From a bacterium (lineage in GTDB: Bacteria > Patescibacteriota > Microgenomatia > UBA1406 > GWC2-37-13): a DNA stretch of 64,000 bases. The translations under genes were made by a program, and so were the position numbers. The stretch spans positions 259,332-323,331 of the forward strand of contig JAKBEU010000002.1 of NCBI GenBank assembly GCA_021833625.1, read 5' to 3'. Positions 1-64,000 of the stretch are shown piece by piece. How positions within the stretch are numbered: the stretch's first letter is position 1; the number at the start of each line of letters is the position of its first letter. The notes beneath the pieces are model-generated. The model had not been told where the DNA came from, made no database searches, and saw nothing but the letters and a program-made list of their open reading frames with translations.

Positions 1-4
1 CAAT

Positions 5-712
5 ATGCTATCCATAAAGGACCTCTCTGTTGGTGCTTCGGGTAAAAATATATTGAATGGTATTTCCTGCGCATTCGAAAGCGGAAAAACATATGCGATA
101 ATGGGACCCAACGGATCGGGCAAATCGACACTTGTCCAAACGGTTATGGGCAACCCTGTGTATGCGGTTTCAAAGGAATCCTCCCTCATTTTTGATAAAA
201 AAAAGTTAAACAGTCTTCCAACTGACAAACGGGCCCGGCTGGGTATTGGAATAACGTTTCAGTCCCCCCTTTCACTTCAAGGGATAAGTGTTTTCCAACT
301 GTTGCGCCTTGCAATGAAGAATGTTGACGTGCTTAAACTGCACGTTAGAATAGAAGCTTTGGCAAAAGAATTGAAAATAAAAAAAGAACTGATCGATAGA
401 CCTCTCAATGAAAATGCATCAGGCGGAGAGCGTAAGAAGTTGGAAGTGCTGCAAATGGCCATTCTCAATCCCTCCCTTATTTTTTTTGATGAAATAGATA
501 CGGGTGTTGATATCGACAGCCTGAAAATTATTTTTTCGTTCCTGAAAAAAATAAAGAAAGATAAAACGTTTGTTTTTATTACGCATCATAACAAAATTTT
601 TTCCTATATAGAACCAGACGAAGTATTAGTGATGAAAAACGGAGAGATAGTAAAAATAGGGGATAAAAAGCTTGTCCAAAAAATCGAAGAAAACGGATAT
701 GAAGACATGTAG
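5..712 (+). CDS. sufC: Fe-S cluster assembly ATPase SufC
   Basis: 235-aa ORF with Walker A GPNGSGKST, signature-like ASGGERKK and Walker B LIFFDEIDTGVD. It heads a sufC-B-D-S-U gene string. Confidence 0.9.
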   Translation: MLSIKDLSVGASGKNILNGISCAFESGKTYAIMGPNGSGKSTLVQTVMGNPVYAVSKESSLIFDKKKLNSLPTDKRARLGIGITFQSPLSLQGISVFQLLRLAMKNVDVLKLHVRIEALAKELKIKKELIDRPLNENASGGERKKLEVLQMAILNPSLIFFDEIDTGVDIDSLKIIFSFLKKIKKDKTFVFITHHNKIFSYIEPDEVLVMKNGEIVKIGDKKLVQKIEENGYEDM

Positions 713-720
713 CGCCGCTT

Positions 721-2115
721 ATGAAAACAAAAAAAATAAATTTTGACTACAAATATGGATTTTCCGTTGAGGACAAAAATGTGTTCACAACGGGAAAAGG
801 ATTGTCCGACGGAATCGTACGTATGATTTCCGCAATGAAGGGAGAACCCAAGTGGATGTTGGAAAAAAGACTACAGGCTTACCTTTATTTTGAAAAAGCG
901 AAACTTCCTGACTGGGGTGCCGATCTTTCTAAGATAGACTTCAGCGACATAACGTATTTTATCCGCTCAACGGATAAACAAGTATCTTCGTGGGATGAAC
1001 TTCCCTTAGAAATAAAGGACACCTACGACAGAATAGGGGTTCCTGAAGCGGAAAAGAAATTCCTCTCCGGGGTGAGTGCTCAGTTTGAAAGTGAAGTGGT
1101 GTACGAAAAAGTAAAAGAAACCCTCATTCAACAGGGAGTACTTTTTTGCGATATGGACACGGCACTAAAAAAATATCCCCACATTCTTAAGGAATATTTC
1201 GGAACACTTGTTCCCCATTCGGATAACAAATTTGCCGCTCTCAACACAAGTGTTTGGTCCGGAGGATCATTTGTCTATGTTCCTAAGGGTGTTAAGGTGG
1301 CACTTCCTTTGCAGGCGTATTTCCGCATGAATGCCCAAGCCTTCGGGCAGTTCGAAAGAACCCTCATCATTGCGGATGAAGGCTCATCGGTCCATTATAT
1401 CGAGGGGTGTACGGCACCCATTTATGCCAGAGACTCACTCCACGCTGCAGTTGTTGAGATTTTTGTAAAAGAGGGAGCGCGGGTCCGCTATACTACCGTC
1501 CAGAACTGGAGCAAAAACGTCTATAACCTGGTGACAAAACGCACGCGTGTTGAAAAAAACGGTGTTATGGAATGGGTTGATTGCAACTTGGGAAGTCAGG
1601 TAACCATGAAATACCCGGCAGTCTACTTGATGGGAGAAGGCGCACGGGGAGAGGTACTTTCCATTGCGTTTGCAGGCAACGGACAACATCAGGACGCAGG
1701 CGCTAAAATGATCCATTTTGCTCCCCATACCTCTTCGCGCATCGTTTCGAAATCAATCTCAAAAGAAGGGGGAAGAGCTTCTTACCGCGGCCTTATTCAC
1801 GTTATGCCGCAGGCCGTTGACTCCGGCGTTTACGTTTCGTGTGACGCTCTTTTGTTGGATGGTAACTCCCGCTCCGACACGTATCCGACAATGAGAATAA
1901 AAAACAACGAAAGCACCATACAACATGAAGCGACGGTTGAAAAAATCGGCGAAGAAAAATTGCTTTATCTCATGTCACGGGGACTTTCAAGAGTTGATGC
2001 GGAGACGGCTTATGTGAACGGATTTATTGAGCCGGTCGTAAAGGAAATCCCGCTTGAATATTCCGTCGAGTTAAACAGACTTATACGTCTGGAAATGGAG
2101 GGAAGCATAGGATGA
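721..2115 (+). CDS. sufB: Fe-S cluster assembly scaffold SufB
   Basis: 464-aa ORF starting 8 nt after sufC. It has a SufB/SufD-family core (FERTLIIADEGSSVHYIEGCTAP, C-terminal beta-helix region). Confidence 0.9.
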   Translation: MKTKKINFDYKYGFSVEDKNVFTTGKGLSDGIVRMISAMKGEPKWMLEKRLQAYLYFEKAKLPDWGADLSKIDFSDITYFIRSTDKQVSSWDELPLEIKDTYDRIGVPEAEKKFLSGVSAQFESEVVYEKVKETLIQQGVLFCDMDTALKKYPHILKEYFGTLVPHSDNKFAALNTSVWSGGSFVYVPKGVKVALPLQAYFRMNAQAFGQFERTLIIADEGSSVHYIEGCTAPIYARDSLHAAVVEIFVKEGARVRYTTVQNWSKNVYNLVTKRTRVEKNGVMEWVDCNLGSQVTMKYPAVYLMGEGARGEVLSIAFAGNGQHQDAGAKMIHFAPHTSSRIVSKSISKEGGRASYRGLIHVMPQAVDSGVYVSCDALLLDGNSRSDTYPTMRIKNNESTIQHEATVEKIGEEKLLYLMSRGLSRVDAETAYVNGFIEPVVKEIPLEYSVELNRLIRLEMEGSIG

Positions 2116-2675
2116 ACACTCAATTTATTAAAATAAAAAAAGAAAAAAGTGCATTGGTTTTTGACAAACCGGGGAGATATGTGGTGTTTTTCTCAAACCT
2201 CTCAGGGACTTTGTCTTGCCGCATTGAAACAGAAAATGTAGAACTTTATCTTATTGGTCTTTATGACATGAAAGGGGATGTTAGTTATAAGATCCACACG
2301 GAGCAGATACATGTTGCTCCCCATTCGTTTTCAGATCTGTATTTATTCTCCGTTGCCAACGGCACATCAACACTTGATTTTTCAGGGTTAATACGGATTG
2401 AAAAAAAAGCGCAAAAATCACACGCCTATCAGAAAAACCGGAATCTGATTCTTTCAAAAAAAGCGTCAGTTTCCTCTCTTCCGACACTTGAGATACATGC
2501 AGATGACGTTTTTTGTACGCACGGATCGACCTCCGGACCGCTTCCGAAAGATCAGCTCCAGTATTTACAAATGAGGGGACTAAGCAAACGGGAGGCAAGC
2601 GATTTGGCAATTTTCGGGTTTAAAAACCAAGTGTTTGAGAAGTTACACAGTTTAGGAATTAATAACTATGATTGA
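2112..2675 (+). CDS. sufD: Short SufD-like Fe-S assembly protein
   Basis: 187-aa ORF with an ATGA overlap with sufB. It carries the C-terminal SufB/D signature LPTLEIHADDVFCTHGSTSGPLPKDQLQYLQMRGLS. It is only about half the usual SufD length. Confidence 0.65.
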   Translation: MNTQFIKIKKEKSALVFDKPGRYVVFFSNLSGTLSCRIETENVELYLIGLYDMKGDVSYKIHTEQIHVAPHSFSDLYLFSVANGTSTLDFSGLIRIEKKAQKSHAYQKNRNLILSKKASVSSLPTLEIHADDVFCTHGSTSGPLPKDQLQYLQMRGLSKREASDLAIFGFKNQVFEKLHSLGINNYD

Positions 2676-3885
2676 TGTCATTGAGATAAAAAAAGATTTC
2701 CCCATATTTAAAGACAATGCGGATTTTGTCTATCTTGATTCAACGGCAACCTCCCTAAAGCCCAGCTCCGTGATACGGGCTATGTCGGAATATTATTCCC
2801 ATTATTCCGCAAATATTTTCAGGGGAGTATATGATATTTCGGAACGTTCAACAAAGGAGTATGAGGAAACAAGAAGCTTGGTCAAAGAGTTTATTCATGC
2901 ATCAAGCGAGGCGGAGATTATTTTTACCCGTAATACGACTGAGTCGATCAATTTGTTTGTAAACGGAATGAGTGATAGGTTGCAGAGGGGTGATGAAATT
3001 GTGACGGTTATTTCCGAACATCACTCAAACTTCGTTCCCTGGCAGCAGCTTGCACAAAAAAAAGGACTTATCTTCAAAATTATAGATGTTGATAAGACGG
3101 GGACGTGGCAGGAGGATTGGCAAAGTCTCATAACAAAAAAAACAAAAGTGCTTGCCACTTCGCATGTCTCAAACGTTTTAGGAACCCTCAATCCGATACG
3201 GCAGATTATTAAGGATATAAAAAAAATAAATCCGGATATCGTTATTCTGGTTGACGGAGCGCAGGCGGTGGGTTCCGTATCCGTTGATGTACAGGCGCTT
3301 GGGTGTGATGCATATGTTTTTTCTGCCCATAAGATGTTGGGGCCCACGGGAGTAGGTGTTTTGTGGGCAAAAGAAGAACTTCTTGATACACTTCCTCCGT
3401 ATCAGTTTGGAGGAGAAATGATACGTTCCGTAACACCGCAGAAAACGGTGTTTGCTAATCTTCCTCACCGGTTTGAAGCGGGAACTCCCCATATTGCGGG
3501 CGTTATTGCCTTCAAACAGGCAATTCTTTATCTGCAAGGCAAAGGACTGAAAAAAATATATGATCACGAAGTGGCGTTAGCTCAGGATTTTTACAACAAA
3601 TTAAATAATACCTTTGGAAAGGATGTGACAATAATCGGTCCCGCACAGCGCGCGTCGGGAATAGTTGCATTTACGATAAACGGAGTACACGCACATGACG
3701 TTGCGCAGATACTCAATGAAGATAATATCGCGGTCCGGGCAGGTCATCATTGCGCTATGCCGCTCCATGACAGATTGGGAGTTGAGGCATCGGTCCGGGC
3801 ATCATTTTATCTGTATAATTCTTTTGACGATGTTGATACAATTGTTCGTTCCTTAATAAAGGTTCGGAAAATGTTTAATAAATAA
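2668..3885 (+). CDS. sufS: Cysteine desulfurase SufS (class V aminotransferase)
   Basis: 405 aa. It has the PLP-lysine context FSAHKMLGPTGVGVLW and the catalytic Cys loop RAGHHCAMPL, and sits in the suf cluster. Confidence 0.9.
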   Translation: MIDVIEIKKDFPIFKDNADFVYLDSTATSLKPSSVIRAMSEYYSHYSANIFRGVYDISERSTKEYEETRSLVKEFIHASSEAEIIFTRNTTESINLFVNGMSDRLQRGDEIVTVISEHHSNFVPWQQLAQKKGLIFKIIDVDKTGTWQEDWQSLITKKTKVLATSHVSNVLGTLNPIRQIIKDIKKINPDIVILVDGAQAVGSVSVDVQALGCDAYVFSAHKMLGPTGVGVLWAKEELLDTLPPYQFGGEMIRSVTPQKTVFANLPHRFEAGTPHIAGVIAFKQAILYLQGKGLKKIYDHEVALAQDFYNKLNNTFGKDVTIIGPAQRASGIVAFTINGVHAHDVAQILNEDNIAVRAGHHCAMPLHDRLGVEASVRASFYLYNSFDDVDTIVRSLIKVRKMFNK

Positions 3886-3887
3886 TT

Positions 3888-4250
3888 ATGGCGTCCATTT
3901 ATCAGGAGATAATTTTGCAGCACGCGGAGAGTCCCCACAATTTCGGGAGACTCCCGAGCTCTACAAACAAAATTGTTTTGGATAATCCGCTTTGCGGAGA
4001 CGTCATCCAGATGGAGGTTGAAATAAGAGGAAAAATAGTTACCGACATTAAATTCACCGGCAAAGGATGTGCTATTTCCAAAGCGTCAGCATCGCTTCTG
4101 ACTGACTTTGCCAAGGGCAAGAAGATTGATGAGTTGCGGGCACTGGATAAAACGAGTATCATAAAATTATTGGGAGTCGAGCTTGGTCCTAACCGGCTTA
4201 AGTGTGCTCTTCTCCCCTTGGAGGCTTTACAAAAATTAATACATAAATAA
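3888..4250 (+). CDS. sufU: SufU/IscU-type sulfur acceptor/scaffold
   Basis: 120 aa with three conserved Cys contexts (NPLCGD, GKGCAIS, RLKCALLP). It lies directly after sufS. Confidence 0.8.
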   Translation: MASIYQEIILQHAESPHNFGRLPSSTNKIVLDNPLCGDVIQMEVEIRGKIVTDIKFTGKGCAISKASASLLTDFAKGKKIDELRALDKTSIIKLLGVELGPNRLKCALLPLEALQKLIHK

Positions 4251-4258
4251 AAGCTCGT

Positions 4259-4531
4259 ATGTCAGACAAACTTATCGACGAGACAAAACCTTCCGGTCCG
4301 GCAGCAGTTGGAAAATGGAAAGTTACCGTGGATAGAGAACTCTGCATAGGAGCCGCAACGTGTGTTGCCGTCGCACCGAAAACATTTATTCTTGACGGAG
4401 ACGCAAAAGCCATCATTCTTGAAACGGCAATTGAGGAAAAAAGCGATACTATTTTGGAAGCCGCAAAAGCATGTCCGGTTGCGGCCATTATCATTGAGGA
4501 TGAAAACGGTCACAAATTATTTCCAGAATGA
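4259..4531 (+). CDS. Small single-cluster ferredoxin
   Basis: 90 aa with the Cys motif CIGAATCVAVAP ... ACPVAAI. It has an ATGA overlap with the downstream oxidoreductase gene. Confidence 0.7.
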   Translation: MSDKLIDETKPSGPAAVGKWKVTVDRELCIGAATCVAVAPKTFILDGDAKAIILETAIEEKSDTILEAAKACPVAAIIIEDENGHKLFPE

Positions 4532-6243
4532 CTATGAAATATACGTGGAAAATCGGAGGAGAAGCGGGATTTGGAATACTTACCACCGGATCACTTTTTT
4601 CAAAAATCGCCTCTCGTCGGGGAAGCTATATTTTTGACTTTATAGAATATCCGTCCCTCATCCGTGGAGGACATAATACGTATGACGTAACTATTTCGGA
4701 TACGCCGGTCCATTCATTAAAAGAAGGAGTCGACGTTCTTATTTGCTTGAATAAAGAAACATATGTCTTGCATAAATCAAAACTGTCTTCCACAAGCAGA
4801 GTCGTTTATGATCCGGATGAGTTTACTCCTGAGGAAGGAGTAATTCGTGTGGCGGTACCTTTCACAAAAATACTTGCTGAGCTAAAGGGACAGGTAATAA
4901 TGAAAAATACCATTGCGCTTGGCGCATCGTTGGCGATATTCGGGGCCGACCTTACAGAACTGCTGTCCATTTTTGAAACACAGTTCAAAAAAAAGGGAGC
5001 TGAGGTCATTTCGATGAATCAGGAGTTTGCAAAACGGGGATTTGACATGGTTATTCAAAACAATATAAAAGATATTATTCCTGCACTTCAAAAAAAAGAA
5101 TCAGGCAAAAAAATAGTGCTCAATGGAAATGAAGCTTTTTCCTACGGTGCTGTTGCTGCTGACTGTCGTTTTTATTGCGCCTATCCCATGACTCCGGCCT
5201 CAACGGTCCTCACGACCCTTGCCGCATGGGGAAAAAAGACCGGAATGGTGGTGCGGCATGCTGAAGATGAAATATCGGTAATCAATACGGCCCTTGGTGC
5301 CTCATTTGCGGGAGTCAGAAGCGCCGTCGGGTCTTCAGGAGGAGGATTTGCTTTGATGGTTGAGGCAATCTCACTATCAGGCATAACGGAAATTCCGCTT
5401 GTCATTTTCTTGTCTCAAAGACCGGGTCCCGCAACAGGAATGCCTACATGGACCGAACAGGCAGATCTGCTGTTTGCGGTACACGCAGGGCATGGGGAGT
5501 TTCAAAAAATAGTACTCGCTCCCGGCGATCAGGAAGAGATGATTTTGCAAACTATTAAAGCATTCGACCTTGCTGACGTATATCAGGTTCCCGTTATCGT
5601 GATGTCGGACATGCTTCTTTCCGAAGCGCATAAATCAATTTCGTTTGAGAAAATTGCAGACTTTTTAAAGACATATAAACCAAATAGGGGTAAATTAGTT
5701 GCGACTGCCGAGCACGGATATAAACGTTTTGCCGTTACAGATGACGGGATTTCTCCTCGTCTTATTCCAGGAGACCCCAACAACTTTTACCAGGCAAACT
5801 CATATGAACATCTTGAAGATGGGCATACGACGGAGAGTGACATAGAACGGATTAAGCAGGTGAATAAACGTGCCAGAAAAATGAACGGGTATCTAACTTC
5901 CGATTTTATCCTGCCGACGGTCCTTGGTGACTTGAAACAGGCAAAAACGGTGTTTATTGGATGGGGATCAACAAAGGGAGTGTTTCTTGATGCAGAGGAA
6001 ACGGCGAAAGAAAAAGGACTCTCTGTTGCCTTTATGCACTTTTCCCACGTCTATCCTCTTTCAAAGGAAAAACTATCTCCGCTTTTTGCCGATACAACAA
6101 AAAAATATATACTGGTTGAGAATAATTCAGAAGGACAGTTCGGAAAACTGCTGCGGATGGAAACCGGCATTTCAATTGAAAAGAAAGTATTAAGATATGA
6201 CGGAAGACCGTTAACAGTTGAAGCGATATTGGCAGAGGCCTAA
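4528..6243 (+). CDS. korA: 2-oxoacid:ferredoxin oxidoreductase, fused gamma/alpha subunit
   Basis: 571 aa. An N-terminal gamma-like domain is followed by the alpha domain (NGNEAFSYGAVAADCRFYCAYPMTPAS). It pairs with the beta subunit gene that follows. Confidence 0.85.
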   Translation: MTMKYTWKIGGEAGFGILTTGSLFSKIASRRGSYIFDFIEYPSLIRGGHNTYDVTISDTPVHSLKEGVDVLICLNKETYVLHKSKLSSTSRVVYDPDEFTPEEGVIRVAVPFTKILAELKGQVIMKNTIALGASLAIFGADLTELLSIFETQFKKKGAEVISMNQEFAKRGFDMVIQNNIKDIIPALQKKESGKKIVLNGNEAFSYGAVAADCRFYCAYPMTPASTVLTTLAAWGKKTGMVVRHAEDEISVINTALGASFAGVRSAVGSSGGGFALMVEAISLSGITEIPLVIFLSQRPGPATGMPTWTEQADLLFAVHAGHGEFQKIVLAPGDQEEMILQTIKAFDLADVYQVPVIVMSDMLLSEAHKSISFEKIADFLKTYKPNRGKLVATAEHGYKRFAVTDDGISPRLIPGDPNNFYQANSYEHLEDGHTTESDIERIKQVNKRARKMNGYLTSDFILPTVLGDLKQAKTVFIGWGSTKGVFLDAEETAKEKGLSVAFMHFSHVYPLSKEKLSPLFADTTKKYILVENNSEGQFGKLLRMETGISIEKKVLRYDGRPLTVEAILAEA

Positions 6244-6255
6244 AACATTACTCTT

Positions 6256-7107
6256 ATGGCAACACTACAAGATTTTACCGGATATGCGCCGACCTGGTGT
6301 CCCGGGTGCGGAGACTGGGGAATTGGGATGGCAATAAAGACCGCACTTGTTGAGATGGGGTTTACGCCTTCTTCACTTATGGTCACCTTCGGAATAGGAT
6401 GCTCGGGAAACATGAATGACTTTCTTAATGCATATGCTCTTCATGGACTTCATGGACGATCTATCCCGACAGCAATAGGAATGAAACTTGCCAATCATGC
6501 GCTTCCCGTGTGTGCAATTGCCGGAGACGGAGACTGTTATGGAGAAGGGGGGAATCATTTCCTTCATGCGTGTCGCGGTAATCATGACATAAAAGTAATC
6601 ATTCACGACAATCGCGTATACGGTCTTACGACGGGACAGGTGGCACCCACCGCAGATAAGGGGTATCCTTCCAAATCAACCCCTTCCGGAATTATCGAGG
6701 TTCCGATAGATCCGCTTTCCCTTGCAATAACACAGGGAGCGACATTCGTTGCCCAGTCGTTTGCAGGAGATTTGAAACATATGTCCGAGATGATAAAGGC
6801 GGCATTCAATCACAAAGGATTTGCGCTGGTGAACATCCTTCAACCGTGTGTTACCTTTAATAAAAAGAATACGTATCCGTATTATATGCAACGCGTATAT
6901 AAGCTTGACGGCACTCATAATCCACAGGATAAGATAAGCGCACTGCAACGGGCAATGGAGCTTCATGAAGAGAAATTTCCACTGGGAATTTTGTATGAAA
7001 CGACGCGAAAAACATACCATGAAGAGGCAATGAACAATGTCGCAACTCCACTTCTGTCCCAAGCGCGATACACGGATTTTGAGGCGCTTTCTGATGAATT
7101 TGTTTGA
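6256..7107 (+). CDS. korB: 2-oxoacid:ferredoxin oxidoreductase, beta (TPP-binding) subunit
   Basis: 283 aa with WCPGCGD and the TPP motif IAGDGDCYGEGGNH. Confidence 0.85.
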   Translation: MATLQDFTGYAPTWCPGCGDWGIGMAIKTALVEMGFTPSSLMVTFGIGCSGNMNDFLNAYALHGLHGRSIPTAIGMKLANHALPVCAIAGDGDCYGEGGNHFLHACRGNHDIKVIIHDNRVYGLTTGQVAPTADKGYPSKSTPSGIIEVPIDPLSLAITQGATFVAQSFAGDLKHMSEMIKAAFNHKGFALVNILQPCVTFNKKNTYPYYMQRVYKLDGTHNPQDKISALQRAMELHEEKFPLGILYETTRKTYHEEAMNNVATPLLSQARYTDFEALSDEFV

Positions 7108-7131
7108 TTTTTTTACTCATTAAATTAGTGA

Positions 7132-7160
7132 TTGACAATTAGCAAACCTTTTGTTATAGT
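7132..7160 (+). promoter_or_regulatory. Sigma70-like promoter of lon (TTGACA-17-TATAGT), ending 9 nt before the ATG
   Basis: TTGACA at 7132-7137, a 17-nt spacer and TATAGT at 7155-7160. The lon ATG is at 7170 and there is no SD motif. Confidence 0.55.
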
Positions 7161-7169
7161 GCTAATACT

Positions 7170-9563
7170 ATGGCATTTTTCATTGATGACAAACAAACAA
7201 AAAAAATCTTTCCGGTGATAGCAGTGAGAGAGGGAATCGTCTTCCCGAAGACCGAAAACGTGCTTGTTTTTGGGCGCCAGAAAAGCGTCGCAACAATAAA
7301 TGAAGCACTGAAACGGGACAAAAAAATGGTTCTTCTTCTTCAGAAGAAAACGGAACAGGAAGATCCCAAAAAAGAAGAGCTTACCCAGATAGGAGTTCTT
7401 GTTTCTATTGAAAAAGTGGTGGTGGGGGAGAAGGGCGAGATAAACGCGATGGTGAAGGGAATCGAAAAAGTGAAGGTTCTCGAATATATAAAGGAAGTTC
7501 CTTACTTTGAAGCAAATGTTGAAACGGTCATTGATTTCGTTGAAGACAATGACGAGATAAACGCGATGGTGAAGTATATTTCCCAACAGGTAAAAAAAGC
7601 GATTAATCACGGTAAAGCGGTGGACTTCGTTTTTTTGATGAACATTCTCAATGTCTCAACTCCTTCCGATTTTTCCTATCAGATTGCAGCGGTGCTTGAC
7701 CTGAAAGAATCGGAACGCCAGGAACTGCTTGAGGAAGTATATTTGAAAAACCGTCTGAAGAAAGAAGTGGAATTTGTTAATAAGGAAGTAAAAATGCTTG
7801 AAATTGAGCAGAATATTTCGGCCAAGACACAAAAAAAATTCGAGAAAGGTATGAAGGAAACGTTCCTGAAGGAGAAGATGAAGACAATTGAAGAAGAATT
7901 GGGAGGAGGAGATGATAATAAGGAAACAAAAGAATATGAGGCAAAAATAAAGAAAGCAAACATGCCCAAAGAAATCGAAGAGAAAGCCATCAAAGAATTA
8001 AAACGGCTTGCCGGCATGTCTCCTTTTAATCCGGAGACTTCTTATGTCAAAAACTATCTTGACTGGCTTGTCGAGATCCCGTGGACGCTTCCCACATCTT
8101 CCACCATCAACATAAAGGGGGCAGAAAAGATTCTCAACGAAGACCATTTCGGACTTACGAAAATAAAAGAAAGAATACTTGAATATCTGGCAGTCATTGA
8201 ACTGCACAGAATGAAGGAGGCATCGGTAAAAGAAAAAGGAGCAAATAAAAAAAAGAAAAACTTTCAACCGACCATTATTTGTTTTGCAGGACCTCCGGGA
8301 GTCGGAAAAACGTCGCTTGGAAGGTCTATTGCCCGTGCTTTGGGTCGGCAGTTCGTGAAAGTATCCTTAGGCGGAGTGCGGGATGAAGCGGAAATACGCG
8401 GTCACCGCAGAACATATGTCGGTGCAATGCCGGGGCGTATTATTCAGGGAATTAAACAGGCAGGAACCAGAAATCCCGTTTTTATGCTTGATGAGATAGA
8501 CAAGATAGGACGTGATTATCGGGGGGATGCATCAGCAGCTTTGCTTGAAGCACTTGACCCGGAACAGAATCATGCATTCTCTGATCATTATCTTGAAGTT
8601 CCCTATGATTTAAGTGATGTGTTTTTCATCACGACGGCAAACATGCTGGATACCATTCCGGAAGCGCTTCGTGACAGGCTTGAGATAATCTATTTCCCCG
8701 GATACACGGAAGACGAAAAGTTCCACATTGGACATGACTATCTTGTTAAAAAACAACAGGAAGCACACGGTATCTCACCGAAAGAAGGATCGATAAGCGA
8801 CTCTGCTTTGAAGTTGATGATCCGCCGTTATACGCGGGAAGCAGGAGTGCGTGAGCTTGAACGGCAAATTGCGACCGTATTCAGGAAGAAAGCGCGGGAG
8901 CTTGTCGAAAAGAAAAAAGCGGAAGTGGTTGTTAAGTCAGCAAAGCTTGCCTCTTACCTTGGGCCTTTCAAATATTCCGACTCGGTACTTGAAGAAAAAA
9001 ATACGGTGGGGATAGCAACGGGTCTGGCATGGACACAGGCAGGAGGAGATGTACTGTTTATCGAAGTTGCCGTGATGCCGGGAAAAGGCTCGCTCACTCT
9101 CACCGGGCAGCTGGGAGACGTCATGAAGGAGTCGTGTCAGGCAGCTCTGTCCTATATCAGGCCACGCTACGAAAAATTCGGACTGGATAAGGATTTTTAC
9201 AACAAAATCGATATCCACGTACACGTGCCGGAAGGCGCAGTGCCGAAAGACGGACCGTCTGCCGGACTTGCGATAACAACGGCAATGGTCTCTGCTTTGA
9301 CAAAAAATCCGTTTAAACGGGATGTTGCGATGACGGGAGAAGTGACTCTTCGCGGACGCGCCCTTGAAATAGGCGGCGTGAAAGAGAAAGTCATTGCGGC
9401 ACAACGGGCAGGGGTAAAAACGGTTATTCTGCCAAAAGAGAATAAAAAAGATCTAGAAGATATTCCGGAAGCAGTGAAAAGTAAACTTACCTTTGTCTTT
9501 GTTGAACATGCTGACGAAGTGTTCCCCGTTGCGCTCGAGAAAAAGATCGGTAACAACAAATAA
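7170..9563 (+). CDS. lon: ATP-dependent Lon protease
   Basis: 797 aa with a LON N-domain, AAA+ Walker A GPPGVGKTS and a C-terminal protease domain with PKDGPSAG (catalytic Ser context). Confidence 0.95.
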   Translation: MAFFIDDKQTKKIFPVIAVREGIVFPKTENVLVFGRQKSVATINEALKRDKKMVLLLQKKTEQEDPKKEELTQIGVLVSIEKVVVGEKGEINAMVKGIEKVKVLEYIKEVPYFEANVETVIDFVEDNDEINAMVKYISQQVKKAINHGKAVDFVFLMNILNVSTPSDFSYQIAAVLDLKESERQELLEEVYLKNRLKKEVEFVNKEVKMLEIEQNISAKTQKKFEKGMKETFLKEKMKTIEEELGGGDDNKETKEYEAKIKKANMPKEIEEKAIKELKRLAGMSPFNPETSYVKNYLDWLVEIPWTLPTSSTINIKGAEKILNEDHFGLTKIKERILEYLAVIELHRMKEASVKEKGANKKKKNFQPTIICFAGPPGVGKTSLGRSIARALGRQFVKVSLGGVRDEAEIRGHRRTYVGAMPGRIIQGIKQAGTRNPVFMLDEIDKIGRDYRGDASAALLEALDPEQNHAFSDHYLEVPYDLSDVFFITTANMLDTIPEALRDRLEIIYFPGYTEDEKFHIGHDYLVKKQQEAHGISPKEGSISDSALKLMIRRYTREAGVRELERQIATVFRKKARELVEKKKAEVVVKSAKLASYLGPFKYSDSVLEEKNTVGIATGLAWTQAGGDVLFIEVAVMPGKGSLTLTGQLGDVMKESCQAALSYIRPRYEKFGLDKDFYNKIDIHVHVPEGAVPKDGPSAGLAITTAMVSALTKNPFKRDVAMTGEVTLRGRALEIGGVKEKVIAAQRAGVKTVILPKENKKDLEDIPEAVKSKLTFVFVEHADEVFPVALEKKIGNNK

Positions 9564-9571
9564 GCAACGCG

Positions 9572-10504
9572 TTACATGATTTTGCTGCGCAGTTTGTACA
9601 CAAGTCCGTAGAGCGGATATGTTACGGGGTTTATGACGAGGTCAAAACTTGCGGACAGATGGATGAACTCCGTTCCGTATCCTTCCTTGAAGCGCGTAAA
9701 TCCTGCCCATGGGTGAGAGGGAGAATACTCAGGAGGAAGCGAACCCCACATATCAAACAGTTCTGCTCCCATTTGCTTGCCCAACTTTATCGCCTCCCAC
9801 ATCAGTAAATTGGGGGCCATGACGTTTTTATGTTCAAGCGAAGAGCCTCCGTAGAGATAGTACATTCGCTTCTTAAAGAACAACAGTTCGTAGGCGGCAA
9901 GCGGGGTTTTGTCAAGAAATGCGACAAGGACATGCGCCTGGGACGCCTTTAACGTGTCCCAAATTGTCCGGTGGTATGACGGAGTGTGTCCGTGATAATT
10001 CTGGCGTTTGCAGGTTTCAAAATAAAGCTTTGAGAATATAGTGAACCCTTCCGTCGTGTCCATCAGTTTTATCGTTACCCCTTTTTTTTCCGCGAGTCTG
10101 ATGTTATATCTAGTTTTTGGCTTCATTTTTGAAAGAAGTTCGTCTTCAGTCGGCTTGAGATTAAGCGTCTGTGTCCATTCGGGAAACAGAGGGTGGGATG
10201 ACTTTACCAATTTAAAATCAGCGCCGTAAGGCACATACGGTTCTATTTTTATGAAAATCAGATTATGTTTCTTTCCCTCATCAGAGAATTTTTGGATGGC
10301 TTTTGCGGAAGGAGCGGTGGAGCGGGGAATATAACCGATTGAAAACGTAGTGTGGGGGATGGGGTGAATGGTCATCTGATAGACCGTATTATCTTCATAA
10401 ATCTTTACGACTTCTATCCCCATTTTTTTCCGTGCCTCTCCCCACTCCCATGTCTGCATGGGGTGATCAACCAGTTTATTTTGTTCTTCTTTCGTCATGT
10501 CCAT
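9572..10504 (-). CDS. FemAB-family peptidoglycan interpeptide-bridge aminoacyltransferase
   Basis: The ORF resembles the FemAB family (WEWGEARKKMG ... KPKTRYNIRLAEKKG ... YYLYGGSS ... FKEGYG). The start is set at the internal ATG 10504 (MDMTKEEQ), 2 nt after the upstream stop. Confidence 0.8.
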   Translation of the reverse strand: MDMTKEEQNKLVDHPMQTWEWGEARKKMGIEVVKIYEDNTVYQMTIHPIPHTTFSIGYIPRSTAPSAKAIQKFSDEGKKHNLIFIKIEPYVPYGADFKLVKSSHPLFPEWTQTLNLKPTEDELLSKMKPKTRYNIRLAEKKGVTIKLMDTTEGFTIFSKLYFETCKRQNYHGHTPSYHRTIWDTLKASQAHVLVAFLDKTPLAAYELLFFKKRMYYLYGGSSLEHKNVMAPNLLMWEAIKLGKQMGAELFDMWGSLPPEYSPSHPWAGFTRFKEGYGTEFIHLSASFDLVINPVTYPLYGLVYKLRSKIM

Positions 10505-10506
10505 TA

Positions 10507-11598
10507 TTATTGTCTTGTTAAAATATCTAACGTTTCCTGTCCCGCTTTTTTCCATGAAAAGTAAGAAATCTGTTTTTTTCCTTTGAGAATAAGTTCTTTT
10601 CTCAGTTCTTTATTGCTGAACAGTTCTTCCAATTTTCCTTCAAGGTCACTGACACTTTTTGGATCAAAATAAAGACACGCCTCTCCTCCTATTTCGGGCA
10701 GACTGGAAGCAAAAGAGGAGATGACGGGACAACTATGGAACATCGCTTCAAGAAGCGGGATACCGAATCCCTCATACAAAGAGGGAAGAACAAAACAAAA
10801 GGCATTTCTGTAAAGACCGTTTTTCTCCTCTTCGCTTATATATCCGGTAAAAATAACATCCTGTCTTAATCCCTCCGGAATTGAGGAAAAGATCGTTTCG
10901 GTAAGCCACCCCTTTTTCCCGACAAGAACCAGTTTGAATTCGGGATGATGTTTTTTGAATACGGCAAAGCTTTTCACCAATGTCTGAATATTTTTTCTCG
11001 GTTGGAGCGTCCCGACATAAAGAATATAGGGAGCGCCTATCTTCAAGGAAGAAACGGACATCGGAGAGGAAAGATGCTCATATCCGTTATAAACGACGGA
11101 TATTTTGTTTTCGGGAATTTCATATTCTTTTATCAAGTCCTTTTTTGTCGTTTTTGAAACGGCAATGATGGAGGAAGATTTTTTCAGTGCATACGCCGTC
11201 CACTTTTCAAGCTGATACAGGTCTTTTTTCAGGAATTCGTTTGGGAAATATAAATAGGAAAGGTCATGTATCGTAACAACCGTTTTATAAGGACAAAAGC
11301 GGGGGATATAATGGGCAGGAGAAAAGAACACGTCAAGCTTTTCGCCAAATAATTTATTTTTCCACAAATGGAAGGGGAGAAATATCTGTGACCAAAGAAA
11401 ACGGCCCGAAACAACCTGATATTTGAAAAATGATGTTTCTTTCGGAAGGTCGCTCGAGGGAGATTGACGCAGATAAATGATGAACTGCACTGTTTCTGTT
11501 GCATGCTTTTGAAAATAATGAAGAAGCTGCAGCGTGTAGACCGAAACGCCCACCTTATGCTCCACATTTGCTTCATTTCCGTCCATTCCTATTTTCAT
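10507..11598 (-). CDS. Glycosyltransferase family 4 (GT-B)
   Basis: It carries the C-terminal GT1/GT4 motif FVLPSLYEGFGIPLLEAM. The start is set at ATG 11598 (MKIGMDGNEA), which forms an ATGA overlap with the upstream gene. Confidence 0.8.
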   Translation of the reverse strand: MKIGMDGNEANVEHKVGVSVYTLQLLHYFQKHATETVQFIIYLRQSPSSDLPKETSFFKYQVVSGRFLWSQIFLPFHLWKNKLFGEKLDVFFSPAHYIPRFCPYKTVVTIHDLSYLYFPNEFLKKDLYQLEKWTAYALKKSSSIIAVSKTTKKDLIKEYEIPENKISVVYNGYEHLSSPMSVSSLKIGAPYILYVGTLQPRKNIQTLVKSFAVFKKHHPEFKLVLVGKKGWLTETIFSSIPEGLRQDVIFTGYISEEEKNGLYRNAFCFVLPSLYEGFGIPLLEAMFHSCPVISSFASSLPEIGGEACLYFDPKSVSDLEGKLEELFSNKELRKELILKGKKQISYFSWKKAGQETLDILTRQ

Positions 11599-12689
11599 AG
11601 TGATGAAAGTGTATTTATAAGATGTCCCATATATCTTTTCCATGTAAACTGCGACGCATACTCAAATCCCCGTCTTGCAAGATCCTCTTTCATTTCGCTA
11701 TTTTTCATTAATGCAATAAGCGCTCTCTTTATGTCTTCAGTTGATTTCGGGTCAAAAAGAAAAGAGTGATCCTCACCTAATTCCTTCAAAGACGAAACGT
11801 CGGATGTTGCAACCGCTTTTTTATGCTGCATGGCTTCTAGTATCGGATATCCGAATCCTTCCCAGACGGAGGGATATATGAAAAAATTGCAGAGTTCATA
11901 CAAGCCGTCAAGTTCTTCATCCGTAACTCTTCCCAGAAAACGGATATTTTTATTTTGTTTATCTTTCTCATCAAAATCCCAACCCTCCGGTCCGACGATA
12001 AGAAGTTCGTATTCATTCTGATCGATTTCATTCCATGAGGCGATAAGTCTTTTAATGTTTTTCCTCGGTTCAAGTTTCCCGACTGAAAGGACAAAGGGTT
12101 TTTGTACATGAAATTTATTTTTTGTAGTATCAAGAACTTTTTTGTTTGGAATATCCGTGAGTACTCCTGAATAAATGGTTTTTACTTTGGAAGGATTGAT
12201 GTGAAGAAGGTTAACAACATCCTTTTTTGTGGTCTCAGAAACCGCGATGATAAGAGAACTCTCTTTTTGAACGAGAGCAAGGCGTTTTTGTTGGGTTTTC
12301 AGGATTGTCTCGTGGACAACCTCAGGGAAACGGAGGAAAGTAAGGTCGTGTATTATTGTTGCCTTTTTGCATTTCGCAGGTGGTTCCGTCCAGTCGGAAG
12401 TAATAAAAAAGTCAAGCGGTCCTGTTACCGTTTCAACCGGAAAGATGTGAAAGGTGTTTGAAAGGACGCTGAGCATTTTAGGAGAAAAGGGAAGTTTGAT
12501 GAAGCGGTGACGGGAAGCGAGGATGCGTTTCTTTAAATCCGTATTGATACTTCCCCTGAAGGAGGAGAAAACAAACGTCCATATATTAACGGAGTCATTA
12601 TCGAGAATGGCCCTTACCAGTCCTTCCGTATATTTTCCGACTCCCGTTGCGGGGTAGGCGATTTGGGATATGTCAATACCGATGTTCAT
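11595..12689 (-). CDS. Glycosyltransferase family 4 (GT-B)
   Basis: It carries the motif FIYPSVWEGFGYPILEAM. The start is set at ATG 12689 (MNIGIDIS), with an ATGA overlap with the upstream gene. Confidence 0.8.
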   Translation of the reverse strand: MNIGIDISQIAYPATGVGKYTEGLVRAILDNDSVNIWTFVFSSFRGSINTDLKKRILASRHRFIKLPFSPKMLSVLSNTFHIFPVETVTGPLDFFITSDWTEPPAKCKKATIIHDLTFLRFPEVVHETILKTQQKRLALVQKESSLIIAVSETTKKDVVNLLHINPSKVKTIYSGVLTDIPNKKVLDTTKNKFHVQKPFVLSVGKLEPRKNIKRLIASWNEIDQNEYELLIVGPEGWDFDEKDKQNKNIRFLGRVTDEELDGLYELCNFFIYPSVWEGFGYPILEAMQHKKAVATSDVSSLKELGEDHSFLFDPKSTEDIKRALIALMKNSEMKEDLARRGFEYASQFTWKRYMGHLINTLSSL

Positions 12690-13885
12690 GTTTTTTTTAT
12701 TTGTTGATAGACTATCTCGAGTTTTTTTGCAATGTATTCCCAACTGTACTCTTTTTTTGCCAGATCATATGCATTTTTTCTAATGTGCTCATAAAGCTTT
12801 TCATCTTTAAGGATACGGATGGTTTGTTTGGCAAATTCCTGGGGAGTGTTCGCGATAAGGACGTGTGTGTTATCGGAAAGGTTGAGTCCTTCAACTCCGG
12901 TTTTTGAAGATATGACGGGCAGTCCGCTTGCCATTGCAGCCAAAATCTTGAGTCTCGTTCCACCGGGTCCGAAGATGGGGGCAATAAAGAGTGTTGAAGT
13001 CTTATACAATCGAAGCACCGTTGCCGAATCGTCCTGACTCAGGTTTATTATTTCAATATTCGGGCTCAGGTTTATTTTTAATTTAAGCTTTGCATTTTGT
13101 CCTGCAACAATTATCCGTGCAGCCGGAAGCAGTTTATTGATAAGCGGGGCAACCTCTGTTGAGAGTATTGTTACCGCTTCGGTATTCTGCAGCCAATCGA
13201 AATTGCCTATGAAGAGAATAACCGGCTTAGTAAAATCCTTTTTCTCAAGACGCGGGACAAACATTTCATCTCCCGCGCAGTTCGGGATAATAACGGGTGT
13301 GATATTAGGTTCCAGACGCTGTATTTCTTTTTTGTCAGCTTCAGACACGGTTCCAACCAGCAGTGCTTTTCGCCAATAGAAGCTTTCCCACCGCTTCAGT
13401 TTGACGATGTCAAACATAAAAAGAAAACGTATGAAGAAGGGAAGTGAATTTACGAAATGTTGATATACCTTATATTCAATCGTCTGCTCGACAAGAAATA
13501 TCGGCGTATCGGTGTCCTGAATGTGAGGCATGATATAGAAGGTCTCCGCGTGGATGACGTCAAACTGCTCTTCCTTGACAATGGTTGACACTATTTTTTT
13601 TGCTTCCTCAGAAAAGTTCCGCGCAATGAGGAACGGGTCTGATGAAAAAATGGCCCGCCAAATCGTTTTAAACTGCCATGGTTTTTCGGGGCGCTTGCAC
13701 AGATAGATATTTTTACAGTAGGGCTTTAAAAACTCCTTATATTTTTTTGTTTTATCGTCCTTATAGAGGGCGATTAACGTGATTTCGTTATTTTTACTCA
13801 AATATTTAAGGAGATTGAGAGTGCGTATTTGACCTCCCGACGCCGGCGGGTAGGGAACGTACGGCGTCAGCATCAATATCTTCAT
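12686..13885 (-). CDS. Glycosyltransferase family 4 (GT-B)
   Basis: 399 aa. N-terminus MKILMLTPYVPYPPASGGQIR, C-terminal FIAPIFGPGGTRLKILAAMASGLPV. It has an ATGA overlap with the upstream gene. Confidence 0.8.
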   Translation of the reverse strand: MKILMLTPYVPYPPASGGQIRTLNLLKYLSKNNEITLIALYKDDKTKKYKEFLKPYCKNIYLCKRPEKPWQFKTIWRAIFSSDPFLIARNFSEEAKKIVSTIVKEEQFDVIHAETFYIMPHIQDTDTPIFLVEQTIEYKVYQHFVNSLPFFIRFLFMFDIVKLKRWESFYWRKALLVGTVSEADKKEIQRLEPNITPVIIPNCAGDEMFVPRLEKKDFTKPVILFIGNFDWLQNTEAVTILSTEVAPLINKLLPAARIIVAGQNAKLKLKINLSPNIEIINLSQDDSATVLRLYKTSTLFIAPIFGPGGTRLKILAAMASGLPVISSKTGVEGLNLSDNTHVLIANTPQEFAKQTIRILKDEKLYEHIRKNAYDLAKKEYSWEYIAKKLEIVYQQIKKT

Positions 13886-15321
13886 AGGGCAAAAAGGGCA
13901 AATTGGTTATTCTCAAACAGGACCCTGTACTGTGCTTTTTTTAATTTTGCAATCACCTCCGACTTATCGGTAAGAATATATGAATACCCCATTTTTTTAA
14001 ATTCTTCGGGCTCCTTATTGAGAATGGGAGATCCCTTTCTGTCTGACAAATAAAGGAGTGTTGTGTCTCCCATTCTATCTGCCACAACCAGATCGGTCGG
14101 TTTGCTGAATGTCTGAATAATTTTTGCCATAAGTAAAAGGTCTGCCGGAACATTGTAATATCCCTGTACCTGAAACCATGAAAAAAGGAAAGACGCCGCA
14201 AAAACAACGACTATTATCGGCATGACAATATACCTGTGTAGAAATACGCTGCTGCCTTCAAGAATTGCGGCAACCCCAAGTCCAACGGCAAGTGCAATTC
14301 CCGGGAATGCTACAATCTGATAATACTCATGCTGCACGTTTCCTCCCTGAAAGACAAAAATATAAAGGAAAGATGCTGCTGTGATAATAAACGGTAACCA
14401 TGTTTTTTGTTTTTTTATAAATCCCAAAACAAAGAAAGCAGTCAGATATCCTCCCAGAATAAGATTATTTATCCGTTCAAAAAACACCCACCTGAAAAAT
14501 GCGGGGCGCATGAATATATCTTTTTCACCTTCCGAGGTATTTACTTGAGTAAAAAGCCAATTACTGGCTGGAATTCCTTCTGGAAACCTGGTGATGTAAT
14601 AGCGCCAAAGAAGGAAAGGTGCTCCGGCTATCAAGAAATAAAGAATTATCTGCAGCTGTTTGGGTGTTGTAAATTTATATTTCCGTACAAAGAGAAACAA
14701 AAGTGGAATTCCGTAAAATGCAACCATCGGTTTTATAAGAAGTGCTATGGCAAAACTGAAAGAGGAGAGAAGAAACCATGCGACTTGTTTGTTTTGTTTT
14801 TTTTCCGTCGTAAATAAATGAAGCAAGAATATGGATACGAATGCAAACGAGAGTGCCGCATTATCCGGGAGTATGGTCCGTGAAAAATAAACGAAAAAAG
14901 GCATGACGGCAAACGTAATTGCGGTGAATATTGCCGTTATCCGTCCGACCTCAACAAGCGCCAGATAGTAGAGAACCGCTATGCAAATCAACGAAAAAAG
15001 AATTGAGACAATGCGCCCCCATATTTCAAGAGACAGGAATGGCATGACAGTATGTAGACCTGCAAACATGGCGTTATAGATGGGAAATTCAACGAAACGG
15101 TATCCGTTTGGATTATCCATTCCGGACTGCACGTTTGAATAATCATCATACGTGGGTTTAAACAGATTGAATCCGGTCCGTTCAAAATTACGGGCAACCG
15201 CTGCCGTATCCGCCTGGCGCCACGAGTGGAAATCCGCAAGGGGAGCATTAATATGATACAGACGCAAAAGAAGAGCCACAAAAAGAATCACTCCTAAAAT
15301 GAAACCGTCTTTTTTTTTCAT
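13882..15321 (-). CDS. GT39/ArnT-like polyprenyl-phosphate-sugar-dependent glycosyltransferase (membrane)
   Basis: 479 aa and polytopic. It has the N-terminal loop motif HSWRQADTAAVARNF typical of the PMT_2/ArnT-like family. Confidence 0.7.
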   Translation of the reverse strand: MKKKDGFILGVILFVALLLRLYHINAPLADFHSWRQADTAAVARNFERTGFNLFKPTYDDYSNVQSGMDNPNGYRFVEFPIYNAMFAGLHTVMPFLSLEIWGRIVSILFSLICIAVLYYLALVEVGRITAIFTAITFAVMPFFVYFSRTILPDNAALSFAFVSIFLLHLFTTEKKQNKQVAWFLLSSFSFAIALLIKPMVAFYGIPLLFLFVRKYKFTTPKQLQIILYFLIAGAPFLLWRYYITRFPEGIPASNWLFTQVNTSEGEKDIFMRPAFFRWVFFERINNLILGGYLTAFFVLGFIKKQKTWLPFIITAASFLYIFVFQGGNVQHEYYQIVAFPGIALAVGLGVAAILEGSSVFLHRYIVMPIIVVVFAASFLFSWFQVQGYYNVPADLLLMAKIIQTFSKPTDLVVADRMGDTTLLYLSDRKGSPILNKEPEEFKKMGYSYILTDKSEVIAKLKKAQYRVLFENNQFALFAL

Positions 15322-16835
15322 ATTTTTTTATTCGCTAAATTCTTCTTATCGGGAAGAGAAGAAATATATCCGATGAAAATTCCCATGAACATCCAAAATA
15401 CGAATGCGACCTTCGATGCCTCGAAGACATCGATATATGTCGCATTCACAAGCAATCCTCCAAATCCCGCCAGAACTCCCAAAAGCAATACCCAATGAGA
15501 ATCTTTTTTTCTTACTTCTTTGAAAATGTCGCAGAACAATTTTCCCAAGATAACAAGGAAAAGAAGAGTTCCGACAGCTCCAAACTCCCCAATCCATCTG
15601 AGGTAGTCGTTGTCGGTTGCCTCAGTTATTGCGGAAGGTCCTTTCCCAAAGATAGGATACTTCAAGAACGCTCTTATCGCACGCGGCCACTCAACCTGCA
15701 GACGTGTTGCAACCGAAATATCAGGAACTACGGTCTGGATTACTTTCATATTGTTCAATGCACTTTCAAGAAGTGCGTCTTCCTGTGATTTTGTCAGGGT
15801 TCTTCCTTGTTTTCGTGCCTGCTCCCGTATCTGGTCACGGATATTATTTTGTGCCTCTTGCGAATCTTTCGTGTTAACGCTTGTGGCGTTAACTCCCGTT
15901 CCACCGGTTCCCAGCACAAAGTCGCCCGGGGGCAGATCGTCAGCTTGTATTTTTCTCGGTACCGTCACCTGTCCGGATGTCCTGTCGACAAATACCTGCT
16001 TTACCTGAAAAGTGCGGCTTAATCTGTTCGTCAGGTTGTTTGAAAGGAGCGTCATGCCGACCGTTGCAACGATGACAATAATGATAAGTTTATATTTTTT
16101 GTTCCAGAGAAGGAAAGGGAACGCGCTTGCAATATAGGCACCGTACGATACGCGGGATGCCGTCAAAACCAGGTTTGAAAGCGCTATTAAAAACAGGGCA
16201 AAAAACCACGGGTTCATCTGGATGGTAAGGGCAAGAATGACGGGAATGAAAAGGATAAGATAAGCTGCTAGGTCATAATGTCCTGCGAAGGTGGAAGAAA
16301 TACGGGCAAAAGAATCAAGCACCAAAAAGTATCCTTTTGCATATTCCGGATTCATTGTCTGGACGGCCGGCCACCCTAAATATTTTTGTCCCAGACCGTA
16401 AAGGCAGACAATCGCAAAGACGACAAGGATAAGACGAAGATAGAACTTGACGTCTTTCCATGATTTAACGACGGCCGCGAATACGAAAAATATCGCCATA
16501 TACTCAACGCGGCGAAGAGCATTGAGGAATCCGACATTTTTTATGACAATAGTTTTTTGGACAAAGAACCCCAGGTAAAATGAAATAAAGACGGCGATCC
16601 AGAAAAGACTAAATAGAATAAGGTATTTTTTATTGAGAGCGACTTTCCGACGCAGAAGCTGCAGCACAAAAAGGATGTAGATAATCGCAACAAAGAAGTC
16701 CTCAAAACGGATGGCAATGTAGGTATAATCAACCATCTTAAAGGGAATCTTCGGGAAGAGGGGAATGAAGAAAATATATCCGACGAGTACTATTTTGAGG
16801 ATGTTATTGTCCAGCCACTTTAAAAGCTTCTTCAT
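15318..16835 (-). CDS. O-antigen ligase/polymerase-like (Wzy_C-type) membrane protein
   Basis: 505 aa with many TM helices and a large soluble loop (about residues 270-390). It sits between glycosyltransferase genes. Confidence 0.6.
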   Translation of the reverse strand: MKKLLKWLDNNILKIVLVGYIFFIPLFPKIPFKMVDYTYIAIRFEDFFVAIIYILFVLQLLRRKVALNKKYLILFSLFWIAVFISFYLGFFVQKTIVIKNVGFLNALRRVEYMAIFFVFAAVVKSWKDVKFYLRLILVVFAIVCLYGLGQKYLGWPAVQTMNPEYAKGYFLVLDSFARISSTFAGHYDLAAYLILFIPVILALTIQMNPWFFALFLIALSNLVLTASRVSYGAYIASAFPFLLWNKKYKLIIIVIVATVGMTLLSNNLTNRLSRTFQVKQVFVDRTSGQVTVPRKIQADDLPPGDFVLGTGGTGVNATSVNTKDSQEAQNNIRDQIREQARKQGRTLTKSQEDALLESALNNMKVIQTVVPDISVATRLQVEWPRAIRAFLKYPIFGKGPSAITEATDNDYLRWIGEFGAVGTLLFLVILGKLFCDIFKEVRKKDSHWVLLLGVLAGFGGLLVNATYIDVFEASKVAFVFWMFMGIFIGYISSLPDKKNLANKKI

Positions 16836-17718
16836 AGGTTTGTTTCAAATAATTGTTATTAATAACAGATCCTAAAAACCATGCGCTTATTGCTTTTAAG
16901 CGTAGCAGAAATCGCAACAAAAAGAGAGCGAATTTTGAATAATGTTTTTTATAAAAGAACAGAAATCCGCGGTAGACCTGAAGGATAGGAAAGGTTTTTC
17001 CGCTACTTGATGCCGAGCCCAAATGAACAATGCGTGACTTCGGATAAAAGTAAGTATTCATACCCATCTTCCTTGCCCGATAGAGCAAGTCGACCTCTTC
17101 CATATACATAAAGATTGTCTCATCAAATCCTCCTACTTTTTCGAAATACTCTTTTTTCGTCATGATTGCGGCTCCCGAAACCCATCCGACCTTCCTTAGG
17201 GTCTTCGGTGAGGAACGGGTAAGTCCCCAGTAATCCCCGCGAAGAAATAAGGCACCGAATACGACAGGAAGCGTATAAAACGGAGCGGAGGATGGCTGTT
17301 GGGTCATGTCACGATTTAAAAGTTTTGGTCCGATGAAATGCATGATATTTTCGTGTTTTTTATAGAAAATGAAGAGCTTTTGCAGCGCATCCTTAAGGAT
17401 TATCGTGTCGGAGTTCAAAAGGAAGACGTATTTTCCGTTTGCAAGCTTGACGCCCTGGTTATTGGCAGGTCCGAACCCCGTATTGGTTTTGTTTGCGACA
17501 AACGTGATGTTTTTGTGTTTTTTTGCATATTCCGCAAGATATTTGGCGGAATCATCCTTAACCGATGCGTTGTCAATGAGAATAATCTCGAACCGGGGAG
17601 TATCTTTTGACTTATAGCTTCGGAAGGACTTGTAAATCGACTCCAAACACTGATGCGTAATTTTTCTGGTGTTAAAAGAAACAATAACGATAGATAGCTC
17701 AGGTTTTCTTGGCGTCAT
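16804..17718 (-). CDS. Glycosyltransferase family 2
   Basis: 304 aa with LSIVIVSFN, IDNAS.D and LNSD motifs of GT-A family 2. It is the first gene of the minus-strand operon. Confidence 0.85.
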   Translation of the reverse strand: MTPRKPELSIVIVSFNTRKITHQCLESIYKSFRSYKSKDTPRFEIILIDNASVKDDSAKYLAEYAKKHKNITFVANKTNTGFGPANNQGVKLANGKYVFLLNSDTIILKDALQKLFIFYKKHENIMHFIGPKLLNRDMTQQPSSAPFYTLPVVFGALFLRGDYWGLTRSSPKTLRKVGWVSGAAIMTKKEYFEKVGGFDETIFMYMEEVDLLYRARKMGMNTYFYPKSRIVHLGSASSSGKTFPILQVYRGFLFFYKKHYSKFALFLLRFLLRLKAISAWFLGSVINNNYLKQTYEEAFKVAGQ

Positions 17719-17722
17719 AATG

Positions 17723-17735
17723 TATAATTATACCA
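17723..17735. promoter_or_regulatory. Back-to-back overlapping -10 boxes in the palindromic TATAATTATA
   Basis: On the minus strand, TGgTATAAT (17735-17727) ends 8 nt before the GT2 ATG at 17718. On the plus strand, TATAAT (17723-17728) lies about 22 nt before the tRNA 5' end. Confidence 0.5.
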
Positions 17736-17750
17736 AATTGGAGCTTTGAA

Positions 17751-17822
17751 GTCAGCATAGCTCAGTGGTAGAGCACACGTTTCATAAGCGTAAGGTCGCA
17801 GGTCCGAATCCTGCTGCTGACA
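17751..17822 (+). tRNA. tRNA with CAU anticodon (elongator Met or Ile2/lysidine type)
   Basis: A hand-folded 72-nt cloverleaf. Acceptor GTCAGCA/TGCTGAC, D-arm GCTC-AGTGGTA-GAGC, anticodon arm CACGT-TTCATAA-GCGTA, variable loop AGGTC, T-arm GCAGG-TCCGAAT-CCTGC, discriminator A. No CCA is encoded. The G1:C72 pair argues against an initiator. Confidence 0.85.
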
Positions 17823-17830
17823 CACAATAT

Positions 17831-18436
17831 ATGCTTACAGAAGAACGAATACACAGGCTCAAAACAGTAGCCTCAAACAGAATTCAAGACATCATCGTTC
17901 TTGAAAACATTCACGACCCCCATAACGCCGCAGCAGCACTTCGCAACTGCGACTCATTTGGGATACAGGAAGTACATATCATCTTTGAGACGGAAAAGAT
18001 ATTTAATCCCGAGAAACTGGGTAAGCTCACCTCAGCCTCAGCCAATAAGTGGCTTACCATCAAAACGTGGAAGACAACGAGTGAATGTTTTTCCGAGCTT
18101 AAAAAGCGGGGATACACCATTTATGCAACTGCAATTGACCTGAAAGCAGCCTCATTTGACGCTTTAGAACTTCCCGAAACCCCCTGTGCCTTCGTATTCG
18201 GGAATGAGGGGTTTGGTATTACGGAAACCGTAAAAAAACTTGCTGACGTGTTGCTTTATATCCCGATGTATGGGTTTGTTGATAGCCTTAATCTTTCGGT
18301 TACCGTCGGAGTAGTCGCTCATGCTCTCAGCCTCAAAAGACGCACGAGCAAACAGAGCCTCTATTCTTCTTCCCAAGCTTCAGACCTTGCCGGAAAATGG
18401 ACTGCCCGAGACGAGGAAAGAAGAAAAGTTGTATAA
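17831..18436 (+). CDS. SpoU/TrmH-family RNA 2'-O-methyltransferase
   Basis: The supplied ORF starts inside the tRNA, so the start is set at ATG 17831 (MLTEERIHRLK). SpoU motifs are present: LENIHDPHNAAAALRNCDSFG, FVFGNEGFG, IPMYGFVDSLNLS. Confidence 0.8.
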   Translation: MLTEERIHRLKTVASNRIQDIIVLENIHDPHNAAAALRNCDSFGIQEVHIIFETEKIFNPEKLGKLTSASANKWLTIKTWKTTSECFSELKKRGYTIYATAIDLKAASFDALELPETPCAFVFGNEGFGITETVKKLADVLLYIPMYGFVDSLNLSVTVGVVAHALSLKRRTSKQSLYSSSQASDLAGKWTARDEERRKVV

Positions 18437-18496
18437 TATTTTCCAATAGTGAGCATTATTTAAAAATTTTAAATTATAAATTAAAAATTTAAGAAT

Positions 18497-19048
18497 ATGA
18501 CCGATTTGACACTGAATGATATTAAAAAAGATCTCCAAAAAGATGTGTACGTCCAGGATTATTCAAAGAAAAAGATGATTGACGGGGTGAAGGTAGTGGA
18601 AATACGCCGGATGGCCGGAGAAGACGGAACATTTGAAGATTTGCTTCGTCTTGATGAAACGGGACATTTTGAACTCTTTCCTGAAATACAGGTGAGGCAG
18701 ATAAATAGGTCAAAACTGCTCCCCGGTTCGATTAAAGCGTGGCATCTTCATTTTAAACAGGAAGATGTCTGGTATATCCCGCCGGAAGACCATATGATCT
18801 TGGGACTCTGGGATGTGAGGGAAAATTCGTCCACAAAAGACATGAAGATGAAAATCCCCATGGGGAACGGTATGTCAAGAGTCGTAGTAGTTCCAAGAGG
18901 GGTTGCTCACGGAGTAGTCAATGTGGCTTCAACACCGGGTACGATATTTTACTTTGTCAACGGACAGTTCAATATCAGCGACGCTGATGAGCGGCGCTTT
19001 AAATGGGACGCGATAGGCGCTTCCTTCTGGGAAGTTGAAAAAGGATAA
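18497..19048 (+). CDS. dTDP-4-dehydrorhamnose 3,5-epimerase-like cupin
   Basis: 183 aa with an RmlC-like pattern (WHLHFKQEDVWY ... VVVPRGVAHGVVN ... FYFVNGQFN). Confidence 0.7.
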   Translation: MTDLTLNDIKKDLQKDVYVQDYSKKKMIDGVKVVEIRRMAGEDGTFEDLLRLDETGHFELFPEIQVRQINRSKLLPGSIKAWHLHFKQEDVWYIPPEDHMILGLWDVRENSSTKDMKMKIPMGNGMSRVVVVPRGVAHGVVNVASTPGTIFYFVNGQFNISDADERRFKWDAIGASFWEVEKG

Positions 19049-19050
19049 TC

Positions 19051-20154
19051 TCACCGGATGAGTTCGGTGAATATACTTTCAACTGTTTTTAAATCCGATA
19101 TATTCGTGTATTCCTCTTTTGTATGTGCTGTTTGTTTGTTCCCCGGACCAAACGCAACCGCTTCACATCCCCACGCATTTGCCACAAACGACGCCTCAAA
19201 AAAGCCGGCACTGTTAAGCGGCGAATAGATAATGGGGTTTCCTGACTTTTTTACTACGTCTTCCAGTTTCTTCACATATTTCTTTTGTGAGTTGAAAGGC
19301 GGATAGTCGAGATTTATTTTTTCGTTTTCTACTGCGACTCCTAGTTTTTTTGCGATTGCTTCAATAAGAGCAAAAACGGTTTTTGCATTCACATTCTTTT
19401 TGCCTGTCCGTATATCAAGAAGAATTTGTGCTCCGTCCGGTACTGCGTTTGCCTGTATCCCTATCGTGTCGTTTTGCATAACGCCACCCCGCAGACTGCT
19501 TAAATTTACCGTTGTCCGTACGGGATCTTTGGCGTTAAACAATTTTGTTTCAAGAATTTTTACGAGTTCGACCGAAAGAGTGATGGCGTTTTTACCGTTT
19601 TTCGGAACTCCCGCGTGTGCCGTTTTTCCTTTCACCAGAAATTCTATTTCGACAACTCCGCGACAGCCACTTAAGATTTGAAGATCGGTCGGTTCAGGGA
19701 ATACCGCAAGACGCGGACGAAGCGACAACTCTTTGACAAGAGTAAGTGCTCCGCGGAAATAATATTCTTCATCACAGTCAAAAATAAGGGCAGCGTCCGC
19801 CCGGGGCCCTGCCTTTTGCACAGCACATAGTGCAGCGACAAGTCCTGACTTCATATCGCACGCGCCAAGACCGTACAATTTATTTCCAACAACCCTGGGG
19901 TTTAGTCTTTCTTCTTTTTTTCCTTGGGGCATGACGGTGTCCATGTGGGAAATAAAGACGACGGAAGGAGTATCGCTTTTTTTGGCGATAATGTTGTATC
20001 TTCCTTTGCTCACACACTGTCTTGTCTGTTTCAACCAGGGAATGTTTTTTCCAACATAGTCCCAAATAAAATCGGCAACTGGTTGTTCATTTTGTTGACC
20101 GTTTACGTAACTGGGCAATCGGATAAGTTGTTTTGTTAATTCAATAGTGTCCAT
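19051..20154 (-). CDS. M20-family metallopeptidase (ArgE/DapE-like)
   Basis: M20 motifs are present (VVFISHMDTV, GLGACDMKSG, FDCDEE). The start is set at ATG 20154 (MDTIELTKQL), 4 nt after the ABC ATPase stop. The longer ORF extension overlaps the upstream gene. Confidence 0.8.
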   Translation of the reverse strand: MDTIELTKQLIRLPSYVNGQQNEQPVADFIWDYVGKNIPWLKQTRQCVSKGRYNIIAKKSDTPSVVFISHMDTVMPQGKKEERLNPRVVGNKLYGLGACDMKSGLVAALCAVQKAGPRADAALIFDCDEEYYFRGALTLVKELSLRPRLAVFPEPTDLQILSGCRGVVEIEFLVKGKTAHAGVPKNGKNAITLSVELVKILETKLFNAKDPVRTTVNLSSLRGGVMQNDTIGIQANAVPDGAQILLDIRTGKKNVNAKTVFALIEAIAKKLGVAVENEKINLDYPPFNSQKKYVKKLEDVVKKSGNPIIYSPLNSAGFFEASFVANAWGCEAVAFGPGNKQTAHTKEEYTNISDLKTVESIFTELIR

Positions 20155-20158
20155 AAGG

Positions 20159-20866
20159 TCAGTTAAAAAGTTGAATAAATTTTTTAATACGTACATTTGT
20201 CTGACGCTCAAAAATATCCGTCGGGGAGCCCTTTGCAACAATTCTTCCTTTTTCCATAAAAATAACCGTGTCCGCAATCTGCCGTATAAACGCCATTTCA
20301 TGAGAAGCAATGACTATTGTCATATTATCGCGTGCCAACTGTCGTATAACGGAAAGCACTTCGTTTGTCAGCTCCGGGTCAAGGGCCGAGGTGGGTTCAT
20401 CAAACAAAAGCACTTCCGGATTCATGGCAAGGGCACGTGCTATCGCAACCCGTTGAGTCTGTCCTCCGGAGAGTTCGGAGGGGTACTGATTTGCCTTATC
20501 GGATAGTCCCACCTTTGCAAGAAGACGTTGTCCCGCTTGGTTTGCCTTGGATTTTGAAATGTTGTTGACGATTTGCGGGGCAAGTGTTATGTTTTCAAGC
20601 ACCGTTTTTTGCGGAAATAAATTAAAGTTCTGGAAAACGATGCCCGTCTTTGTCTGCATTTTGGCGTCGGTTATTTTTTTTGAATCAATGCATATTGTTC
20701 CCGAATCAATTTGCTCAAGATTGACAATACAGCGAAGGAGAGTGCTTTTCCCGGCACCTGAGGGCCCGATAAGTCCAATGACCTGGCCCTTTTTTATTTC
20801 AAGGGAAACGTCCTGTAATACGGGCGTATCTTTGAATTGTTTTGAAATATTTCGTACGGAAATCAT
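20159..20866 (-). CDS. Polar amino-acid ABC transporter ATP-binding protein
   Basis: 235 aa with Walker A GPSGAGKST, signature LSGGQTQRVAIARAL and Walker B LLFDEPTSALD. Confidence 0.9.
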   Translation of the reverse strand: MISVRNISKQFKDTPVLQDVSLEIKKGQVIGLIGPSGAGKSTLLRCIVNLEQIDSGTICIDSKKITDAKMQTKTGIVFQNFNLFPQKTVLENITLAPQIVNNISKSKANQAGQRLLAKVGLSDKANQYPSELSGGQTQRVAIARALAMNPEVLLFDEPTSALDPELTNEVLSVIRQLARDNMTIVIASHEMAFIRQIADTVIFMEKGRIVAKGSPTDIFERQTNVRIKKFIQLFN

Positions 20867-20872
20867 AAGATT

Positions 20873-21532
20873 TTATTTTGTATATTGAATGCGGAATCGG
20901 GAAGTTCTTTCTTCGATTTTTTTAAATAACAGGACAACGGCTCCGTTAAAGAGGAGATACAATATGCCGGCAATAATAAACGGTTCCATTGAAAAATCCC
21001 GCATAAGAATTACCCGGGCAGACTTCAGGATGTCATCCATTCCGATTGTTGAAAGAAGGGAAGTTCCCCAAATTGCCTCAATTGCCTGATTGCAAAGACT
21101 GGGAAGGGCCGTCACAAGAGCCTGCGGAAAAATGACGGTAAACATTATCTGGAAATAATTCATCCCGAGCACTTTTCCCGCCTCATACTGTCCCTTATCA
21201 ATTCCTTCGATGTTTCCGCGGATTATTTCACTCATATAAATAGTCCATGAGTTGATGAACGCAAGGGAGGCGGCACAAAAAGGGGAGAGCTGTATTTTGA
21301 ACATAATCGGTACTCCGAAATAAACAAATATAAGCTGAAACAAAAGGGGAGTCCCCCGGACCAGAGTCGTGTACACTCCCAGTATCGCATTCACAAAACG
21401 GTTATTCATTTTCCTGACGAATGCAACAAGGACGGCCAAGGGAAGAGAAAACACGACTGTTACAAGCCATACCAAGAATGTCACCAGTCCTCCTTGGAGT
21501 AAATAGAGTATTGTCGGTCCGAGGGTATTCAT
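20873..21532 (-). CDS. Polar amino-acid ABC transporter permease
   Basis: HisM/GlnP-type permease (EAIWGTSLLSTIGMDDILK region). The start is set at ATG 21532 (MNTLGPTILY). Confidence 0.85.
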   Translation of the reverse strand: MNTLGPTILYLLQGGLVTFLVWLVTVVFSLPLAVLVAFVRKMNNRFVNAILGVYTTLVRGTPLLFQLIFVYFGVPIMFKIQLSPFCAASLAFINSWTIYMSEIIRGNIEGIDKGQYEAGKVLGMNYFQIMFTVIFPQALVTALPSLCNQAIEAIWGTSLLSTIGMDDILKSARVILMRDFSMEPFIIAGILYLLFNGAVVLLFKKIEERTSRFRIQYTK

Positions 21533-21539
21533 ACAAAAA

Positions 21540-22343
21540 TTATTTAACAAGTAAATCGTCACTTCCAAACCATTTGATGGCGAGTGCATTAATACTTTTA
21601 TCCGCTTTCATTTGGGAGAGGGCTTGATTTATCTTTGTCTGTAGATCGGTATCGGACTTTCTCATCCCCACTCCGCTATATGTTGTTCCATAGTTGCCCG
21701 AAATAGCCTTGACTTTTGGGGCGTTCTTTAAAACTTGGGATGCCGTATAGAGACCCGCAAAATTATCGGCAAAGACGGCATCAACCCGTCCCGTTTTCAT
21801 GTCAAGAAGCGCTGCCTGTATGGTGTCATACGACTTGATTTCCTTAAAAGAACTTTTGAACGGATCCTTGGAAAGAGTGTCTTCTTGTTCCGATCCTGCC
21901 TGAAGTCCTATTGTTTTCCCCGCAAGGTCTTCTTTTTTGGTAACGGAAAAATCTTTTACGATAAAAACATTCTCCCCTTTCAGATAAGGATTTGAAAAAT
22001 TGATCTGTGCTTTCCGTTTGTCGGTTATGGTCATGCCGTTCCAAATAACATCGATATCCTTTTTGTTAAGACTTAAAATAACGCTGTCCCACACGACGGG
22101 TTTGAAAACAGGCGTGTATCCCATTCGTTTTATTGCTTCTCTTGCGAGCTCAACATCAAAGCCGGTAAGCTCGCCGCTTTTTGTCCTAAATCCAATAGGG
22201 GGGAAGGCGTCATCCAACCCGATAACTATTGTTTTTAACTCCTTAAATTGCTGCGTTTTTTTTGTTTTGTTGAATGCAAAAAAACCAAGCAAGATGAGAA
22301 CGACGAGAAAAATAGGTATTACTGTCTTTTTGTTTAGTTTCAT
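21540..22343 (-). CDS. Amino-acid ABC transporter substrate-binding protein (SBP family 3), N-terminally anchored
   Basis: SBP_bac_3-like (GFDVELAREAIKRMG, WNGMTITDKR). The start is set at ATG 22343 (MKLNKKTVIPIFLVVLILLGFF signal/anchor). The 85-codon upstream extension in the ORF track looks non-coding. Confidence 0.85.
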   Translation of the reverse strand: MKLNKKTVIPIFLVVLILLGFFAFNKTKKTQQFKELKTIVIGLDDAFPPIGFRTKSGELTGFDVELAREAIKRMGYTPVFKPVVWDSVILSLNKKDIDVIWNGMTITDKRKAQINFSNPYLKGENVFIVKDFSVTKKEDLAGKTIGLQAGSEQEDTLSKDPFKSSFKEIKSYDTIQAALLDMKTGRVDAVFADNFAGLYTASQVLKNAPKVKAISGNYGTTYSGVGMRKSDTDLQTKINQALSQMKADKSINALAIKWFGSDDLLVK

Positions 22344-22520
22344 AGAAAAATGTAAAAAATAATATGTAATATCAATCCTCCTCCGCCATGCTTCGGCGGA
22401 CAAAGAAAAACCCGCCGATAAGCGGGTATTTGTGTCTATAAAAATATACAAATAGTCCCGCCTATGACGGGCACGTATGGAGGAATTCCTGTTGCGGTGA
22501 TTGTTTAATTGACATGTTAG
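22344..22520 (-). promoter_or_regulatory. Candidate structured 5' leader (attenuator/riboswitch-like) of the ABC transporter operon
   Basis: About 170 nt lie between the putative promoter (TTGACA 22550-22545, TAACAT 22527-22522) and ATG 22343. The region holds three GC-rich hairpins with interchangeable arms, one followed by a U-tract. Confidence 0.4.
22400..22427 (-). terminator. Intrinsic-terminator-like hairpin inside the leader
   Basis: The minus strand reads ACCCGC-UUAUCG-GCGGGU followed by UUUUCUUUGU. That is a 6-bp GC stem (22410-22427) plus a U-rich tract (22400-22409). Confidence 0.45.
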
Positions 22521-22541
22521 TATGTTAACATAGTAACATGT
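22512..22541. promoter_or_regulatory. 30-bp near-perfect palindrome (candidate operator) between divergent promoters
   Basis: The sequence is ACATGTTAGTATGTT|AACATAGTAACATGT, with 28 of 30 positions symmetric. It covers the spacer and -10 of the minus-strand ABC promoter and abuts the -35 of the plus-strand TrpR-like gene. Confidence 0.55.
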
Positions 22542-22569
22542 TGCTGTCAAGTGTAGAATAGCGTATAAT
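22541..22569 (+). promoter_or_regulatory. Sigma70-like promoter of the TrpR-like gene (TTGCTG-17-TATAAT), ending 6 nt before the ATG
   Basis: TTGCTG at 22541-22546, TATAAT at 22564-22569 and the ATG at 22576. Confidence 0.5.
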
Positions 22570-22575
22570 ATCCAT

Positions 22576-22896
22576 ATGAAACAACCTCCTGAGTACAAAC
22601 AGGTAGAGCGGTATACCCCAACCGACAGAAAAGAAAAGCAGCTTATCAGGGCATTTTCACTCCTTAATGACGAAAAAATCGCATCCGCATTTCTTCGTGA
22701 CCTGCTGACTCAAGCGGAAATAGAAGAGTTTGCTAACAGGCTTGAAATCGTTTTTTTACTGAAAAAAGGATGGTCTTACCTTGATATCGCAAAGAAAACA
22801 AATGTCTCAACAACGACCGTTACCCGCGTAGCCCATTGGTTTTTCCATGGCTGCGGGGGCTACAAGACGATAGTCGATAAGCTTTCCGCCTCATAA
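22576..22896 (+). CDS. TrpR/YerC-YecD-family helix-turn-helix regulator
   Basis: 106 aa. It shows the pattern LLTQAEIEEFANRLEIVFLLKKGWSYLDIAKKTNVSTTTVTRV, typical of Trp-repressor-like proteins. Confidence 0.75.
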   Translation: MKQPPEYKQVERYTPTDRKEKQLIRAFSLLNDEKIASAFLRDLLTQAEIEEFANRLEIVFLLKKGWSYLDIAKKTNVSTTTVTRVAHWFFHGCGGYKTIVDKLSAS

Positions 22897-22939
22897 GTTC
22901 TTGCAATACTCTCTTCCCTTCTTGTAGTATGGTATATAT

Positions 22940-25114
22940 ATGGACAATCAACCAGGCGTGCCGCAACCCGTTACTTCTCCACCTTTAACTTCTCCCAAGC
23001 CTGAAATGCCGTCAAAAAAAATACTATTTCCCTATGCAGTTTTCCTTTCCATTCTGGTAGTCATTATTGTTATCGGAAGCTTGGTGTTGAAGGGGACAAA
23101 AAAAAGCTCTTCAACAGTTGTACCGACCGAAATACCGTTTGCTTCTACTTTTTTTGAATCCGATTCGATAAAGCATATAACTTCAAATGCGGAATTTGAA
23201 AAAATATTTTCTGAAGGGAAGGGGAACACCTCATCAACAGTCCTTATGAAGTCGGCAAATATGGCCGTTCCCTCAACCGGTGGGGGGAATGATCTGTTGG
23301 GACCGACGGCCGAGCGATCTTCAAGCACCAATGTCCAGGTCTTGGGGATTGATGAGCCTGATGTAGTAAAAACGGACGGTTCAACTATTTTTTACAGCAA
23401 AGAAAGCACGCTCTATTATCCGTACGACAGACCGCTGATGATGAACGGGGTGCAGTCGAAGATGATGCCGGGCTTCGGTCAAACCCAGGCAGAAACGGTG
23501 CTCGTTGGAGCACTCCCTCCCTCTGCCATGAAAATGAGAAGCTCACTCCCTGTTGCCGGTGACATGCTTATTGACAATAAAAATCTTGTGATCTTCGGTC
23601 AGTCCGATAAGGGAGCAGTACTTCTTACGGGGTACAATGTCGCAAATCCTGGAGCTCCGAAAAAACTGTGGGAACTTCCCTTTGATTCCCGTTCACAAAA
23701 GATAGCAGCGCGATTATATAAAAATAAAGTTTATCTTGTCGTCTCAACCTTTCCGTCCCTTACCCGTTCCTGTCCCATGCCCCTGTCAACGGGCGCCAAC
23801 AAAATACTTATTCAGTGTACTGATGTCTATATACCTTCAAGCCGACCGACAAGTGATGTCGTCTATACGACGCTGAAAATAAATCCGACAACGGGGGCAA
23901 TTGAAAAAAAGATGTCAATCACGGGTCAGTCCGATAATCCGATTGTGTATATGTCGGAAAATTCGCTCTATCTTAATTATCACGTTGAAGCGGACCTTGT
24001 CTCCATTCTTAATCAATATATTGCAGAAAACAGGGGAGTGTTCCCGGGATATATTGAAGACAAGATAAAAAAATTAGCGGCATATGATTTGTCCTCCGGA
24101 ACAAAGGAAGTAGAATTGTCGACTATTTTTTCACAGTACATTAATTCTCTTAATGATGACACGCGGCTTAAGGAAGAAAATAATTTGAGCAACTCCCTTT
24201 CCCGTTTCATGGATAAAAATCAACGGACATTTGCTTATACGGGAATTGTTAAATTCAATCTTGATGATCTGAGTATAGTTGCAAACGGAAAAGTTCCGGG
24301 GAGACTCATCAACCAATTCGCACTTGACGAATGGAAAGGTAATCTCCGTGTGGCAACCACAATCGGAGAGCGGGGACGGATGGGAGTGTTAGGCTTTAAC
24401 GCCTCCGACAACCAGGTAAGCGACGTGTATATTCTCAATAATAAACTGGAGGCACAGGGCTCAGTAAAAAACTTGGGTAAAACGGAACAGATATATTCCG
24501 TCCGGTTTATCGAAGACAGAGGCTATGTCGTGACGTTCCGTCAGACAGATCCGCTGTATGTCCTTGACCTGACAAGCAGCAGCGCTCCCGCATTGAAGGG
24601 CGAACTCAAAATTCCCGGATATTCATCATATTTGCATCCCTTAAGCTCACACCTTTTGCTTGGGATAGGACGCGATCAATCCCAGGTAAAGTTGTCGCTT
24701 TTTGATGTAAGCAACTCAAACGATCCGAAAGAAGTTTCCCACTATGCGCTTGCGAATGAATACTGGTCGGCAGCACTTGACGATCACCATGCGTTCATGC
24801 AGGATCCGAAGTACAGTATTTTTTTCCTTCCCGCAAGTCTCGGCGGATACGTATTTTCGTATGACGCAAACACCATTAATCTGGTGAAAGCCCTTGAAGG
24901 ACAGAATATCAAGCGCGCCCTATACCTGAATGACTATCTGTACATGGTAAGCGACTCAGGTATCTCGTCGTTCAAGGAAGGGACATGGGAGAAGACGGGA
25001 GATTTTTCATACGAAAAGCCAAAGCTTATCCCAACAGCCGTTCCTTTACCGGAGCCAGTCATCACGGGAGACGTAGAATTACTCAACGGTTCAAGTTCCG
25101 CAACGCCGCAATAA
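22940..25114 (+). CDS. Membrane-anchored secreted beta-propeller-domain protein
   Basis: 724 aa. It has a Pro-rich N-terminus, one TM (ILFPYAVFLSILVVIIVIGSLVL) and a C-terminal region. That region (VRFIEDRGYVVTFRQTDPLYVLDL ... LKIPGYSSYLHPL) resembles the Beta_propel family as I recall it. Confidence 0.65.
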   Translation: MDNQPGVPQPVTSPPLTSPKPEMPSKKILFPYAVFLSILVVIIVIGSLVLKGTKKSSSTVVPTEIPFASTFFESDSIKHITSNAEFEKIFSEGKGNTSSTVLMKSANMAVPSTGGGNDLLGPTAERSSSTNVQVLGIDEPDVVKTDGSTIFYSKESTLYYPYDRPLMMNGVQSKMMPGFGQTQAETVLVGALPPSAMKMRSSLPVAGDMLIDNKNLVIFGQSDKGAVLLTGYNVANPGAPKKLWELPFDSRSQKIAARLYKNKVYLVVSTFPSLTRSCPMPLSTGANKILIQCTDVYIPSSRPTSDVVYTTLKINPTTGAIEKKMSITGQSDNPIVYMSENSLYLNYHVEADLVSILNQYIAENRGVFPGYIEDKIKKLAAYDLSSGTKEVELSTIFSQYINSLNDDTRLKEENNLSNSLSRFMDKNQRTFAYTGIVKFNLDDLSIVANGKVPGRLINQFALDEWKGNLRVATTIGERGRMGVLGFNASDNQVSDVYILNNKLEAQGSVKNLGKTEQIYSVRFIEDRGYVVTFRQTDPLYVLDLTSSSAPALKGELKIPGYSSYLHPLSSHLLLGIGRDQSQVKLSLFDVSNSNDPKEVSHYALANEYWSAALDDHHAFMQDPKYSIFFLPASLGGYVFSYDANTINLVKALEGQNIKRALYLNDYLYMVSDSGISSFKEGTWEKTGDFSYEKPKLIPTAVPLPEPVITGDVELLNGSSSATPQ

Positions 25115-25116
25115 TA

Positions 25117-26319
25117 TTATTTCCAGTCGGGCTTGTAGTATTTTTTCCCGATAAGGTTTTTGGGCATATATTCTTGTTCTATCTTTTTCCCCGTTTCCTT
25201 TTCGATAAGCCACGGGTACCTCACATGTCCTTTCCCGTAGTCAAACTGTTTCATCACCTTATTGGCGGCGTTTCTAAGATGAAGGGGGATAGTATCTAGA
25301 TTTTTTTCATCGATATCAGCAAGTGCGCTCCACAGGCCCGTTGAGGATGCAATTGATTTGCGAGCGGAGGCGAGATAGGTTGCGGTCTGTGCAAGAATAA
25401 GTCCGGACTCAGGCATCCCGACCATATGCACCGCCTGCATGCAGGTAGTTGCAACCACAAGTGCCGTCGGAAGGGCGTTTCCAATATCTTCACTTGCAAA
25501 TATGACCATCCGCCGCGCAATAAAGACAGGATCTTCCCCTGCTTTTATCATGCGCGCAAGATAATGAAGAGTGGCATCGGGCTTGCTTCCCCGCATGCTT
25601 TTTATGAACGCGGAAATCGTATCATAATGTCCGTCTCCCTTTTTGTCATAATAAATTGCCTTCCGTTGCATTGCCTCTTCCGCAATTTTAAGCGTTATTG
25701 AGTGGGCAAGTCCTGCAGCAAGCTCAATGGCATTGATGGCAGTTCGGGCGTCTCCGTTTGAATACTTCACAAAATGAGCAACGGCGTCGGGATTCCATTT
25801 GTGTTTGGGATACTCTGCAATTGCCTTCAAAACTATCTCCTTCATCTCCTCATCGGTCAGTGCATAGAGTTTATAAACCTGTGAGCGGGAGATAAGGGGA
25901 GCGTTCACTTCAAATCCGGGGTTTTCGGTTGTTGCCCCGATAAGAATAATAGAGCCGTCTTCAACGTGAGGAAGGAATGCATCCTGTTGTCCTTTATTAA
26001 ATCTGTGGATTTCATCGACAAAAAGTACAGTTTGTTTCTTGAAAAGTGTCTGGTCGTTTTTTGCTTTTTTTATAATTTCGCGAATGTCGGCAACTCCTCC
26101 TGTTACTGCGGAGAACTGTACGAAGTCGGCATCAACATATTGGGCAACTAGCCGGGCAAGCGTTGTCTTGCCGCATCCTGGAGGACCCCACAGAATCATG
26201 GAAGAAATATGTCCTTTCTCAAGGAGTTTCCGGAGCGGTTTTCCGCGCCCCACCAGATGCGACTGTCCCACCACGTCATCAAGCGTTTTTGGTCTTAGCT
26301 GTTCGGCAAGCGGAATCAT
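25117..26319 (-). CDS. rarA: Replication-associated recombination protein A (AAA+ ATPase)
   Basis: 400 aa with Walker A GPPGCGKTT, Walker B VLFVDEIHRFNK and an MgsA-type C-terminal domain. Confidence 0.9.
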   Translation of the reverse strand: MIPLAEQLRPKTLDDVVGQSHLVGRGKPLRKLLEKGHISSMILWGPPGCGKTTLARLVAQYVDADFVQFSAVTGGVADIREIIKKAKNDQTLFKKQTVLFVDEIHRFNKGQQDAFLPHVEDGSIILIGATTENPGFEVNAPLISRSQVYKLYALTDEEMKEIVLKAIAEYPKHKWNPDAVAHFVKYSNGDARTAINAIELAAGLAHSITLKIAEEAMQRKAIYYDKKGDGHYDTISAFIKSMRGSKPDATLHYLARMIKAGEDPVFIARRMVIFASEDIGNALPTALVVATTCMQAVHMVGMPESGLILAQTATYLASARKSIASSTGLWSALADIDEKNLDTIPLHLRNAANKVMKQFDYGKGHVRYPWLIEKETGKKIEQEYMPKNLIGKKYYKPDWK

Positions 26320-26344
26320 ATCAACTTATTATACCTCTCTGCCC

Positions 26345-28294
26345 TTAAAATAGAAGAAAAAGAGCAAGAAAAAATAAAGGAGATGTGCAAAGAACAACGA
26401 AGCGCGCTTCATTATTGTTGAAAACGCTTATTATTTTTTGAGATGTATGGGATGCGAGAAGGAGGGGATGGGTAATGAGTTCTTTTTTATTCAATTGGTG
26501 GACTGTTTGGATGACAAAAGGGTCCGTATGAAGGACAAGTTGGGAAGAATAATCAATATCCTTTATGGAAAGTTCAAGCGTATAGGTTTTATTTTTTGAA
26601 TCGGCAATCACCGGGAACCCGAAAGGATAGGAAGTGCTTTCCCCGATTTGTGCGGGTGTCGTTTCTTGGGATGCGTACCACTTTTCATTTCCCGCCTCTT
26701 TTATTCTGATGAGAAATTTCTGATTTTTATTCGGATCAATGGGCACCATTCTTTTCTCTTTTCCTCCTACAACATTTGTAAGGTGGAGAGTCACGATACC
26801 TAAATTATCTTCTTTGGAGACAAAAGAAAACTGTAACGGCTTTTCTGATAAGGGAAGAGGTTTTTTTCCGGGGTTCGTTTGAAAAACGACATTATCTTTG
26901 GAATATTTTTTCTCTGCGGAAAAAAAGTTAAAGTTTGAAGTATATGCGGAAAGGATAAGAAAGATAAAAAATAGTATAAAAATAAGATTTGCAATTTTGA
27001 CGTTCTGAAATGACAAATGTGCTCCTGTACTTTTTGGGGTTTTGTACTGGAAATACAGAGTCTCAACGATAAGATGAAGAGCATAGGAGACACCGAGAAA
27101 AACGGTTGCGGTAAGAAGAAGAAAGAGAATGTTGGTTATCATATTTGTCGGCCGGAAAAGAAGATGCATGCCGTCAACTATTGCGGTATGGGAGATATAC
27201 ATTGAATAACTAATAGTTCCCAAGAAAACGAGAATAGGGGACGAAAAGAATTTGCTGAGTGGCGTATCGGTGTCCATAATTCCCCATACGATAAGACCGA
27301 ATGGAATTGACCAGAGAATTCGGTAAAGAAGCGTAACGTGAGAAGAGGAGCCGAGCGTCAGAAAACAGATGAAGAGCAGAATAAAAAACAAAAGAGGTGA
27401 AAACATTTTTTTTACCTTGTCGGGCAATGGGATAGTGACATTTTTTTTCACGAAATATGCAACCGTAATGCCGGAGAAAAAATAGATGAAGAAATCGATA
27501 AGCAACATGCCAAACCCTCGGACGTGTTTCATAAGAAGTGCCGTACCAAAAAAGAAGGGAATAAGGGAAACAAGAAAGATTATGATGAATGCTTTCGATT
27601 TTGCAGCTATTTTCTTTGCGTTAGGTGCAATGAGGAAGGGATAGATAAGATAAAATAGTACTTCAGGAACAAGACTCCAATAGACTCCGTCAAGCATGGG
27701 AATATAATCACCAAACGGAAGGGTGAGTGTTCCGTTCACCGCGCTTATCGTTCCTGTCCTTAATGCGAAAGGAAGAGAGGAAAACCATGCGGCCGGTTTT
27801 CGCACGATGACAAAACCGTACCAAAAAGCTACCAAAAATTGAAGGCCCAAAAAAAGACGTATAAATAATCCTCCCAGTCTAAATCTTTGAACGACATGTG
27901 TCCATATTGTCCGTGTGACAAGTGCCGCAAAGAGAATGGTTGCTATGCGGAGGAAGAGTGATAAGGTAGGAATAAGACTGAACACACTCATACAAAACAC
28001 CATCGTAAGAAACGGAGGGAATATACGGGCATACCGTTTTTCGATGAATTCCATCGGGAGCGGCTCAGCATATAGATATGCCATTAAGAAACCGGAAAGT
28101 ACAAAAAAGAAAGCGACTCCCAAAGTCCCGCTGGAAAACATAAATCGGCACAGCGGCTGCAGAAATGTGGGAAGCGCAGACACGATATACCTCGAATCAA
28201 TGTGATTGAGGAATACCAAAACAATGGCAAGTCCCCTCAAACCGTCCAACATATCAAGTCGGCGACTTAATTTTGGGGGGACTGTATGTGTCAT
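26345..28294 (-). CDS. Acyltransferase-3 family membrane protein with extra C-terminal domain
   Basis: 649 aa. It has the N-terminal motif LDGLRGLAIVLVFLNH and about 10 TM helices. A roughly 200-aa non-membrane region and a terminal TM follow. Confidence 0.75.
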   Translation of the reverse strand: MTHTVPPKLSRRLDMLDGLRGLAIVLVFLNHIDSRYIVSALPTFLQPLCRFMFSSGTLGVAFFFVLSGFLMAYLYAEPLPMEFIEKRYARIFPPFLTMVFCMSVFSLIPTLSLFLRIATILFAALVTRTIWTHVVQRFRLGGLFIRLFLGLQFLVAFWYGFVIVRKPAAWFSSLPFALRTGTISAVNGTLTLPFGDYIPMLDGVYWSLVPEVLFYLIYPFLIAPNAKKIAAKSKAFIIIFLVSLIPFFFGTALLMKHVRGFGMLLIDFFIYFFSGITVAYFVKKNVTIPLPDKVKKMFSPLLFFILLFICFLTLGSSSHVTLLYRILWSIPFGLIVWGIMDTDTPLSKFFSSPILVFLGTISYSMYISHTAIVDGMHLLFRPTNMITNILFLLLTATVFLGVSYALHLIVETLYFQYKTPKSTGAHLSFQNVKIANLIFILFFIFLILSAYTSNFNFFSAEKKYSKDNVVFQTNPGKKPLPLSEKPLQFSFVSKEDNLGIVTLHLTNVVGGKEKRMVPIDPNKNQKFLIRIKEAGNEKWYASQETTPAQIGESTSYPFGFPVIADSKNKTYTLELSIKDIDYSSQLVLHTDPFVIQTVHQLNKKELITHPLLLASHTSQKIISVFNNNEARFVVLCTSPLFFLALFLLF

Positions 28295-28299
28295 GAAAA

Positions 28300-29328
28300 T
28301 TAGTAGTGGAACTCTGAATATTTATTCGTGATTCCGATTCTTTCCCTTACCTCCATCATTTTTTTTGCGGCCTGAACGCGTGCTTTTTCGGCACCTTCCC
28401 TCAAAATATCTTTTATCTTCTCAGGGTTCGATTTTAATTCATTATAGAGTGCCCTTTCTTTTTTGAATTTGGTCAGGATTGCGAATATAAGTTTTTCTTT
28501 GACTTCCATATCGGAAACGGTTCCCGTTGTGTATCTCTTTTCAAGATCAGCAACCTCATCCTTATTATCATTTAACAGTCTATGGTAAGTAAATACGGGA
28601 TTACCCTCAACACTTCCCGGGTCGGTTACCTTTTTCCGGTTCGGGTCAGTGTAACAACTCATTATCTGTTTTCGGATTATTTTTTCATCCGCAAAAACGG
28701 CAATATAATTATTCAAACTTTTACTCATCTTCCGTTTTCCCTCCGTTCCCACAAGACGTGCGCTTTCCTTAATGTTGTAAATATCGGGAAGAACAAATGT
28801 TTCGCCGTATGTTTTATTAAAAAATCCGGCAACATCGCGCGCAATTTCAATATGCTGTTTTTGATCATCCCCAACGGGAACATAATCAGGGCCATAGAGC
28901 AGAATATCTGCCGCCATCAGGATGGGATAGGAAAAAAGACCCATATTAATATCTTCCGGATCGGTTCCTTTTTGCAGTTTATCCTTATACGCATGTGCCC
29001 GCTTTATCAGTGCAAGGGGAGTCACGTTATTCAAAATACTTTGCAACTCTGTATGCTCCGTGATATCCGACTGGCGGTAAAATACGACTTTTTTCGTATC
29101 GATACCGAATGCCAGGTAAGACAAAACAAGATTCTCGACGTTCCGTTGCAGTTCCAGTTTATTCTGCACTGTTGTCAGTGCATGTAAATCCGCAATAAAG
29201 AAATATATTTTATCGGCATTTTTTTGCAGTTCCAAAAAAGGAACAACGGCACCCAAATAGTTGCCGATATGCACCTCTCCGCTGCCTGACGGGGTGATCC
29301 CCGTTAATATAGAGTAATTGTTTTTCAT
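28300..29328 (-). CDS. trpS: Tryptophan--tRNA ligase
   Basis: 342 aa. Class I motifs are present: a HIGN variant (GEVHIGNYLG) and KMSKS (RKMSKSL). Confidence 0.95.
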   Translation of the reverse strand: MKNNYSILTGITPSGSGEVHIGNYLGAVVPFLELQKNADKIYFFIADLHALTTVQNKLELQRNVENLVLSYLAFGIDTKKVVFYRQSDITEHTELQSILNNVTPLALIKRAHAYKDKLQKGTDPEDINMGLFSYPILMAADILLYGPDYVPVGDDQKQHIEIARDVAGFFNKTYGETFVLPDIYNIKESARLVGTEGKRKMSKSLNNYIAVFADEKIIRKQIMSCYTDPNRKKVTDPGSVEGNPVFTYHRLLNDNKDEVADLEKRYTTGTVSDMEVKEKLIFAILTKFKKERALYNELKSNPEKIKDILREGAEKARVQAAKKMMEVRERIGITNKYSEFHY

Positions 29329-29359
29329 AGTGTTATTATAACCTATAAATCAAAACGTA

Positions 29360-30553
29360 TTATTTCGATAAAAATGTGTTAAAAATATACTCGACATCCT
29401 TGTCTCCCCGCCCGGAAAGATTGATGACAACTATTTTTTCTTTCGCAAGTCGTGCGGCAAGACGGATTCCGTATGCGACCGCGTGAGCGCTTTCCAGGGC
29501 CGGAATAATTCCTTCCGTCTTTGAAAGAAGCGAAAATGCGGCAACTGCCTGAGCGTCGGTAATGCTTGCCAGTTCGATTCTTTTTGTGTCTTTCAGATAA
29601 GCAAGCTCCGGTCCAACACCTGGATAATCAAGACCGGATGCGGCGCTGTATGATTTACCTATCTCACCTTTTTTGTCGTGGAGGATTAGCGTTTTGAATC
29701 CATGGATGACATCAATACTTCCTTTTCCGAGTGACACTCCGTGTCTTCCCGTTTTTACTCCCAACCCTGCAGGTTCAACTGCCACAAGATGAACGGATGC
29801 GTCGTTGATAAAAGAATAAAACGCTCCCATGGCATTGCTTCCTCCGCCGACACATGCCACGACATAATCGGGAAGTTTCTTTTCGTTTTGTAAAATTTGT
29901 TCCCTCATTTCTTCTCCGATAATCTTTTGGAAGTCGCGTACCATTGTCGGGTAGGGGTGCGGTCCGACGGCAGAGCCCAAGAGATAATATGCCTCAGGAT
30001 CCTGCGCATATGCCATGAGCGCGCTGTCGACTGCGTCTTTGAGCGTCTGTTGTCCATTCGTGACCTTTATTACTTTTGCTCCCAATATTTTTATGCGGTA
30101 TACGTTTGGTTTCTCATTTTCCATGTCACGTGCTCCCATATAGATGTCGCACTTCATGCCAAATAGTGCAGCAACAGTTGCCGTTGCAACACCGTGTTGT
30201 CCTGCCCCAGTTTCTGCAATAAGCTTTTTCTTTCCCATATATTTTGCAACAAGCGCCTGGCCTAATGCATTATTGATCTTATGTGCTCCGGTGTGATTTA
30301 AATCTTCGCGTTTGAGAAAAATCTTTGCCCCCTTTTGTTTGCGGGTAAGATTTTGCGCAAAATAAAAAGAACTGGGCCGATTTGCATACTCCCTTAATAA
30401 CAACTTCAGTCGGGATTGGAATGCCGCATCGTTTTTGAGTTTGCCGTACGCAACTGCCAGGTCATTTAATGGCTTCTCAAGCGGGGGAGGAACAAATATT
30501 CCTCCATACTTCCCGAAAAATCCCGAGGTGTCCGGTTGATTATAGATATCCAT
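29360..30553 (-). CDS. trpB: Tryptophan synthase beta chain (TrpB1-length, stand-alone in this window)
   Basis: 397 aa with LKREDLNHTGAHKINN (PLP Lys) and GGGSNAMG. No trpA is adjacent. Confidence 0.95.
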   Translation of the reverse strand: MDIYNQPDTSGFFGKYGGIFVPPPLEKPLNDLAVAYGKLKNDAAFQSRLKLLLREYANRPSSFYFAQNLTRKQKGAKIFLKREDLNHTGAHKINNALGQALVAKYMGKKKLIAETGAGQHGVATATVAALFGMKCDIYMGARDMENEKPNVYRIKILGAKVIKVTNGQQTLKDAVDSALMAYAQDPEAYYLLGSAVGPHPYPTMVRDFQKIIGEEMREQILQNEKKLPDYVVACVGGGSNAMGAFYSFINDASVHLVAVEPAGLGVKTGRHGVSLGKGSIDVIHGFKTLILHDKKGEIGKSYSAASGLDYPGVGPELAYLKDTKRIELASITDAQAVAAFSLLSKTEGIIPALESAHAVAYGIRLAARLAKEKIVVINLSGRGDKDVEYIFNTFLSK

Positions 30554-30617
30554 ATTATTATAAATTTGAAATTTTAAATTAAAAATGGTGAGGTTAGATG
30601 TGAAATGAAGTGGTGGC

Positions 30618-30875
30618 TTATCGCCAATTGGAAGAGAAGTTACCCTTGCTTATTTCTTTTGATCCGCGGGTCACGGTTGCGACTCCTACTCCTAGTTTTG
30701 CCGCAATTGTGTGCTGAGGGATTCCTTTTTTCAACATTTTAACAATTTGAAGACGCGTCGGAATTTCGGCAAGCTCTTTTGGGGTAAGAATCCCCACAAG
30801 GAAGTTCCTTAGTTCTTTTTTTGACTTCAGGCGGGTAATTTCTTCCACCAATTCGGTAATGTATGTATTATCCAT
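30618..30875 (-). CDS. TrpR/YerC-YecD-family helix-turn-helix regulator (second paralogue)
   Basis: 85 aa. It shows the pattern ILTPKELAEIPTRLQIVKMLKKGIPQHTIAAKLGVGVATVTRG and lies directly upstream of trpB-trpS. Confidence 0.75.
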   Translation of the reverse strand: MDNTYITELVEEITRLKSKKELRNFLVGILTPKELAEIPTRLQIVKMLKKGIPQHTIAAKLGVGVATVTRGSKEISKGNFSSNWR

Positions 30876-30882
30876 GTGTACT

Positions 30883-30912
30883 ATTATACTAGTATGCTAG
30901 TATATCTGTCAA
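30883..30912 (-). promoter_or_regulatory. Consensus promoter (TTGACA-18-TATAAT) with an embedded CTAG-type palindromic operator, ending 7 nt before the ATG
   Basis: On the minus strand, TTGACA is at 30912-30907 and TATAAT at 30888-30883, with the ATG at 30875. The palindrome TATACTAGTATGCTAGTATA (plus strand 30885-30904) fills the spacer and overlaps the -10. Confidence 0.65.
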
Positions 30913-30918
30913 GAGGCA

Positions 30919-31368
30919 TTAGGAAAGTTCTTTTGAGTCGAGAAAAAAAGTGACAGGACCATCATAGGTGAGCGATATCTGCATATGTGCTCCAAATACT
31001 CCCTTTTGGACAGGAATACCGGATTGTCCTAGGAGGGCACCGAAGTTCTCATACATTTTTTCTGCTGTCTGTGGTTCCATCGCAGGAAAAAAATCTGGTC
31101 GTCGTCCTCCTTTAATATTTGAACACAGTGTAAATTGGGAAATGAGGAGTATTGAGCCTTTTGATTCTAAGATAGATTTGTTCATCTTTCCGTTCTCATC
31201 CGCGTTAATGCGAAGATGAATAATCTTTTCTGATAATTTTTTTATGTCTTCAACCGTGTCGTCTTTTGCAACCCCTAAAAAGATGATATATCCGCTCTCG
31301 ATGGAAGAGTGCTTTTTTTGATTAACAAAAACTGCCGCATCTGTCACTCGTTGTACAATTGCTTTCAT
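30919..31368 (-). CDS. dtd: D-aminoacyl-tRNA deacylase
   Basis: 149 aa, with MKAIVQRV at the N-terminus and the SQFTL and GPVT motifs. Confidence 0.9.
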   Translation of the reverse strand: MKAIVQRVTDAAVFVNQKKHSSIESGYIIFLGVAKDDTVEDIKKLSEKIIHLRINADENGKMNKSILESKGSILLISQFTLCSNIKGGRRPDFFPAMEPQTAEKMYENFGALLGQSGIPVQKGVFGAHMQISLTYDGPVTFFLDSKELS

Positions 31369-31371
31369 ACG

Positions 31372-33594
31372 TTATAGTCTGACAATGGTATACGGATCGT
31401 TGTCATGGTTGCAGTCAACACAATAGCTTGAGAACATGTCTTTGATAATTATTTTGTCGCGGTTTTCCACATTTGTATCGGTTGGGCTTGCAAGTTTATC
31501 GGTATCCTTATTTATCGGTACCGATTGTTTCACCGCTCCGTCTCCTTTCGGCTCCGTTCCTTTGATGAAATATTCGTATCGGGAAGAACAGTTTTCTTTT
31601 CCGCCTCCGTCTTTTGTCATCAAAGCACCACTGTCGTTGCATACCTGTGCACCGACAACATTTTCTGGTTTGACGGGCCATAGGTCCGGTTGGTTTTTGA
31701 GTACAACTCTCATTATTTTGTTCCAGATGGGAGCGGCTCCTGTAATGCCTGAGGTAAGCGCCGGATTCATTGGGGTGTTATCGTTGTTCCCGACCCATAC
31801 GACAGTCAGAAAGTTCGGTGTGTATCCAATTGTCCAGTTGTCTTTTTTATCGTCGGTTGTTCCCGTTTTGACCGAGACGGTTTTGCCCGGAACAACAAGC
31901 AGTGATCCTGCACCAAATGCAGCAGACCGCGCATTGTCATCGAGAAGAATGTGCGAAATAAGATAGGCGGTCTCTTTTGAGATGGCAGGCTTTCCGGGAA
32001 TGGAAAGGAACGAGGGAAGAGGAAGAGGCTTTTTTACGTCTCCTTCCAAATTCGGATCTTTGAAAGTGAACAACACTTTACCCGTACGGTCCTCAACTTT
32101 CAGAATCGCATTTAATTTTCTGGGAATTCCCTGATTGGCAAAGGCGGAAAACGCCTGTGCCATTTCAGTCATACGCACCTCTCCGCCTCCAAGCGTAAGT
32201 GATAGTCCATATCGCGTTGGGTCGTCAAATGAGGTAATAGTAAATGCGGATGCTGAAGCGATGAAATTTTTGACTCCATTCACCGCCAACATCTTAACTG
32301 CAGGAATATTGTACGAATTTCCGAGTGCAAACCGGAGTTGGGTCGGGCCATGGAACTTTCCGTCGTAATTCACCGGACAATAGGACCCCGGTTGTCCCTC
32401 TGCCGTGAAACAGGTCGGGATATCAAGAAACACCGTTGCGGGTGTTACTAATTTTCTATCAATTCCTACCGCATAATTTAAGGGTTTGATGGAGCTTCCG
32501 GGCTGACGCAGGGAAGTTGTGACATTAAACGTTCCTGATGCTGAGGCAAAATAATCTGCAGATCCGACCATTGAAAGAATTTCACCCGTAGACGGACGTG
32601 TCACCAGTGCCGCTCCATTTGAAACATCAAGATATTTGTCCGCATCAATCTCGGTCTTTAATATTGCCTCAGCACTCGCCTGAATATCGTAGTCAAGAGT
32701 TGTCGTAACATTGAGTCCTCCCTGTTCGACAAGATCGCTCCCGTACTCGCTCTCAAGAAGGGACTTCACATAAAAAACAAAATGAGGAGCTTTTATCGTA
32801 GTCTTTAAGGGAATGACGGCTATTTTTGCTTCAAGAGCCGATTTTTTTTGTGCGGCGGTAATATATCCCTGCTGGGTCATTGCCATCAGCACTTCATCCC
32901 GTCTATGCCTTGTGAGGTCGGGATTGATGTAAGGGGAGTAGAGTGAGGGAGCCTGAGGAAGGCCCGCGAGCATTGCCGCTTCATCGATGGTCAAATCTTT
33001 TGCGTGTTTGCCGAAATATGTTTTTGAAGCTTCCTCGATTCCGTAGGACGACCCCCCATACGGTACCTGATTGAGATACATCTCCAGGATTTCATCTTTT
33101 GAATATAACTGCTCGACCGAAATGGCTAGCACTATCTCTCTTATTTTTCGTCTGATAGTCCGCTCGGGGGAAAGGAGAGCATTCTTTACCAATTGTTGCG
33201 TGATGGTGGATCCTCCCTGAAGGCTTTGTTTGAACACAATTTCCTTTGCAGCACGCAGTACGCCGGAAATAAGAGAAACCCCCTTGTGATGGTAAAAATC
33301 CTTATCTTCTATTGCAATGGCCGCCTGATAAATGTAAGGCTTTAAGTCCTTGAGTTTTATCGGGGTCCTGTTCTGGTCTCGGTAAATTTCATAGAGCAAC
33401 TTTCCGTTTCTGTCATAAATATGAGTTGAGAACGGGATTGCCTTGAGATTTTTAAGTGAAGCGGCAGAGGGAAGGCCTTTCAGGATAAAAAAATAGGTCG
33501 CAGCTGCAGTGACCCCCACTAGCAGCACAACTGCGATAATAATAAAACCGAGACGATGTTTTATGGTTGAAAGGGATGCGCGTATTATTTTCAT
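31372..33594 (-). CDS. Class A penicillin-binding protein (glycosyltransferase + transpeptidase)
   Basis: 740 aa with an N-terminal TM. GT51 motifs are AIEDKDFYHHKG and GGSTITQQLVKN. Transpeptidase motifs are GSSIKP and KTGTT. Confidence 0.9.
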   Translation of the reverse strand: MKIIRASLSTIKHRLGFIIIAVVLLVGVTAAATYFFILKGLPSAASLKNLKAIPFSTHIYDRNGKLLYEIYRDQNRTPIKLKDLKPYIYQAAIAIEDKDFYHHKGVSLISGVLRAAKEIVFKQSLQGGSTITQQLVKNALLSPERTIRRKIREIVLAISVEQLYSKDEILEMYLNQVPYGGSSYGIEEASKTYFGKHAKDLTIDEAAMLAGLPQAPSLYSPYINPDLTRHRRDEVLMAMTQQGYITAAQKKSALEAKIAVIPLKTTIKAPHFVFYVKSLLESEYGSDLVEQGGLNVTTTLDYDIQASAEAILKTEIDADKYLDVSNGAALVTRPSTGEILSMVGSADYFASASGTFNVTTSLRQPGSSIKPLNYAVGIDRKLVTPATVFLDIPTCFTAEGQPGSYCPVNYDGKFHGPTQLRFALGNSYNIPAVKMLAVNGVKNFIASASAFTITSFDDPTRYGLSLTLGGGEVRMTEMAQAFSAFANQGIPRKLNAILKVEDRTGKVLFTFKDPNLEGDVKKPLPLPSFLSIPGKPAISKETAYLISHILLDDNARSAAFGAGSLLVVPGKTVSVKTGTTDDKKDNWTIGYTPNFLTVVWVGNNDNTPMNPALTSGITGAAPIWNKIMRVVLKNQPDLWPVKPENVVGAQVCNDSGALMTKDGGGKENCSSRYEYFIKGTEPKGDGAVKQSVPINKDTDKLASPTDTNVENRDKIIIKDMFSSYCVDCNHDNDPYTIVRL

Positions 33595-35006
33595 GACTGT
33601 AAACGGGGAAATAGGGGAGGAACTTTTGAAATCGTCCCGCTTGTTCCTTTGATAATTAGCTCACCGGTTGCGGGCAGGAACGGATACAGCCTATTCCCAA
33701 TGTGAAATAACATGTGGAGCGACTCGACAAGGAAGTCGTGTCGCTGTTCTGGCGTTTTGCTCCATGGAGTTTGCTCATTAATACTTTTGTTAAGCTTTTT
33801 TACCTCTTCCCAAATAGATACAAGTACTTCGTTCAAGTGGAACGTCTCAATCTGTGCGGCAATTTGTGCATCGATAGTATAGGGCGTTTTTTCGACCGTT
33901 ATTCCGTCTTTTGCGGCAAGGGTCGTAACGCGTGAAACGCAGTTGCCCAGTTCGTTTGCAAGATCGGAGTTGTAGAGCTCCTTCATCCGCGGTTCGGAAA
34001 AGTCGCCGTCATCAAGAGTCGGGATTTCACGGAGCAGGTAGTAGCGCACCGCGTCCGTTCCGTATTTTTTTATCATGTCGTAAGGGTCAACAACATTCCC
34101 GAGGCTTTTGCTCATTTTCTGTCCGTTTGAAGTGATAAATCCATGGATAATTATCTGCTTTGAAAGAGGGACGACAGCTGACAGAAGCATCGCCTGCCAC
34201 ATCGCCGACTGCTGACGGAGATTGTCTTTACCGGCCACCTGTATTCCCGGCCACCACAGATTTGCTTTCTCTTCATCCGGCCAGTCGACCGTTGAGATAT
34301 AGTTAATGAGGGCGTCAAACCAAACATACATAACGTGCAAAGGATCATTCGGAACGGGTATTCCCCAGGGCATTTTTTCTTTAAGACGCGAAATACTGAA
34401 GTCCTGCAACCCTGCCTGAACGAAATTTTTTATTTCGTTAAATTTTGACTCGGGAAGCACGAAGTCTGGCTGTTTCTCGTACAACTCAAGGAGCGGTTTT
34501 TGGAACTTTGAGAAGGCAAAAAAGTAATTTTCTTCATCCCTCAGTTCAATAGTTCCGGTTGGGTGAAGGGGGCAATGTCCGTCAACAAGATCAGAGTCCG
34601 TTTTTTCTAGTTCGCATCCAACGCAGTACTTTGTCTGATAATTTTTTTTATAAATATCCCCGTTTTTAAGGCATCGTGTCCAGAATTCCTGTGCGGCAGC
34701 AATATGTTTTGCATCCGTCGTGCGGATAAAATGGGTGTAGCTTAGGTTAAGTGCTTGTTTTAAATCGTTGAATTTTTTGGCATATTCGTCGCAGTAAGCT
34801 TGCGGGTCCTGGTGGCGCTCGAGTGCCTTCTGGTAAATCTTTTGTCCGTGTTCGTCCGTCCCCGTATTAAAAACGACTTCATACCCCATTTGTCTCCACG
34901 CTCTTGCCACAACATCTGCTTGGACTATTTCGAGAGCAAACCCGATATGCGGATCGGCATTCACGTAAGGAAGGGTTGTAGTAATGTATTTTTTTACGCC
35001 TGACAT
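33591..35006 (-). CDS. metG: Methionine--tRNA ligase (short form)
   Basis: 471 aa with a HIGH variant (NADPHIGFALE), KMSKS (QKMSKSLG) and a CxxC...C..H knuckle (YCVGCE ... GHCPLH). Confidence 0.95.
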   Translation of the reverse strand: MSGVKKYITTTLPYVNADPHIGFALEIVQADVVARAWRQMGYEVVFNTGTDEHGQKIYQKALERHQDPQAYCDEYAKKFNDLKQALNLSYTHFIRTTDAKHIAAAQEFWTRCLKNGDIYKKNYQTKYCVGCELEKTDSDLVDGHCPLHPTGTIELRDEENYFFAFSKFQKPLLELYEKQPDFVLPESKFNEIKNFVQAGLQDFSISRLKEKMPWGIPVPNDPLHVMYVWFDALINYISTVDWPDEEKANLWWPGIQVAGKDNLRQQSAMWQAMLLSAVVPLSKQIIIHGFITSNGQKMSKSLGNVVDPYDMIKKYGTDAVRYYLLREIPTLDDGDFSEPRMKELYNSDLANELGNCVSRVTTLAAKDGITVEKTPYTIDAQIAAQIETFHLNEVLVSIWEEVKKLNKSINEQTPWSKTPEQRHDFLVESLHMLFHIGNRLYPFLPATGELIIKGTSGTISKVPPLFPRLQS

Positions 35007-35021
35007 AATAGGTATAGTATA

Positions 35022-35309
35022 TCACTTGACGGACACACACAGAAGTATTCCGAGTGCAAAAATAAGTACCGTATTCAAAAAACTGAATCCGAAAAGCCAG
35101 GAAGAAATGAGGAAAAACCCCGCGCATCCTGAGAGAATAAGTGCATATGACTTGTTGATGGTCAGTCTCATGGAAAGAAGAAGCGCGAAGAAGACGAGGA
35201 GGATGAATGTACAGATGACAAGCGGTTTGTCGGGAGGAAGAAGAGTCAGAAAAAGACAGGTTAACGCCCACAAAACACCCGGAAGAATTAGAGGTTGAAA
35301 CTTCGCCAC
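35022..35309 (-). CDS. Possible small polytopic membrane protein (GTG start)
   Basis: The only long ORF in the 325-bp metG/rpsO divergent gap. From GTG 35309 it encodes about 95 aa with 3-4 hydrophobic helices. A TATAAT box (35321-35316) ends 6 nt before the GTG. No homology was recognised. Confidence 0.35.
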   Translation of the reverse strand: MAKFQPLILPGVLWALTCLFLTLLPPDKPLVICTFILLVFFALLLSMRLTINKSYALILSGCAGFFLISSWLFGFSFLNTVLIFALGILLCVSVK

Positions 35310-35323
35310 TCGTTTATTATAAT
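35295..35323 (+). promoter_or_regulatory. Sigma70-like promoter of rpsO (TTGAAA-17-TATAAT), ending 8 nt before the ATG
   Basis: TTGAAA at 35295-35300, TATAAT at 35318-35323 and the ATG at 35332. Confidence 0.55.
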
Positions 35324-35331
35324 GTATTCTT

Positions 35332-35601
35332 ATGAAAAAATTACCGGACGATAAACAGAAACTTATAGAGATGTTCGCACAAAAAGACGGCGACACGGGT
35401 TCTCCAGAAGTACAATCTGCCTTGTTAACATTCAAAATCAACCGTTTAACGGAACATTTAGCTGAAAATAATAAAGACAACCACTCCAGACGTGGTCTTT
35501 TAAAGGTTATTGCAAAAAGACGCAGAATCCTCAATTACCTTCAGAAGCTGGACGAGAAAAGATATAAAAAACTTATAGATCAAATTGGACTCAAAAAATA
35601 A
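35332..35601 (+). CDS. rpsO: 30S ribosomal protein S15
   Basis: 89 aa with GDTGSPEVQSALLT ... HLAENNKDNHSRRGLLK ... RRRILNYL. Confidence 0.95.
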   Translation: MKKLPDDKQKLIEMFAQKDGDTGSPEVQSALLTFKINRLTEHLAENNKDNHSRRGLLKVIAKRRRILNYLQKLDEKRYKKLIDQIGLKK

Positions 35602-35762
35602 TAGAAGTAAAAGAACAAAAAAAAGAGAATCGTTTTGCTTTCAAATGTCCTTCTTTAGTAGTATTATTACATACAGAACGGATTCTTTATCATCTACCCT
35701 TATTGACGGGTGAAACAAAAAAGAACTAGTAATTAATTTTTTATTTATTTATTCATACAATT

Positions 35763-38066
35763 ATGAAAGTCATTGAAAAAAGTCTTGAGCTTGGAACAGA
35801 ACAAAGTAAACGTACTTTGTCATTCCAGACAGGAAAGCTTGCAAATGCCGCAACATCGGCAGTGCTGGGGAAAATGGGCGACACAACGGTACTCGTTACT
35901 GTCGTTGCAGGAGCAGAAAGGGAAGATATTGATTATTTCCCACTTCAGGTAGAGTATGCAGAGAAGCTCTATGCCGGAGGAAGAATTAAAGGGTCACGAT
36001 GGGTAAAACGAGAAGGAAAACCGTCTGATGAGGCCATATTAAACGGGCGTCTTATCGACCGTTCCATCCGTCCGCTTTTTCCGAAGGGGTATAAAAAGAC
36101 AGTACAAATTATCATTACGTTACTGTCCGTCGACGGAATCAATTCACCGGACATCCTGTCCGCAATTACCGTTTCAGCGGCTCTTCATGCATCTTCCATT
36201 CCCTGGAAAGGACCTATTGCCACAACAAGAGTTGGAGCCATAAAAAACGGCGAACTCAGCTTTGTCGTCAATCCGACTGAAGAAGACCAAAAATTCTCGG
36301 TCCTTGACCTTGTCGTTTCCTCATCGGAAAAGAAAGTCGTCATGATCGAAACAAAAGCAGAAGAAGTAGCGGATGAGGTCATTGAGAAAGGTATTGAAGT
36401 TGCAAAGCTGGAGAATGCAAAAATCATCAAGTTTATTGAAGAATTTGCGACGGAAGTAGGAAGTACAAAAGAGACGGCAAGCGAATTTGCGGTTGATGAA
36501 AAACTGCTTCTCGTTTTGAAACAGGAATTCAAGGCAGAAATCGACAAACTTGTCGAACAGAAAGCAAAAAAGGAATTTGAAGACAAGGATGCACTTGCAG
36601 AAGTGGTCAATGCAGTCTTTGAAAAACATCCCGACGATTTTGACAAAAAACTTATCGCAAAAGGGATTGATTACGTAACAAAACAGGTAATAAGAGATAA
36701 TATCCTGAATAAAAAGAGAGTGGACGGACGCGGAATTGACGAAATCAGACCGCTTTCTTCAGAAGTTGAAATAATCCCAAGAATTCACGGATCATCTTTG
36801 TTCTCCAGAGGAGAAACACAGGTGCTCTCAATAGTCACACTTGGCGCACCAAGCCTGGAGCAGCTTATTGAAAGTCCTGAAGGAGAAGAATCAAAACGAT
36901 ATATTCACCATTATTTCATGCCTCCTTATTCGGTCGGAGAAACGGGACGATTCGGATTCCCGTCACGCCGCGAAATCGGACATGGAGCATTGGCTGAAAA
37001 AGCACTCGAACCGGTGCTTCCCGCACAGAAAGACTTCCCGTACACCATCCGAATAGTGTCGGAAGTGTTGTCGTCAAACGGATCTACCTCTCAGGCATCG
37101 GTCTGTGCATCAACACTTGCCCTTATGGATGCGGGTGTCCCGATTAAAGCTCTCGTTGCAGGAATTGCCATGGGAATCGTGTCAAAGTCTGACGATGACT
37201 ATGTTGTCCTTACCGACATCATGGGAATTGAAGATTTTTCAGGAGAAATGGACTTTAAGATTGCAGGAACCGAAGTAGGTGTTACCGCAATCCAACTTGA
37301 CGTAAAAAACATGGGGCTCACGTCTTCCATGATTCACGAAGCAGTCGTCCGTGCACATGCAGCCCGACTGAAGATTCTTGAAAACATGAAGGCGGCACTT
37401 TCGTCCCCTCGAAAAGAAATTTCCCAATATGCACCTAAGGTGGTTGTTCTTACTCCTCCTCAGGACAAAATCGGAGAAATCATCGGGCCTGGAGGAAAGA
37501 ATATCCGTGCCCTTATCGCTCAAACCGATACCGATATTAATGTTGGAGATGACGGCAGAGTGACGATAAGCGGAGTCGACAAGAAAAAAGTCGAACTCGC
37601 AGTCAGCATGATAGAGAATATGACACGCGAAATAAAAGTGGGAGAAATATTTGACGGGGAAGTAAAACGGATCACGACATTCGGCGCATTCGTCGAGTGT
37701 ATTCCCGGCAAAGACGGACTTGTCCACGTTTCCAAGATGGGACGCGGATTTGTTAAAGATCCCGCAGACGTCGTAAAGGTGGGAGAAAAAGTAAAAGTAA
37801 AGGTCATGGAAATTGACAGCATGGGTCGTATAAACTTGCAGATGTTTGGTCCAGACGGTGCTGAGCCGCAACAGACAGAAGGCAGTGCCCGACCGATGCG
37901 CTCTTCCCGACCACCATTTCGTCGACCTGACTCACGACAAGGAGGAGGGGGAGGACGATTCAACCGAAACGACAGACCAATGCGAAACGATCGCCCGATG
38001 AGAGACGACAACAGACAGCCACGAATTTCGAATGACGATGATTTCCTAAAAGACATATTGTCATAA
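35763..38066 (+). CDS. pnp: Polyribonucleotide nucleotidyltransferase (PNPase) with an Arg/Pro-rich C-terminal tail
   Basis: 767 aa with two RNase PH domains, KH (GPGGKNIRAL) and S1 (GEIFDGEVKRITTFGAFVE). A 73-aa low-complexity tail follows. Confidence 0.95.
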   Translation: MKVIEKSLELGTEQSKRTLSFQTGKLANAATSAVLGKMGDTTVLVTVVAGAEREDIDYFPLQVEYAEKLYAGGRIKGSRWVKREGKPSDEAILNGRLIDRSIRPLFPKGYKKTVQIIITLLSVDGINSPDILSAITVSAALHASSIPWKGPIATTRVGAIKNGELSFVVNPTEEDQKFSVLDLVVSSSEKKVVMIETKAEEVADEVIEKGIEVAKLENAKIIKFIEEFATEVGSTKETASEFAVDEKLLLVLKQEFKAEIDKLVEQKAKKEFEDKDALAEVVNAVFEKHPDDFDKKLIAKGIDYVTKQVIRDNILNKKRVDGRGIDEIRPLSSEVEIIPRIHGSSLFSRGETQVLSIVTLGAPSLEQLIESPEGEESKRYIHHYFMPPYSVGETGRFGFPSRREIGHGALAEKALEPVLPAQKDFPYTIRIVSEVLSSNGSTSQASVCASTLALMDAGVPIKALVAGIAMGIVSKSDDDYVVLTDIMGIEDFSGEMDFKIAGTEVGVTAIQLDVKNMGLTSSMIHEAVVRAHAARLKILENMKAALSSPRKEISQYAPKVVVLTPPQDKIGEIIGPGGKNIRALIAQTDTDINVGDDGRVTISGVDKKKVELAVSMIENMTREIKVGEIFDGEVKRITTFGAFVECIPGKDGLVHVSKMGRGFVKDPADVVKVGEKVKVKVMEIDSMGRINLQMFGPDGAEPQQTEGSARPMRSSRPPFRRPDSRQGGGGGRFNRNDRPMRNDRPMRDDNRQPRISNDDDFLKDILS
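37968..38003 (+). repeat. Tandem 18-nt coding repeat (NDRPMR x2) in the pnp tail
   Basis: The repeat units are aacgacagaccaatgcga and aacgatcgcccgatgaga. They lie in frame after a GGGGG run. Confidence 0.7.
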
Positions 38067-38082
38067 AGAGAGCGAAGCGCGG

Positions 38083-38112
38083 TTGACGGGAGAGGTTCGA
38101 ATGTACTAGAAT
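38083..38112 (+). promoter_or_regulatory. Sigma70-like promoter of ftsK (TTGACG-18-TAGAAT), ending 8 nt before the ATG
   Basis: TTGACG at 38083-38088, TAGAAT at 38107-38112 and the ATG at 38121. Confidence 0.5.
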
Positions 38113-38120
38113 TAGCTGAT

Positions 38121-40325
38121 ATGGCACGAAAAAAAAGTATCATTCGCATCCCGTTTCTCAAGATGAAAGTGAATTCACGAACCGTATTCATTCTCATGGG
38201 GTTAATCGTTCTTTTGACTGGACTGTTGCTTCTCCTTTCGCTCCTTCCCGTGGGGGCTGTTGCTGATGGAAAGTTTCTGTCACTGGTACGCAATTTTCTG
38301 ACGGATAATTTCGGTATCGTATCTTTTTTTATTCCCGTCCTTCTCATCCTGCTCTCCGTCCATCTTATTGCACAGCGAAAAAAGGAGATTGTCCGTACTA
38401 CTCTGACCGTTGGCCTTTTTTTTCTTTTCCTGTCAATCGGAGGATTGACGCAATCCGGAGCACTGGGACAAGCATTCTATTCATTTCTTAAGGACAATAT
38501 TTCCGCGATTGGTGCAATGCTCTTTTTCCTGACTATTTTTTCAATAGGAATCGTCCTGTTTTTTGACACATCATTTGACTGGGTATTTGGCATGATAAAA
38601 AAAGGTGTCGTGTGGCTCTTTGATGCAACAAAAAAGACCCTTGACCCGGCACTTCACAAGGCAAAACCGACGGAGGATGCTGATAGGTATATCAGGGACA
38701 GGAAAGCGAACATTGACGAAAAAAAACAGAAAGAGGGAGCGGCAAAATTGCCTTTTATGGATCAGACTGAAAGTCCGAAGCCCGCGCAAAGCGAAAAAGA
38801 GACAAGTCGCCCCATTGCCAATTCGGACATTTTTATTAAACCGCTTACTACATCAGGTTCTACGTGGATTTTTCCTCCTCTTAATTTATTAACAAATGTA
38901 AAACAGGCTGAGGCAGACCGAGGAGATGTGAATTATATTGCCAGTACCATTGAAAAGACCCTTGACAGTTTCGGAATCAAGGCACACGTTGCAGAACACA
39001 ATAAAGGTCCCGCTGTCACCCAGTATTGTATCGAAATTGAACGCGGGACACGCCTTTCCCGTATTACTGCACTCGCAAATGATTTAGCTCTTGCCATAGC
39101 GGCGCCAACAGGTCAGGTTCGTATTGAAGCTCCCATTCCGGGCCGTTCACTGGTCGGCATTGAAATCCCGAATATCCGCTCACAGATAGTTACGCTCAAA
39201 AGCCTTCTTGAAAGCGACGTCTTCACAAAAAGTAATGATCCGTTATTGGTGCCCTTAGGACTTGATGTTTCAGGTCAACCGCAGGCTGCCAGTATCGGAA
39301 AAATGCCTCACTGTCTTATTGCAGGAACAACAGGCTCTGGAAAGTCGGTTATCGTGAATGCATGGATAAGTACCTTTTTGTTCCGCACGCGTCCTGAAGA
39401 TTTACGGCTTATCCTTGTTGATCCGAAACGTGTGGAAATGGCAGCGTATAACAATCTGCCCCATCTTCTGACGCCGGTTATTAACGAACCTGAAGTAACT
39501 CTTAGCGCACTCCGTTGGACGGTGAACGAAATGCAGACCCGCTACAAGTTGTTTGCGGCAGTGCATGCCAAGAATATCGAAAGCTATAATATGATTCCGG
39601 GTGTCGAAAAAAAACCGTATATTGTATTTATTATCGACGAACTTGCCGATTTGATGATGTTTGCGGCAAATGACGTTGAAACGCTTATTACCCGTATTGC
39701 TCAGCTTGCACGCGCGACGGGCATTCACCTGGTGCTTGCAACCCAGAGGCCCTCCGTTGACATTATCACGGGTCTTATGAAGGCAAATATCCCGGCAAGG
39801 CTTGCCTTTAACGTGTCTTCCATGATTGATTCACGCGTCATCATTGACACTCCCGGCGCCGAGAAGCTGCTTGGAAAAGGAGATATGTTGTTCCTTCCTC
39901 CCGATCAGGCAAAACCGCGCCGTATCCAAGGACCGTTCATTACGGAAAAAGAGGTTATTGAACTGACAAAATTTATCCGCGCCCAGTCTCCTGAGGTGCA
40001 TTATACGGAAGAGATTATGGAGACCGATCCGGGCATAACCACGGGCGGCGTCTCAACAGGAATAAGCGGAGGCGCACAGGGGAAAGACCCGCTTTTCAAT
40101 CAGGCATTTGAAGTCATTATGCAGTCGGGCAAAGCCTCGACCTCATTTCTGCAGCGCAAGCTTAAAATAGGCTATTCACGGGCAGCAGGCATCATTGATG
40201 AAATGGAAGCGGCGGGATATATCGGAGCCGCAACGGGAAGTGGGAAACCACGCGAAATCCTGAGACGACAGTTGAACAGTGAAGTAACTACAGGCGCGGA
40301 TGAAACTGCCGGAATGCCTTTATAA
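38121..40325 (+). CDS. ftsK: DNA translocase FtsK/SpoIIIE
   Basis: 734 aa with N-terminal TM helices, a linker, a motor domain with Walker A GTTGSGKS, and a C-terminal gamma winged helix (SFLQRKLKIGYSRAAGIIDEME). Confidence 0.9.
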   Translation: MARKKSIIRIPFLKMKVNSRTVFILMGLIVLLTGLLLLLSLLPVGAVADGKFLSLVRNFLTDNFGIVSFFIPVLLILLSVHLIAQRKKEIVRTTLTVGLFFLFLSIGGLTQSGALGQAFYSFLKDNISAIGAMLFFLTIFSIGIVLFFDTSFDWVFGMIKKGVVWLFDATKKTLDPALHKAKPTEDADRYIRDRKANIDEKKQKEGAAKLPFMDQTESPKPAQSEKETSRPIANSDIFIKPLTTSGSTWIFPPLNLLTNVKQAEADRGDVNYIASTIEKTLDSFGIKAHVAEHNKGPAVTQYCIEIERGTRLSRITALANDLALAIAAPTGQVRIEAPIPGRSLVGIEIPNIRSQIVTLKSLLESDVFTKSNDPLLVPLGLDVSGQPQAASIGKMPHCLIAGTTGSGKSVIVNAWISTFLFRTRPEDLRLILVDPKRVEMAAYNNLPHLLTPVINEPEVTLSALRWTVNEMQTRYKLFAAVHAKNIESYNMIPGVEKKPYIVFIIDELADLMMFAANDVETLITRIAQLARATGIHLVLATQRPSVDIITGLMKANIPARLAFNVSSMIDSRVIIDTPGAEKLLGKGDMLFLPPDQAKPRRIQGPFITEKEVIELTKFIRAQSPEVHYTEEIMETDPGITTGGVSTGISGGAQGKDPLFNQAFEVIMQSGKASTSFLQRKLKIGYSRAAGIIDEMEAAGYIGAATGSGKPREILRRQLNSEVTTGADETAGMPL

Positions 40326-40347
40326 CAGCGGGATTAACTATTTCTTC

Positions 40348-41313
40348 TTACACCCCGTCGATGTATTTCTTTATGTTTGCATTGTGCTCCTCAAGCGTTT
40401 TTGCGGGATGTACTTTCCCAGTCTTATCGGAAACGTAATAGAAATACGGCGTGTTCATATCAGCAGCAAATGCTGCCCTTATTGAGTCAAGGCTCGGGCT
40501 GCAAATAGGTGCCGGAGGTAATCCTGCGTGTGTATACGTGTTGTAAGTCGAGTCAACCTTCAAATCCTCCGTTGTCAGGTCTCTCTTCCACCACGTCTTT
40601 TCGTTTCTCTGGTAGCCGAGAGCGTATTGTACCGTTGCATCAAGCTGAAGCGGCCAATCATTCTCCGCTCTTTTCAGGATAATGCTGCCGATAAGCCTGC
40701 GGTCATCCGAAAACTTTGCCTCTCGCTCGATGAGGGACGCAAGAATAAGGACGTCGCGGTCACTTCGTTTTACGAACGGATACTGAGCTCGGGCCTGCGC
40801 AAATTTCTTCTGGAACGTCGATTCAAAGAGTTTATTTATTGTCGTGAGCGTTGCACTTTTAGGGATAAGATAGGTATCGGGAAAAAGCCTTCCTTCTTTT
40901 GACTGTTCGATAAAACTTATCTGGTTTACCGCAAACTGTTCGGAGAGCTGTTGGGCCACTTCCTCTTTGCGCAGTCCCTCAACGACCGTTATCCATTCAT
41001 CAACCGTTCCGTGGGTGAGCGCTTGTGCGATCTCTTCCGCGGTCATTTTTTTTGACAGCCGGAAATCACCTGCTTGAATTTTTTTCTCTATTCCCATTTT
41101 TTTTGCGAGGAACAGGAAAACGAGTCTGTTGCGGATAAGCTGCTCGGTGGAAAGCCGTTTTGTTATGGAATACAGGCCTTCTCCTTTATTTATTACAAAG
41201 ACAACGGTTCCTTGATTTGTTTTGTCAACGGCGAGGGATCCTTCCTGAAAGACAAAATAAGAAATAAGACCGAAAAGTAATAGGATTAAAACGAAAATCC
41301 GCACTTTTTTCAT
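40348..41313 (-). CDS. mltG: Endolytic murein transglycosylase MltG (YceG-like)
   Basis: 321 aa with an N-terminal TM and a YceG core (LASLIEREA ... YNTY ... GLPPAPICSPS). Confidence 0.85.
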   Translation of the reverse strand: MKKVRIFVLILLLFGLISYFVFQEGSLAVDKTNQGTVVFVINKGEGLYSITKRLSTEQLIRNRLVFLFLAKKMGIEKKIQAGDFRLSKKMTAEEIAQALTHGTVDEWITVVEGLRKEEVAQQLSEQFAVNQISFIEQSKEGRLFPDTYLIPKSATLTTINKLFESTFQKKFAQARAQYPFVKRSDRDVLILASLIEREAKFSDDRRLIGSIILKRAENDWPLQLDATVQYALGYQRNEKTWWKRDLTTEDLKVDSTYNTYTHAGLPPAPICSPSLDSIRAAFAADMNTPYFYYVSDKTGKVHPAKTLEEHNANIKKYIDGV

Positions 41314-42593
41314 AGGGGTTCTGAAAATTTGTGAATGGGAAACGACTTTAGAGAATGTTCTGCCTCCTCAATGAGATAGGGGCTATTGGAATAAAATGCC
41401 AGAAGAGGTTCGTTCAGTTGCACTTTGTCTCCGATTTTTTTATAGAGATACACACCTGCAAATTTATCCTTCGGTGCTCCCAGCATTTTTGCAATGCTGT
41501 TGAGATTGAAATTATTTATTTCTTTTATGGTGCCCGATCTTGTGCTATTTATCAGATATTTTTTTGCATTTATTTTAAACGTTTTTGAAGAGAGAGCACT
41601 TGATCCCCCTTGTGCTTTTACGATTTCTTTGAATTTGGAAAGGGCAGCTCCCGACTGGAGAAGCGCGAGCGCCTCTTTTTTTCCGTCTTTATCGCTTCTG
41701 GCATCTTTATAGCACAGGGAAAGCAATCCTCCCGCAAGTTCAAGGGCACGCTTCTCAAGAGCAAGTGGTCTATCCTCGGTCTGTTCAAGTACCTTGAGGA
41801 CGTCGGCAATTTCAAGCGCCGGACCGACACCGTTTCCTGCAGGCTCATGGGTTTTTGTGATGATTCCTTCCACTTTCATTCCGAACTTCCCTCCAAGCTG
41901 TTGGAACTTTTTCAATATTTTTTGTGCATCAGCTTCGTGTCGTATTTTCATTGTTTTGCCGACCGGGATGTCAAGCATCAGGTGTGTTGTTGACGCTGCA
42001 ATTTTCTTTGCCATGATGGAGACGATTATTTTGTCGAAAGATTCAAACGATAACGGTTCTTCAACGCGGATAATGACGTCATCTGCGGGAGCAATGCCGA
42101 GCTTTCCGTTCCACGAAATGCAACCGCCCGTTTTATTGACAATGTCTTCAATATCCTCAATCTTAAAGTTGACGTTTGCAATGGTTTCCATGACATCTGC
42201 CGTTCCGGCAGGGGTTGTAATGGCTCGTGAAGAAATTTTCGGGATCTTAAATCCCGCTGCTGCAATAATAGGAACGACAATCAACGTCGTTCTGGTGCCG
42301 GACACTCCACCTGTGGAATGTTTGTCGGCAACGATTCCTTTGAAGCGAAGTCTGTTCCCGGTCTCTACCATCGCCTTCGTAAACAGATATAATTCTTCGT
42401 GTGAAAAGCCTTCCTTAAACGATGCGGCAACAAAGTAAGTCGTCAGGACGTCTCCCAGTCTTCGATGTCCTATTTCGTCCATAAGCGCGGATATTTCATG
42501 ATAGGTGAGCCGTTTACCGAGCAGTTTTTTCTGGATTGTTTTTACGCTTTCCGATGTGTTGTCCTGATTAATCATAAGATGTGTTAATTTCAA
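41310..42593 (-). CDS. Thymidine/AMP phosphorylase-family glycosyltransferase
   Basis: 427 aa with the pyrimidine-nucleoside phosphorylase family core (DKHSTGGVSG ... TTPAGTADVME). The start may instead be the internal M7 at 42575. Confidence 0.8.
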   Translation of the reverse strand: MKLTHLMINQDNTSESVKTIQKKLLGKRLTYHEISALMDEIGHRRLGDVLTTYFVAASFKEGFSHEELYLFTKAMVETGNRLRFKGIVADKHSTGGVSGTRTTLIVVPIIAAAGFKIPKISSRAITTPAGTADVMETIANVNFKIEDIEDIVNKTGGCISWNGKLGIAPADDVIIRVEEPLSFESFDKIIVSIMAKKIAASTTHLMLDIPVGKTMKIRHEADAQKILKKFQQLGGKFGMKVEGIITKTHEPAGNGVGPALEIADVLKVLEQTEDRPLALEKRALELAGGLLSLCYKDARSDKDGKKEALALLQSGAALSKFKEIVKAQGGSSALSSKTFKINAKKYLINSTRSGTIKEINNFNLNSIAKMLGAPKDKFAGVYLYKKIGDKVQLNEPLLAFYSNSPYLIEEAEHSLKSFPIHKFSEPL

Positions 42594-44193
42594 TAATCTT
42601 TTTCTTGTAATCTTTCGTTTTTATCAACAGGTTTGTGATGATGTAGAGTTCAGATACACCAATAAGCCATGATACGAATAAGTATAGCAAAAAGTAAATA
42701 AGGCAACTGACGGCAAGCAGCAGCACAATGTTGATGGTACGGGTCGTATCAAGGAGCAGATTGTCAAGCAATTTTATGACGACGTAAGGGATGGGGGCCG
42801 AGACGATTGCCGCAACCGCAATCTTTGAAAGGGAGAGGATAAACGGCAATACTTTTATGGGTGTTTTTTTTCTCAGAAGTGCGAACAATATAAATACCTG
42901 TATCGTTATGGCAAGGGAGAATGAAATGCCGAGCGACCAGACGGGAAGCTTGAAAACGAGGACAAAAATAAGGCTAAAGACAGTGTTCAGCCCGACTCCG
43001 ATGATGCTGTTCACGAACGGCGTCTTGCTGTCAAGAAGTGCATAAAAACAACGGGTCAGGAAATAATATGCCGCATGAAATGGCATGGAAATCGAGAAAT
43101 AGGAAAGAAGAAATGCGGTCTGCACCGTTGCATCCCAGTCGAACTTTTCTCCTCCGAAAAACAGACGGACGAGTGGCGTACGGGCAAAGATAAAGTACAC
43201 GGAAATGGGAAGCGTCAGGAAAAAAATATTCAGAAGCGATTCGGTGATGATACGAGAAAAATCTTCATCCTTTTTCGACTCCACCATTTCGGTAAGGTAG
43301 GGCAAGGACGCCTGACCGAACGCCATGCCGATAACCGAAACAGGAAGCAGCTGCAGGTGTTGTGCAAAATAGAAAATGGTATAAGCGCCGGACCCGAGAA
43401 GCGTCGTCAGCGTCAGGTCAATAGTTGCATCAATCTGTGAGACGAGAATGGTAAGAAGACGGGGACCTATTATGGTAAAAAATTCCTTTACTCCTTCATG
43501 AAAGACAAAAATAGGACGCCAGTTGATTATTTCATCCCAAATGGCAGGAAGTTGGATAACGGCAAAAAGGGCCGCCCCGATATTTATGCCGACAATCGGT
43601 GCCGTCAGTCCGAAGCGGGAAGCGAATAAAAATGTTGCAATGATAACCGAGAGATTATAGATAATAGGAGGAATTGCGGTTGCAAGAAACAGTTTGCGGG
43701 CCTGCGCAACTCCGGTAAAGAAGTTTCCTAACACAAGAAACGGCAATTGACCTAAAAGCAGTATGCGTGAAAAATAGACGATTTCGCTTAGCTTCTCACC
43801 TGAAAATCCCGGAGTGATAAAAGGAATAAGGATGTGAAGGAACGGCAAAAGGATAAGGATAAGGACAATGAGGATGACGGAGAGGAAATTGAAGATGGAG
43901 TACGTCACTTCGCGGCGTTCCTTTTCATTCTTCTGGTATTTGATGTAAATAGGGATAAGGGAAGAGGTGAGGGCGCCCGTAATAAGCAATTCAAACACGA
44001 GGTCGGGAATGCGGAATGAGGCGAAGAAAATGTCGAGTTGATCTTTATTGAAATATCCGGCAAGCGCACGGTATCTGATGAATCCGAATATGCGGGAAAC
44101 GATGATCATGAACCCCAAAATAAGAGCTGACGAAAACATGCCACCCTGCGCACTTAAAAATAATTTTCTTGTTTGCTGAATGAGCCTATTCAT
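42568..44193 (-). CDS. murJ: Lipid II flippase MurJ (MviN)
   Basis: 541 aa with about 14 TM helices and the MurJ N-terminal pattern (SRIFGFIRYRALAGYFN ... FFASFRIPDLVFELL). Confidence 0.85.
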   Translation of the reverse strand: MNRLIQQTRKLFLSAQGGMFSSALILGFMIIVSRIFGFIRYRALAGYFNKDQLDIFFASFRIPDLVFELLITGALTSSLIPIYIKYQKNEKERREVTYSIFNFLSVILIVLILILLPFLHILIPFITPGFSGEKLSEIVYFSRILLLGQLPFLVLGNFFTGVAQARKLFLATAIPPIIYNLSVIIATFLFASRFGLTAPIVGINIGAALFAVIQLPAIWDEIINWRPIFVFHEGVKEFFTIIGPRLLTILVSQIDATIDLTLTTLLGSGAYTIFYFAQHLQLLPVSVIGMAFGQASLPYLTEMVESKKDEDFSRIITESLLNIFFLTLPISVYFIFARTPLVRLFFGGEKFDWDATVQTAFLLSYFSISMPFHAAYYFLTRCFYALLDSKTPFVNSIIGVGLNTVFSLIFVLVFKLPVWSLGISFSLAITIQVFILFALLRKKTPIKVLPFILSLSKIAVAAIVSAPIPYVVIKLLDNLLLDTTRTINIVLLLAVSCLIYFLLYLFVSWLIGVSELYIITNLLIKTKDYKKKIIEINTSYD

Positions 44194-44206
44194 AGCGATA
44201 TATCCC

Positions 44207-44247
44207 TTGACATTTTATTCAAAATGGCGTTAAATGGTTATATATGG
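44207..44247 (+). promoter_or_regulatory. mraZ promoter (TTGACA-17-TTAAAT) overlapped by three 10-bp-phased ATGG boxes
   Basis: TTGACA at 44207-44212 and TTAAAT at 44230-44235. ATGG occurs at 44224-44227, 44234-44237 and 44244-44247. The last box contains the mraZ ATG. Confidence 0.5.
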
Positions 44248-44645
44248 TTTTTTTTGGTGAATATCTAGTTTCCTTTACCGCACCGGGTCGCGTGGTGCTT
44301 CCCAAAAAAATTCGTGAACTTATAAAAGGTGACAGTTTCATTGTAACAAAAGGTTTTGACTTTTGTCTTGCAGGTTACGATAAGGAAGACTGGGAAGAAC
44401 GCTCAAAAGAGCTTCTCAAAGTCTCACTCCTTGATAAGGAGAACATTGAAAAACGAAGATTTCTTTTTTCCTCAACAATGTATTTGGACATTGATGATCA
44501 GGGCCGATTTGTCATCCCGAAATCGCTTCTTAGCTTTATCGGGATACAGGACAAAGCGCTCATCATAGGGGTGGGAGATCACTTTGAGATATGGAACCCG
44601 GAGAAATGGACGGAGTACCAAAAATTGCAGGCAAAGAACGTTTAA
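44244..44645 (+). CDS. mraZ: Transcriptional regulator MraZ
   Basis: 133 aa with two SpoVT/AbrB-like halves (PGRVVLPKKIR, DQGRFVIPKSL). Confidence 0.9.
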   Translation: MVFFGEYLVSFTAPGRVVLPKKIRELIKGDSFIVTKGFDFCLAGYDKEDWEERSKELLKVSLLDKENIEKRRFLFSSTMYLDIDDQGRFVIPKSLLSFIGIQDKALIIGVGDHFEIWNPEKWTEYQKLQAKNV

Positions 44646-44646
44646 T

Positions 44647-45489
44647 ATGCACACACCAGTATTATTACAAACAGTCGTCGAAGGCTTACAGGTAGCGCCG
44701 GGAAAAAAGTATATTGATGCAACATTCGGAGAAGGCGGACACTCAAAAGCCATCGTTGCCGCAGGAGGAAAAGTCCTGGGACTTGACCGCGACGCAATGC
44801 AGATTAAAAAATTCAATGCATTAACGGAAAGCAAGTCGCTGCAGGAAAAACTGACGCTTGTTCACGGCAACTTCAAAGATATCGAAGAAATCGCAAGACA
44901 AGAAAATTTCGCTCCTGTTGATGGCATACTTTTTGACTTGGGACTTTCCTACGAGCAGATAAGTAAAGAAGGCTTAGGGCTTTCTTTCAAAAGCCTGCAA
45001 GAAGTACTTGATATGCGGCTTGATGAAAGCGCAGTGCAAAGCGCCTCAACTATTCTTCATACCTATACACAGGACGAGCTTACGACCCTTTTCATGCGCA
45101 ATGCAGAAGAAGTGCATGCGGCCGATATCGCAAAAGAGATTGTCATAAAGCGTGTCGGAATGCGCTCTTTTACGGTCGGATGGCTTGTGTCCCTCATCAA
45201 ACAGACGGTAAAAGAGCACAGCAACAGCGCCGTCACAAGAGTATTTCAGGCGCTTCGCATAGAGGTAAACAGCGAATTTGAAAATCTGACCCTTGGCTTG
45301 ACGGGAGCTTCCCATATTTTAGCGCCAAATGGACGAATTGCCGTTATCAGTTTCCATTCTCTGGAAGATCGGATGGTGAAAATGTTCATCAAAAAACACG
45401 GATTCACCCAAATAGGAAAAAAAGCCCTTTTCGGGGATCCGACATTATCTTTCGAGAGATCAGCAGTTCTGAGAATATTTTACGTATGA
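44647..45489 (+). CDS. rsmH: 16S rRNA (cytosine1402-N4)-methyltransferase RsmH
   Basis: The start is set at ATG 44647 (MHTPVLLQTVVEGL), 1 nt after the mraZ stop. Motifs: DATFGEGGHS, DLGLSYEQI, SFHSLEDRMVK. Confidence 0.9.
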   Translation: MHTPVLLQTVVEGLQVAPGKKYIDATFGEGGHSKAIVAAGGKVLGLDRDAMQIKKFNALTESKSLQEKLTLVHGNFKDIEEIARQENFAPVDGILFDLGLSYEQISKEGLGLSFKSLQEVLDMRLDESAVQSASTILHTYTQDELTTLFMRNAEEVHAADIAKEIVIKRVGMRSFTVGWLVSLIKQTVKEHSNSAVTRVFQALRIEVNSEFENLTLGLTGASHILAPNGRIAVISFHSLEDRMVKMFIKKHGFTQIGKKALFGDPTLSFERSAVLRIFYV

Positions 45490-45767
45490 AAAACATCTTT
45501 GCTGACATATTTGTTTCCTTATTCGTCGTTGTATTGGCTGCCAATATGTTCGTCATCATTTCCAGCATGAACCTCAGCAAAGACGTGCACGCATTTGATA
45601 TGCAGACAAAAACGCTTGAACAGGAGAATATGGATCTTGAAAAGCAGACGGCTGATGGCGAGTCATTTACTTTCACCAATACGTTTAAGGAAAAATGGGG
45701 TTTTACAAAAACAGCCAAATCAGTCGCTGTAGGTGAGTTACAATTCGCCTTGAATACAAGACCCTAA
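45486..45767 (+). CDS. FtsL-like small bitopic division protein
   Basis: 93 aa with one TM and then a coiled-coil-like segment (KTLEQENMDLEKQ). It occupies the canonical position between rsmH and ftsI, with an ATGA overlap. Confidence 0.5.
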   Translation: MKNIFADIFVSLFVVVLAANMFVIISSMNLSKDVHAFDMQTKTLEQENMDLEKQTADGESFTFTNTFKEKWGFTKTAKSVAVGELQFALNTRP

Positions 45768-45779
45768 TTAATAACACAC

Positions 45780-47432
45780 ATGTCAAAACTGAGATTACTT
45801 CTTTTTGGGTTTCTCTTCGTTTTTGCAGTTATTATCTGGCAGCTTTTTGAAATACAGGTCCTCAAACCCGATATCCAACAGGACTATCTTGCAACACATA
45901 AGCTCTTTCCGGAACGCGGAAAAATAGTTGACCGCAACGGTCAGCCCATTGTTATGAATCAGCTTTTGTACCGTCTGTTTTTTGAACCGAAAAAAATTGC
46001 CGACACAGAAAAGACGGTTTACAAGATATCCCGTATCCTCAACGTAGATGAAGCGTCAATATCTGCTAAAATCGATAAAACGAAAGACTGGATTTCGGTA
46101 AAGCAAAACCTGACAAAGTCCCAAAAAGACGCAATACTTGCACTTAACATGACGGGAATGGGGTTTGATGACCAGTGGAGCCGCTACTATCCCGATGCTT
46201 CAATTGCTGCACACCTCACCGGGTTTGTCGGAAAAAATGACGACGGGGATGATATTGGACGCGCCGGGGTTGAAGGGTTTTATGATAAGGAATTGGCAGG
46301 GCTCCCCGGACTTATCCGGTCTGATGTTGACCTTCAGGGACGGCCCATTATCCTCGGGACTCAGGAGCGTATTGATCCCGAAAACGGACGCGACCTGTAT
46401 CTGACTATAGACAAATCCATCCAACAAATTGTGAAGGAAAAACTGAAAGCAGGCCTTGCGCAGTATGACGCGAAAGAGGGGTGCGCCATATTTGCCGATC
46501 CCAATACAATGGCAATTCTTGCCCTCAGCTGCATACCGGATTATAATCCCCAGACCTATTATGACTTTGATAACAGTGCCTTCCGCAACTCCGCGATATC
46601 GGATGAATACGAACCGGGCTCCACCTTCAAGCCTCTCGTCATTGCAGCTGCAATTGATGCGGGAGTCGTGAAGGCGGACACCGTTTTTAATGAAGATGGG
46701 CCTGTTAAGGTAGGTGAATATTCCATTCAGACCTGGAATAATCAATATGAAGGAAAAATCACCATTACCCATGCGCTTGAAAAATCGTCAAACGTAGGAA
46801 TGGTGTTTGTCGGAAACAAATTGGGAAATGCCCGTCTGTATGACTCTATTTTCCGTTTCGGTATGGGACAAAAAACGAATATCGATTTGGAAGGAGAGTC
46901 AAACGGATCCGTCAAGGCAAAAAGCGACATGTATCCGATAGATTACGCGACCGCGACCTTCGGTCAGGGACTTGCCGTCACGCCAATTCAGATGATAACC
47001 GCATTCTCAGCGGTCATTAACGGAGGGAAACTCATGAAGCCGTATGTGGTGGATAGACTGCAGGGAGCGGAAACGCAGCAGATCCGTCCCCAGTTCGTCC
47101 GTCAGGTCATCAGCAAGAAAACGAGTGACATCATGAAACAGATGCTTCTTGCAACCATGGAAAACGGGGAAACGAAATATCTGAAACTGAAAGGCTACCA
47201 AATAGGAGGAAAAACGGGAACGGCGCAGATCCCGATAGCCGGCCACTACGATCCCACAAAAACAATTGCTTCATTTATCGGTTTCGGTTCGGTAAAGAAT
47301 CCAAAGTTTATAGGACTTGTCATAGTTAAGGAACCGAAAGCGTCGGAATGGGGTTCGGAGACCGCTGCTCCCATCTTTTTTCAAATCGCAAAAGAACTCA
47401 TAGTTTATTATAATATTTCAGCAGACGAATAA
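45780..47432 (+). CDS. ftsI: Class B penicillin-binding protein (FtsI/PBP2-type transpeptidase)
   Basis: 550 aa with an N-terminal TM and the motifs STFKP, SSN and KTGTA. Confidence 0.85.
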   Translation: MSKLRLLLFGFLFVFAVIIWQLFEIQVLKPDIQQDYLATHKLFPERGKIVDRNGQPIVMNQLLYRLFFEPKKIADTEKTVYKISRILNVDEASISAKIDKTKDWISVKQNLTKSQKDAILALNMTGMGFDDQWSRYYPDASIAAHLTGFVGKNDDGDDIGRAGVEGFYDKELAGLPGLIRSDVDLQGRPIILGTQERIDPENGRDLYLTIDKSIQQIVKEKLKAGLAQYDAKEGCAIFADPNTMAILALSCIPDYNPQTYYDFDNSAFRNSAISDEYEPGSTFKPLVIAAAIDAGVVKADTVFNEDGPVKVGEYSIQTWNNQYEGKITITHALEKSSNVGMVFVGNKLGNARLYDSIFRFGMGQKTNIDLEGESNGSVKAKSDMYPIDYATATFGQGLAVTPIQMITAFSAVINGGKLMKPYVVDRLQGAETQQIRPQFVRQVISKKTSDIMKQMLLATMENGETKYLKLKGYQIGGKTGTAQIPIAGHYDPTKTIASFIGFGSVKNPKFIGLVIVKEPKASEWGSETAAPIFFQIAKELIVYYNISADE

Positions 47433-47433
47433 T

Positions 47434-48606
47434 ATGTTCCAAACCCTAAAAAATTATTACCACTTAGTCCAGGCATTGCTTGCCAATCTTTTGTACGGGT
47501 TTCCAAGCCGCGAAATAAAGGTAATCGGTGTGACGGGAACCGACGGCAAGACAACGACAACTCATCTTATCTATCACATCCTCCTTAGTGCAGGAAAAAA
47601 AGTTTCGATGATTTCAACCGTCTACGGCAAAGTGGGCGAGACCGTCTACGATACGGGACTGCATGTTACGACCCCCGACCCGTTTATGATACAAAAAATG
47701 ATACGGAAAGCAGTCACGGAGGGAGACGAATACTTCATACTTGAAACCACCTCTCATGCCATCGATCAGAACAGGGTATGGGGAGTCCGATACGAAGTAG
47801 GGGTTCTGACGAATATCACTCACGAACATCTTGACTATCACAAAACAATCGACGCATATGCTCATGTCAAAATGAGACTGGTGGACGAAGCAGAACTCGG
47901 CGTCATCAATTGGGACGATGTTGTCTCCCGAAAGTATACGCATCGCAAAGACTCGATAAAGACATATGCCCTCAAAGAAAAGGCAGACTACAGCATTGAT
48001 TTCAGAAAAGAAATAAAAGATCTGGCCGACTTTAATGCATACAACTATCTTGCCGCATATACTGTCGCTCACGAACTGGGGATTTCAGACGGCGTGATAC
48101 GGAAGTCATTCCCGACATTCAGACTCCCTTCAGGACGTATTGATATCGTATACGACAAGGAGTTTAAGATTATTATTGATTTTGCCCATACGCCAAACGC
48201 AATTGACCGCATTTTGCAGACAGTACGAAAAATATATTTGCCAAGTGGAGGAAAGCTTATCCATATTTTCGGATCGGCAGGACTGAGAGACACGACAAAA
48301 CGGTTCGGAATGGGAGAGGCAAGTGCGCGCTATGCGGACAAAATTATACTGACTGAGGAAGATTATCGTACCGAGGACCCGCGTGAAATCTGCAGACAGA
48401 TAGGAGCGGGAATAACGGCATCAAAAAAACAGTTTGAAGTAATAACCGATAGGGCTCAGGCGATAGAGAAAGGAATCGGTCTCGCGAAAAAAGGAGACGT
48501 TGTCATCATCACGGGAAAAGGACATGAAAAAAGTCTGTGCCGCGGAAAAACGGAGTATCCGTGGAGCGACAAGGACTGTGTTTTGAAGGTATTGGCAAAA
48601 ACCTAA
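47434..48606 (+). CDS. murE: MurE-like Mur ligase lacking the N-terminal UDP-binding domain
   Basis: 390 aa. The P-loop GVTGTDGKTTTT already appears at residues 33-44. It also has ETTSHAIDQNRV, TNITHEHLDYH and FAHTPNA. The usual DNPR position reads EDYR. Confidence 0.75.
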   Translation: MFQTLKNYYHLVQALLANLLYGFPSREIKVIGVTGTDGKTTTTHLIYHILLSAGKKVSMISTVYGKVGETVYDTGLHVTTPDPFMIQKMIRKAVTEGDEYFILETTSHAIDQNRVWGVRYEVGVLTNITHEHLDYHKTIDAYAHVKMRLVDEAELGVINWDDVVSRKYTHRKDSIKTYALKEKADYSIDFRKEIKDLADFNAYNYLAAYTVAHELGISDGVIRKSFPTFRLPSGRIDIVYDKEFKIIIDFAHTPNAIDRILQTVRKIYLPSGGKLIHIFGSAGLRDTTKRFGMGEASARYADKIILTEEDYRTEDPREICRQIGAGITASKKQFEVITDRAQAIEKGIGLAKKGDVVIITGKGHEKSLCRGKTEYPWSDKDCVLKVLAKT

Positions 48607-48607
48607 T

Positions 48608-49354
48608 ATGCTCATACATCAGGAAGAATTAAATACGATTACTTCCACGCTCACCACAAGATATTCGTATATTACTGCCGGTTTTACGACGCGTGAAGCA
48701 GGGGACTGCCGTCAGATTGAGGTCATCAAGCGCCATTTGAAAGCGAACTATATTACCCCGCGAAAGATAGTCCTTCTTGAACAAATCCATTCGTCAAACG
48801 TCTCCAAGCCCGACACCACCCATCTAGGTGATATCGAACTTCTGGAAGACTCTGATGGCGTCCTGACAAAAGAGGCCGGAGCCTGTCTTGTCATCCGCGT
48901 TGCGGACTGCGTGCCTATCCTTTATTTTGATCCTGTCAGACGGGTAATAGGAGCGTCTCACAACGGCTGGCGGGGAACGGAAAAAAACCTGGTAGGAGAG
49001 ATGATACAGATAATGCAGCAGAACGGCTCAAAAAACGAGAATATTCATGTCTTGCTTGGTCCTGCAATAAACGCGTGCTGCTACGACATCGATCTTGATA
49101 GATATGCTCAGTTTATGGAGACAATGGAACGGTTCAACAAGGTTGCCTTCCGCCCCCACGGGGAGGGATTCCACATGAACCTCGTCCGCCTTAACTATGA
49201 GCTTGCCCTTGAAACGGGAATATATAAACGAAACATAGACTATTTCCCGTTCTGTACCTCATGCGACGCAAAACGGTTCTACTCCTTCAGACGCCAATAT
49301 AAGACCCATCCGCATGAATTTGGCGAGATGATGGGCTATATCATGCTTACCTGA
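48608..49354 (+). CDS. pgeF: YfiH/PgeF (DUF152) family protein, peptidoglycan-editing/laccase-domain
   Basis: 248 aa with the motifs LEQIHS, VADCVPIL, HNGWRG and CCY. Confidence 0.85.
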   Translation: MLIHQEELNTITSTLTTRYSYITAGFTTREAGDCRQIEVIKRHLKANYITPRKIVLLEQIHSSNVSKPDTTHLGDIELLEDSDGVLTKEAGACLVIRVADCVPILYFDPVRRVIGASHNGWRGTEKNLVGEMIQIMQQNGSKNENIHVLLGPAINACCYDIDLDRYAQFMETMERFNKVAFRPHGEGFHMNLVRLNYELALETGIYKRNIDYFPFCTSCDAKRFYSFRRQYKTHPHEFGEMMGYIMLT

Positions 49355-49386
49355 AGAAAATAGACCCATAATATTTCATTTTAGAC

Positions 49387-49415
49387 TTGAAAAATCCGGG
49401 CTAATATCCTATAAT
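49387..49415 (+). promoter_or_regulatory. Near-consensus promoter (TTGAAA-17-TATAAT), ending 9 nt before ATG 49425
   Basis: TTGAAA at 49387-49392 and TATAAT at 49410-49415. Confidence 0.55.
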
Positions 49416-49424
49416 ATCCCTCTT

Positions 49425-50060
49425 ATGGGAGAAATTGGAACATTTTATTGTCCGGAAGAGCTGCTTGAAATCCCTAACAGGAATTTAAGGCGTCTCATCC
49501 TAAAGGATATTGAAGCGAAAGGCAAAAGTCCTACGTTTGTCGTGGGGGAAGAGCTTGTTAGCTTTCCAGTCTCTCACATGTCAATTCAGCAGTTCCATAG
49601 CTACAGAAAAACGCTTATCAAATGGGGAATCGACCCGGTTAATCCGCCTCAAGGAATTGACGGACACGGATACTCACTCATGTTGACTGAAGTGCTCCGA
49701 CACGTACTAAGGGATAGTAGCGACCTTATCATACGACAAACTCCCGCCTCAATGGATTTTCTAGAACCCAGTGATGCGAGAAAATGGGGTCCTTCCTCCG
49801 ATATATATATTGGTCAACGGTTGGGAAAAAATATAACTCCTCTTTTGCTTGTTGATGCAGTCGTTGGAGGGAATGAGCACGATACTGTAATTCATCCCCA
49901 GCTTAAGATACCTGTTGTCAGTATGCCGGGAAACAAATTGTTCCGTAACGGAAAAGACGCCGTCTTTAGTTTTGGTATGAGTTCATCTCCTCTCGACTTC
50001 GCGCAGTCTCTTGCCCAAGCTGCAGGTCCCAAAATCCTCAAACGACTTGAGGGGAGATAA
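49425..50060 (+). CDS. Hypothetical protein (no recognisable domain)
   Basis: A 211-aa ORF with its own strong promoter and no competing ORF. I recognise no family. Confidence 0.6.
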   Translation: MGEIGTFYCPEELLEIPNRNLRRLILKDIEAKGKSPTFVVGEELVSFPVSHMSIQQFHSYRKTLIKWGIDPVNPPQGIDGHGYSLMLTEVLRHVLRDSSDLIIRQTPASMDFLEPSDARKWGPSSDIYIGQRLGKNITPLLLVDAVVGGNEHDTVIHPQLKIPVVSMPGNKLFRNGKDAVFSFGMSSSPLDFAQSLAQAAGPKILKRLEGR

Positions 50061-50115
50061 ATATGAGAAAGTAATAATGAAATTTTTTACTGTAATTAAA
50101 CCTTTTAGTCTAAGT

Positions 50116-50124
50116 TGGTATAAT
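50116..50124 (+). promoter_or_regulatory. Extended -10 promoter (TGgTATAAT), ending 6 nt before ATG 50131
   Basis: TGG at 50116-50118 and TATAAT at 50119-50124. Confidence 0.5.
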
Positions 50125-50130
50125 TAAATT

Positions 50131-51198
50131 ATGGGATTTCCACATCCAGCGCATACAAAGAGTGAAATTAATAGAGCAGGAGAAACGTTAATAGATTCTT
50201 CTGCGTCTCCCGACGAGAGGACGCACGCATTAGAGGTGTTGAGTAACTGGCGTGCTTGTCATGGTTATCCTGTGAATACCTTTCAGAAGACTTTAAGGGA
50301 TAGATTAAAAAAAATTGGAAGCAGTGCTCTTGTAGCTCAAAGGCTTAAACGTTTATCGACAATTGAAGATAAGCTAAAAAGACAAGAACATATGAAACTC
50401 TCAACAATGCAAGATATAGGGGGTTTAAGAGCAGTTGTTAAGACGCTTGAAGAAGTGCGAAAACTTGAATCTCTTTATGTTTCTTCTGGAAAACAATTTC
50501 AGCATGAATTGGTCACAAATCGTATAAAAGACTATATAAATAGTCCTAAAATGGACGGTTATCGAAGCATTCATCTCGTATATAAATACAAAAATAGACT
50601 TCATCCACAATACGATGGGTTTTCTATAGAGCTTCAAATTAGGACGAGACTGGAACACGTATGGGCTACTGCAGTTGAGACCATGAGCATAGCTCTTAAA
50701 CAAGCTCTAAAAACAGGTGGTGGAGAAAAAAAATGGCGTGATTTTTTTGCATTGGCTTCCTCAGTCTTTGCATATATAGAAAAAAGTCCACCGGTTCCAC
50801 AGCATAGCCATATGAGCGAGAAGCAGACATATAAAGCGTTGGCCTCTATTGCAAAAGAAATAAAAGCTGTGGAGACAATGGGTGGTATAAATTTTGCTTT
50901 AAGTAGGGTAGATATGAGTGAAAGAAGAAGAAATTTTTATTATCATTTAATAGTGCTAAACTTTGGGAAAAGAGAAGTTAATATTCAATCTTTTCCAAAG
51001 ATTGCTTTGAGCCAAGCAAACAAAGCGTACACAAATGCAGAACTAGAAGCTTCTCAAAACGGTGATACTGATGCCGTTCTTGTTTCGGCAGGTAATTTTA
51101 ATATTTTAAAAAGGGCGTATCCCAATTACTTTCTTGATATGCGAGAGTTTGTAGATACAATAACAAACATCATAGAAAGTAGTAAGTCTATGTATTAA
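50131..51198 (+). CDS. Stand-alone RelA/SpoT-fold (RSH synthetase-domain) nucleotide pyrophosphokinase
   Basis: 355 aa. The synthetase motifs are QRLKRLSTIEDKLKR, DIGGLRAVV, DGYRSIHLVY and IELQIRTRLEHVWATAVE. There are no HD hydrolase, TGS or ACT regions. An unassigned C-terminal region of about 150 aa follows. Confidence 0.8.
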   Translation: MGFPHPAHTKSEINRAGETLIDSSASPDERTHALEVLSNWRACHGYPVNTFQKTLRDRLKKIGSSALVAQRLKRLSTIEDKLKRQEHMKLSTMQDIGGLRAVVKTLEEVRKLESLYVSSGKQFQHELVTNRIKDYINSPKMDGYRSIHLVYKYKNRLHPQYDGFSIELQIRTRLEHVWATAVETMSIALKQALKTGGGEKKWRDFFALASSVFAYIEKSPPVPQHSHMSEKQTYKALASIAKEIKAVETMGGINFALSRVDMSERRRNFYYHLIVLNFGKREVNIQSFPKIALSQANKAYTNAELEASQNGDTDAVLVSAGNFNILKRAYPNYFLDMREFVDTITNIIESSKSMY

Positions 51199-51201
51199 AG
51201 T

Positions 51202-51744
51202 GTGAGTATGAATGTAATCAGTAAGCGAATCAGTGCTGCTATGAGACATTTGTCTGAAAAGGATTACGAAAATGCACTTATTCAAATAACCATCGCAATT
51301 GATGCAACTGCAAAAAAGAAATGGCCAGAAAAAGGAGTGGGAACAAGAATACGCAATTTTATTAAAGAATATGAGTCTTTCATCTACAAAATGGCTTCAT
51401 CTGGTCATATTATTTTAATTTCTGGGAGGATTCTTATCCAGGGAAGAGAATTGTCAACGATAATTTATGACCTTGTTCGTTGTGCACTTCAACACGGAGA
51501 TGAATTGGGAGATCGTGTCATAATATTAGGAAACGCAAACACGATTGGAGTAAAAGATGGCAAAATCATAATAAATGTTGGTCACATTTATGGTTTATTA
51601 TTGTCTGTAATTTTAGATCCAACAAATATTTTAGAGCATTGTGATTCAAATCCTTTTTTACAAGAAGGCGATACTAGAATATTAGTGAATGAAATATGGG
51701 GCAATATGAATAAGTTTCGTGAATTGAGTAGTGTCCGAATTTGA
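51202..51744 (+). CDS. Hypothetical protein, possible HEPN-like domain (R-x4-H)
   Basis: 180 aa, starting 3 nt (GTG 51202) or 9 nt (ATG 51208) after the RSH stop. The N-terminal half looks helical (DYENALIQITIAIDATAKKK) and ends in VRCALQHG (nt 51478-51495). The fold assignment is speculative. Confidence 0.55.
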   Translation: MSMNVISKRISAAMRHLSEKDYENALIQITIAIDATAKKKWPEKGVGTRIRNFIKEYESFIYKMASSGHIILISGRILIQGRELSTIIYDLVRCALQHGDELGDRVIILGNANTIGVKDGKIIINVGHIYGLLLSVILDPTNILEHCDSNPFLQEGDTRILVNEIWGNMNKFRELSSVRI

Positions 51745-51826
51745 TTCAAAAGTTTACATCCTTATGTCACGTTCTGAGCACGATTCGACTTGTTCAACAG
51801 TTTGGCGTATAATTTGGTAACTTGTT

Positions 51827-53011
51827 ATGCCAAACAGCAAACTTTCTAACGCAAAAAAAGCAAAAAATGATGAGTTTTATACACAATATCACGACATCGA
51901 GAAAGAAATCTCTGCCTATATTGAATATAACCCCGATGTGTTTCGAGGCAAAACGGTACTTTTGCCCTGTGATGACCCAGAATGGAGTAACTTTACCAAG
52001 TTTTTTGCCCAAAACTTTGAAAGATTTGGCCTGAAGAAGCTTATTAGCACAAGCTATGCTGCTGATAGCAAGAATTATAAAAGTAGTTATCAGCCAACCC
52101 TTTTCGAAAAGCGTGATCAAAAATATGACAAAAATAAAACCACCAAAAACGGAAAGATTTTTACCTTGACACGTGACAAGACGGGTGATGGAAAGGTGGA
52201 TGTAAACGATCTGGAGTGGCAGTACTTAATAGGCGATGGCGACTTCAGGAGTAGTGAGATAAAAAAATTATGTGATGAGTCAGATATCATAATTACTAAC
52301 CCACCATTTTCTTTATTCCGAGTATTTTTAGCTTGGATTGTGGAAGCAAACAAGCAATTTGTAATAATCGGAAACAAAAATTGTGTCACTTATAAAGAAG
52401 TTTTTCCGCTAATCAAAAAAAATAAAATGTGGTCAGGGCGTACTGAGTGGAGCGGTGGTTTATGGTTTGAAACAAAAAACCCAGATGATGTCGACAAAAT
52501 TATTAATGGACTGAATATGAAAAATGTGTCGTCAGTTTGGTTTACTAATATTGATCACGGTAGGCGTCACGAGCATATCCCACTAATGACGATATCAGAT
52601 AATCTGAAGTACAGCAAACACAAGGAAATTAAAGGTAAAAAAATGTATGAGAAGTATGATAATTACGATGCTATAGAAGTACCATTTACTGATGCAATCC
52701 CGAGTGACTATAGTGGCGTAATGGGTGTTCCGATTACATTTCTTGATAAATATTCACCTGAGCAATTCAATATTTTAGGGGCCACTCAAAGAGGCTGTCA
52801 CGATGAAGTTCCTGATACAAAAAAGTATGATGATTATTGGGAGGTGAAACAAAATGGACAAAAGACTGGATCATCTGGTGGAAAAACAAATGAAAATGCA
52901 AATTTAATTGGCAATGACGGAAAAAAGAATTACTTTACAAATAAAGATGGTAGAGTAATTCAATCTGCATATCAGAGAATATTTATTAAACATAAGAAAA
53001 AAACAACATGA
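51827..53011 (+). CDS. DNA methyltransferase, NPPF catalytic motif (EcoRI-methylase-like family; N6-adenine or N4-cytosine)
   Basis: 394 aa with [14 protein letters not shown] at the N-terminus, [13 protein letters not shown] and [17 protein letters not shown] at 51808-51813 lies 13 nt upstream. Confidence 0.8.
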
Positions 53012-54213
53012 TAACAACCTTAAAAACAAAAATTACAATTAAAGATATTTGTAAGGGATTTGTTTACAATGAACTTGAAGGTAAGGGTTTATTTGGCTTG
53101 TCTGGCAAATTAACTATTCAGCCAGAGTACCAGCGCAACTATATTTATTCGTCAGGTGATGGCAAAAAAGAGATAGCTGTAATCAATTCAATCCTCAAAG
53201 ATTATCCTCTTGGTTTAATATATTTCAATAAAGTTAATGATGACGATCTAGAAGTTTTAGATGGTCAGCAGCGCATTACTAGCATCGGAAGATTTGTTAA
53301 TAATAAATTTGCTATCAAAGATGAAAACGGTATGGAACAATATTTTAGCGGCATTGCAGCTGACAAGCAGACTAAGATTTTAGAAACAAAATTACTCATT
53401 TATGAATGTGAGGGCAAGGAAAGCGAGATAAAAGAATGGTTTCGGACGATTAATATCGCTGGAGTTCCCCTAGCCAATCAGGAGTTGCTTAACGCCGTAT
53501 ATTCCGGGCCATTTGTGACACTTTGCAAAGAAGAATTCAGCAATAGTCAGAACGCAAATATCCAAAAATGGAGCACTTATATTTCTGGTAGTGCCGACAG
53601 GCAGGAATTTTTAGAACGGGCACTTGACTGGGTAAGTAAGGATTGGGAAGATAAGAATAATGATCCAGCACACACAAGACCAATCGGAAAATATATGAGT
53701 AAACGTCGTTATGAAAAAAATATTTCCGAATTAAAATTATATTTTAATGGCGTGATTAATTGGGTATCTAGCGTTTTTACAGATATCGAAAGTGAAATGC
53801 GAGGATTAGAATGGGGACGACTATATGAAGAATATCACAAGAAAACATATGATCCTACTAAAATATCTGCCGAAGTACATAAACTTTATAGTGATCCATA
53901 TATTAAAAATCGCAAGGGTATTTTTGAATATATTCTCGGTGGTTCTACCGACACAAAACTACTGGATGTGAGGGTTTTTGACGACGCAACAAAACGAAGT
54001 GCTTATGGAACTCAAACTGCTGAAGCTGAGAAGAAAGATAAATCAAATTGTCCATATTGTGCTATTGGGCATGATGTGAATAAAAATAAAATTTGGAAAT
54101 TGAGCGAAATGGATGCAGACCATGTGGCAGCATGGAGTAAGGGTGGTAAGACTATGGCTAAGAATTGTCAGATGTTATGTAAGTCGCACAACCGTGCAAA
54201 GGGAAACCGATAA
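53008..54213 (+). CDS. DUF262 (ParB/GmrSD N-terminal-like) domain fused to an HNH nuclease
   Basis: 401 aa with the DUF262 motifs IQPEYQRNY and LDGQQRITS. The C-terminal HNH reads CPYCAIGH ... [12 protein letters not shown] ... [15 protein letters not shown]. It has an ATGA overlap with the methyltransferase stop. Confidence 0.85.
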
Positions 54214-54287
54214 GAAATTACTTTTTATGATGCATTTACAACAAATGATGACCTGATTAGATTAGAGCAGTGGTAGTATTGTCGTTT

Positions 54288-54923
54288 ATGTATAACCTTG
54301 ATGAGTATAAAAGATTGACTTCAAAATATTGCTATTATGCTAGCTGGGCGATTTGGAATAAAGAAAAAGAAGACGACTCTTCAATTATTGATCAGCATCT
54401 AGACCAACTGCACTCAAAATTTGTATTAGTTGGACTAAATATATCTCATTCATTGGCTGGTAAAGCATGGTCAAACTTTCACGGCGGAAAGCACGATAGA
54501 AAATTGAAGTATGCTTGTAATGATACTAAGCTACGAGGATCTTACATAACAGATATTTTTAAAGATATTGATGAAGTGAGCTCAAAAAATCTTAAAAATA
54601 TTCTTACAGAAAAAGTGATAAATAAAAATGTTAGTTTCTTCAATCAAGAAATGAAGGATATAAAGATTAGTGGCGATACTCAATTTATTGTCCTTGGGAC
54701 ACCAACTTCTTTGCTTGCAGAATATTTTGACAAATATTTTAAACAAAAATACAAAAATCACATTATTTACCACTATCACCATTCTTACTATGGACTTACG
54801 GATAGAGAATGGGTTTGTGGGCTTTGGAAAAAATTGAGTATTAACAAAAATTTTGATATGGTCACAAAAAAAGAATCAGCAGTACACAAGGATGGGATGA
54901 TTTTCTTTCCGAGCAAAATCTAA
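54288..54923 (+). CDS. Hypothetical protein, possibly a degenerate UDG/Mug-superfamily fold
   Basis: The start is set at ATG 54288, 8 nt after TGgTAGTAT (54271-54279). The motif order VLVGLNISHSLAG ... GSYITDIFK ... FIVLG ... YHYHHSYYGL parallels Mug/TDG (GINPG ... NPSGLS) from memory. The family call is weak. Confidence 0.5.
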   Translation: MYNLDEYKRLTSKYCYYASWAIWNKEKEDDSSIIDQHLDQLHSKFVLVGLNISHSLAGKAWSNFHGGKHDRKLKYACNDTKLRGSYITDIFKDIDEVSSKNLKNILTEKVINKNVSFFNQEMKDIKISGDTQFIVLGTPTSLLAEYFDKYFKQKYKNHIIYHYHHSYYGLTDREWVCGLWKKLSINKNFDMVTKKESAVHKDGMIFFPSKI

Positions 54924-54958
54924 TGTCCTAGTTTTGGAATATTTGTTACATTTAATAC

Positions 54959-55312
54959 GTGGATACAAAAAACCAATACTCAACCAAAGTGGCTAAGGTT
55001 CTACAAAATGCTTTTGAAAAAAGAGGAATTAAAGTTGAAATGGAATTTTTTGATGGATACAAGCATGTTGATCTTTTTTTGCCAGAAGCAAAAATAAATG
55101 TTGAAGTAGACGGAGATCAACATCTGATAAATGCAGAACAAATTATCAGGGATTTCTCTAGAGAATATTATTCCGAAAGAGCAGGCTATCATACTCTGCA
55201 TATACCTAACGCAGAAGCTTTGAGTTATTGTGAAAAAATAGCTGATGCACTAAAGGAAATTGTTTTAATGTGTAAATTAAAGAAATTATCAACTCAAAAA
55301 TTGTCATCATAA
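54959..55312 (+). CDS. DUF559/Vsr-like restriction-endonuclease-fold protein
   Basis: 117 aa with a GTG start. The core HVDLFLPEAKINVEVDGDQH resembles the DUF559 D...E.D.G..H pattern. Confidence 0.6.
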   Translation: MDTKNQYSTKVAKVLQNAFEKRGIKVEMEFFDGYKHVDLFLPEAKINVEVDGDQHLINAEQIIRDFSREYYSERAGYHTLHIPNAEALSYCEKIADALKEIVLMCKLKKLSTQKLSS

Positions 55313-55345
55313 TTTCATAATAACCGTTTATAAATTATCACTAAT

Positions 55346-55564
55346 ATGAAAAAAATAGTAGTCGCTACAATAGGAATACTCGCGTTTTTGTATCTCGTTT
55401 ATCCAAGTTTTGGAATATTTGAACTGATTCCTGATAATATTCCATTTATTGGAAACTTAGATGAGGGAGGGGCAACTTTTCTTTTATTAAACGCGCTTTC
55501 ATATTTTGGTTTAGACTTAACAAACGTGTTTGGTTGGGGAGGAAAAACAGTAAAAAGAACTTAA
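55346..55564 (+). CDS. DUF1232 (YkvA-like) small membrane protein
   Basis: 72 aa with the motif ELIPDNIPFIGNLDEGG flanked by hydrophobic helices. Confidence 0.6.
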   Translation: MKKIVVATIGILAFLYLVYPSFGIFELIPDNIPFIGNLDEGGATFLLLNALSYFGLDLTNVFGWGGKTVKRT

Positions 55565-55591
55565 AGTTGCATATTGGTGTAATATAAAACT

Positions 55592-55990
55592 ATGAACACC
55601 ACATATTCCTGGTACTCAAAACTTATTAAACCGTCCTGGGCGCCGCCTTCTTTTCTTTTCGGTCCTGTCTGGACATTTCTTTATGTCCTGATTGTGATTT
55701 CCTTCAGCAGCGTGTTTGTAAAGTTATTCCAAGGGAAGATCCCCTTTGTTGTGGCATTGCCTTTTATTCTGAATCTCATTTTCAATCTTACCTTCACGTA
55801 CTTTCAGTTCGGACTGATGAATAATGAGCTTGCAGCGATAGATGTCATTTTGACGCTTATCACTCTTATTTGGGCGATGGTTGCGATATATCCGTATGCA
55901 CATTGGATCACCTATATGCAAATCCCTTATGTCATGTGGGTCTCGTTTGCAACAGTACTGCAACTTACCGTGACCTATTTAAACAGATAA
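55592..55990 (+). CDS. tspO: TspO/MBR-family tryptophan-rich membrane protein (short, apparently missing TM1)
   Basis: 132 aa. It begins directly at the conserved WYSKLIKPSWAPPSFLFGPVWTFLY segment. Confidence 0.8.
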   Translation: MNTTYSWYSKLIKPSWAPPSFLFGPVWTFLYVLIVISFSSVFVKLFQGKIPFVVALPFILNLIFNLTFTYFQFGLMNNELAAIDVILTLITLIWAMVAIYPYAHWITYMQIPYVMWVSFATVLQLTVTYLNR

Positions 55991-55993
55991 GTT

Positions 55994-57226
55994 CTATTTA
56001 AATTCCTTCATACAGTTCACGAGATAATCTATCTCGTCTTTCGTATGAGTCGCGCTTATCTGGATGCGGATCTCATCGCGTCCTTTCGCAACCACTGGAT
56101 AACTGATGTTCGTGACCAGAATGTTTTTGTCAAAAAGGAAATCCACAAGTCCTCTCGTTTTAACGGGATCACCGATTAGTACTGGTTGAATGGCGTGTGT
56201 CGACTCCGCTGCAAAGACGAATCCTGCTGCCACTACCTGTTTTTTGAAATACGCGGTGTTGTCGCGGGACGATTGCAGCAATTTTTTCCCTTCTTCACTG
56301 TCCACTATCTGTACTGACTTAAGAGCTGCTCCTGCAGTGCCGGGAGAAATGGAATTGGAATAGATATAGGTGGCTGACGACTCGCGCAGATAGTTGATTA
56401 TCTGTTGGTTTGCAACGACATATCCGCCGTCTGACCCGAGGCCTTTGCCGAATGTACCGACCAGTACGTCCGCTTTCGCTCCCTTTAACTCCTCGACTCC
56501 GCGCCCCGTTTCGCCGCACGAGGCAACGCCGTGGCAGTCGTCCATGACAAGAAGAACTCCAAGTGGATACTCCGCGTCAAACTTGTCAACAATCGTTCTC
56601 ATCTCATCCAACTTCTGGTATTCCCCAAGCATGCTAAACACTCCGTCGGTGACGACCAGTACGCGGGAATATTTTCCCTTGTTAGCTGACAACACGTTCG
56701 TCAGACTTTCCATGTTCATATGTTCGAATACGACGCGTTGTTCTTTGGGAAGATTCGCGAGACGGATACCGTCAATGATGCTGCGGTGATTGAGCGCATC
56801 CGATACGACGAGTACGTCACTTGTTACTTTCGAATCTTTGCTTTGTCCGCTGATAAGACAATAGAGGACGGCGAGGTTTGCCGCGAATGCGGAAGAAAAG
56901 ACCATAGCGTCGTCCCGGCCATGAAACTTCGCAACGGCGTGTTCCAGGTCGCGATGTATTTTCATCGATCCCGAGACGAAACGGACGGCTCCCGGTCCCG
57001 CACCGTATTGCTGAGAGGCTGCATGTTCCGCTTCTTTGACTTCCGCGTTGTGGCGCAGTCCAAGGTAATCGTTGGAATTAAAAATCGTAACGTCTTTGCC
57101 GTCTATTTTTGCAACGGTGGGAGAGCTGAATGACTCGATAATCCGTTCATTCCGTTTTGACGTTTTGACTCCATCAATGCGCGCAACTTCGGAGTCGAGG
57201 ATTGAAAGAAACTGTTGTTTTGCCAT
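55994..57226 (-). CDS. kbl: 2-amino-3-ketobutyrate CoA ligase / 8-amino-7-oxononanoate synthase family (class II aminotransferase)
   Basis: 410 aa with the PLP-lysine context GTFGKGLG. It pairs with the upstream threonine dehydrogenase-like gene. Confidence 0.8.
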   Translation of the reverse strand: MAKQQFLSILDSEVARIDGVKTSKRNERIIESFSSPTVAKIDGKDVTIFNSNDYLGLRHNAEVKEAEHAASQQYGAGPGAVRFVSGSMKIHRDLEHAVAKFHGRDDAMVFSSAFAANLAVLYCLISGQSKDSKVTSDVLVVSDALNHRSIIDGIRLANLPKEQRVVFEHMNMESLTNVLSANKGKYSRVLVVTDGVFSMLGEYQKLDEMRTIVDKFDAEYPLGVLLVMDDCHGVASCGETGRGVEELKGAKADVLVGTFGKGLGSDGGYVVANQQIINYLRESSATYIYSNSISPGTAGAALKSVQIVDSEEGKKLLQSSRDNTAYFKKQVVAAGFVFAAESTHAIQPVLIGDPVKTRGLVDFLFDKNILVTNISYPVVAKGRDEIRIQISATHTKDEIDYLVNCMKEFK

Positions 57227-57231
57227 AGGAA

Positions 57232-58170
57232 TTATTTTTGCAATTTAATTTTTAATCCTTCATACATTGTCTTTGTCATTTTAGCCAAATCGAATTTCGC
57301 CCTCCAACCCCAATCCTTTCTCGCCTGACTGTCATCAATTGATTGTGGCCATGTTTCGGCAATCTTCTGCCTTTCATCTATTTTGTAGTCGTAGGTAAAG
57401 TCGGGAACGAGTTTTTTGAGTTCTTCGCCAAGTTCCTTCGGGGTAAAACTAATGGCTCCAAAGTTGTAGCTTGTGCGGATCGTGATATTTTCAACAGGCG
57501 CCTCCATGAGTTGTATCGTTCCGTCTATCGCATCGTCGATATACATCATGGGGAGCCGGGCATCTTCCTTCAGGAAAATGCTGTAATGTTTTTCATTTAT
57601 CGCTCCGTAAAAAATATGGACGGAGTATTCGGTGGTGCCATCCCCTGGTGGCGCTTTGTATCCCGTGAGACCCGGATAGCGGAGTGAACGGACGTCCACT
57701 CCCCATTTCAGATTGTAATATTGGCACAGAAGTTCTCCCGCAACCTTGTTGACGCCGTACATTGTCGTCGGTTCAAGGATGGTGTGCTGTGGGGTGTTTA
57801 CTTTCGGAGTCGTGGGGCCGAATGCTGCAATCGATGAAGGCCAAAATACTTTGAGTTTGTATTTCACTGCCAGATCAAGAATATTTTTGAGTCCCCCTAA
57901 GTTTACTTCCCATGCCAATTGCGGGTTTTTTTCACTCGCAACGGACAAAAGTCCCGCTAAGTGATAGACCTCGGTAATGCCGTGCTTCTCGATAATTTTG
58001 GCAAGAGTTTCCGTGTCGCGGATATCGGCCTTTTCCACTAGTGCTTCAGAATCTGCAACCGCCTTATGGCTTATTGCAACAAGCGAACCTTTAGGATATT
58101 TTTTTGATAATGCAGCTATTAAATCACTCCCGACCAGTCCAAAAGCACCCGTCACCAGTATTTTTTTCAT
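57232..58170 (-). CDS. tdh: NAD-dependent epimerase-fold L-threonine 3-dehydrogenase-like protein
   Basis: 312 aa with the Rossmann motif KILVTGAFGLVGSDL and the YGVNK catalytic pattern. The tdh call rests on operon context with kbl. Confidence 0.7.
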   Translation of the reverse strand: MKKILVTGAFGLVGSDLIAALSKKYPKGSLVAISHKAVADSEALVEKADIRDTETLAKIIEKHGITEVYHLAGLLSVASEKNPQLAWEVNLGGLKNILDLAVKYKLKVFWPSSIAAFGPTTPKVNTPQHTILEPTTMYGVNKVAGELLCQYYNLKWGVDVRSLRYPGLTGYKAPPGDGTTEYSVHIFYGAINEKHYSIFLKEDARLPMMYIDDAIDGTIQLMEAPVENITIRTSYNFGAISFTPKELGEELKKLVPDFTYDYKIDERQKIAETWPQSIDDSQARKDWGWRAKFDLAKMTKTMYEGLKIKLQK

Positions 58171-58248
58171 GAGAAGTAAATAAATGATAATAGGGGTCTA
58201 TAACTCACATCATACTATACGGACTGCATATTTAGGTATAATAGAGTC

Positions 58249-59655
58249 ATGATTCTTGACAAGCAATCATTTTTCCTGCTCGGGATTAAGGGAACCGCAA
58301 TGTCGAATATCTCCGTGATGTTAAAACAGATGGGGAAGTCGGTGACGGGAGTTGACATAAATGAAGAGTTTATTACCGATAAGGTCCTGAGAGATAATGA
58401 AATCTCCTATTCGACTAACTTTGACGATTTATCCCAAATAAACAGTTGTGACGTATTAGTCTATTCAGCCGCCCATAAGGGAGAAGAAAACCCGTTGGCG
58501 CTTGAAGCGAAGCGACAGGGGAAGCTTGTTGTCTCTCAGCCCGAACTCATAGGTGAATTGGTGCAACGATACAAGACTTCAATTGCCGTTGCCGGGTGTC
58601 ATGGAAAGACGACAACAGCCTCACTTTGCGCCTGGGCGCTCACCAAACTTGAGAAAAATCCGGGCTTTCTTATCGGTGCCCCAACCTTCAACGGTTTTGG
58701 GGGAGGGGGCATGTCTTATTCCGACTACTTTGTCATTGAGGCTGACGAATACGGAGTCCATCCGCCCGTCAATAAGACCCCAAAGCTCCTTTTTCTTCAT
58801 CCCACCTACACGCTCTGCACGAATATAGACTTTGACCATCCAGATGTATATAGTAGTCTTGAGGATACGAAAAAGACTTTTTTGCAGTTTTTCTCGCAGG
58901 CGCAACATCTTATTTTGTGCGCAAGCGACCCTGTTCTTGCCTCACTTCTTCCAATAAAACACCCATCAGTCGTGACATATGGCCTGGAGTCAAAGCACGA
59001 TTACTGTGCCGAAGACATTCTATTTGAGCCTGACAGGACGCACTTTACGGTCCGTAATAAAGGGACGGTTTTAGGCACGTTTACTACCCAATTGTTCGGG
59101 GAAAAGAACGTGCTGAATGCCCTCGGCGTGATCGCACTCCTTTTTGAGCTTGGATTCGGTGCTTCAGAGATTCAGGCATCAATCCTTGGATTTATGGGTG
59201 CAAAACGGAGACTTGAGCTTGTATGGACGGATAAAAACACCTATCTTTTCGATGATTACGGCCACCACCCGGCAGAGATTGAGGCGACGATTGAGGCTGT
59301 GAGAAGCAGGTTTGAGGGAAAAAAACTCCATGTATTGTTCCAGCCTCATACCTATTCGCGCACAGCCGCTCTCAAACATGAGTTCGCAACCGCACTTTCC
59401 AAAGCTGATTTTGCCTATATCATGCCTATTTTCCCTTCCGCCCGCGAAAAAAAAGAACTATTTAACGTAAGCTCCGCGGACGTGGCTAGTGAAGCTAAGA
59501 GTGGGCATGTTGTCGCATACGAAGGAGCAGGGGGAATTCTCTCCGGTTTAGCCTCAAACGTGAAAAGGGGAGATATTATCCTGACGATGGGTGCGGGGGA
59601 TATTTACAAGCTAAAAGATGATATAATTGATGTACTCAATGAAACACAAAATTGA
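58249..59655 (+). CDS. murC: UDP-N-acetylmuramate--L-alanine ligase
   Basis: 468 aa with the P-loop GCHGKTTT, FVIEADEYG and DDYGHHPAEI. TATAAT at 58237-58242 ends 6 nt before the ATG. Confidence 0.9.
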   Translation: MILDKQSFFLLGIKGTAMSNISVMLKQMGKSVTGVDINEEFITDKVLRDNEISYSTNFDDLSQINSCDVLVYSAAHKGEENPLALEAKRQGKLVVSQPELIGELVQRYKTSIAVAGCHGKTTTASLCAWALTKLEKNPGFLIGAPTFNGFGGGGMSYSDYFVIEADEYGVHPPVNKTPKLLFLHPTYTLCTNIDFDHPDVYSSLEDTKKTFLQFFSQAQHLILCASDPVLASLLPIKHPSVVTYGLESKHDYCAEDILFEPDRTHFTVRNKGTVLGTFTTQLFGEKNVLNALGVIALLFELGFGASEIQASILGFMGAKRRLELVWTDKNTYLFDDYGHHPAEIEATIEAVRSRFEGKKLHVLFQPHTYSRTAALKHEFATALSKADFAYIMPIFPSAREKKELFNVSSADVASEAKSGHVVAYEGAGGILSGLASNVKRGDIILTMGAGDIYKLKDDIIDVLNETQN

Positions 59656-60580
59656 AGAATTAGTGGGGGAGGGGCGAGTGCGGGAAAACGTTGATCTTTT
59701 CCCCTATCTCTTGATGCGGCTCCATACGCAGGCTCAATATTTTTTTGAGGCTAAAACCGCTCAGGACCTAATAAACGCTTACCGTGCATGCAAACAAAAT
59801 AACATCCCTTTTTTTCTGCTCGGAGGCGGGACGAACGCCGTGTTCAAAGCCTCACGCGTTGAAGGACTTTTAGTGAAGAATTTGTATAGCGAAATTACGA
59901 CACTATTTTCAGATAGTACCTCTTCTCTTGTGATGATTGCCTCAGGCACGCCGACCTCACTTGTCGTCTTAAAAACGGTTGAAGCGGGCCTTAGCGGATT
60001 CTCCTATCACAAGGGGCTGCCGGGTCAGATGGGAGGAGCCATATATATGAACTCCAAATGGACAAAACCGTTTTCCTATATTGGGGACAATCTGGTTGAA
60101 GCGACACTTATCGACACGGAGGGAAACATAAAAAAGGTAGACAAGACATACTTCAAGTTCTCCCACGGCTACAGCATTCTTCAGACGACTCACGAGATAT
60201 TGGTTGACGCTACGTTCAAGCTCCCAAAACAGGACAAAGCAGTGCTTTCTGCCCAGGCCGAAGGCGCATTCTCCTACCGCAAAGAAACACAGCCCATAGG
60301 TGTTGCAACCTGCGGATGTTTTTTTCGGAATATCACCGAAGAAGAACGGACAGCGCACAATCTTCCCTACCGGTCGGCAGGATACCTCATCGACAAAGCG
60401 GGAATGAAGGGATATGTAGTCGGGGGATTTAGCGTGTCGGACAAACATGCAAACTTCATTATCAATTCGGGAAAAGGCGAGGCGCGCCCTGAGGATCTTA
60501 TGACGCTTGTTGCGACCATAAAGGAAAAGGTGAAGGGTAAATTTGGCATTATACTGAAAGAAGAAGTTGAATTATTTTAA
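59627..60580 (+). CDS. murB: UDP-N-acetylenolpyruvoylglucosamine reductase
   Basis: 317 aa with an FAD-binding region (FFLLGGGTNAVF) and the C-terminal motifs GCFFRN and SDKHANFIIN. It overlaps the murC end, so the true start may be ATG 59639. Confidence 0.9.
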   Translation: MMYSMKHKIEELVGEGRVRENVDLFPYLLMRLHTQAQYFFEAKTAQDLINAYRACKQNNIPFFLLGGGTNAVFKASRVEGLLVKNLYSEITTLFSDSTSSLVMIASGTPTSLVVLKTVEAGLSGFSYHKGLPGQMGGAIYMNSKWTKPFSYIGDNLVEATLIDTEGNIKKVDKTYFKFSHGYSILQTTHEILVDATFKLPKQDKAVLSAQAEGAFSYRKETQPIGVATCGCFFRNITEEERTAHNLPYRSAGYLIDKAGMKGYVVGGFSVSDKHANFIINSGKGEARPEDLMTLVATIKEKVKGKFGIILKEEVELF

Positions 60581-60595
60581 TACATAAAAAAAACT

Positions 60596-61924
60596 ATGAA
60601 AACAATGGAAGACGCCTATGTTATCCGGGGAGGAAAACCATTAAAGGGGTTTGTGCAGTTGTCGGGTGCAAAAAACGTTGCGCTCAAAACGGTTATTGCA
60701 GCGCTTTTATTTAAAGGACCGGTTGAACTGCACAATATTCCTGAAATCCGCGACATAGACGAGCTTATCCACCTTTTGGAACTGTTGGGAGCAAAAACAG
60801 AGCGCACAGAGGGGTCACTTCGCATTGATGCGACAACGCTGAGTACACATGAGGTTGATATGTTGCACGGATCCAAAATCCGTACGTCGTTTCTTTTGTT
60901 TGCCCCGCTTTTGTATCGTTTCGGAAAGGCCTCAATCCCTAATCCCGGAGGATGCAGAATAGGTGCACGGCCCATTGACCGAATAGTAAACGGAATGAAA
61001 AATCTTGGGGTAAAGGTGAATTATGAAAGTGAAACGGGATATTACAATGCAACGCTTTCCGGCAAACCAAAGGGCAACTATGTATTCGAAAAACCGTCCC
61101 ACACGGGAACGGAGTTTATGATAATGCTTTCCGTTTTTTGTGAAGGAGTTACAAAAATTGAAAATGCCGCACTCGAGCCGGAAATAGACGATCTTATCGC
61201 ATTCCTTAATGAAGGAGGAGCGAAGATAAAACGAGAGGGAACTTCCATTCTTGTGACGGGTGTTGAGTCTCTGTCGCAGAAAAAACCATACAAAATAATG
61301 GCTGACCGCAATGAAGCGGTAACGTACGCCATTTTGGGTCTTATCACAGGGGGAGATGTAACAGTGAGTTTTGTTGCCGACTCCGAATTCATGACATTTG
61401 TCTCTGCTGTGAAACAGGTTGGCGGAGGAGTGGAAAAAACCGATAAAGGATGGAGATTCTTTGCAAAAGGACCGCTTTCGGCGTCCCAAATTGTGACCGA
61501 TGCACATCCCGGCTTTATGACTGACTGGCAACCCAACTGGGCAGTCCTTATGACGCAGGCTATGGGCGTCTCAACAATTCATGAACGTGTGTTTGAGAAC
61601 AGATTTGCCTATGTTGCGGAGTTACAGAAGTTGGGCGCTAGAATAGAGTTTGATATGAAAAAGATCGAAAATCCGAAGGATTACTATTTCTTCAATTACG
61701 ACGATAAAAAAGAATATAAACAGGCAATAAAAATATTCGGACCCCAAAAGCTTCACAACGGTGTGCTCACGGTGAGCGACTTGAGGGCTGGTGCAACCCT
61801 TGCCATTGCAGCGCTTCTGACGCAGGGCGAGTCGGTTGTCAACGGAGTCTCTATAATGGAAAGAGGATACGAAAAATTTATTGAAAAGGTTATTAATTTG
61901 GGAGGCGACATAAAAAGACTATGA
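60596..61924 (+). CDS. murA: UDP-N-acetylglucosamine 1-carboxyvinyltransferase
   Basis: 442 aa with GAKNVALK, the catalytic loop PGGCRIGARPID and FMTDWQ. Confidence 0.95.
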   Translation: MKTMEDAYVIRGGKPLKGFVQLSGAKNVALKTVIAALLFKGPVELHNIPEIRDIDELIHLLELLGAKTERTEGSLRIDATTLSTHEVDMLHGSKIRTSFLLFAPLLYRFGKASIPNPGGCRIGARPIDRIVNGMKNLGVKVNYESETGYYNATLSGKPKGNYVFEKPSHTGTEFMIMLSVFCEGVTKIENAALEPEIDDLIAFLNEGGAKIKREGTSILVTGVESLSQKKPYKIMADRNEAVTYAILGLITGGDVTVSFVADSEFMTFVSAVKQVGGGVEKTDKGWRFFAKGPLSASQIVTDAHPGFMTDWQPNWAVLMTQAMGVSTIHERVFENRFAYVAELQKLGARIEFDMKKIENPKDYYFFNYDDKKEYKQAIKIFGPQKLHNGVLTVSDLRAGATLAIAALLTQGESVVNGVSIMERGYEKFIEKVINLGGDIKRL

Positions 61925-63123
61925 GGATACATACGACTCTTATTCTTGCGGCAGGAGACGGGGACAGATTTTTGCCATTAAAAGACAAAATGAGATTCCG
62001 TTTCGGGGGCGTCCCTCTTATTAGAATGATTGTTGAGTACGCAAAAAAGATTTCTGAAACGGTTATTGTCGTATGCAGTGAACAGAATATCGACAAATTA
62101 AAAACTGACCTTGAGGGGACAAACATAAAATATGTCGTCCAACAGGGAAATGTCGGAGGAATGGCTGATGCCGTTTTGTCTGCCGGATCTTTCTTAACTC
62201 AAGACGTTCTTGTCCTTAACTCAAACGACCTTTTTGATTTTGAGTATCTTGAAAAAATGATTAAGGAAACGCAATATAAACATGCTGAGTTTGGTTTCCT
62301 CGCACAGGAACGGGACGTCTATTTTCCCGGAGGATATGTTGTATTTGAAGGAGACCTTCCTGTTGCTATTATGGAGAAGCCAGAGCCGAACAATGTTCCC
62401 TCCCACTTCGTGAAATTGACTGCAGATTATTTTCCTTATCCTCAACTGTTTATCGAATCACTAAATAGTGAAAAAAAAGGAGACGACCAATACGAAAAGG
62501 CGCTTTCTCTCCTTTTGAAGAAAAAAAATGCCGTTTGTATGAAATATAAAGGTGAGTGGGTGACGATAAAATACAGCTGGCAGGTGCTTGATGTGCAGGA
62601 CTATGTATTCAAAAAATTGACAAAACAACACATAGATTCCTCCGCACGTATTCATAAGACGGCCCTCATAGAAGGCGCAGTCCATATCGGAAAAAATGTT
62701 GCGGTGGGCGCATATGCAAAACTGTCAGGTCCTTGTTTTGTGGAAGACGGCGCCATAATCGGTGACTTCAGTCTTGTCAGAAATAGTACTATAGGAAAAA
62801 ATGCACTCGTAGGATCGGGGTGTGAAGTTGCCCGGTCCCATCTTTCGGGAGGGGTTATGTTACATCGCAACTATGTTGGCGACTCCGTTTTGTCCGAAAA
62901 TGTTCTGATGGGTGCAGGAGCCGTTACCGCCAACTTCCGTTTTGACAAAAAGGCAGTAAAAACTCCTATTAAGAATCAGCTGGTTGACTCCGGACGCGCC
63001 AAATTCGGACTTATTGCAGGAAATAACGTTAAAATCGGAGTGAACTCGATCCTACTGCCGGGAATAAAGCTTGGAGAAGGAGCGCTTGTCATGCCGGGCG
63101 AAGTTGTATCAAAAGACAAATAA
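61921..63123 (+). CDS. Sugar-phosphate nucleotidyltransferase with C-terminal left-handed beta-helix (GlmU-like)
   Basis: 400 aa. The N-terminus LILAAGDGDRFLPL marks the NTP-transferase fold. Hexapeptide repeats fill the C-terminal third. It has an ATGA overlap with murA. Confidence 0.7.
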   Translation: MRIHTTLILAAGDGDRFLPLKDKMRFRFGGVPLIRMIVEYAKKISETVIVVCSEQNIDKLKTDLEGTNIKYVVQQGNVGGMADAVLSAGSFLTQDVLVLNSNDLFDFEYLEKMIKETQYKHAEFGFLAQERDVYFPGGYVVFEGDLPVAIMEKPEPNNVPSHFVKLTADYFPYPQLFIESLNSEKKGDDQYEKALSLLLKKKNAVCMKYKGEWVTIKYSWQVLDVQDYVFKKLTKQHIDSSARIHKTALIEGAVHIGKNVAVGAYAKLSGPCFVEDGAIIGDFSLVRNSTIGKNALVGSGCEVARSHLSGGVMLHRNYVGDSVLSENVLMGAGAVTANFRFDKKAVKTPIKNQLVDSGRAKFGLIAGNNVKIGVNSILLPGIKLGEGALVMPGEVVSKDK

Positions 63124-63125
63124 CT

Positions 63126-64000
63126 ATGAAAAAAATTACCGTGATGGGAGGAGGAACAGGGACATTTGTGACATTAAGCGGACTAAAGCAGTACCCTATT
63201 GACTTGGGAGTCATTGTTAATATGATGGATTCGGGAGGATCAACCGGTCGGCTTCGCGTACAACTCGGAGTATTGCCACCGGGAGATATACGTCAGTGTT
63301 TTGTAGCACTGTCCGAAGCACCGGAATTATGGCGCAAACTATTTCTCTATCGGTTTGAAAACGGCGACCTTGAAGGTCATAACTTCGGCAACATATTTCT
63401 CTCGGCACTTGAAAAAGTTTCGGAAAATTATGACGAAGTATTAAAGACCGTCGGATATGTTCTCAAAACAAAAGGTTCCGTATTGCCCGTTACCTATGAA
63501 AAGACGCAGTTGTGTGCAGAGTATGAAAGCGGAGTCGTGGTGCAGGGGGAAGGGAATATCGACGAAAATATCTCGGAAAAAAGTCGCATAAAAAAAGCAT
63601 TCCTTGAACCCTCCGTTTCCGCAAACAAAAATGCAGTTGACCGTATTCTTGAGTCTGACATGATTGTCATAGGACCTGGAGACCTGTACACAAGCATTAT
63701 TCCACTTCTCCTTGTTGACGGGATTGCGGAGGCCCTGAAAAAAACCCACGCAAAATTGGTATACGTTGTCAACCTGATGACAAAATCGGGACAGACGAAT
63801 GGCTATAACGTCTCCGATCATGTGAACGATTTGGAGCGTTATATCGGGAGAAAGCTTGATTATATACTGGTGCACAATGGCAAAATAGAAAGCAGTATTG
63901 TAAAATGGTATGTATCGCATCATGAACAACAGGTAAACGACGACATTGGGAGTGATAGTCGCGTTATCCGCTTAGGGTTGGCCGACAATACCATTGTAAC
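63126..64000 (+). CDS. yvcK: YvcK/CofD-like (UPF0052) protein, 3'-truncated by the window end
   Basis: It is not in the supplied ORF track because no stop is reached. My translation from ATG 63126 gives MKKITVMGGGTGTFVTLSGLK ... MMDSGGSTGRLR ... VIGPGDLYTSIIP. The frame stays open to 64000. Confidence 0.85.
   Translation, partial: MKKITVMGGGTGTFVTLSGLKQYPIDLGVIVNMMDSGGSTGRLRVQLGVLPPGDIRQCFVALSEAPELWRKLFLYRFENGDLEGHNFGNIFLSALEKVSENYDEVLKTVGYVLKTKGSVLPVTYEKTQLCAEYESGVVVQGEGNIDENISEKSRIKKAFLEPSVSANKNAVDRILESDMIVIGPGDLYTSIIPLLLVDGIAEALKKTHAKLVYVVNLMTKSGQTNGYNVSDHVNDLERYIGRKLDYILVHNGKIESSIVKWYVSHHEQQVNDDIGSDSRVIRLGLADNTIV

Follow-up and report, generated by a model that had tools for sequence, protein, structure and literature searches.

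Does a CTAG palindrome inside a consensus promoter act as the operator of the small Trp-repressor-like protein encoded just behind it, and which signal would that protein sense? The locus lies in a 64-kb window (the whole stretch of DNA analyzed here, 64,000 nucleotides) from a tiny-genome, groundwater-type bacterium of the Candidate Phyla Radiation. A sequence-only reading had proposed a TrpR-type operator inside a leaderless-type promoter, ahead of a TrpR-family gene with trpB and trpS behind it, and our analysis bore out this arrangement. We think it quite likely that positions 30878-30903 are the operator of the adjoining 85-aa repressor, and that this repressor controls its own synthesis as part of a leaderless, tryptophan-corepressed trpR-trpB-trpS unit. 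The promoter region contains the following features.

30907..30912, minus strand: -35 hexamer TTGACA of the trpR promoter, beginning 6 nt past the dtd stop codon
30883..30888, minus strand: -10 hexamer TATAAT of trpR, 18 nt past the -35 and 7 nt ahead of the ATG
30878..30903 (26 bp), no strand assigned: probable operator with three boxes at a period of 8, spanning the spacer and the -10, up to the start point
30900-30897, read on the minus strand: operator box 1, CTAG
30892-30889, read on the minus strand: operator box 2, CTAG
30884-30881, read on the minus strand: operator box 3, ATAG, degenerate (AATAGT, 30884-30879)
30903-30886, minus-strand reading: predicted dimer site A, ATACTAGCATACTAGTAT
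30895-30878, minus-strand reading: predicted dimer site B, ATACTAGTATAATAGTAC, overlapping site A

We found that the trpR promoter matches the consensus at 12 of 12 positions and is the only promoter in the window to do so in a promoter scan. The minus strand from 30912 to 30873 reads TTGACA, then gatatactagcatactag (18 nt), TATAAT, agtacac (7 nt) and ATG (30875-30873). With both strands scanned, this is the single occurrence of TTGACA-N16-18-TATAAT in the 64 kb. The plus strand carries the palindrome TATACTAG-TATG-CTAGTATA (30885-30904), in which both 8-nt arms are perfect. The three boxes together make an overlapping GNACT...AGTNC pattern, which we read as sites A and B. The third box, 8 bp downstream of box 2, is an addition to the two boxes described in the sequence-only reading.

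The operator sequence is rare. CTAG is depleted 3.6-fold in the window (32 observed vs 115.5 expected), and CTAG-N4-CTAG occurs once, whereas the real CTAG density would predict ~0.016 occurrences and Markov-1 simulations 0.22. The only exact match to ACTAGNNNNCTAGT is at the trpR operator. Based on these three observations, a chance origin of the operator is unlikely. Scanning the 64-kb window with a position-weight matrix gave a score of 35.6 at the trpR operator, compared to 10.7 for the best unrelated site, and we found no second operator in that scan.

The operator is also conserved. We compared 14 non-redundant orthologous promoters, whose encoded proteins are 51-96% identical. The -35 hexamer TTGACA was unchanged in all of them (14/14), and box 2 (TACTAGTA) was invariant. 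Loss of the palindrome upstream of orthologues had been named beforehand as a result that would count against an operator; instead, the element was conserved there. Related loci totalling 215 kb contained 23 CTAG-N4-CTAG pairs, vs ~0.3 expected. Every one of the 23 was placed at a trpR promoter or, in loci L008 and L011, at the head of a trpR-containing operon.

Conservation might also arise with no operator present, through shared ancestry, an effect on promoter strength, or chance. Several of the loci come from related Microgenomates, and promoter hexamers are conserved anyway. However, conservation across the 14 promoters was 0.85 in the spacer and only 0.50, the background value, in the 18 nt upstream of the -35. 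CTAG is a depleted word, and yet its pairs in the 215 kb were confined to trpR promoters and operon heads. Furthermore, distant homologues (L055, L076, L008, L011) kept the boxes and shifted their position relative to the -10 and the ATG, which is unlike a pure promoter feature. We consider the absence of an operator very unlikely.

Box 3 is less constant than box 2. Its half-site is lost in some relatives (TATAATGATA), and it is degenerate here, so a second dimer may not bind everywhere. A metagenome-wide scan with TACTAGNNTACTAGTA returned at least 120 loci, most of them unrelated TACTAG-rich DNA, and among the matches listed only 8 loci had a TrpR-family ORF. The scan is therefore of no use as a test of enrichment; it did provide extra orthologous promoters.

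The protein that would bind this site is encoded immediately behind the promoter.

30618..30875, minus strand: trpR-type gene, 85 aa, minimal Trp-repressor family, helices A-E

We found that the 85-aa protein belongs with TrpR. It matched the Pfam family Trp_repressor (PF01371) with 70.5 bits (cut-off 27, E = 1.3e-19, residues 7-79). Its best NCBIfam model was TrpR (TIGR01321), with 46.6 bits, which is below the equivalog cut-off of 67.25 bits that marks orthologues of proteobacterial TrpR. The sequence-only reading had assigned the protein to a "poorly characterised YerC/YecD-like family", and this assignment failed. The protein missed the cut-off of TIGR02531 (yecD_yerC; 37.2 vs 42.2 bits), scoring higher with the TrpR model, and all 33 aligned relatives (33/33) matched TIGR01321 (best E 5.6e-17, vs 2.9e-13 for yecD_yerC). 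The recognition helix reads G-V-A-T-V-T-R-G-S, as is characteristic of TrpR, and not S-T-x-T-x-S/T-R-V as in YerC. Nor is YerC poorly characterised: YerC/YecD has been identified as HisR, the histidine repressor of Firmicutes, with a motif of the TTTA-N6-TAAA type (PMC9413887). The TIGR02531 score, the recognition helix, the CTAG operator and the trpB and trpS neighbours together rule out a YerC/YecD (HisR) identity. Judged by its sequence, the 85-aa family is a minimal TrpR, distinct from the YerC/HisR of the same genome, and we have corrected the annotation.

We also compared the protein with TrpR at the level of the fold, which in TrpR comprises helices A-F with a helix-turn-helix formed by D and E. 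A single-chain AlphaFold2 model of the protein (pLDDT 92.5) had five helices, A-E, and matched E. coli TrpR (PDB 1TRO, 1ZT9, 2OZ9) with TM-scores of 0.76-0.79 and an rmsd of 1.8 A. Fold comparison did not separate TrpR from YerC, since both matched; the two were told apart by sequence signatures and HMM scores. HisR structures (PDB 3KOR, 3FRW, 3G1C) share the Pfam family and the fold (TM-score 0.72-0.74). HisR proteins are similarly short and have palindromic operators of ~20 bp, and the whole-sequence score of the 85-aa protein to 3KOR (33.7 bits) was slightly above that to E. coli TrpR (28.2 bits). In contrast, HisR has Val in place of Gly85, the S-T-x-T-x-S/T-R-V helix, and an operator of the form cacTTTAnnnnnnTAAAgtg in the context of his genes, compared to the CTAG operator with trpB and trpS here. 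The conserved Tyr of HisR was assigned to the Arg69 position (PMC9413887). In our alignment the YerC-type Tyr falls at E. coli Q68, one residue off that assignment, and the 85-aa protein has Q-H at Q68-R69.

The window contains a separate paralogue of 106 aa, at 22576-22896, that does pass TIGR02531 (48.9 bits, cut-off 42.2). Its promoter carries another palindrome, 30 bp long, and it lies next to an amino-acid ABC transporter; its sequence suggests that it takes the YerC/HisR role, apart from the 85-aa protein. With two paralogues carrying related helix-turn-helix motifs in one window, the CTAG palindrome might be bound by this paralogue, or by an unrelated factor, with the 85-aa protein acting elsewhere. 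Against this, the paralogue owns its own palindrome, its helix is HisR-type, and the published HisR motif is not CTAG (PMC9413887). Wherever the 85-aa gene occurred, the CTAG operator accompanied it, also in the loci retrieved through that gene alone. Binding by the paralogue or another factor is thus highly improbable, and the 85-aa protein remains our preferred ligand of the site.

The residues that would read the operator are largely those of E. coli TrpR. The DNA-contacting residues of TrpR are R69, I79, A80, T81, T83 and R84 (PMC9413887), and A66, T67, T69 and R70 of the 85-aa protein are identical to A80, T81, T83 and R84. V65 replaces I79, and H55 replaces R69, the one real change. Within the family, T67, T69 and R70 are invariant, and at least 90% of members share A66 and H55. 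Both proteins fit the helix pattern G-[IV]-A-T-[IV]-T-R-G-S.

We compared the operator with that of E. coli trp. The E. coli core given in the sequence-only reading, ACTAGTTAACTAGT, proved correct: a 65-nt trp promoter/operator sequence matched E. coli chromosomes upstream of trpL at 65 of 65 positions. The match of 11 of 14 positions to this core, with equal box spacing, also holds. Both operators have CTAG boxes with an 8-bp period and a -10 between two boxes (CTAG-TTAACT-AGT in E. coli, CTAG-TATAAT-AGT here). By position, the counterpart of the E. coli operator is box 2 plus box 3, which flank the -10. Where relatives have TATACT as their -10, the sequence becomes CTAGTATACTAGTA and agrees with that of E. 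coli at 12 of 14 positions. For TrpR, the motif TGTAcTnGTnnACnAgTACA with half-site GNACT has been published (PMC9413887); half-sites here differ from E. coli in starting with A or G (ATACT or GTACT).

TrpR of E. coli, which acts at the trpEDCBA, aroH and trpR operators, is autoregulated, as we predict here, and the box array here would fit tandem binding of dimers. Such tandem binding is known from the crystal structure PDB 1TRR, one of the fold matches. There are also clear differences. E. coli TrpR has 108 aa with an N-terminal arm and helix F, and the 85-aa protein lacks both. The repressor gene here heads the predicted operon, its promoter is of the leaderless type, and the cargo is an orphan trpB with trpS and not a full biosynthetic operon. 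We found no trpL-type attenuator here. In E. coli, TrpR is not known to control trpS.

The sequence-only reading had called for a comparison with the corepressor pocket of TrpR, and most of the pocket was kept. We took the roles of pocket residues from two published studies (PMC9413887, PMC8081663). The E. coli pocket consists of T44, R54, R84, G85 and S88, plus the backbone at L41/L43. T31, R41, R70 and G71 of the 85-aa protein are invariant and match T44, R54, R84 and G85, and P32, I44 and V45 are also kept (E. coli P45, I57 and V58). Thus, T44, P45, R54, I57, V58, T81, R84 and G85 of the pocket are preserved, mostly invariantly over 33 relatives. L41 is replaced by G28 at a position where only the backbone contacts the ligand. 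The part that did not stand is Ser88, which is an invariant Glu (E74) in this family. In E. coli, Ser88 contacts the ligand, S88Y blocks Trp binding, and other substitutions there shift the specificity (PMC8081663). Because of the changes of S88 to Glu and of the base-contacting R69 to His, this family could differ from E. coli TrpR in its ligand and in the finer points of DNA recognition.

The repressor and operator might therefore act as described with an effector other than L-tryptophan: indole, tryptamine, another indole derivative, another amino acid, or none, which would give constitutive autoregulation. There is precedent for a change of ligand in the TrpR fold, as HisR senses histidine (PMC9413887), and in three loci (L008, L011, L022) the orthologue lies beside non-trp genes. 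On the other hand, the pocket keeps T44, R54, R84 and G85, with Gly85 being Val in the aligned YerC-type sequences, and a Glu in place of Ser88 could still bind an amino acid by pairing with its alpha-ammonium group. The genes linked to the repressor also bear on its signal. Those in the window are the following.

30615..30626, minus strand: UGG-CGA-UAA-GCC, comprising W84, Arg, the stop codon and three more bases, with nucleotide-level conservation in orthologues
30554..30617, minus strand: trpR-trpB spacer, 64 nt, with a conserved (T)CTAACC block and a T-rich tract
29360..30553, minus strand: trpB, canonical tryptophan synthase beta chain, 397 aa (TIGR00263, 569.9 bits vs cut-off 392)
29335..29340, minus strand: -10 of trpS, TATAAT, 6 nt ahead of the trpS ATG (29328), with no operator boxes
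28300..29328, minus strand: trpS, bacterial-type tryptophan--tRNA ligase, 342 aa (TIGR00233, 289.8 bits vs cut-off 176.75)

The order trpR-trpB-(x)-trpS recurs across Microgenomates. We saw no trpA among the genes called beside trpB in the window and the related loci, and no tRNA-Trp gene in the examined loci. The separate -10 of trpS noted in the sequence-only reading is present, and its geometry recurs in relatives (L020, L025, L029, L005 and L006). In one relative (L010) the order is trpR-trpE-trpS, and in another (L015) it is trpR...trpE-trpG. The presence of trpE or trpEG behind the repressor gene supports tryptophan as the signal.

We found that the regulated genes are free of Trp codons. 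TrpB and TrpS together contain no Trp in 739 aa (P ~8e-4). In relatives, all the checked genes that lie between trpR and trpS, insertions among them, also had no Trp, with the exception of TrpE of L010 (2 Trp). The genes next downstream of the unit have 6-10 Trp. Trp-free products are expected of genes that must be expressed when Trp is lacking, and the avoidance concerns Trp specifically. Based on the pocket, the linked trpB, trpS, trpE and trpG genes and this codon bias, we consider a non-tryptophan effector quite unlikely, and we favor L-tryptophan as corepressor.

We searched the 64-nt trpR-trpB spacer for regulatory elements. It contained no operator, no -10 at leaderless distance, no Shine-Dalgarno sequence, no terminator and no Rfam match. 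A search there for a T-box or a leader peptide was also negative, with a fold z-score of -0.78 and no covariation, so attenuation is not supported in this lineage. Rfam matches in the whole window were limited to one tRNA, with none across 28200-31000 at relaxed thresholds. We infer that trpR and trpB are co-transcribed, since the gap is 64 nt and no terminator was found in it.

These results are most consistent with the following mechanism. Repressor dimers loaded with L-tryptophan would bind in tandem to the two overlapping GNACT-N8-AGTNC sites, covering the consensus sigma-70-type promoter from its spacer through the -10 to the start point. This occlusion would turn off trpR together with trpB, transcribed along with it. 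Under tryptophan shortage, the repressor would leave the operator, and TrpB from the derepressed operon could make Trp from scavenged indole and serine. Read-through transcripts of trpS would add to the output of its own, unregulated promoter.

A second, translational sensor of tryptophan might reside inside the repressor gene. From trpR through trpS, W84 is the single Trp codon. Each TrpR has one Trp codon, at or near its end, in the window and in 12 of 12 orthologues; 9 of the 12 end in W-R-stop, and in the rest the Trp is up to eight codons ahead of the stop. The CGA codon follows W84 in 11 of 13 orthologues, although it makes up only 12% of the window's Arg codons. If ribosomes paused at the single UGG when Trp-tRNA is scarce, the pause could delay release of new repressor, and could keep the 64-nt spacer open and so allow trpB expression. 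The UGG would then replace the separate Trp-codon leader peptide reported after trpR in other CPR lineages. We regard this sensor as possible but unlikely.

In layout, the trpR-trpB-trpS unit is closest to trpRBA of Chlamydia trachomatis (PMC6504234, PMC7755916). There, too, trpR comes first with the operator at its promoter, and trpB follows in the same orientation. By analogy, both may follow an indole-salvage logic in a reduced genome that is unable to make tryptophan from scratch. In contrast to the chlamydial operon, no trpA was seen beside trpB here and trpS is part of the unit. The 348-bp intergenic region of trpRBA, with a second promoter and iron control by YtgR, compares to a 64-nt spacer here, and the lineages are unrelated.

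Within the same CPR superphylum, a trp repressor gene has been described at the head of TrpRS operons of Microgenomates, and regulation by tryptophan availability was inferred (Mukai et al. 2017, PMC5370408). Those operons are also headed by a repressor gene and encode a tryptophanyl-tRNA synthetase. They differ in having the archaeal-type TrpRS-A, tRNA-Trp(A73) and ORF1, and no operator was described, whereas the loci here have a bacterial-type TrpS and trpB and lack a tRNA-Trp gene.

The locus is probably a classic tryptophan circuit in an unstudied lineage, one that would turn on indole salvage and Trp-tRNA synthetase at low tryptophan. In the Candidate Phyla Radiation, almost no transcription factor-operator pairs are known from experiments. 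Here, a textbook system allows unusually confident prediction of the protein, its site, the promoter geometry and the likely signal. The 85-aa protein and a 26-bp duplex make a ready test case for regulation in an uncultivated lineage. The Trp-free block from trpR to trpS, including the genes inserted in relatives, is marked as a tryptophan-starvation regulon, and the findings suggest that these episymbiont-type cells scavenge indole.

The locus was present in mine drainage DNA metagenomes only, and three metatranscriptomes from the same study had zero reads at it. From the sequence, transcription of the unit is predicted to start at or beside the ATG. The predicted 5' UTR of trpR is 0-2 nt, so the mRNA would be effectively leaderless. 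Consistent with this, the -10 lies 7 nt before the start codon with no Shine-Dalgarno sequence, and the geometry is conserved: orthologues have a promoter spacer of 17-18 nt and a -10 placed 6-9 nt (mode 7) ahead of the ATG. The window as a whole is nearly free of Shine-Dalgarno sequences, and apart from trpR, TATAAT 6-9 nt ahead of the ATG occurs at 6 of its 49 listed long ORFs.

The sequence-only reading had placed an operator palindrome within a consensus trpR promoter, and the sequence is as it described. The promoter scored 12/12 in a promoter scan and is the only instance of TTGACA-N16-18-TATAAT in the window. Its surroundings are:

30919-31368, minus strand: dtd, D-Tyr-tRNA deacylase gene
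30912-30907, minus strand: -35 TTGACA, starting 6 nt past the dtd stop
between the -35 and the -10, minus strand: promoter spacer gatatactagcatactag
30888-30883, minus strand: -10 TATAAT, followed by agtacac and the trpR ATG (30875)

We found that the plus-strand palindrome, TATACTAG-TATG-CTAGTATA (30885-30904), has perfect 8-nt arms. CTAG is strongly depleted in the window (32 observed vs 115.5 expected), and the two CTAG boxes of the trpR promoter (boxes 1 and 2) are the only pair 8 bp apart (approximately 0.016 expected per window). A third, degenerate box, AATAGT, lies 8 bp beyond box 2; on the minus strand the three boxes read ATACTAGC / ATACTAGT / ATAATAGT-AC. The TrpR half-site rule of PMC9413887 (GNACT, partner 8 bp away) predicts two overlapping complete sites in this promoter:

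30903-30886: predicted site A, ATACT...AGTAT
30895-30878: predicted site B, ATACT...AGTAC

The E. coli trp promoter/operator sequence that we used matched E. coli chromosomes upstream of trpL (65/65), and the earlier claim that the cores agree at 11/14 positions with identical box spacing is therefore correct. The E. coli -10 (TTAACT) is flanked on each side by a CTAG box (CTAG-TTAACT-AGT), and that of trpR in the window is flanked in matching register by boxes 2 and 3 (CTAG-TATAAT-AGT). Relatives with a TATACT -10 read CTAGTATACTAGTA, with 12/14 identity to the E. coli sequence.

We compared 16 loci obtained with the window protein and 14 more obtained with seven further homologues. These came from Roizmanbacteria, Microgenomates, Levyibacteriota, Cerribacteria, Doudnabacteria and the 'Patescibacteria group'; sequencing runs containing the locus were mine-drainage metagenomes. 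Among 14 non-redundant orthologous promoters, TTGACA and box 2 (TACTAGTA) are invariant, the spacer is 17-18 nt long, the -10 is TATAAT, TATACT or TACAAT, and the distance from the -10 to the ATG is 6-9 nt (mode 7). Conservation is 85% in the spacer, in contrast to 50% in the 18 nt that precede the -35. The element is thus conserved upstream of orthologues, so the operator reading withstands the objection of non-conservation. There are 23 CTAG-N4-CTAG pairs in 215 kb of related loci (~0.3 expected), and every one either lies in a trpR promoter or, for loci L008 and L011, heads a trpR-containing operon. In more distant homologues from a metagenome scan (L055 and L076), the GTACTAG...CTAGTAC boxes are retained but shifted relative to the -10 and ATG, so they behave like an operator and not like a promoter-strength element.

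The operators at L008 and L011 (L008:545-580 and L011:2540-2575) are E. coli-like, GTACTAGTTTGCTAGTT. Both operons end with a trpR homologue and begin with non-trp genes: in L008, genes for a PEP-utilising, PPDK-like enzyme and for a histidine phosphatase; in L011, an unknown gene together with an AstE/AspA-like one.

The 85-aa protein matched Pfam Trp_repressor (E = 1.3e-19). It scored 46.6 bits against NCBIfam TrpR, under the strict equivalog cut-off of 67.25, and 37.2 bits against NCBIfam YerC/YecD, under the cut-off of 42.2. All 33 aligned relatives matched the TrpR model (best E = 5.6e-17) as well as yecD_yerC (best E = 2.9e-13). Superposing a structure model (five helices, pLDDT 92.5) gave 1.8 A and TM-scores of 0.76-0.79 against E. 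coli TrpR, and 2.3 A with TM-scores of 0.72-0.74 against YerC-type structures. Both folds are matched, so fold alone cannot separate the two types.

Unlike the fold, residue signatures do discriminate at the sequence level. The recognition segment of the CPR family is G-[VI]-A-T-V-T-R-G-S; E. coli TrpR has G-I-A-T-I-T-R-G-S, and YerC-type proteins have S-T-x-T-x-S/T-R-V. Of the six DNA-contact residues given in PMC9413887, four are the same as in E. coli TrpR, with Val in place of I79 and His in place of R69. Pocket residues, taken from PMC8081663 and standard structural knowledge, are kept at T44, P45, R54, I57, V58, T81, R84 and G85, mostly invariant in the 33 relatives, and S88 is replaced by an invariant Glu. 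The protein has neither the N-terminal arm nor helix F and is therefore a minimal TrpR. The TrpR-type interpretation of the operator stood, but the assignment of the protein to a YerC/YecD-like family did not, given its sub-threshold score and TrpR-type recognition residues. Databases give this protein generic annotation only, and we found no description of this minimal TrpR with its operator in the literature searched.

The window also encodes a second TrpR-family protein:

22576-22896, plus strand: paralogue, 106 aa, passing the YerC/YecD cut-off with 48.9 bits
22512-22541: the paralogue's own 30-bp palindrome, different from that of trpR
20159-22343, minus strand: polar amino-acid ABC transporter genes, divergent from the paralogue

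This paralogue has a HisR-type helix, and a TATAAT lies 6 nt ahead of its ATG. YerC has been identified as HisR, a histidine repressor with an operator of the TTTA-N6-TAAA type, validated in vitro (PMC9413887). The paralogue is likely an amino-acid-responsive repressor of uptake, and its signal is possibly histidine. Since it passes the YerC/YecD model and has its own palindrome, the two subfamilies coexist, each with its own site.

Synteny of trpR-trpB-(inserted genes)-trpS extends across Microgenomates; at L010, trpE and then trpS come after trpR, and at L015 trpE-trpG does. Mukai et al. (2017; PMC5370408) reported TrpRS operons headed by a trp repressor in Microgenomates and inferred tryptophan control, with no operator described. 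We found no Trp in the 739 aa of the window's TrpB and TrpS (P ~8e-4, given 0.96% Trp in the window). All genes checked between trpR and trpS in relatives were Trp-free, with the sole exception of L010 TrpE (2 Trp); those free of Trp include 529-aa and 129-aa unknowns, a GNAT, a protein with the histidine-phosphatase fold, and YbaK-TrpS fusions. Such composition fits genes that need translation under Trp starvation.

The Trp-free inserts between trpR/trpB and trpS (L017:6511-8486, L027:5317-7374, L005:4485-6172 and L020:6523-7221) encode products of ~528 aa and 129-150 aa without a Pfam match, a 353-aa product, a protein with the histidine-phosphatase fold, and a GNAT acetyltransferase. These genes are candidates for a Trp-starvation regulon. 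TrpRS in several relatives has an N-terminal YbaK/ProX-type aminoacyl-tRNA editing domain (PF04073; 487-511 aa, also Trp-free):

L017:8470-10005: YbaK-TrpRS fusion
L025:7263-8726: YbaK-TrpRS fusion
L027:7379-8851: YbaK-TrpRS fusion
L029:6542-8008: YbaK-TrpRS fusion

The next genes downstream (acyltransferase, rarA) have 6-10 Trp in the relatives checked, which puts the acyltransferase-3 gene outside the Trp-free block:

26345-28294, minus strand: acyltransferase-3 gene, beginning 5 nt past the trpS stop, syntenic in relatives

This change in Trp content marks the downstream limit of the regulated block. The separate trpS -10 noted earlier is present, a TATAAT 6 nt ahead of the ATG; several relatives share it, and no boxes accompany it. 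A promoter of its own makes sense for an essential gene given extra read-through on derepression.

The window is 43% G+C, and Shine-Dalgarno sequences are nearly absent. TATAAT lies 6-9 nt ahead of the ATG in 6/49 long ORFs listed, in addition to trpR (~0.2 expected by estimate), which suggests that leaderless mRNAs are widespread in this Microgenomates-type bacterium. Because the spacing recurs, leaderless transcription looks like a genome-wide habit and not specific to trpR. Examples are at 17718, 26319, 29328, 49425, 50131 and 58249.

These observations of sequence anatomy, rarity, conservation, family signatures, gene context and Trp-free cargo point to a circuit in a CPR bacterium that pairs a minimal TrpR with a leaderless promoter carrying an E. 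coli-type operator. We infer that tandem binding of Trp-loaded dimers to sites A and B, of the kind seen in PDB 1TRR, would obstruct RNA polymerase at this promoter. Loss of Trp would derepress trpR-trpB and add read-through into trpS. TrpB, which has no TrpA partner in any locus examined, would work from scavenged indole, like the trpRBA operon of Chlamydia trachomatis (PMC6504234).

No terminator or attenuator was predicted in the trpR-trpB spacer (30554-30617), and it had no Rfam match. Across the trpR stop, UGG-CGA-UAA-GCC (30615-30626, minus strand) shows conservation at the nucleotide level. Its UGG is the sole Trp codon of the trpR-to-trpS unit, and the rare CGA is used in 11/13 orthologues, in contrast to 12% of Arg codons in the window. 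A conserved (U)CUAACC block (DNA (T)CTAACC) follows. No fold, covariation or Rfam match accounts for either block. The two blocks underlie a further reading, which we consider improbable: a second, translational tryptophan sensor inside trpR.

Terminator-like hairpins with T-runs follow trpR at L002:4268-4345 (CCTCCC-ATATAC-GGGAGG-TTTTTT) and L029:5259-5336, whereas the window spacer has none; some lineages may thus have an extra control layer.

Follow-up and report, generated by a model that had tools for sequence, protein, structure and literature searches.

Several known systems are close to the genes considered here. CapRelSJ46 (PDB 7ZTB) comes from an enterobacterial prophage, and the roles of its residues (the G-loop Tyr, Arg and the YxxY motif) were defined by Zhang et al. 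2022 (PMC9712102). Among type II restriction-modification (R-M) systems with EcoRI-family (gamma-class, NPPF) methylases, the nucleases R.EcoRI and R.MunI are PD-(D/E)xK enzymes, while nucleases combining DUF262 (ParB/GmrSD_N, DGQQR) with HNH are better known from the type IV enzymes GmrSD, BrxU and SspE. Defence islands and hotspots flanked by core genes are clusters of unrelated defence modules with atypical GC and patchy distribution. In Patescibacteria, genomic islands with R-M systems have already been described (PMC12455944).

The window analysed here is a stretch of 64,000 nucleotides from a genome of about 1.1 Mb, whose smallness, together with the neighbouring genes, indicates Patescibacteria/CPR. 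Its genes between pgeF and murC, in the dcw/mur cell-wall cluster, are listed in Table 1. We put at roughly 80% the probability that a mosaic defence island of low GC, recently acquired, occupies 50.06-55.59 kb, in a variable slot that is filled in a lineage-specific manner.

Table 1. Features of the pgeF-murC slot and its flanks (positions in the window)
Feature	Coordinates	Strand	Assignment and basis
pgeF	48608..49354	+	Conserved flank, left of the variable slot; Pfam Cu-oxidase_4, 2e-50
211-aa orphan	49425..50060	+	Accessory gene; no profile match
CapRel homologue	50131..51198	+	CapRel-family fused toxSAS toxin-antitoxin, 355 aa; PADLOC PDC-S33, PDB and PHROG matches
PF27329 gene	51208..51744	+	PF27329 ('Rv1289') family protein, 178 aa; precomputed Pfam label
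Methylase	51827..53011	+	Type II N6-adenine DNA methyltransferase, EcoRI-methylase family; PF13651, 1.2e-114
Nuclease	53008..54213	+	Restriction endonuclease, DUF262/GmrSD_N with C-terminal HNH; PADLOC REase_II, 2.2e-81, full length
UDG-like gene	54288..54923	+	211-aa protein of an uncharacterised family, putative divergent fold of the UDG superfamily; carries VGLNxS and HYS motifs
DUF559 gene	54959..55312	+	Small DUF559/Vsr-like protein of PD-(D/E)xK fold; Pfam DUF559, 3.1e-5
72-aa gene	55346..55564	+	Predicted membrane mini-protein, last low-GC gene; DUF1232/DUF6116-like motif
tspO	55592..55990	+	132 aa, right island boundary; Pfam TspO, 3e-26
Aminotransferase and epimerase	55994..58170	-	Class I/II aminotransferase and NAD-dependent epimerase/dehydratase; Pfam
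murC	58249..59655	+	Conserved flank, right of the variable slot; synteny and Pfam Mur_ligase (N, M and C domains)

The low-GC block and the slot

The block is compositionally foreign. Its GC content is 0.345, whereas the genome averages 0.416 (z = -3.0 for windows of 5.5 kb), and a 5.5-kb window placed on it belongs to the lowest 1.3% of the genome by GC. Sliding GC stays at 0.30-0.38 across 50.0-55.6 kb versus 0.42-0.52 on both sides, so that the AT-rich block expected at 50.1-55.6 kb is confirmed. Codon composition gives the same picture, with a GC3 of 0.20-0.33 in the seven genes at 50131-55564 versus 0.41-0.55 in the core genes (mraZ through pgeF, tspO, and murC through glmU); neither profile is flat across the island. 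The original prediction counted nine genes between pgeF and murC, but this interval holds 11 ORFs, eight of them within 49355-55591.

The island interrupts an otherwise conserved junction, as had been supposed. In many relatives murC lies directly 3′ of pgeF, and of 27 relatives in which one contig carries both genes, 14 have a gap shorter than 160 bp (other families of the order included), compared with 8.9 kb here. In relatives the slot is empty or filled differently, and within the genus its cargo differs from species to species. Island genes are missing from the slot of all 30 relatives sampled, and this syntenic comparison bears out their accessory status. Since the cargo in other species is not defence-related, the slot is a hotspot of a general kind and is not reserved for defence. 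The aminotransferase and epimerase/dehydratase genes are older, shared cargo, also found in the slot of four relatives (G002, G003, G004 and G009) with 75-98% identity.

At the left, the 211-aa orphan lies inside the slot and outside the low-GC block, and has a native-like GC3 of 0.41. It is accessory too. It has no match in Pfam, PADLOC, NCBIfam or PHROGs and is present in only 5 of 223, or 4 of 222, genomes of the order; in G010 it is on contig C30 and the pgeF-murC slot on C50. At the right, the boundary is drawn by alignment with the sister species G009, whose flanking proteins are 91-98% identical: homology sets in with the tspO start codon; 5′ of it, the sequence is unrelated to the island over the 225 bp that this 65% complete genome has left of tspO. 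A tspO gene deprived of its first transmembrane helix had been suspected at this edge. However, TspO of G009 has the same 132 aa and is 94% identical, TspO of G010 and G011 (138 aa) has the same Pfam coordinates (20-144), and no island gene is found beside tspO in G010 and G011, where the slots are fully sequenced, or in the 225 bp upstream in G009. tspO, with a GC3 of 0.50, thus belongs natively to the slot, and the island has not shortened it.

Gene content of the block

The CapRel homologue is a single ORF with a predicted N-terminal toxSYNTH domain of the tRNA-pyrophosphokinase type and a C-terminal autoinhibitory sensor domain. It matched PADLOC PDC-S33 over its full length (3.4e-121, model positions 1-343 of 349), phrog_4773 (4e-105), PDB 7ztb/9erv (3.9e-33, residues 8-342 against 15-364) and Pfam RelA_SpoT (PF04607, 7e-18). 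Its toxSYNTH motifs are GYRSIH, where Y144 corresponds to Y155 of CapRelSJ46, and ELQIRT at 167. The ATP-coordinating Arg residues R71 (VAQRLKR) and R100 (GGLRA) correspond to R79 and R116 of 7ztb, and the autoinhibitory YxxY is kept as YPNY at 330-333 (Y352/Y355), AYPNYF being aligned with AYPNYF. Judging from these residues, the protein is a full-length member of the CapRel family in which all catalytic and autoinhibitory residues are kept. It would work as a single-chain toxin-antitoxin, the YPNY of its C-terminal domain being docked in the toxSYNTH ATP site. Binding of a phage protein would release this block, and the released enzyme would then pyrophosphorylate tRNA 3′ ends, stop translation and abort the infection. 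Full-length CapRel was found in none of the 30 relatives, and the nearest one located on a long contig, which is 72% identical, is solitary, beside dinB and a gene for a LexA-like peptidase.

The PF27329 gene begins 9 nt after the CapRel stop codon and had been taken for the partner of a RelA/SpoT enzyme. This pairing is not conserved: homologues of PF27329 adjoin a HinfI R-M system or a GIY-YIG nuclease, a RelA/SpoT gene was never seen beside them at the loci examined, and the RelA/SpoT protein is already a toxin fused to its antitoxin. By gene neighbourhood, then, PF27329 is no conserved partner of CapRel. The protein has an R-x4-H motif (RCALQH), with R91 and H96 invariant in the 15 homologues found. 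HEPN RNases combine an all-alpha fold with a catalytic R-x4-6-H, whereas the AF2 model of this protein (pLDDT 88) includes beta strands. It has no significant match in PDB; in the fold search AbiV and one protein with a HEPN domain came up only at E > 6 with a probability <0.1, and one unnamed viral protein at a TM-score of 0.5.

The methylase has NPPF at residue 158 and matched PADLOC MTase_II over its full length (2e-81). The start codon of the nuclease overlaps its stop codon (ATGA). The nuclease motif is intact, with DGQQR at 85, Pfam GmrSD_N at 1e-20 and HNH at 1.6e-6 (profile positions 1-47 of 47). Nucleases 75-80% identical to it occur in many phyla, and at least 583 relatives were confirmed. 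Of the 80 best loci, 73 have an EcoRI-like methylase in the upstream flank, and in 54 it is directly adjacent, so that the proposed pairing of a methyltransferase with a DUF262-HNH nuclease holds. The distribution of the nuclease is patchy: within the family it occurs in 9 of 120 genomes, at other loci, and in none of the genus. The two genes are, by sequence, a type II R-M operon, whose translationally coupled products would cut unmethylated incoming DNA. Genome-wide observed-to-expected ratios of palindromes pointed to no candidate recognition site by avoidance, neither GAATTC nor CAATTG being avoided. The search of the island with PADLOC, matching PDC-S33, MTase_II and REase_II, thus upholds the predicted defence-type content (CapRel and type II R-M).

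The UDG-like family includes 524 representative relatives. The AF2 model of the protein (pLDDT 94) has TDG, a rhizobial UNG and SMUG1 as its top three PDB fold matches, which are weak (E 0.012-0.05, TM about 0.45). Pfam UDG (PF03167) is matched by 4 of 52 family members, and the protein itself has no match by Pfam or PDB sequence search. The predicted UDG-like identity is therefore only weakly supported by fold. Since alignments with homologues set in at residue 7, the true start of the gene is placed at ATG 54288. The supposed pair of UDG-like and DUF559 genes dissolved on comparison, as the genomic neighbours of homologues are variable. The UDG-like gene was found in none of 120 family genomes. 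Elsewhere its homologues are scattered over variable loci, R-M systems and recombinases among them.

The DUF559 protein has 117 aa if started from GTG or 90 aa from ATG 55040, the latter being called in other assemblies. It scores 24.3 bits against PF04480, where the gathering cut-off is 20.6 (profile positions 45-105 of 109), and its PD-(D/E)xK core reads VDLFLP...EVDGDQH; MTES_1575 REase is matched at 1.8e-4. In the 72-aa protein (GC3 0.22) the IPDxIPxIGxLDE-type motif that suggested a DUF1232 membrane protein is visible, but the profile match is below threshold for DUF1232 (PF06803; 11 bits where 23 are required, E 0.37), as it is for DUF6116 (15.5 bits against 27, E 0.017).

The PF27329, UDG-like, DUF559 and 72-aa genes may be hitch-hikers of the kind typical of defence islands, the candidate activities being those of an RNase, of an enzyme excising bases from modified phage DNA, and of a nuclease. 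A bolder proposal is that the UDG-fold protein forms a new stand-alone DNA-glycosylase defence excising modified phage bases and that PF27329 is an R-M-associated abortive-infection effector of RNase type; we hold this to be unlikely.

Origin of the block

How did the foreign block arrive, and how long ago? No recombinase or transposase domain was detected in it by Pfam and PHROGs, and no phage structural or conjugation gene by domain and PHROG searches. No tRNA gene lies within 30 kb of the island, the sole one of the window being at 17.7 kb. Flanking repeats are at chance level with the exception of one weak imperfect direct repeat (19 of 24 nt, at 49371-49394 and 55501-55524, sharing TTTAGACTT) that brackets the whole accessory block. 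Apart from this match, the predicted lack of mobility genes, flanking tRNA and obvious repeats is borne out. The likeliest route of insertion is homologous recombination by way of the conserved cell-wall genes on either side, once the DNA had been taken up; a recombinase, a tRNA and a clear att repeat are missing.

The repeat also lends itself to a decayed integrative element (prophage, ICE or IME) that has since lost its own recombinase and att sites, as shuffling of the junction regions gave an equal or better match in only 0.5% of cases. A family of phage proteins is made up of CapRel homologues, and large serine recombinases lie beside UDG-like homologues at 3 of 80 loci. But the repeat was tested post hoc, its right copy falls within the 72-aa ORF, the block has no recombinase, phage structural or conjugation gene and no tRNA nearby, and the modules are distributed independently of each other elsewhere, so that we find a remnant element improbable. 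It is less probable still that the genes do housekeeping work, as an alarmone synthetase of the stringent response, a UDG and Vsr-like repair pair and an orphan regulatory methylase. The RelA_SpoT domain does match SAS enzymes, for example YjbM/YwaC, at 1e-8 to 1e-9, and UDG and Vsr-like folds are classical in repair; but the CapRel match is full-length and includes the C-terminal YxxY which SAS enzymes do not have, translational coupling joins the methylase to a nuclease with which it recurs, and both patchy distribution and foreign composition speak against such roles.

The original prediction regarded the island as old and domesticated, from its promoters. The leaderless style of the core is real: -10-like hexamers peak 6-9 nt 5′ of ATG and precede 33% of long ORFs genome-wide versus 10% at a control position, and the genome is depleted of SD-like motifs. 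Genes leading operons here have -10 boxes 6-13 nt before ATG as core genes do (TATAAT ending 6 nt upstream for CapRel, TTGAAA-17-TATAAT ending 9 nt upstream for the 211-aa orphan, and the promoter-like TCGACT-17-TATAAT ending 13 nt upstream for the methylase), and all are co-directional with the dcw operon. These points would suit an old part of the core whose low GC reflects gene-specific constraints, but donors from the same phylum explain the shared promoter style as easily. GC3 is not ameliorated, each island gene is missing from the slot in all relatives examined, and G009, so similar in the flanks, has unrelated sequence 5′ of tspO. An old core origin is largely refuted and slightly more remote even than housekeeping; the acquisition looks recent rather than old. 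Least credible of all is a chimera of metagenome assembly or binning, with foreign low-GC DNA joined into the dcw contig. The GC change is abrupt and contigs of several assemblies break at 55,245-55,290, but the locus is 99.98-100% identical across independent NCBI, ENA and Logan assemblies bridging both junctions (the conspecific contigs with it representing essentially one population), and at least three independent assemblies (GCA_021780255.1, Logan SRR13178628 and that of the window) cross both junctions with 100% identity.

The preferred reading, a recently acquired mosaic island, accommodates the foreign composition, the empty or differently filled slots and the independent distributions of its modules. 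At least two unrelated systems, CapRel and type II R-M, come together here with atypical GC and variable occupancy, as in defence islands within hotspots. Of a classical genomic island or integrative element the locus has neither the recombinase nor the tRNA, and its repeat is weak and was found post hoc.

Comparison with known systems

The CapRel homologue resembles CapRelSJ46 over its full length, as one ORF in which the key Tyr, Arg, ELQIRT and YxxY are kept, and belongs to a family also present in phages (phrog_4773). It differs in its host, an ultra-small Patescibacteria-like organism, in the low identity of the central sensor (pseudo-ZFD) region, and in the PF27329 gene 9 nt downstream, which CapRelSJ46 does not have.

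The R-M pair agrees with EcoRI-family systems in its PF13651 match, the order of methylase and nuclease, the ATGA overlap and the full-length PADLOC matches. In contrast to R.EcoRI or R.MunI, its nuclease is not of the PD-(D/E)xK type and has the DUF262 plus HNH architecture of the type IV enzymes. The UDG-like protein approaches the UDG superfamily (TDG/MUG, SMUG1 and family-1 UNG) in its top fold matches and in the few family members reaching Pfam UDG, with G-x-N-x-S at the site of motif A (GxNPG) and H-Y-S at that of motif B; it departs from it in TM-scores of about 0.45 at E 0.01-0.05 and in the lack of a sequence-level match for the protein itself.

As a whole, the locus is like other defence islands and hotspots in that unrelated defence modules of atypical GC and patchy distribution are clustered between conserved core genes, with differing cargo in related species. 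It differs from them in its very small size (5.5 kb), its position inside the dcw/mur cluster, its lack of a recombinase, and the cargo of the slot in other species, which is not defence-related. It is a clear but ordinary defence island.

Cargo and limits of the pgeF-murC junction

The genes PgeF and MurC were searched in 30 relatives, and all proteins of the window were mapped onto the syntenic loci. The gene order rsmH-ftsL-ftsI-murE-pgeF-slot-murC-murB-murA-glmU is kept in these relatives. Of the 27 that have both genes on one contig, 14 have fewer than 160 bp between pgeF and murC; these 14 include G005 and G012, which are species of this genus, and members of other families. In the genome studied here (G000; 1.10 Mb in 3 contigs, 99.6% complete, with the window at C1:259332-323331) the gap reaches 8.9 kb, so the original prediction that an island splits the dcw/mur cluster is borne out.

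The slot contains an unknown protein of 387 aa in G001 and G007, an aminotransferase and an epimerase in G003 and G004, the same two with HD and glyoxalase genes in G002, a 392-aa membrane protein with tspO in G010 and G011, and tspO, aminotransferase and epimerase in the sister species G009. Alignment of the syntenic regions thus shows cargo that differs by species, and neither the 211-aa gene nor any gene of the low-GC island was found in the slot of the relatives mapped. The junction is a hotspot of gene turnover within the genus. Between G000 and G009 (L027:627-2809), the aminotransferase and epimerase share 98% identity, against 91% for MurC, 91% for MurB and 94% for TspO, which could mean that species have recently exchanged this sub-block or that it is under stronger constraint.

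Several peculiarities were seen in the flanking genes. The murC match of G018 (C4:70128-71333) has 14 in-frame stops, suggesting a pseudogene, and open frames of 773-834 aa in G005:C4, G012:C1 and G029:C70 suggest a MurC-MurB fusion. MurE lacks the N-terminal Mur-ligase domain; the ORFs of the same genus are equally short, 389-395 aa (L013:2965-4152, L014:2884-4065, L015:16721-17902, L020:1650-2819), and we therefore regard the short MurE as a trait conserved in the lineage and not as a truncation.

Features of the slot and its flank, with positions in the window and supporting evidence
Feature	Position (nt)	Evidence
MurE, 390 aa	47434-48606	Mur_ligase_M and C domains only
Orphan protein, 211 aa	49425-50060	
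Predicted CapRel-family protein, 355 aa	50131-51198	PADLOC PDC-S33, full-length, 3.4e-121; phrog_4773, 4e-105; crystal-structure sequences 7ztb and 9erv, residues 8-342, 3.9e-33
PF27329 ('Rv1289') protein, 178 aa	51208-51744	Precomputed label
EcoRI-family N6A methylase	51827-53011	1.2e-114; NPPF at 158
DUF262(DGQQR)-HNH nuclease	53008-54213	PADLOC REase_II, 2.2e-81
Putative UDG-fold protein, 211 aa	54288-54923	AF2 fold comparison
Small DUF559/Vsr-like protein	54959-55312	Pfam E 3e-5, above gathering score
Hydrophobic peptide, 72 aa	55346-55564	Sub-threshold DUF6116 and DUF1232 resemblance only
TspO, 132 aa	55592-55990	
Aminotransferase and epimerase	55994-58170	

The AT-rich stretch that had been judged by eye at about 50.1-55.6 kb was confirmed by computation. 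Sliding-window GC is 0.42-0.49 to the left of about 50.0 kb, drops to 0.30-0.38 up to about 55.6 kb and is back at 0.42-0.52 beyond it, so the profile is not flat. GC of the block is 0.345 against 0.416 for the genome (z = -3.0, the bottom 1.3% of all 5.5-kb windows of the genome, sd 0.024). Codon usage gives the same picture, with GC3 of 0.20-0.33 in seven ORFs from 50131 to 55564 and of 0.41-0.55 in mraZ through pgeF, tspO, the aminotransferase, the epimerase and murC through glmU. The 211-aa orphan, with GC3 of 0.41, resembles the core genes in composition. Therefore, the compositional island extends from about 50,061 to 55,591, slightly narrower than the 49,355-55,591 first proposed. Further extended low-GC regions of this genome lie at C2:202-218 kb (GC minimum 0.307), C3:1-38 kb, C3:66-89 kb and C1:1-21 kb; some are more extreme than the island, and they are candidates for more horizontally acquired blocks.

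The alignment of G009 to the window runs rightwards from the tspO start codon, which puts the right boundary at 55,591, give or take a few bases. The 225 bp upstream of tspO in G009 (L027:1-225, from contig C14) are unrelated to the window, have a GC of 0.30 and seem to hold the start of an opposite-strand gene (MSLTNITSNNMFEIIGEEF...), indicating different AT-rich cargo at the same insertion point in the sister species. The G009 assembly, at 65% completeness, yielded no contig with pgeF, and the comparison therefore fixes the right boundary only. TspO has 132 aa in G009 as well (L027:226-624) and 138 aa in G010 and G011, with the same Pfam coordinates, 20-144 (L020:4764-5180). Whether or not a species has the island, the TspO of this genus begins at Pfam profile position 20 and thus seems to be without the first transmembrane helix known from canonical TspO. 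The short N-terminus noticed at the island edge is therefore there, but as a lineage trait and not as damage from the insertion.

Predicted systems of the island

The work that describes the crystal structure of CapRelSJ46 assigned its functional residues, namely Y155 in the G-loop, R79 and R116, which coordinate ATP, and, in the C-terminal pseudo-ZFD, an autoinhibitory YxxY motif (Y352/Y355) (PMC9712102). All are kept in the 355-aa protein, as Y144 in GYRSIH, R71, R100 and YPNY at 330-333, together with ELQIRT. Such conservation suggests a self-contained fused toxin-antitoxin of the CapRel family, which would need no partner; a full-length match to this gene was found in 0 of 30 relatives. 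The original prediction gave the RelA/SpoT-fold enzyme a partner, and this pairing does not hold for the adjacent PF27329 protein, since a 72%-identical CapRel homologue lacks such a neighbour and PF27329 homologues adjoin other nucleases, lying after a HinfI-type R-M system or next to a GIY-YIG nuclease. An R-x4-H motif is invariant across 15 PF27329 homologues. The AF2 model is confident (pLDDT 88) but had no significant match in the PDB, where AbiV and a HEPN-domain protein appear only at E > 6, and a HEPN fold is not supported by it. One unnamed viral protein matches the model at TM 0.5.

The methylase and nuclease genes overlap by ATGA and form a predicted type II R-M operon. At least 583 relatives of the nuclease were confirmed among species-representative genomes. 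Identity is 75-80% for the best 80, whose sources are Patescibacteria, Bacteroidota, Chloroflexota, Omnitrophota, Proteobacteria and, beyond the bacteria, a Pacearchaeota MAG. At 73 of these 80 loci the upstream flank carries an EcoRI-like methylase (directly adjacent at 54), in agreement with the pairing proposed for these two genes. This distribution points to a highly promiscuous cassette. The nuclease is patchy nearer home, occurring in 9 of 120 other family genomes, at unrelated loci, and in none of the genus. Its apparently stronger conservation compared with the methylase was dismissed as a selection artefact, the loci having been ranked by nuclease identity. Palindrome avoidance did not reveal the recognition site: GAATTC (O/E 0.90) and CAATTG (1.08) are not avoided, and depletion in the genome is limited to the generic CTAG, GATC and GGCC.

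In two other CPR MAGs, one of Sungiibacteriota and one of Buchananbacteria (L096:5210-6265 and L111:3017-4075), a nuclease of this family is immediately followed by a CapRel homologue of 39-41% identity. The two modules thus recur together in different order, as is typical of defence-island co-localisation.

The putative UDG-fold protein gave no family match at the sequence level; its family has 524 representative sequences, and 4 of 52 relatives touch Pfam UDG. The top three PDB matches of its AF2 model (pLDDT 94) are TDG, rhizobial UNG and SMUG1 (E 0.012-0.05, TM ~0.45), and VGLNxS and HYS are conserved at the places expected for UDG motifs A and B. The gene was found in 0 of 120 other family genomes. 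Its supposed pairing with DUF559 was rejected, because a DUF559 homologue was near none of 80 metagenomic UDG-like loci (tblastn with one short query, which very distant relatives could escape). Neighbours at these loci vary, including a HAD hydrolase (7), an unknown protein (6), type I methylase/S subunits (4) and a serine recombinase (3). As for the DUF1232 membrane protein, the 72-aa peptide is indeed hydrophobic, but its likeness to DUF1232 stays below threshold. Among 222 other genomes of the order, just 4 have the 211-aa orphan, and G010 carries it on C30, a different contig from that of the slot (C50).

Soundness, mobility and age of the island

The same locus was present in independent NCBI, ENA and Logan assemblies at 99.98-100% DNA identity, several of them covering both junctions, and the island is not an assembly artefact. 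Contigs with the exact proteins are so alike (99.98-100%) that they represent one population and are uninformative on presence/absence polymorphism within the species. Four independent metagenome assemblies end contigs within 45 bp (55245-55290) at the 3′ end of the DUF559 gene, a segment with GC ~0.25 that is repeated nowhere in the genome; these breaks could come from the poor coverage of DNA so rich in AT, or from strain heterogeneity. No island repeats, paralogues or second copy were found elsewhere in G000.

As predicted, integrases and transposases are missing: searches of Pfam, PADLOC, NCBIfam and PHROGs detected neither recombinase nor transposase domains, and no structural domains of phages. 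Nor is there a flanking tRNA, the sole one of the window lying at 17.7 kb. The statement that obvious direct repeats are lacking needs one qualification, an imperfect repeat of 19/24 nt (49371-49394 and 55501-55524) equalled or bettered in 0.5% of shuffles. With a post hoc test, and with its right copy inside an ORF, the repeat is taken here as no more than a weak hint of a decayed element.

Start signals were analyzed in 906 long ORFs of the whole genome. Hexamers resembling a -10 box peak 6-9 nt before ATG (33% of ORFs against 10% at the control position), TATAAT-like ones reach 9.2% at a gap of 6 nt, where the background is ~1.2%, and upstream of starts SD-like pentamers are rarer than at a control position (2% against 5%). 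The genome is leaderless in start style, and the leading genes of the island operons fit it with gaps of 9, 6 and 13 nt, as had been noted. This shared style was taken to suggest an old, domesticated acquisition. Such antiquity is not supported, because GC3 has not ameliorated and the island genes are in no examined relative's slot. Several nearest homologues come from MAGs labelled Patescibacteria, and donors of this kind may share the leaderless style. The placement of G000 itself in Patescibacteria draws on the size of its genome and on named MAGs that contain homologues.

Place among known defence islands

We read the locus as a small mosaic defence island, apparently of recent acquisition, in a hotspot flanked by core genes. 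Two recognisable systems are predicted in it, CapRel and type II R-M, both of known families, and four small genes accompany them. A common assumption is that ultra-small bacteria dependent on a host have few defences, and the CapRel-type abortive-infection enzyme has been studied experimentally in enterobacteria. Here an ultra-small genome offers a clean example of a multi-layer defence islet, which joins a restriction system and a predicted enzyme of this type in the middle of a cell-wall gene cluster, with no mobility gene. The pgeF-murC junction could serve to track gene flow in metagenomes, and the putative UDG-fold family and PF27329 are candidates for functional testing. Current concepts are unchanged by these findings, and genomic islands with R-M systems have already been reported in Patescibacteria (PMC12455944).

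Follow-up and report, generated by a model that had tools for sequence, protein, structure and literature searches.

A CapRel-type toxSAS gene and an adjoining PF27329 gene with a conserved R-x4-H motif, probably two independent modules of a low-GC defence island

The two adjacent genes considered here, gene 1 and gene 2, are most probably two independent single-gene modules that adjoin each other in a defence island of low GC content acquired by horizontal transfer, and their adjacency would be a local accident of island assembly. Sequence and predicted fold place gene 1, as an ordinary member, in CapRel, a known family of single-protein phage-defence systems. The preliminary description of this DNA had proposed an undescribed pair formed by an RSH synthetase and a HEPN-like partner; however, none of 116 gene 1 loci and none of 26 other gene 2 loci hold the other gene, and the proposed pair is not upheld.

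Results

The ORF list and the translations confirmed both reading frames and every motif quoted in the preliminary description at their positions (Table 1). The longer reading frame of gene 2 runs from 51202 to 51744 on the + strand, with a GTG start and 180 aa; homologues and the database gene call agree on the internal ATG at 51208 and support it as the favoured start of a protein of 178 aa. Both genes lie on the same strand with a gap of 9 nt, a spacing that is no evidence of coupling because unrelated genes within the window (the whole stretch of 64,000 nucleotides analysed) are as a rule separated by 1-12 nt. Contigs bearing this same locus show the two genes in the same arrangement, and a promoter-like site with a 10/12 match is located within the 3'-terminal part of gene 1, ~45 nt upstream of gene 2.

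The location in a defence island was borne out by the type II methyltransferase and restriction endonuclease found directly downstream and by a drop of the GC content to 0.30-0.37, which spans about 50.0-55.6 kb and is flanked by mur/dcw genes. The island comprises gene 1, gene 2, the restriction-modification (R-M) pair, a 217-aa orphan ORF and a DUF559-like ORF. The EcoRI-like methyltransferase is the first gene of the type II R-M system adjoining gene 2; the endonuclease gene, which matches REase_II of PADLOC with an E of 2.2e-81, overlaps the methylase gene by 4 nt.

Table 1. Features of the locus, with positions given in the numbering of the window
Feature	Position	Strand	Description
Low-GC island	50000..55600 (bounds approximate)	.	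GC 0.30-0.37, flanks 0.44-0.48
Gene 1	50131..51198	+	ATG start, 355 aa; predicted fused CapRel-type toxSAS, toxin-antitoxin in one polypeptide
toxSYNTH (RelA_SpoT) catalytic core	50317..50700	+	Residues ~63-190 of gene 1
Predicted pseudo-ZFD-like antitoxin/sensor region	50905..51096	+	Residues ~259-322 of gene 1
YXXY autoinhibition motif, Y330-P331-N332-Y333	51118..51129	+	Y352-x-x-Y355 of CapRel-SJ46 by alignment
Gene 2	51208..51744	+	Internal ATG, 178 aa; stand-alone PF27329 ('Rv1289') member, HEPN-like candidate
R-x4-H motif of gene 2	51478..51495	+	R91/H96 from ATG, R93/H98 from GTG
EcoRI-like adenine DNA methyltransferase	51827..53011	+	Pfam EcoRI_methylase E 1.2e-114; PADLOC MTase_II E 2e-81
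GmrSD_N (DUF262)-HNH restriction endonuclease	53008..54213	+	Pfam GmrSD_N E 1.2e-20, HNH E 1.6e-6

Inspection of the catalytic domain of gene 1 confirmed the four RSH motifs claimed for it, namely QRLKRLSTIEDKLKR (residues 70-84), DIGGLRAVV (95-103), DGYRSIHLVY (142-151) and IELQIRTRLEHVWATAVE (166-183), as well as the lack of HD, TGS or ACT domains, RelA_SpoT being the only domain found by Pfam (residues 70-180, E 7e-18). In a sequence alignment R71, R100 and Y144 correspond to R79, R116 and the G-loop Y155 of CapRel-SJ46, and these three residues, together with E167 and Q169, are invariant in 59/59 homologues.

The similarity with CapRel-SJ46 (7ZTB/9ERV) extends well beyond this domain. A phmmer search against the PDB aligned residues 8-342 of gene 1 with residues 15-364 of the chain (E 3.9e-33), and the same structures were the top Foldseek matches of the AF2 model (pLDDT 90.7), with an E of 4e-20 and a TM of 0.67-0.69 over ~359 columns; ordinary SAS enzymes, on the other hand, align with the N-terminal ~185 residues only. 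The rmsd between the model and the CapRel crystal structures amounts to 9.5-10.7 Å, a value compatible with an open-versus-closed difference between them. Gene 1 also matches, over its full length, the single-gene candidate PDC-S33 of PADLOC (E 3.4e-121), a name that was not found in the literature, and phrog_4773 of PHROGs (E 4e-105). Its homologues at E <= 1e-10 amount to 3,094, and among the 120 matches listed almost all are ~350 aa long. This homology in sequence and fold argues for the earlier assignment of gene 1 as a stand-alone RSH of toxSAS type that is likely to act in phage defence.

The C-terminus of about 150 aa, previously described as unassigned, can be assigned by alignment and Foldseek to the antitoxin/sensor region of CapRel. 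In the model the pseudo-ZFD-like region shows strands at 271-277, 282-288 and 313-319, with a helix (290-310) between strands 2 and 3, and three strands with a helix between the second and the third are the layout described for the CapRel pseudo-ZFD (PMC9712102). Among gene 1 homologues conservation is found in the catalytic core and the hinge, and variability in the pseudo-ZFD and the last helix, the mean column conservation being 0.55 in the pseudo-ZFD-like region versus 0.70 in the core; CapRel sensors have been described with the same pattern (PMC9712102). The hinge carries the YXXY motif, whose neutralising function in the C-terminal hinge of CapRel has been described (PMC9712102). In 59 homologues of gene 1 the motif is kept as Y330 in 58, P331 in 59, N332 in 58 and Y333 in 48, the remaining 11 having F at the last position. 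A fused C-terminal antitoxin had indeed been listed among the options for toxSAS enzymes in the preliminary description, yet it was not applied to gene 1 despite the intact YXXY. Since the C-terminus would constitute a built-in antitoxin and sensor with an intact YXXY, gene 1 should need no partner. Across 33 gene 1 loci no neighbour family is common to more than three; there is no conserved separate antitoxin, and gene 1 would work as a single gene.

Analysis of other genomes does not support a pairing of the two genes. Within 4-6 kb of gene 1 homologues the gene 2 profile had no match in 32 genomic loci, in the loci of the four closest homologues or in 80 loci on viral contigs. The four closest homologues are 67-75% identical to gene 1; those at 67-72% have adequate downstream sequence, and the contig of the 75%-identical one (L069) ends 72 nt past the stop codon, being uninformative on a downstream gene. 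Conversely, the gene 1 profile found no match in the 26 other loci with gene 2 relatives. The preliminary description itself named a lack of co-occurrence in other genomes as a refutation of the pair, and no co-occurrence was seen at these loci. A toxSAS-HEPN pairing was not found described in literature using both terms, chiefly at the level of titles and abstracts, and the 2013 HEPN survey (PMC3710099) does not contain 'RelA', 'SpoT' or 'ppGpp' as whole words.

Gene 2 carries the precomputed Pfam label PF27329 (Rv1289), as do all 49 relatives. PF27329 is named after the Mycobacterium tuberculosis chromosomal gene Rv1289; titles and abstracts give no sign of a reported function for this gene. 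The family comprises 1,093 clusters at 50% identity (E <= 1e-3) and is mostly stand-alone. FKBP_C and trigger factor are the only significant extra domains, each found in one member, and these fusions may be gene-call run-ons.

The VRCALQHG motif is present in gene 2 with its Arg and His codons in the place claimed for them. Among 196 family members, taken as one per cluster at 50% or 90% identity, R91 is kept in 193, H96 in 195 and Y87 in 191, so that in these alignments the R-x4-H is conserved far beyond chance. Position 32 is Asp in 176/196 (Glu in 6) and is followed, after three residues, by Lys or Arg in 166/196. After R91 there is a Cys in gene 2 and in 157 of the members, and Asn in 32, where HEPN domains usually have N, D or H. 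In the AF2 model (pLDDT 91.1) helices are predicted at 3-16, 20-38, 82-95 and 124-136, with an insert at 44-80. Helix 82-95 contains R91 close to its end and is directly followed by H96, whereas D32-x3-K36 lies within helix 20-38, with Asp where HEPN typically has Glu. According to the definition of HEPN domains the motif occupies the end of the third core helix and the beginning of the loop that leads to helix 4, and an insert occurs between helices 2 and 3 (PMC3710099). The helix order of gene 2, read from the predicted secondary structure, is compatible with this layout. The claim that the R-x4-H is conserved and placed where HEPN domains carry it is consequently supported by the alignment and the model; in contrast, the C-terminal half, previously described as beta-rich, appears as mixed alpha/beta in the model.

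A HEPN assignment is not confirmed by the fold and profile searches. Foldseek of the gene 2 model against the PDB returned no match at E <= 0.001; the best non-significant one is the HEPN protein 4NQF (E 4.2, TM 0.32/0.38), and other non-significant matches are the HEPN proteins AbiV 9BJ7 and Csx1 8Y7F (E 8-10). Against BFVD nothing was significant except one unnamed viral protein (E 5e-3). Pfam and NCBIfam scans of 149 gene 2 members and two consensus sequences recovered no HEPN family profile, Csx28 reaching an E of 0.09 for the gene 2 protein alone, and neither PADLOC nor PHROGs gave a match. An hhalign comparison with a Ymh HEPN yielded a probability of 7% on a generic helical-hairpin motif. 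Profile searches against the PDB matched nothing but a generic helix-G-D-x-E-x-A-L hairpin of designed helical repeat proteins, which leaves the Ymh match with little value. The possibility that gene 2 encodes an unfused antitoxin of CapRel type was rejected on the basis of an hhalign probability of 0.13% to the CapRel family, which shows no relation to its C-terminal/antitoxin region.

The neighbourhoods of gene 2 relatives are diverse. One relative has a methyltransferase and HinfI 4 nt upstream (L005), another XhoI and a methyltransferase 92 nt downstream (L010), and a more distant one is located beside a type I R-M system plus a Ymh HEPN (L061); further relatives adjoin GajA/GajB of Gabija (L058) or a GIY-YIG nuclease (L007). 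R-M genes are found in about 4/18 assessable loci, and the remaining ones present Gabija, GIY-YIG, DUF4062, aminotransferase, SAM methyltransferases, PNPOx or no recognisable gene. About half of the neighbourhoods that could be assessed have no obvious link with defence. No relative was found in the viral contigs or plasmids searched. The family thus recurs next to R-M systems of unrelated kinds, Gabija and nucleases, though not obligately.

Discussion

Gene 1 resembles CapRel-SJ46, a fused toxSAS and tRNA pyrophosphokinase from the Salmonella prophage SJ46, in several features. Both belong to the same length class (355 and 373 aa), are stand-alone, can be aligned end to end and share the domain order of toxSYNTH, linker helices, pseudo-ZFD-like three-stranded sheet and C-terminal helix; the ATP-site arginines, the G-loop tyrosine and YXXY are kept, and homologues of gene 1 are common in prophage and viral contigs. 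The interface residues (A69, V316, L317 and A329) are likewise kept, whereas A341 of CapRel-SJ46 is replaced by Ser in gene 1. However, the identity between both proteins is only about 28-29%, the sensor region of gene 1 diverges from that of CapRel-SJ46, and its host is an uncultured bacterium, not an enterobacterium, the closest relatives of gene 1 including Patescibacteria MAGs. The branch is known from PADLOC as candidate PDC-S33 only. The bicistronic toxSAS systems PhRel/ATphRel, unfused CapRel/ATcapRel and FaRel2/ATfaRel2 have a toxin domain homologous to that of gene 1 and the same growth-arrest logic, but they depend on a separate adjacent antitoxin gene, whereas the antitoxin of gene 1 would be fused and no neighbour is conserved.

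A dedicated two-gene toxin or abortive-infection system, in which the RSH would control a HEPN RNase covalently or signal to it through an alarmone, or in which one protein would neutralise the other, seems very improbable. The common strand, the 9-nt gap and an arrangement kept on contigs with this locus, the position of both genes within one low-GC island and the conserved R-x4-H of gene 2 would be expected of such a system; however, spacings of 1-12 nt are normal for unrelated genes in the window, the genes do not co-occur at 116 gene 1 and 26 gene 2 loci, among them those of gene 1 homologues 67-72% identical, and gene 1 has a predicted antitoxin/sensor of its own with intact YXXY. As a weaker point, gene 2 may be transcribed independently from the promoter-like site in the 3' end of gene 1. 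There is a formal likeness to MNT-HEPN (MntA-HepT, a type VII toxin-antitoxin system), in which a gene for a nucleotidyltransferase of the Pol-beta superfamily also lies beside an R-x4-H gene. In MNT-HEPN the adjacency is strictly conserved and the nucleotidyltransferase AMPylates the HEPN protein, while genes 1 and 2 adjoin each other in a single lineage and their nucleotidyltransferase appears to be a self-contained CapRel enzyme. Co-transcription of genes 1 and 2 is possible in this genome and would not in itself point to a shared mechanism, and non-conservation leaves room for a lineage-specific functional interaction between them; that gene 2 was captured in this lineage as a second effector downstream of CapRel is at best a slim chance.

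The role of gene 2 itself can be read in several ways. The most novel one, which we regard as less likely than not, is that its family represents an unrecognised, structurally divergent clade of HEPN-type RNases, acting as stand-alone abortive-infection or fallback effectors and settling promiscuously beside R-M, Gabija and other defence systems. As in solo HEPN genes (AbiJ solos, AbiU2, Ymh, ApeA), gene 2 is small and stand-alone, a core helix ends with its R-x4-H, the preceding helix has an acidic-x3-[KR], and its family sporadically adjoins diverse R-M systems. Unlike them, it displays no detectable profile similarity and no significant fold similarity to any of these families, its Arg usually precedes Cys, additional beta elements and an alpha/beta extension at the C-terminus are present, and many members of the family occur in contexts other than defence. 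It is moreover hard to account for an RNase toxin that stands alone and lacks an evident inhibitor, which counts against the HEPN RNase reading. A tie of gene 2 to R-M rather than to gene 1, as an accessory RNase or regulator acting upon restriction failure and a loosely linked third gene of R-M cassettes, is conceivable but doubtful. Three of the closer relatives with enough context (those in the window, L005 and L010) lie directly beside type II R-M pairs of three unrelated kinds, the more distant relative at L061 adjoins a type I system, and solo HEPN genes in R-M operons have already been described (PMC3710099), but R-M genes occur in only about 4 of the 18 assessable loci, a small sample, and order and orientation relative to them vary. 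Gene 2 could also be a small housekeeping or regulatory protein, neither a defence gene nor a nuclease, whose conserved Y/R/H/N bind a ligand. For this possibility, which we regard as rather unlikely, speak a large and mostly stand-alone family named after a chromosomal gene of M. tuberculosis, many metabolic neighbourhoods, the lack of matches in PADLOC, PHROGs, viral contigs and plasmids and the lack of a significant HEPN fold or profile match. It is at odds with several independent defence settings (R-M four times, Gabija, GIY-YIG), with variable neighbourhoods typical of mobile defence genes, and with an R-x4-H at the core helix end which, together with D-x3-[KR] in the preceding hairpin, corresponds to the HEPN active-site arrangement.

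Thus, we propose two independent modules, and we infer the substrate of gene 1 (tRNA versus adenine nucleotides), its closed state and its trigger. By homology with CapRel, in the uninfected cell the C-terminal pseudo-ZFD region would fold back and the YXXY hinge Y330-P-N-Y333 would plug the ATP site between R71 and R100. Upon infection, a phage protein would bind the variable C-terminal domain, keeping the enzyme open, and the open synthetase domain would pyrophosphorylate tRNA 3' ends, leading to a translation stop and an aborted infection. Less securely, gene 2 may be a metal-independent HEPN-like RNase that acts alone as an accessory or fallback defence gene. Its role would then resemble that of solo HEPN genes embedded in R-M operons, a pattern already described (Anantharaman et al. 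2013, PMC3710099).

Conclusions

An RSH-HEPN pair, if true, would have represented a new class of immunity based on nucleotide signalling or covalent control; the evidence says otherwise, and recognising a chance adjacency saves experimental effort. CapRel-type fused sensors would appear to reach small-genome uncultured bacteria with every mechanistic residue intact. Gene 1 thereby lends support to the view that the mechanism of capsid sensing and tRNA pyrophosphorylation is general, and its branch provides divergent sensor domains for trigger discovery. PF27329 constitutes an orphan family of considerable size, whose invariant motif is enzyme-like and whose members recur in defence islands, and as such a modest lead.

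Genomic context and gene layout

The stand-alone RSH synthetase gene (gene 1) and the gene that follows it (gene 2) lie in a stretch of low GC content (0.30-0.37 over about 50.0-55.6 kb, compared with 0.44-0.48 outside) that interrupts a mur/dcw cell-wall cluster. The island is flanked upstream by murE and a Cu-oxidase_4/PgeF-like gene and downstream by TspO, followed by murC/murB/murA-like genes; no flanking tRNA gene was found. Besides genes 1 and 2 it carries a restriction-modification (R-M) pair, a 217-aa orphan ORF and a DUF559/Vsr-like ORF. Neither the 217-aa ORF nor the 211-aa ORF upstream of gene 1 matched anything significantly in Pfam, NCBIfam, PADLOC or PHROGs. The region has the appearance of a small defence island, acquired horizontally, where modules independent of one another have built up, and both the low GC content and the R-M pair next to gene 2 bear out the defence-type setting proposed in the preliminary description. 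That description left the start of gene 2 between a GTG and an ATG codon; the homologues and the public gene call share the ATG and speak against the GTG, and gene 2 is therefore best taken as 51208..51744, encoding 178 aa, with residues numbered below from this ATG.

Features of the window and of other loci carrying relatives of gene 1 or gene 2 (scores of promoter-like sites out of 12; such sites are no more numerous overall than in shuffled sequence)
Feature	Position	Strand	Remarks
Gene 1	50131..51198	+	355 aa, TAA stop
Gene 2	51202..51744	+	from GTG, 3 nt past gene 1 TAA; internal ATG at 51208
Type II R-M pair, complete	51827..54213		directly past gene 2, after 83 nt; genes overlap by 4 nt
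EcoRI-like adenine methylase			first R-M gene; Pfam E 1e-114
GmrSD_N(DUF262)-HNH endonuclease			second R-M gene; PADLOC REase_II 2e-81
ORF, 217 aa	54270..54923		inside low-GC island
ORF, 211 aa	49425..50060		just upstream of gene 1; GC flank-like
ORF, 117 aa	54959..55312		far end of island; weak DUF559/Vsr-like endonuclease similarity (E 3e-5), weak PADLOC mREase_II match
Promoter-like site, 11/12	49387..49415		best of region; precedes 211-aa ORF
Extended -10-like sequence TGGTATAAT			~13 nt before gene 1 ATG
Promoter-like site, 10/12	51134..51161		within gene 1 3' end, upstream of gene 2; weak evidence
Promoter-like site, 10/12	51785..51813		ahead of methylase gene
Locus L005			MTase and HinfI REase, 4 nt upstream of gene-2 relative
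Locus L007			GIY-YIG nuclease beside gene-2 relative
Locus L010			XhoI REase and MTase, 92 nt downstream of gene-2 relative
Locus L047/48			DUF4062 beside gene-2 relative
Locus L058	905..5558		Gabija: GajA (PADLOC 9e-207) and UvrD-type helicase; gene-2 relative 242 nt downstream
Locus L061	668..5852		gene-2 relative, then bona fide Ymh-family HEPN (Pfam E 1e-18), then type I HsdR, HsdM
Locus L011	418..915		PNPOx_N (pyridoxamine-phosphate-oxidase-like) gene flanking gene-2 relative
Locus L063	942..1400		PNPOx_N gene flanking gene-2 relative; locus unrelated to L011
Locus L050	204..2936		N6_N4 DNA methylase directly after gene-1 homologue P0201 (67% identity)

Gene 1 encodes a fused toxSAS of the CapRel type

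All four RSH synthetase motifs quoted in the preliminary description are found in the gene 1 translation, and Pfam gives RelA_SpoT alone (residues 70-180, E 7e-18), in agreement with the reported lack of HD, TGS and ACT domains. The C-terminal region had been regarded as unassigned; this no longer holds, as a sequence search of the PDB matched gene 1 at E 3.9e-33 to the fused toxin-antitoxin CapRel-SJ46 (entries 7ZTB and 9ERV), the alignment spanning residues 8 to 342 against 15 to 364 of the chain. Ordinary small alarmone synthetases in the PDB align to residues ~65-185 only, at E ~1e-8. According to the CapRel-SJ46 alignment, the functionally tested residues of that protein (PMC9712102) have the following equivalents in gene 1: R71 and R100 for R79 and R116, which coordinate ATP/adenine; Y144 for the G-loop tyrosine Y155; A69, V316-L317 and A329 for the interface residues A77, V338-L339 and A351; and Y330-P-N-Y333 for the YXXY neutralisation motif Y352-x-x-Y355. 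R71, R100, Y144, E167 and Q169 are kept in 59/59 homologues, and in the YXXY motif Y330 is retained in 58 of the 59, P331 in all, and Y333 as Tyr in 48 and Phe in 11. Conservation is highest in the synthetase core and the YXXY hinge and lowest in the pseudo-ZFD and last helix, in agreement with the published role of the C-terminal region in setting the phage specificity of CapRel (PMC9712102).

The AlphaFold2 model of gene 1, built from the alignment of these homologues (pLDDT 90.7, pTM 0.88), places linker helices, three strands, a hinge and a terminal helix beyond the synthetase core. A long helix sits between strands 2 and 3, and this predicted arrangement is that of the pseudo-ZFD topology described for CapRel (PMC9712102). 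The top Foldseek matches in the PDB were 7ZTB_B, 7ZTB_A and 9ERV_A (E 4e-20 to 4e-19, TM 0.64-0.69, ~359 aligned columns), and SAS enzymes ranked below them with N-terminal coverage only. The rmsd to these structures is large (9.5-10.7 Å), which would fit an open crystal form compared with the closed predicted model. Over its full length the protein matches PDC-S33 of PADLOC (E 3.4e-121), a candidate phage-defence system consisting of one gene, and phrog_4773 of PHROGs (E 4e-105), and relatives are encoded on 134 viral-contig stretches. The full-length match to CapRel in sequence and fold, the kept residues and the PDC-S33 match thus identify gene 1 as a fused toxSAS of the CapRel type, another member of a known and experimentally characterised kind. 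By homology, the enzyme would be autoinhibited by its own C-terminus, would be opened by a phage protein and may exert toxicity through pyrophosphorylation of tRNA 3' ends.

Gene 2 belongs to a large family with a conserved R-x4-H motif

The exact gene 2 protein and every relative retrieved carry the precomputed label PF27329 'Rv1289', a model more recent than the Pfam copy used for our scans. The family is catalogued yet uncharacterised, and the titles and abstracts of the papers found for Rv1289 contain no sign of any report on its function. An exhaustive profile search gave 1,093 clusters at 50% identity (E <= 1e-3), the members being nearly all stand-alone proteins of 175-215 aa. The sequence VRCALQHG was confirmed, with the codons from Arg to His at 51478..51495 (R93 and H98 in the GTG-based numbering of the preliminary description, R91 and H96 here), and its R-x4-H motif is real and near-invariant: R91 is kept in 193 and H96 in 195 of 196 members, together with Y87 (191), N140 (187), G165 (183), W164 (177), D32 (176) and K/R36 (166).

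In the AlphaFold2 model (pLDDT 91.1, pTM 0.89), helices 3-16 and 20-38 lead into an insert (44-80) made up of two short helices plus a hairpin; then come helix 82-95, two strands and helix 124-136, and the chain closes with a small alpha/beta tail. R91 lies near the C-terminal end of helix 82-95 and H96 immediately follows that helix; D32-x3-K36 is within the second helix. The HEPN core is defined as a four-helix up-down arrangement with an insert separating helices 2 and 3, an Rx4-6H motif running from the end of helix 3 into the next loop and, within helix 2, an acidic residue followed by x3-[KR] (Anantharaman et al. 2013, PMC3710099). The gene 2 model is compatible with this definition in helix layout, insert and placement of the R-x4-H motif, and D32-x3-K36 is a candidate for the acidic motif of helix 2. 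In 157/196 members the Arg precedes a Cys rather than the usual N, D or H; Asn takes this place in 32.

Foldseek found nothing in the PDB at E <= 0.001; the best match, non-significant, was the HEPN protein 4NQF (E 4.2, TM 0.32/0.38), with AbiV and a Csx1 also among the non-significant matches (E 8-10). No HEPN family was detected in Pfam/NCBIfam scans of 149 members and two consensus sequences, a lone Csx28 match had E 0.09, and the hhalign alignment with a Ymh HEPN (7% probability) covers a helical hairpin to which designed repeat proteins match as well. The sole BFVD match to the model was an unnamed 170-aa viral protein, A0A0H4TI24, at near-significance (E 5e-3, TM 0.51); despite this structural neighbour, sequence-pattern scans of IMG/VR contigs found no gene-2 relatives. 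The conserved motif and the predicted helix layout are compatible with the earlier HEPN assignment, but the fold and profile searches did not confirm it, and we regard HEPN membership as plausible, at an even chance or slightly under.

Genes 1 and 2 do not co-occur at the other loci surveyed

At 32 genomic loci encoding full-length homologues of gene 1 from many phyla (37-57% identity), the gene-2-family profile was run against all six-frame ORFs up to 6 kb on each side, and no relative was found at E <= 10. Nor did it match anything at 80 viral-contig loci. Conversely, the gene-1 profile matched only the window among 27 loci with gene-2 relatives. An all-against-all neighbour comparison gave no family common to more than three gene-1 loci, so that gene 1 lacks a conserved partner of any kind. 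Among its closest homologues, P0199 (72% identity) precedes an umuC-like gene (IMS family) in convergent orientation, the 580 nt downstream of P0200 (67%) contain nothing resembling gene 2, and P0198 (75%), with just 72 nt of downstream sequence, is uninformative. The methylase beside P0201 indicates that the placement of CapRel-type genes beside R-M genes recurs even without gene 2. Separately, gene 2 was ruled out as an unfused CapRel antitoxin, hhalign showing no relation to the CapRel family.

Discussion

The preliminary description proposed genes 1 and 2 as a coupled pair, and the co-occurrence survey, set beforehand as one of its refuting tests, found the pairing at none of the other loci. 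The short gap between the genes carries no weight, since unrelated genes of the window are typically 1-12 nt apart. With co-occurrence absent in both directions, a dedicated RSH–HEPN pair is very improbable, and there is at most a possible interaction particular to this lineage. We consider it likely that the two modules are independent, one being a self-contained CapRel-type sensor-effector and the other a PF27329 gene, plausibly a HEPN-like RNase, with a loose link to R-M and other defence systems.

The neighbours of gene-2 relatives bear on what this second module does. R-M genes adjoin them at L005 and L010, and the gene order at L061 sets two R-x4-H-type small genes ahead of one R-M system; gene 2 might be an accessory linked to R-M, a reading we hold to be rather unlikely, and Gabija stands beside the relative at L058. 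Other relatives have SAM methyltransferases, an aminotransferase, PNPOx-like genes or nothing recognisable as neighbours, and that gene 2 is a non-defence protein without assigned function appears similarly doubtful. PF27329 is worth noting as a putative defence gene of a divergent HEPN type, and the CapRel mechanism, judged from sequence, is apparently preserved in a small-genome uncultured lineage.
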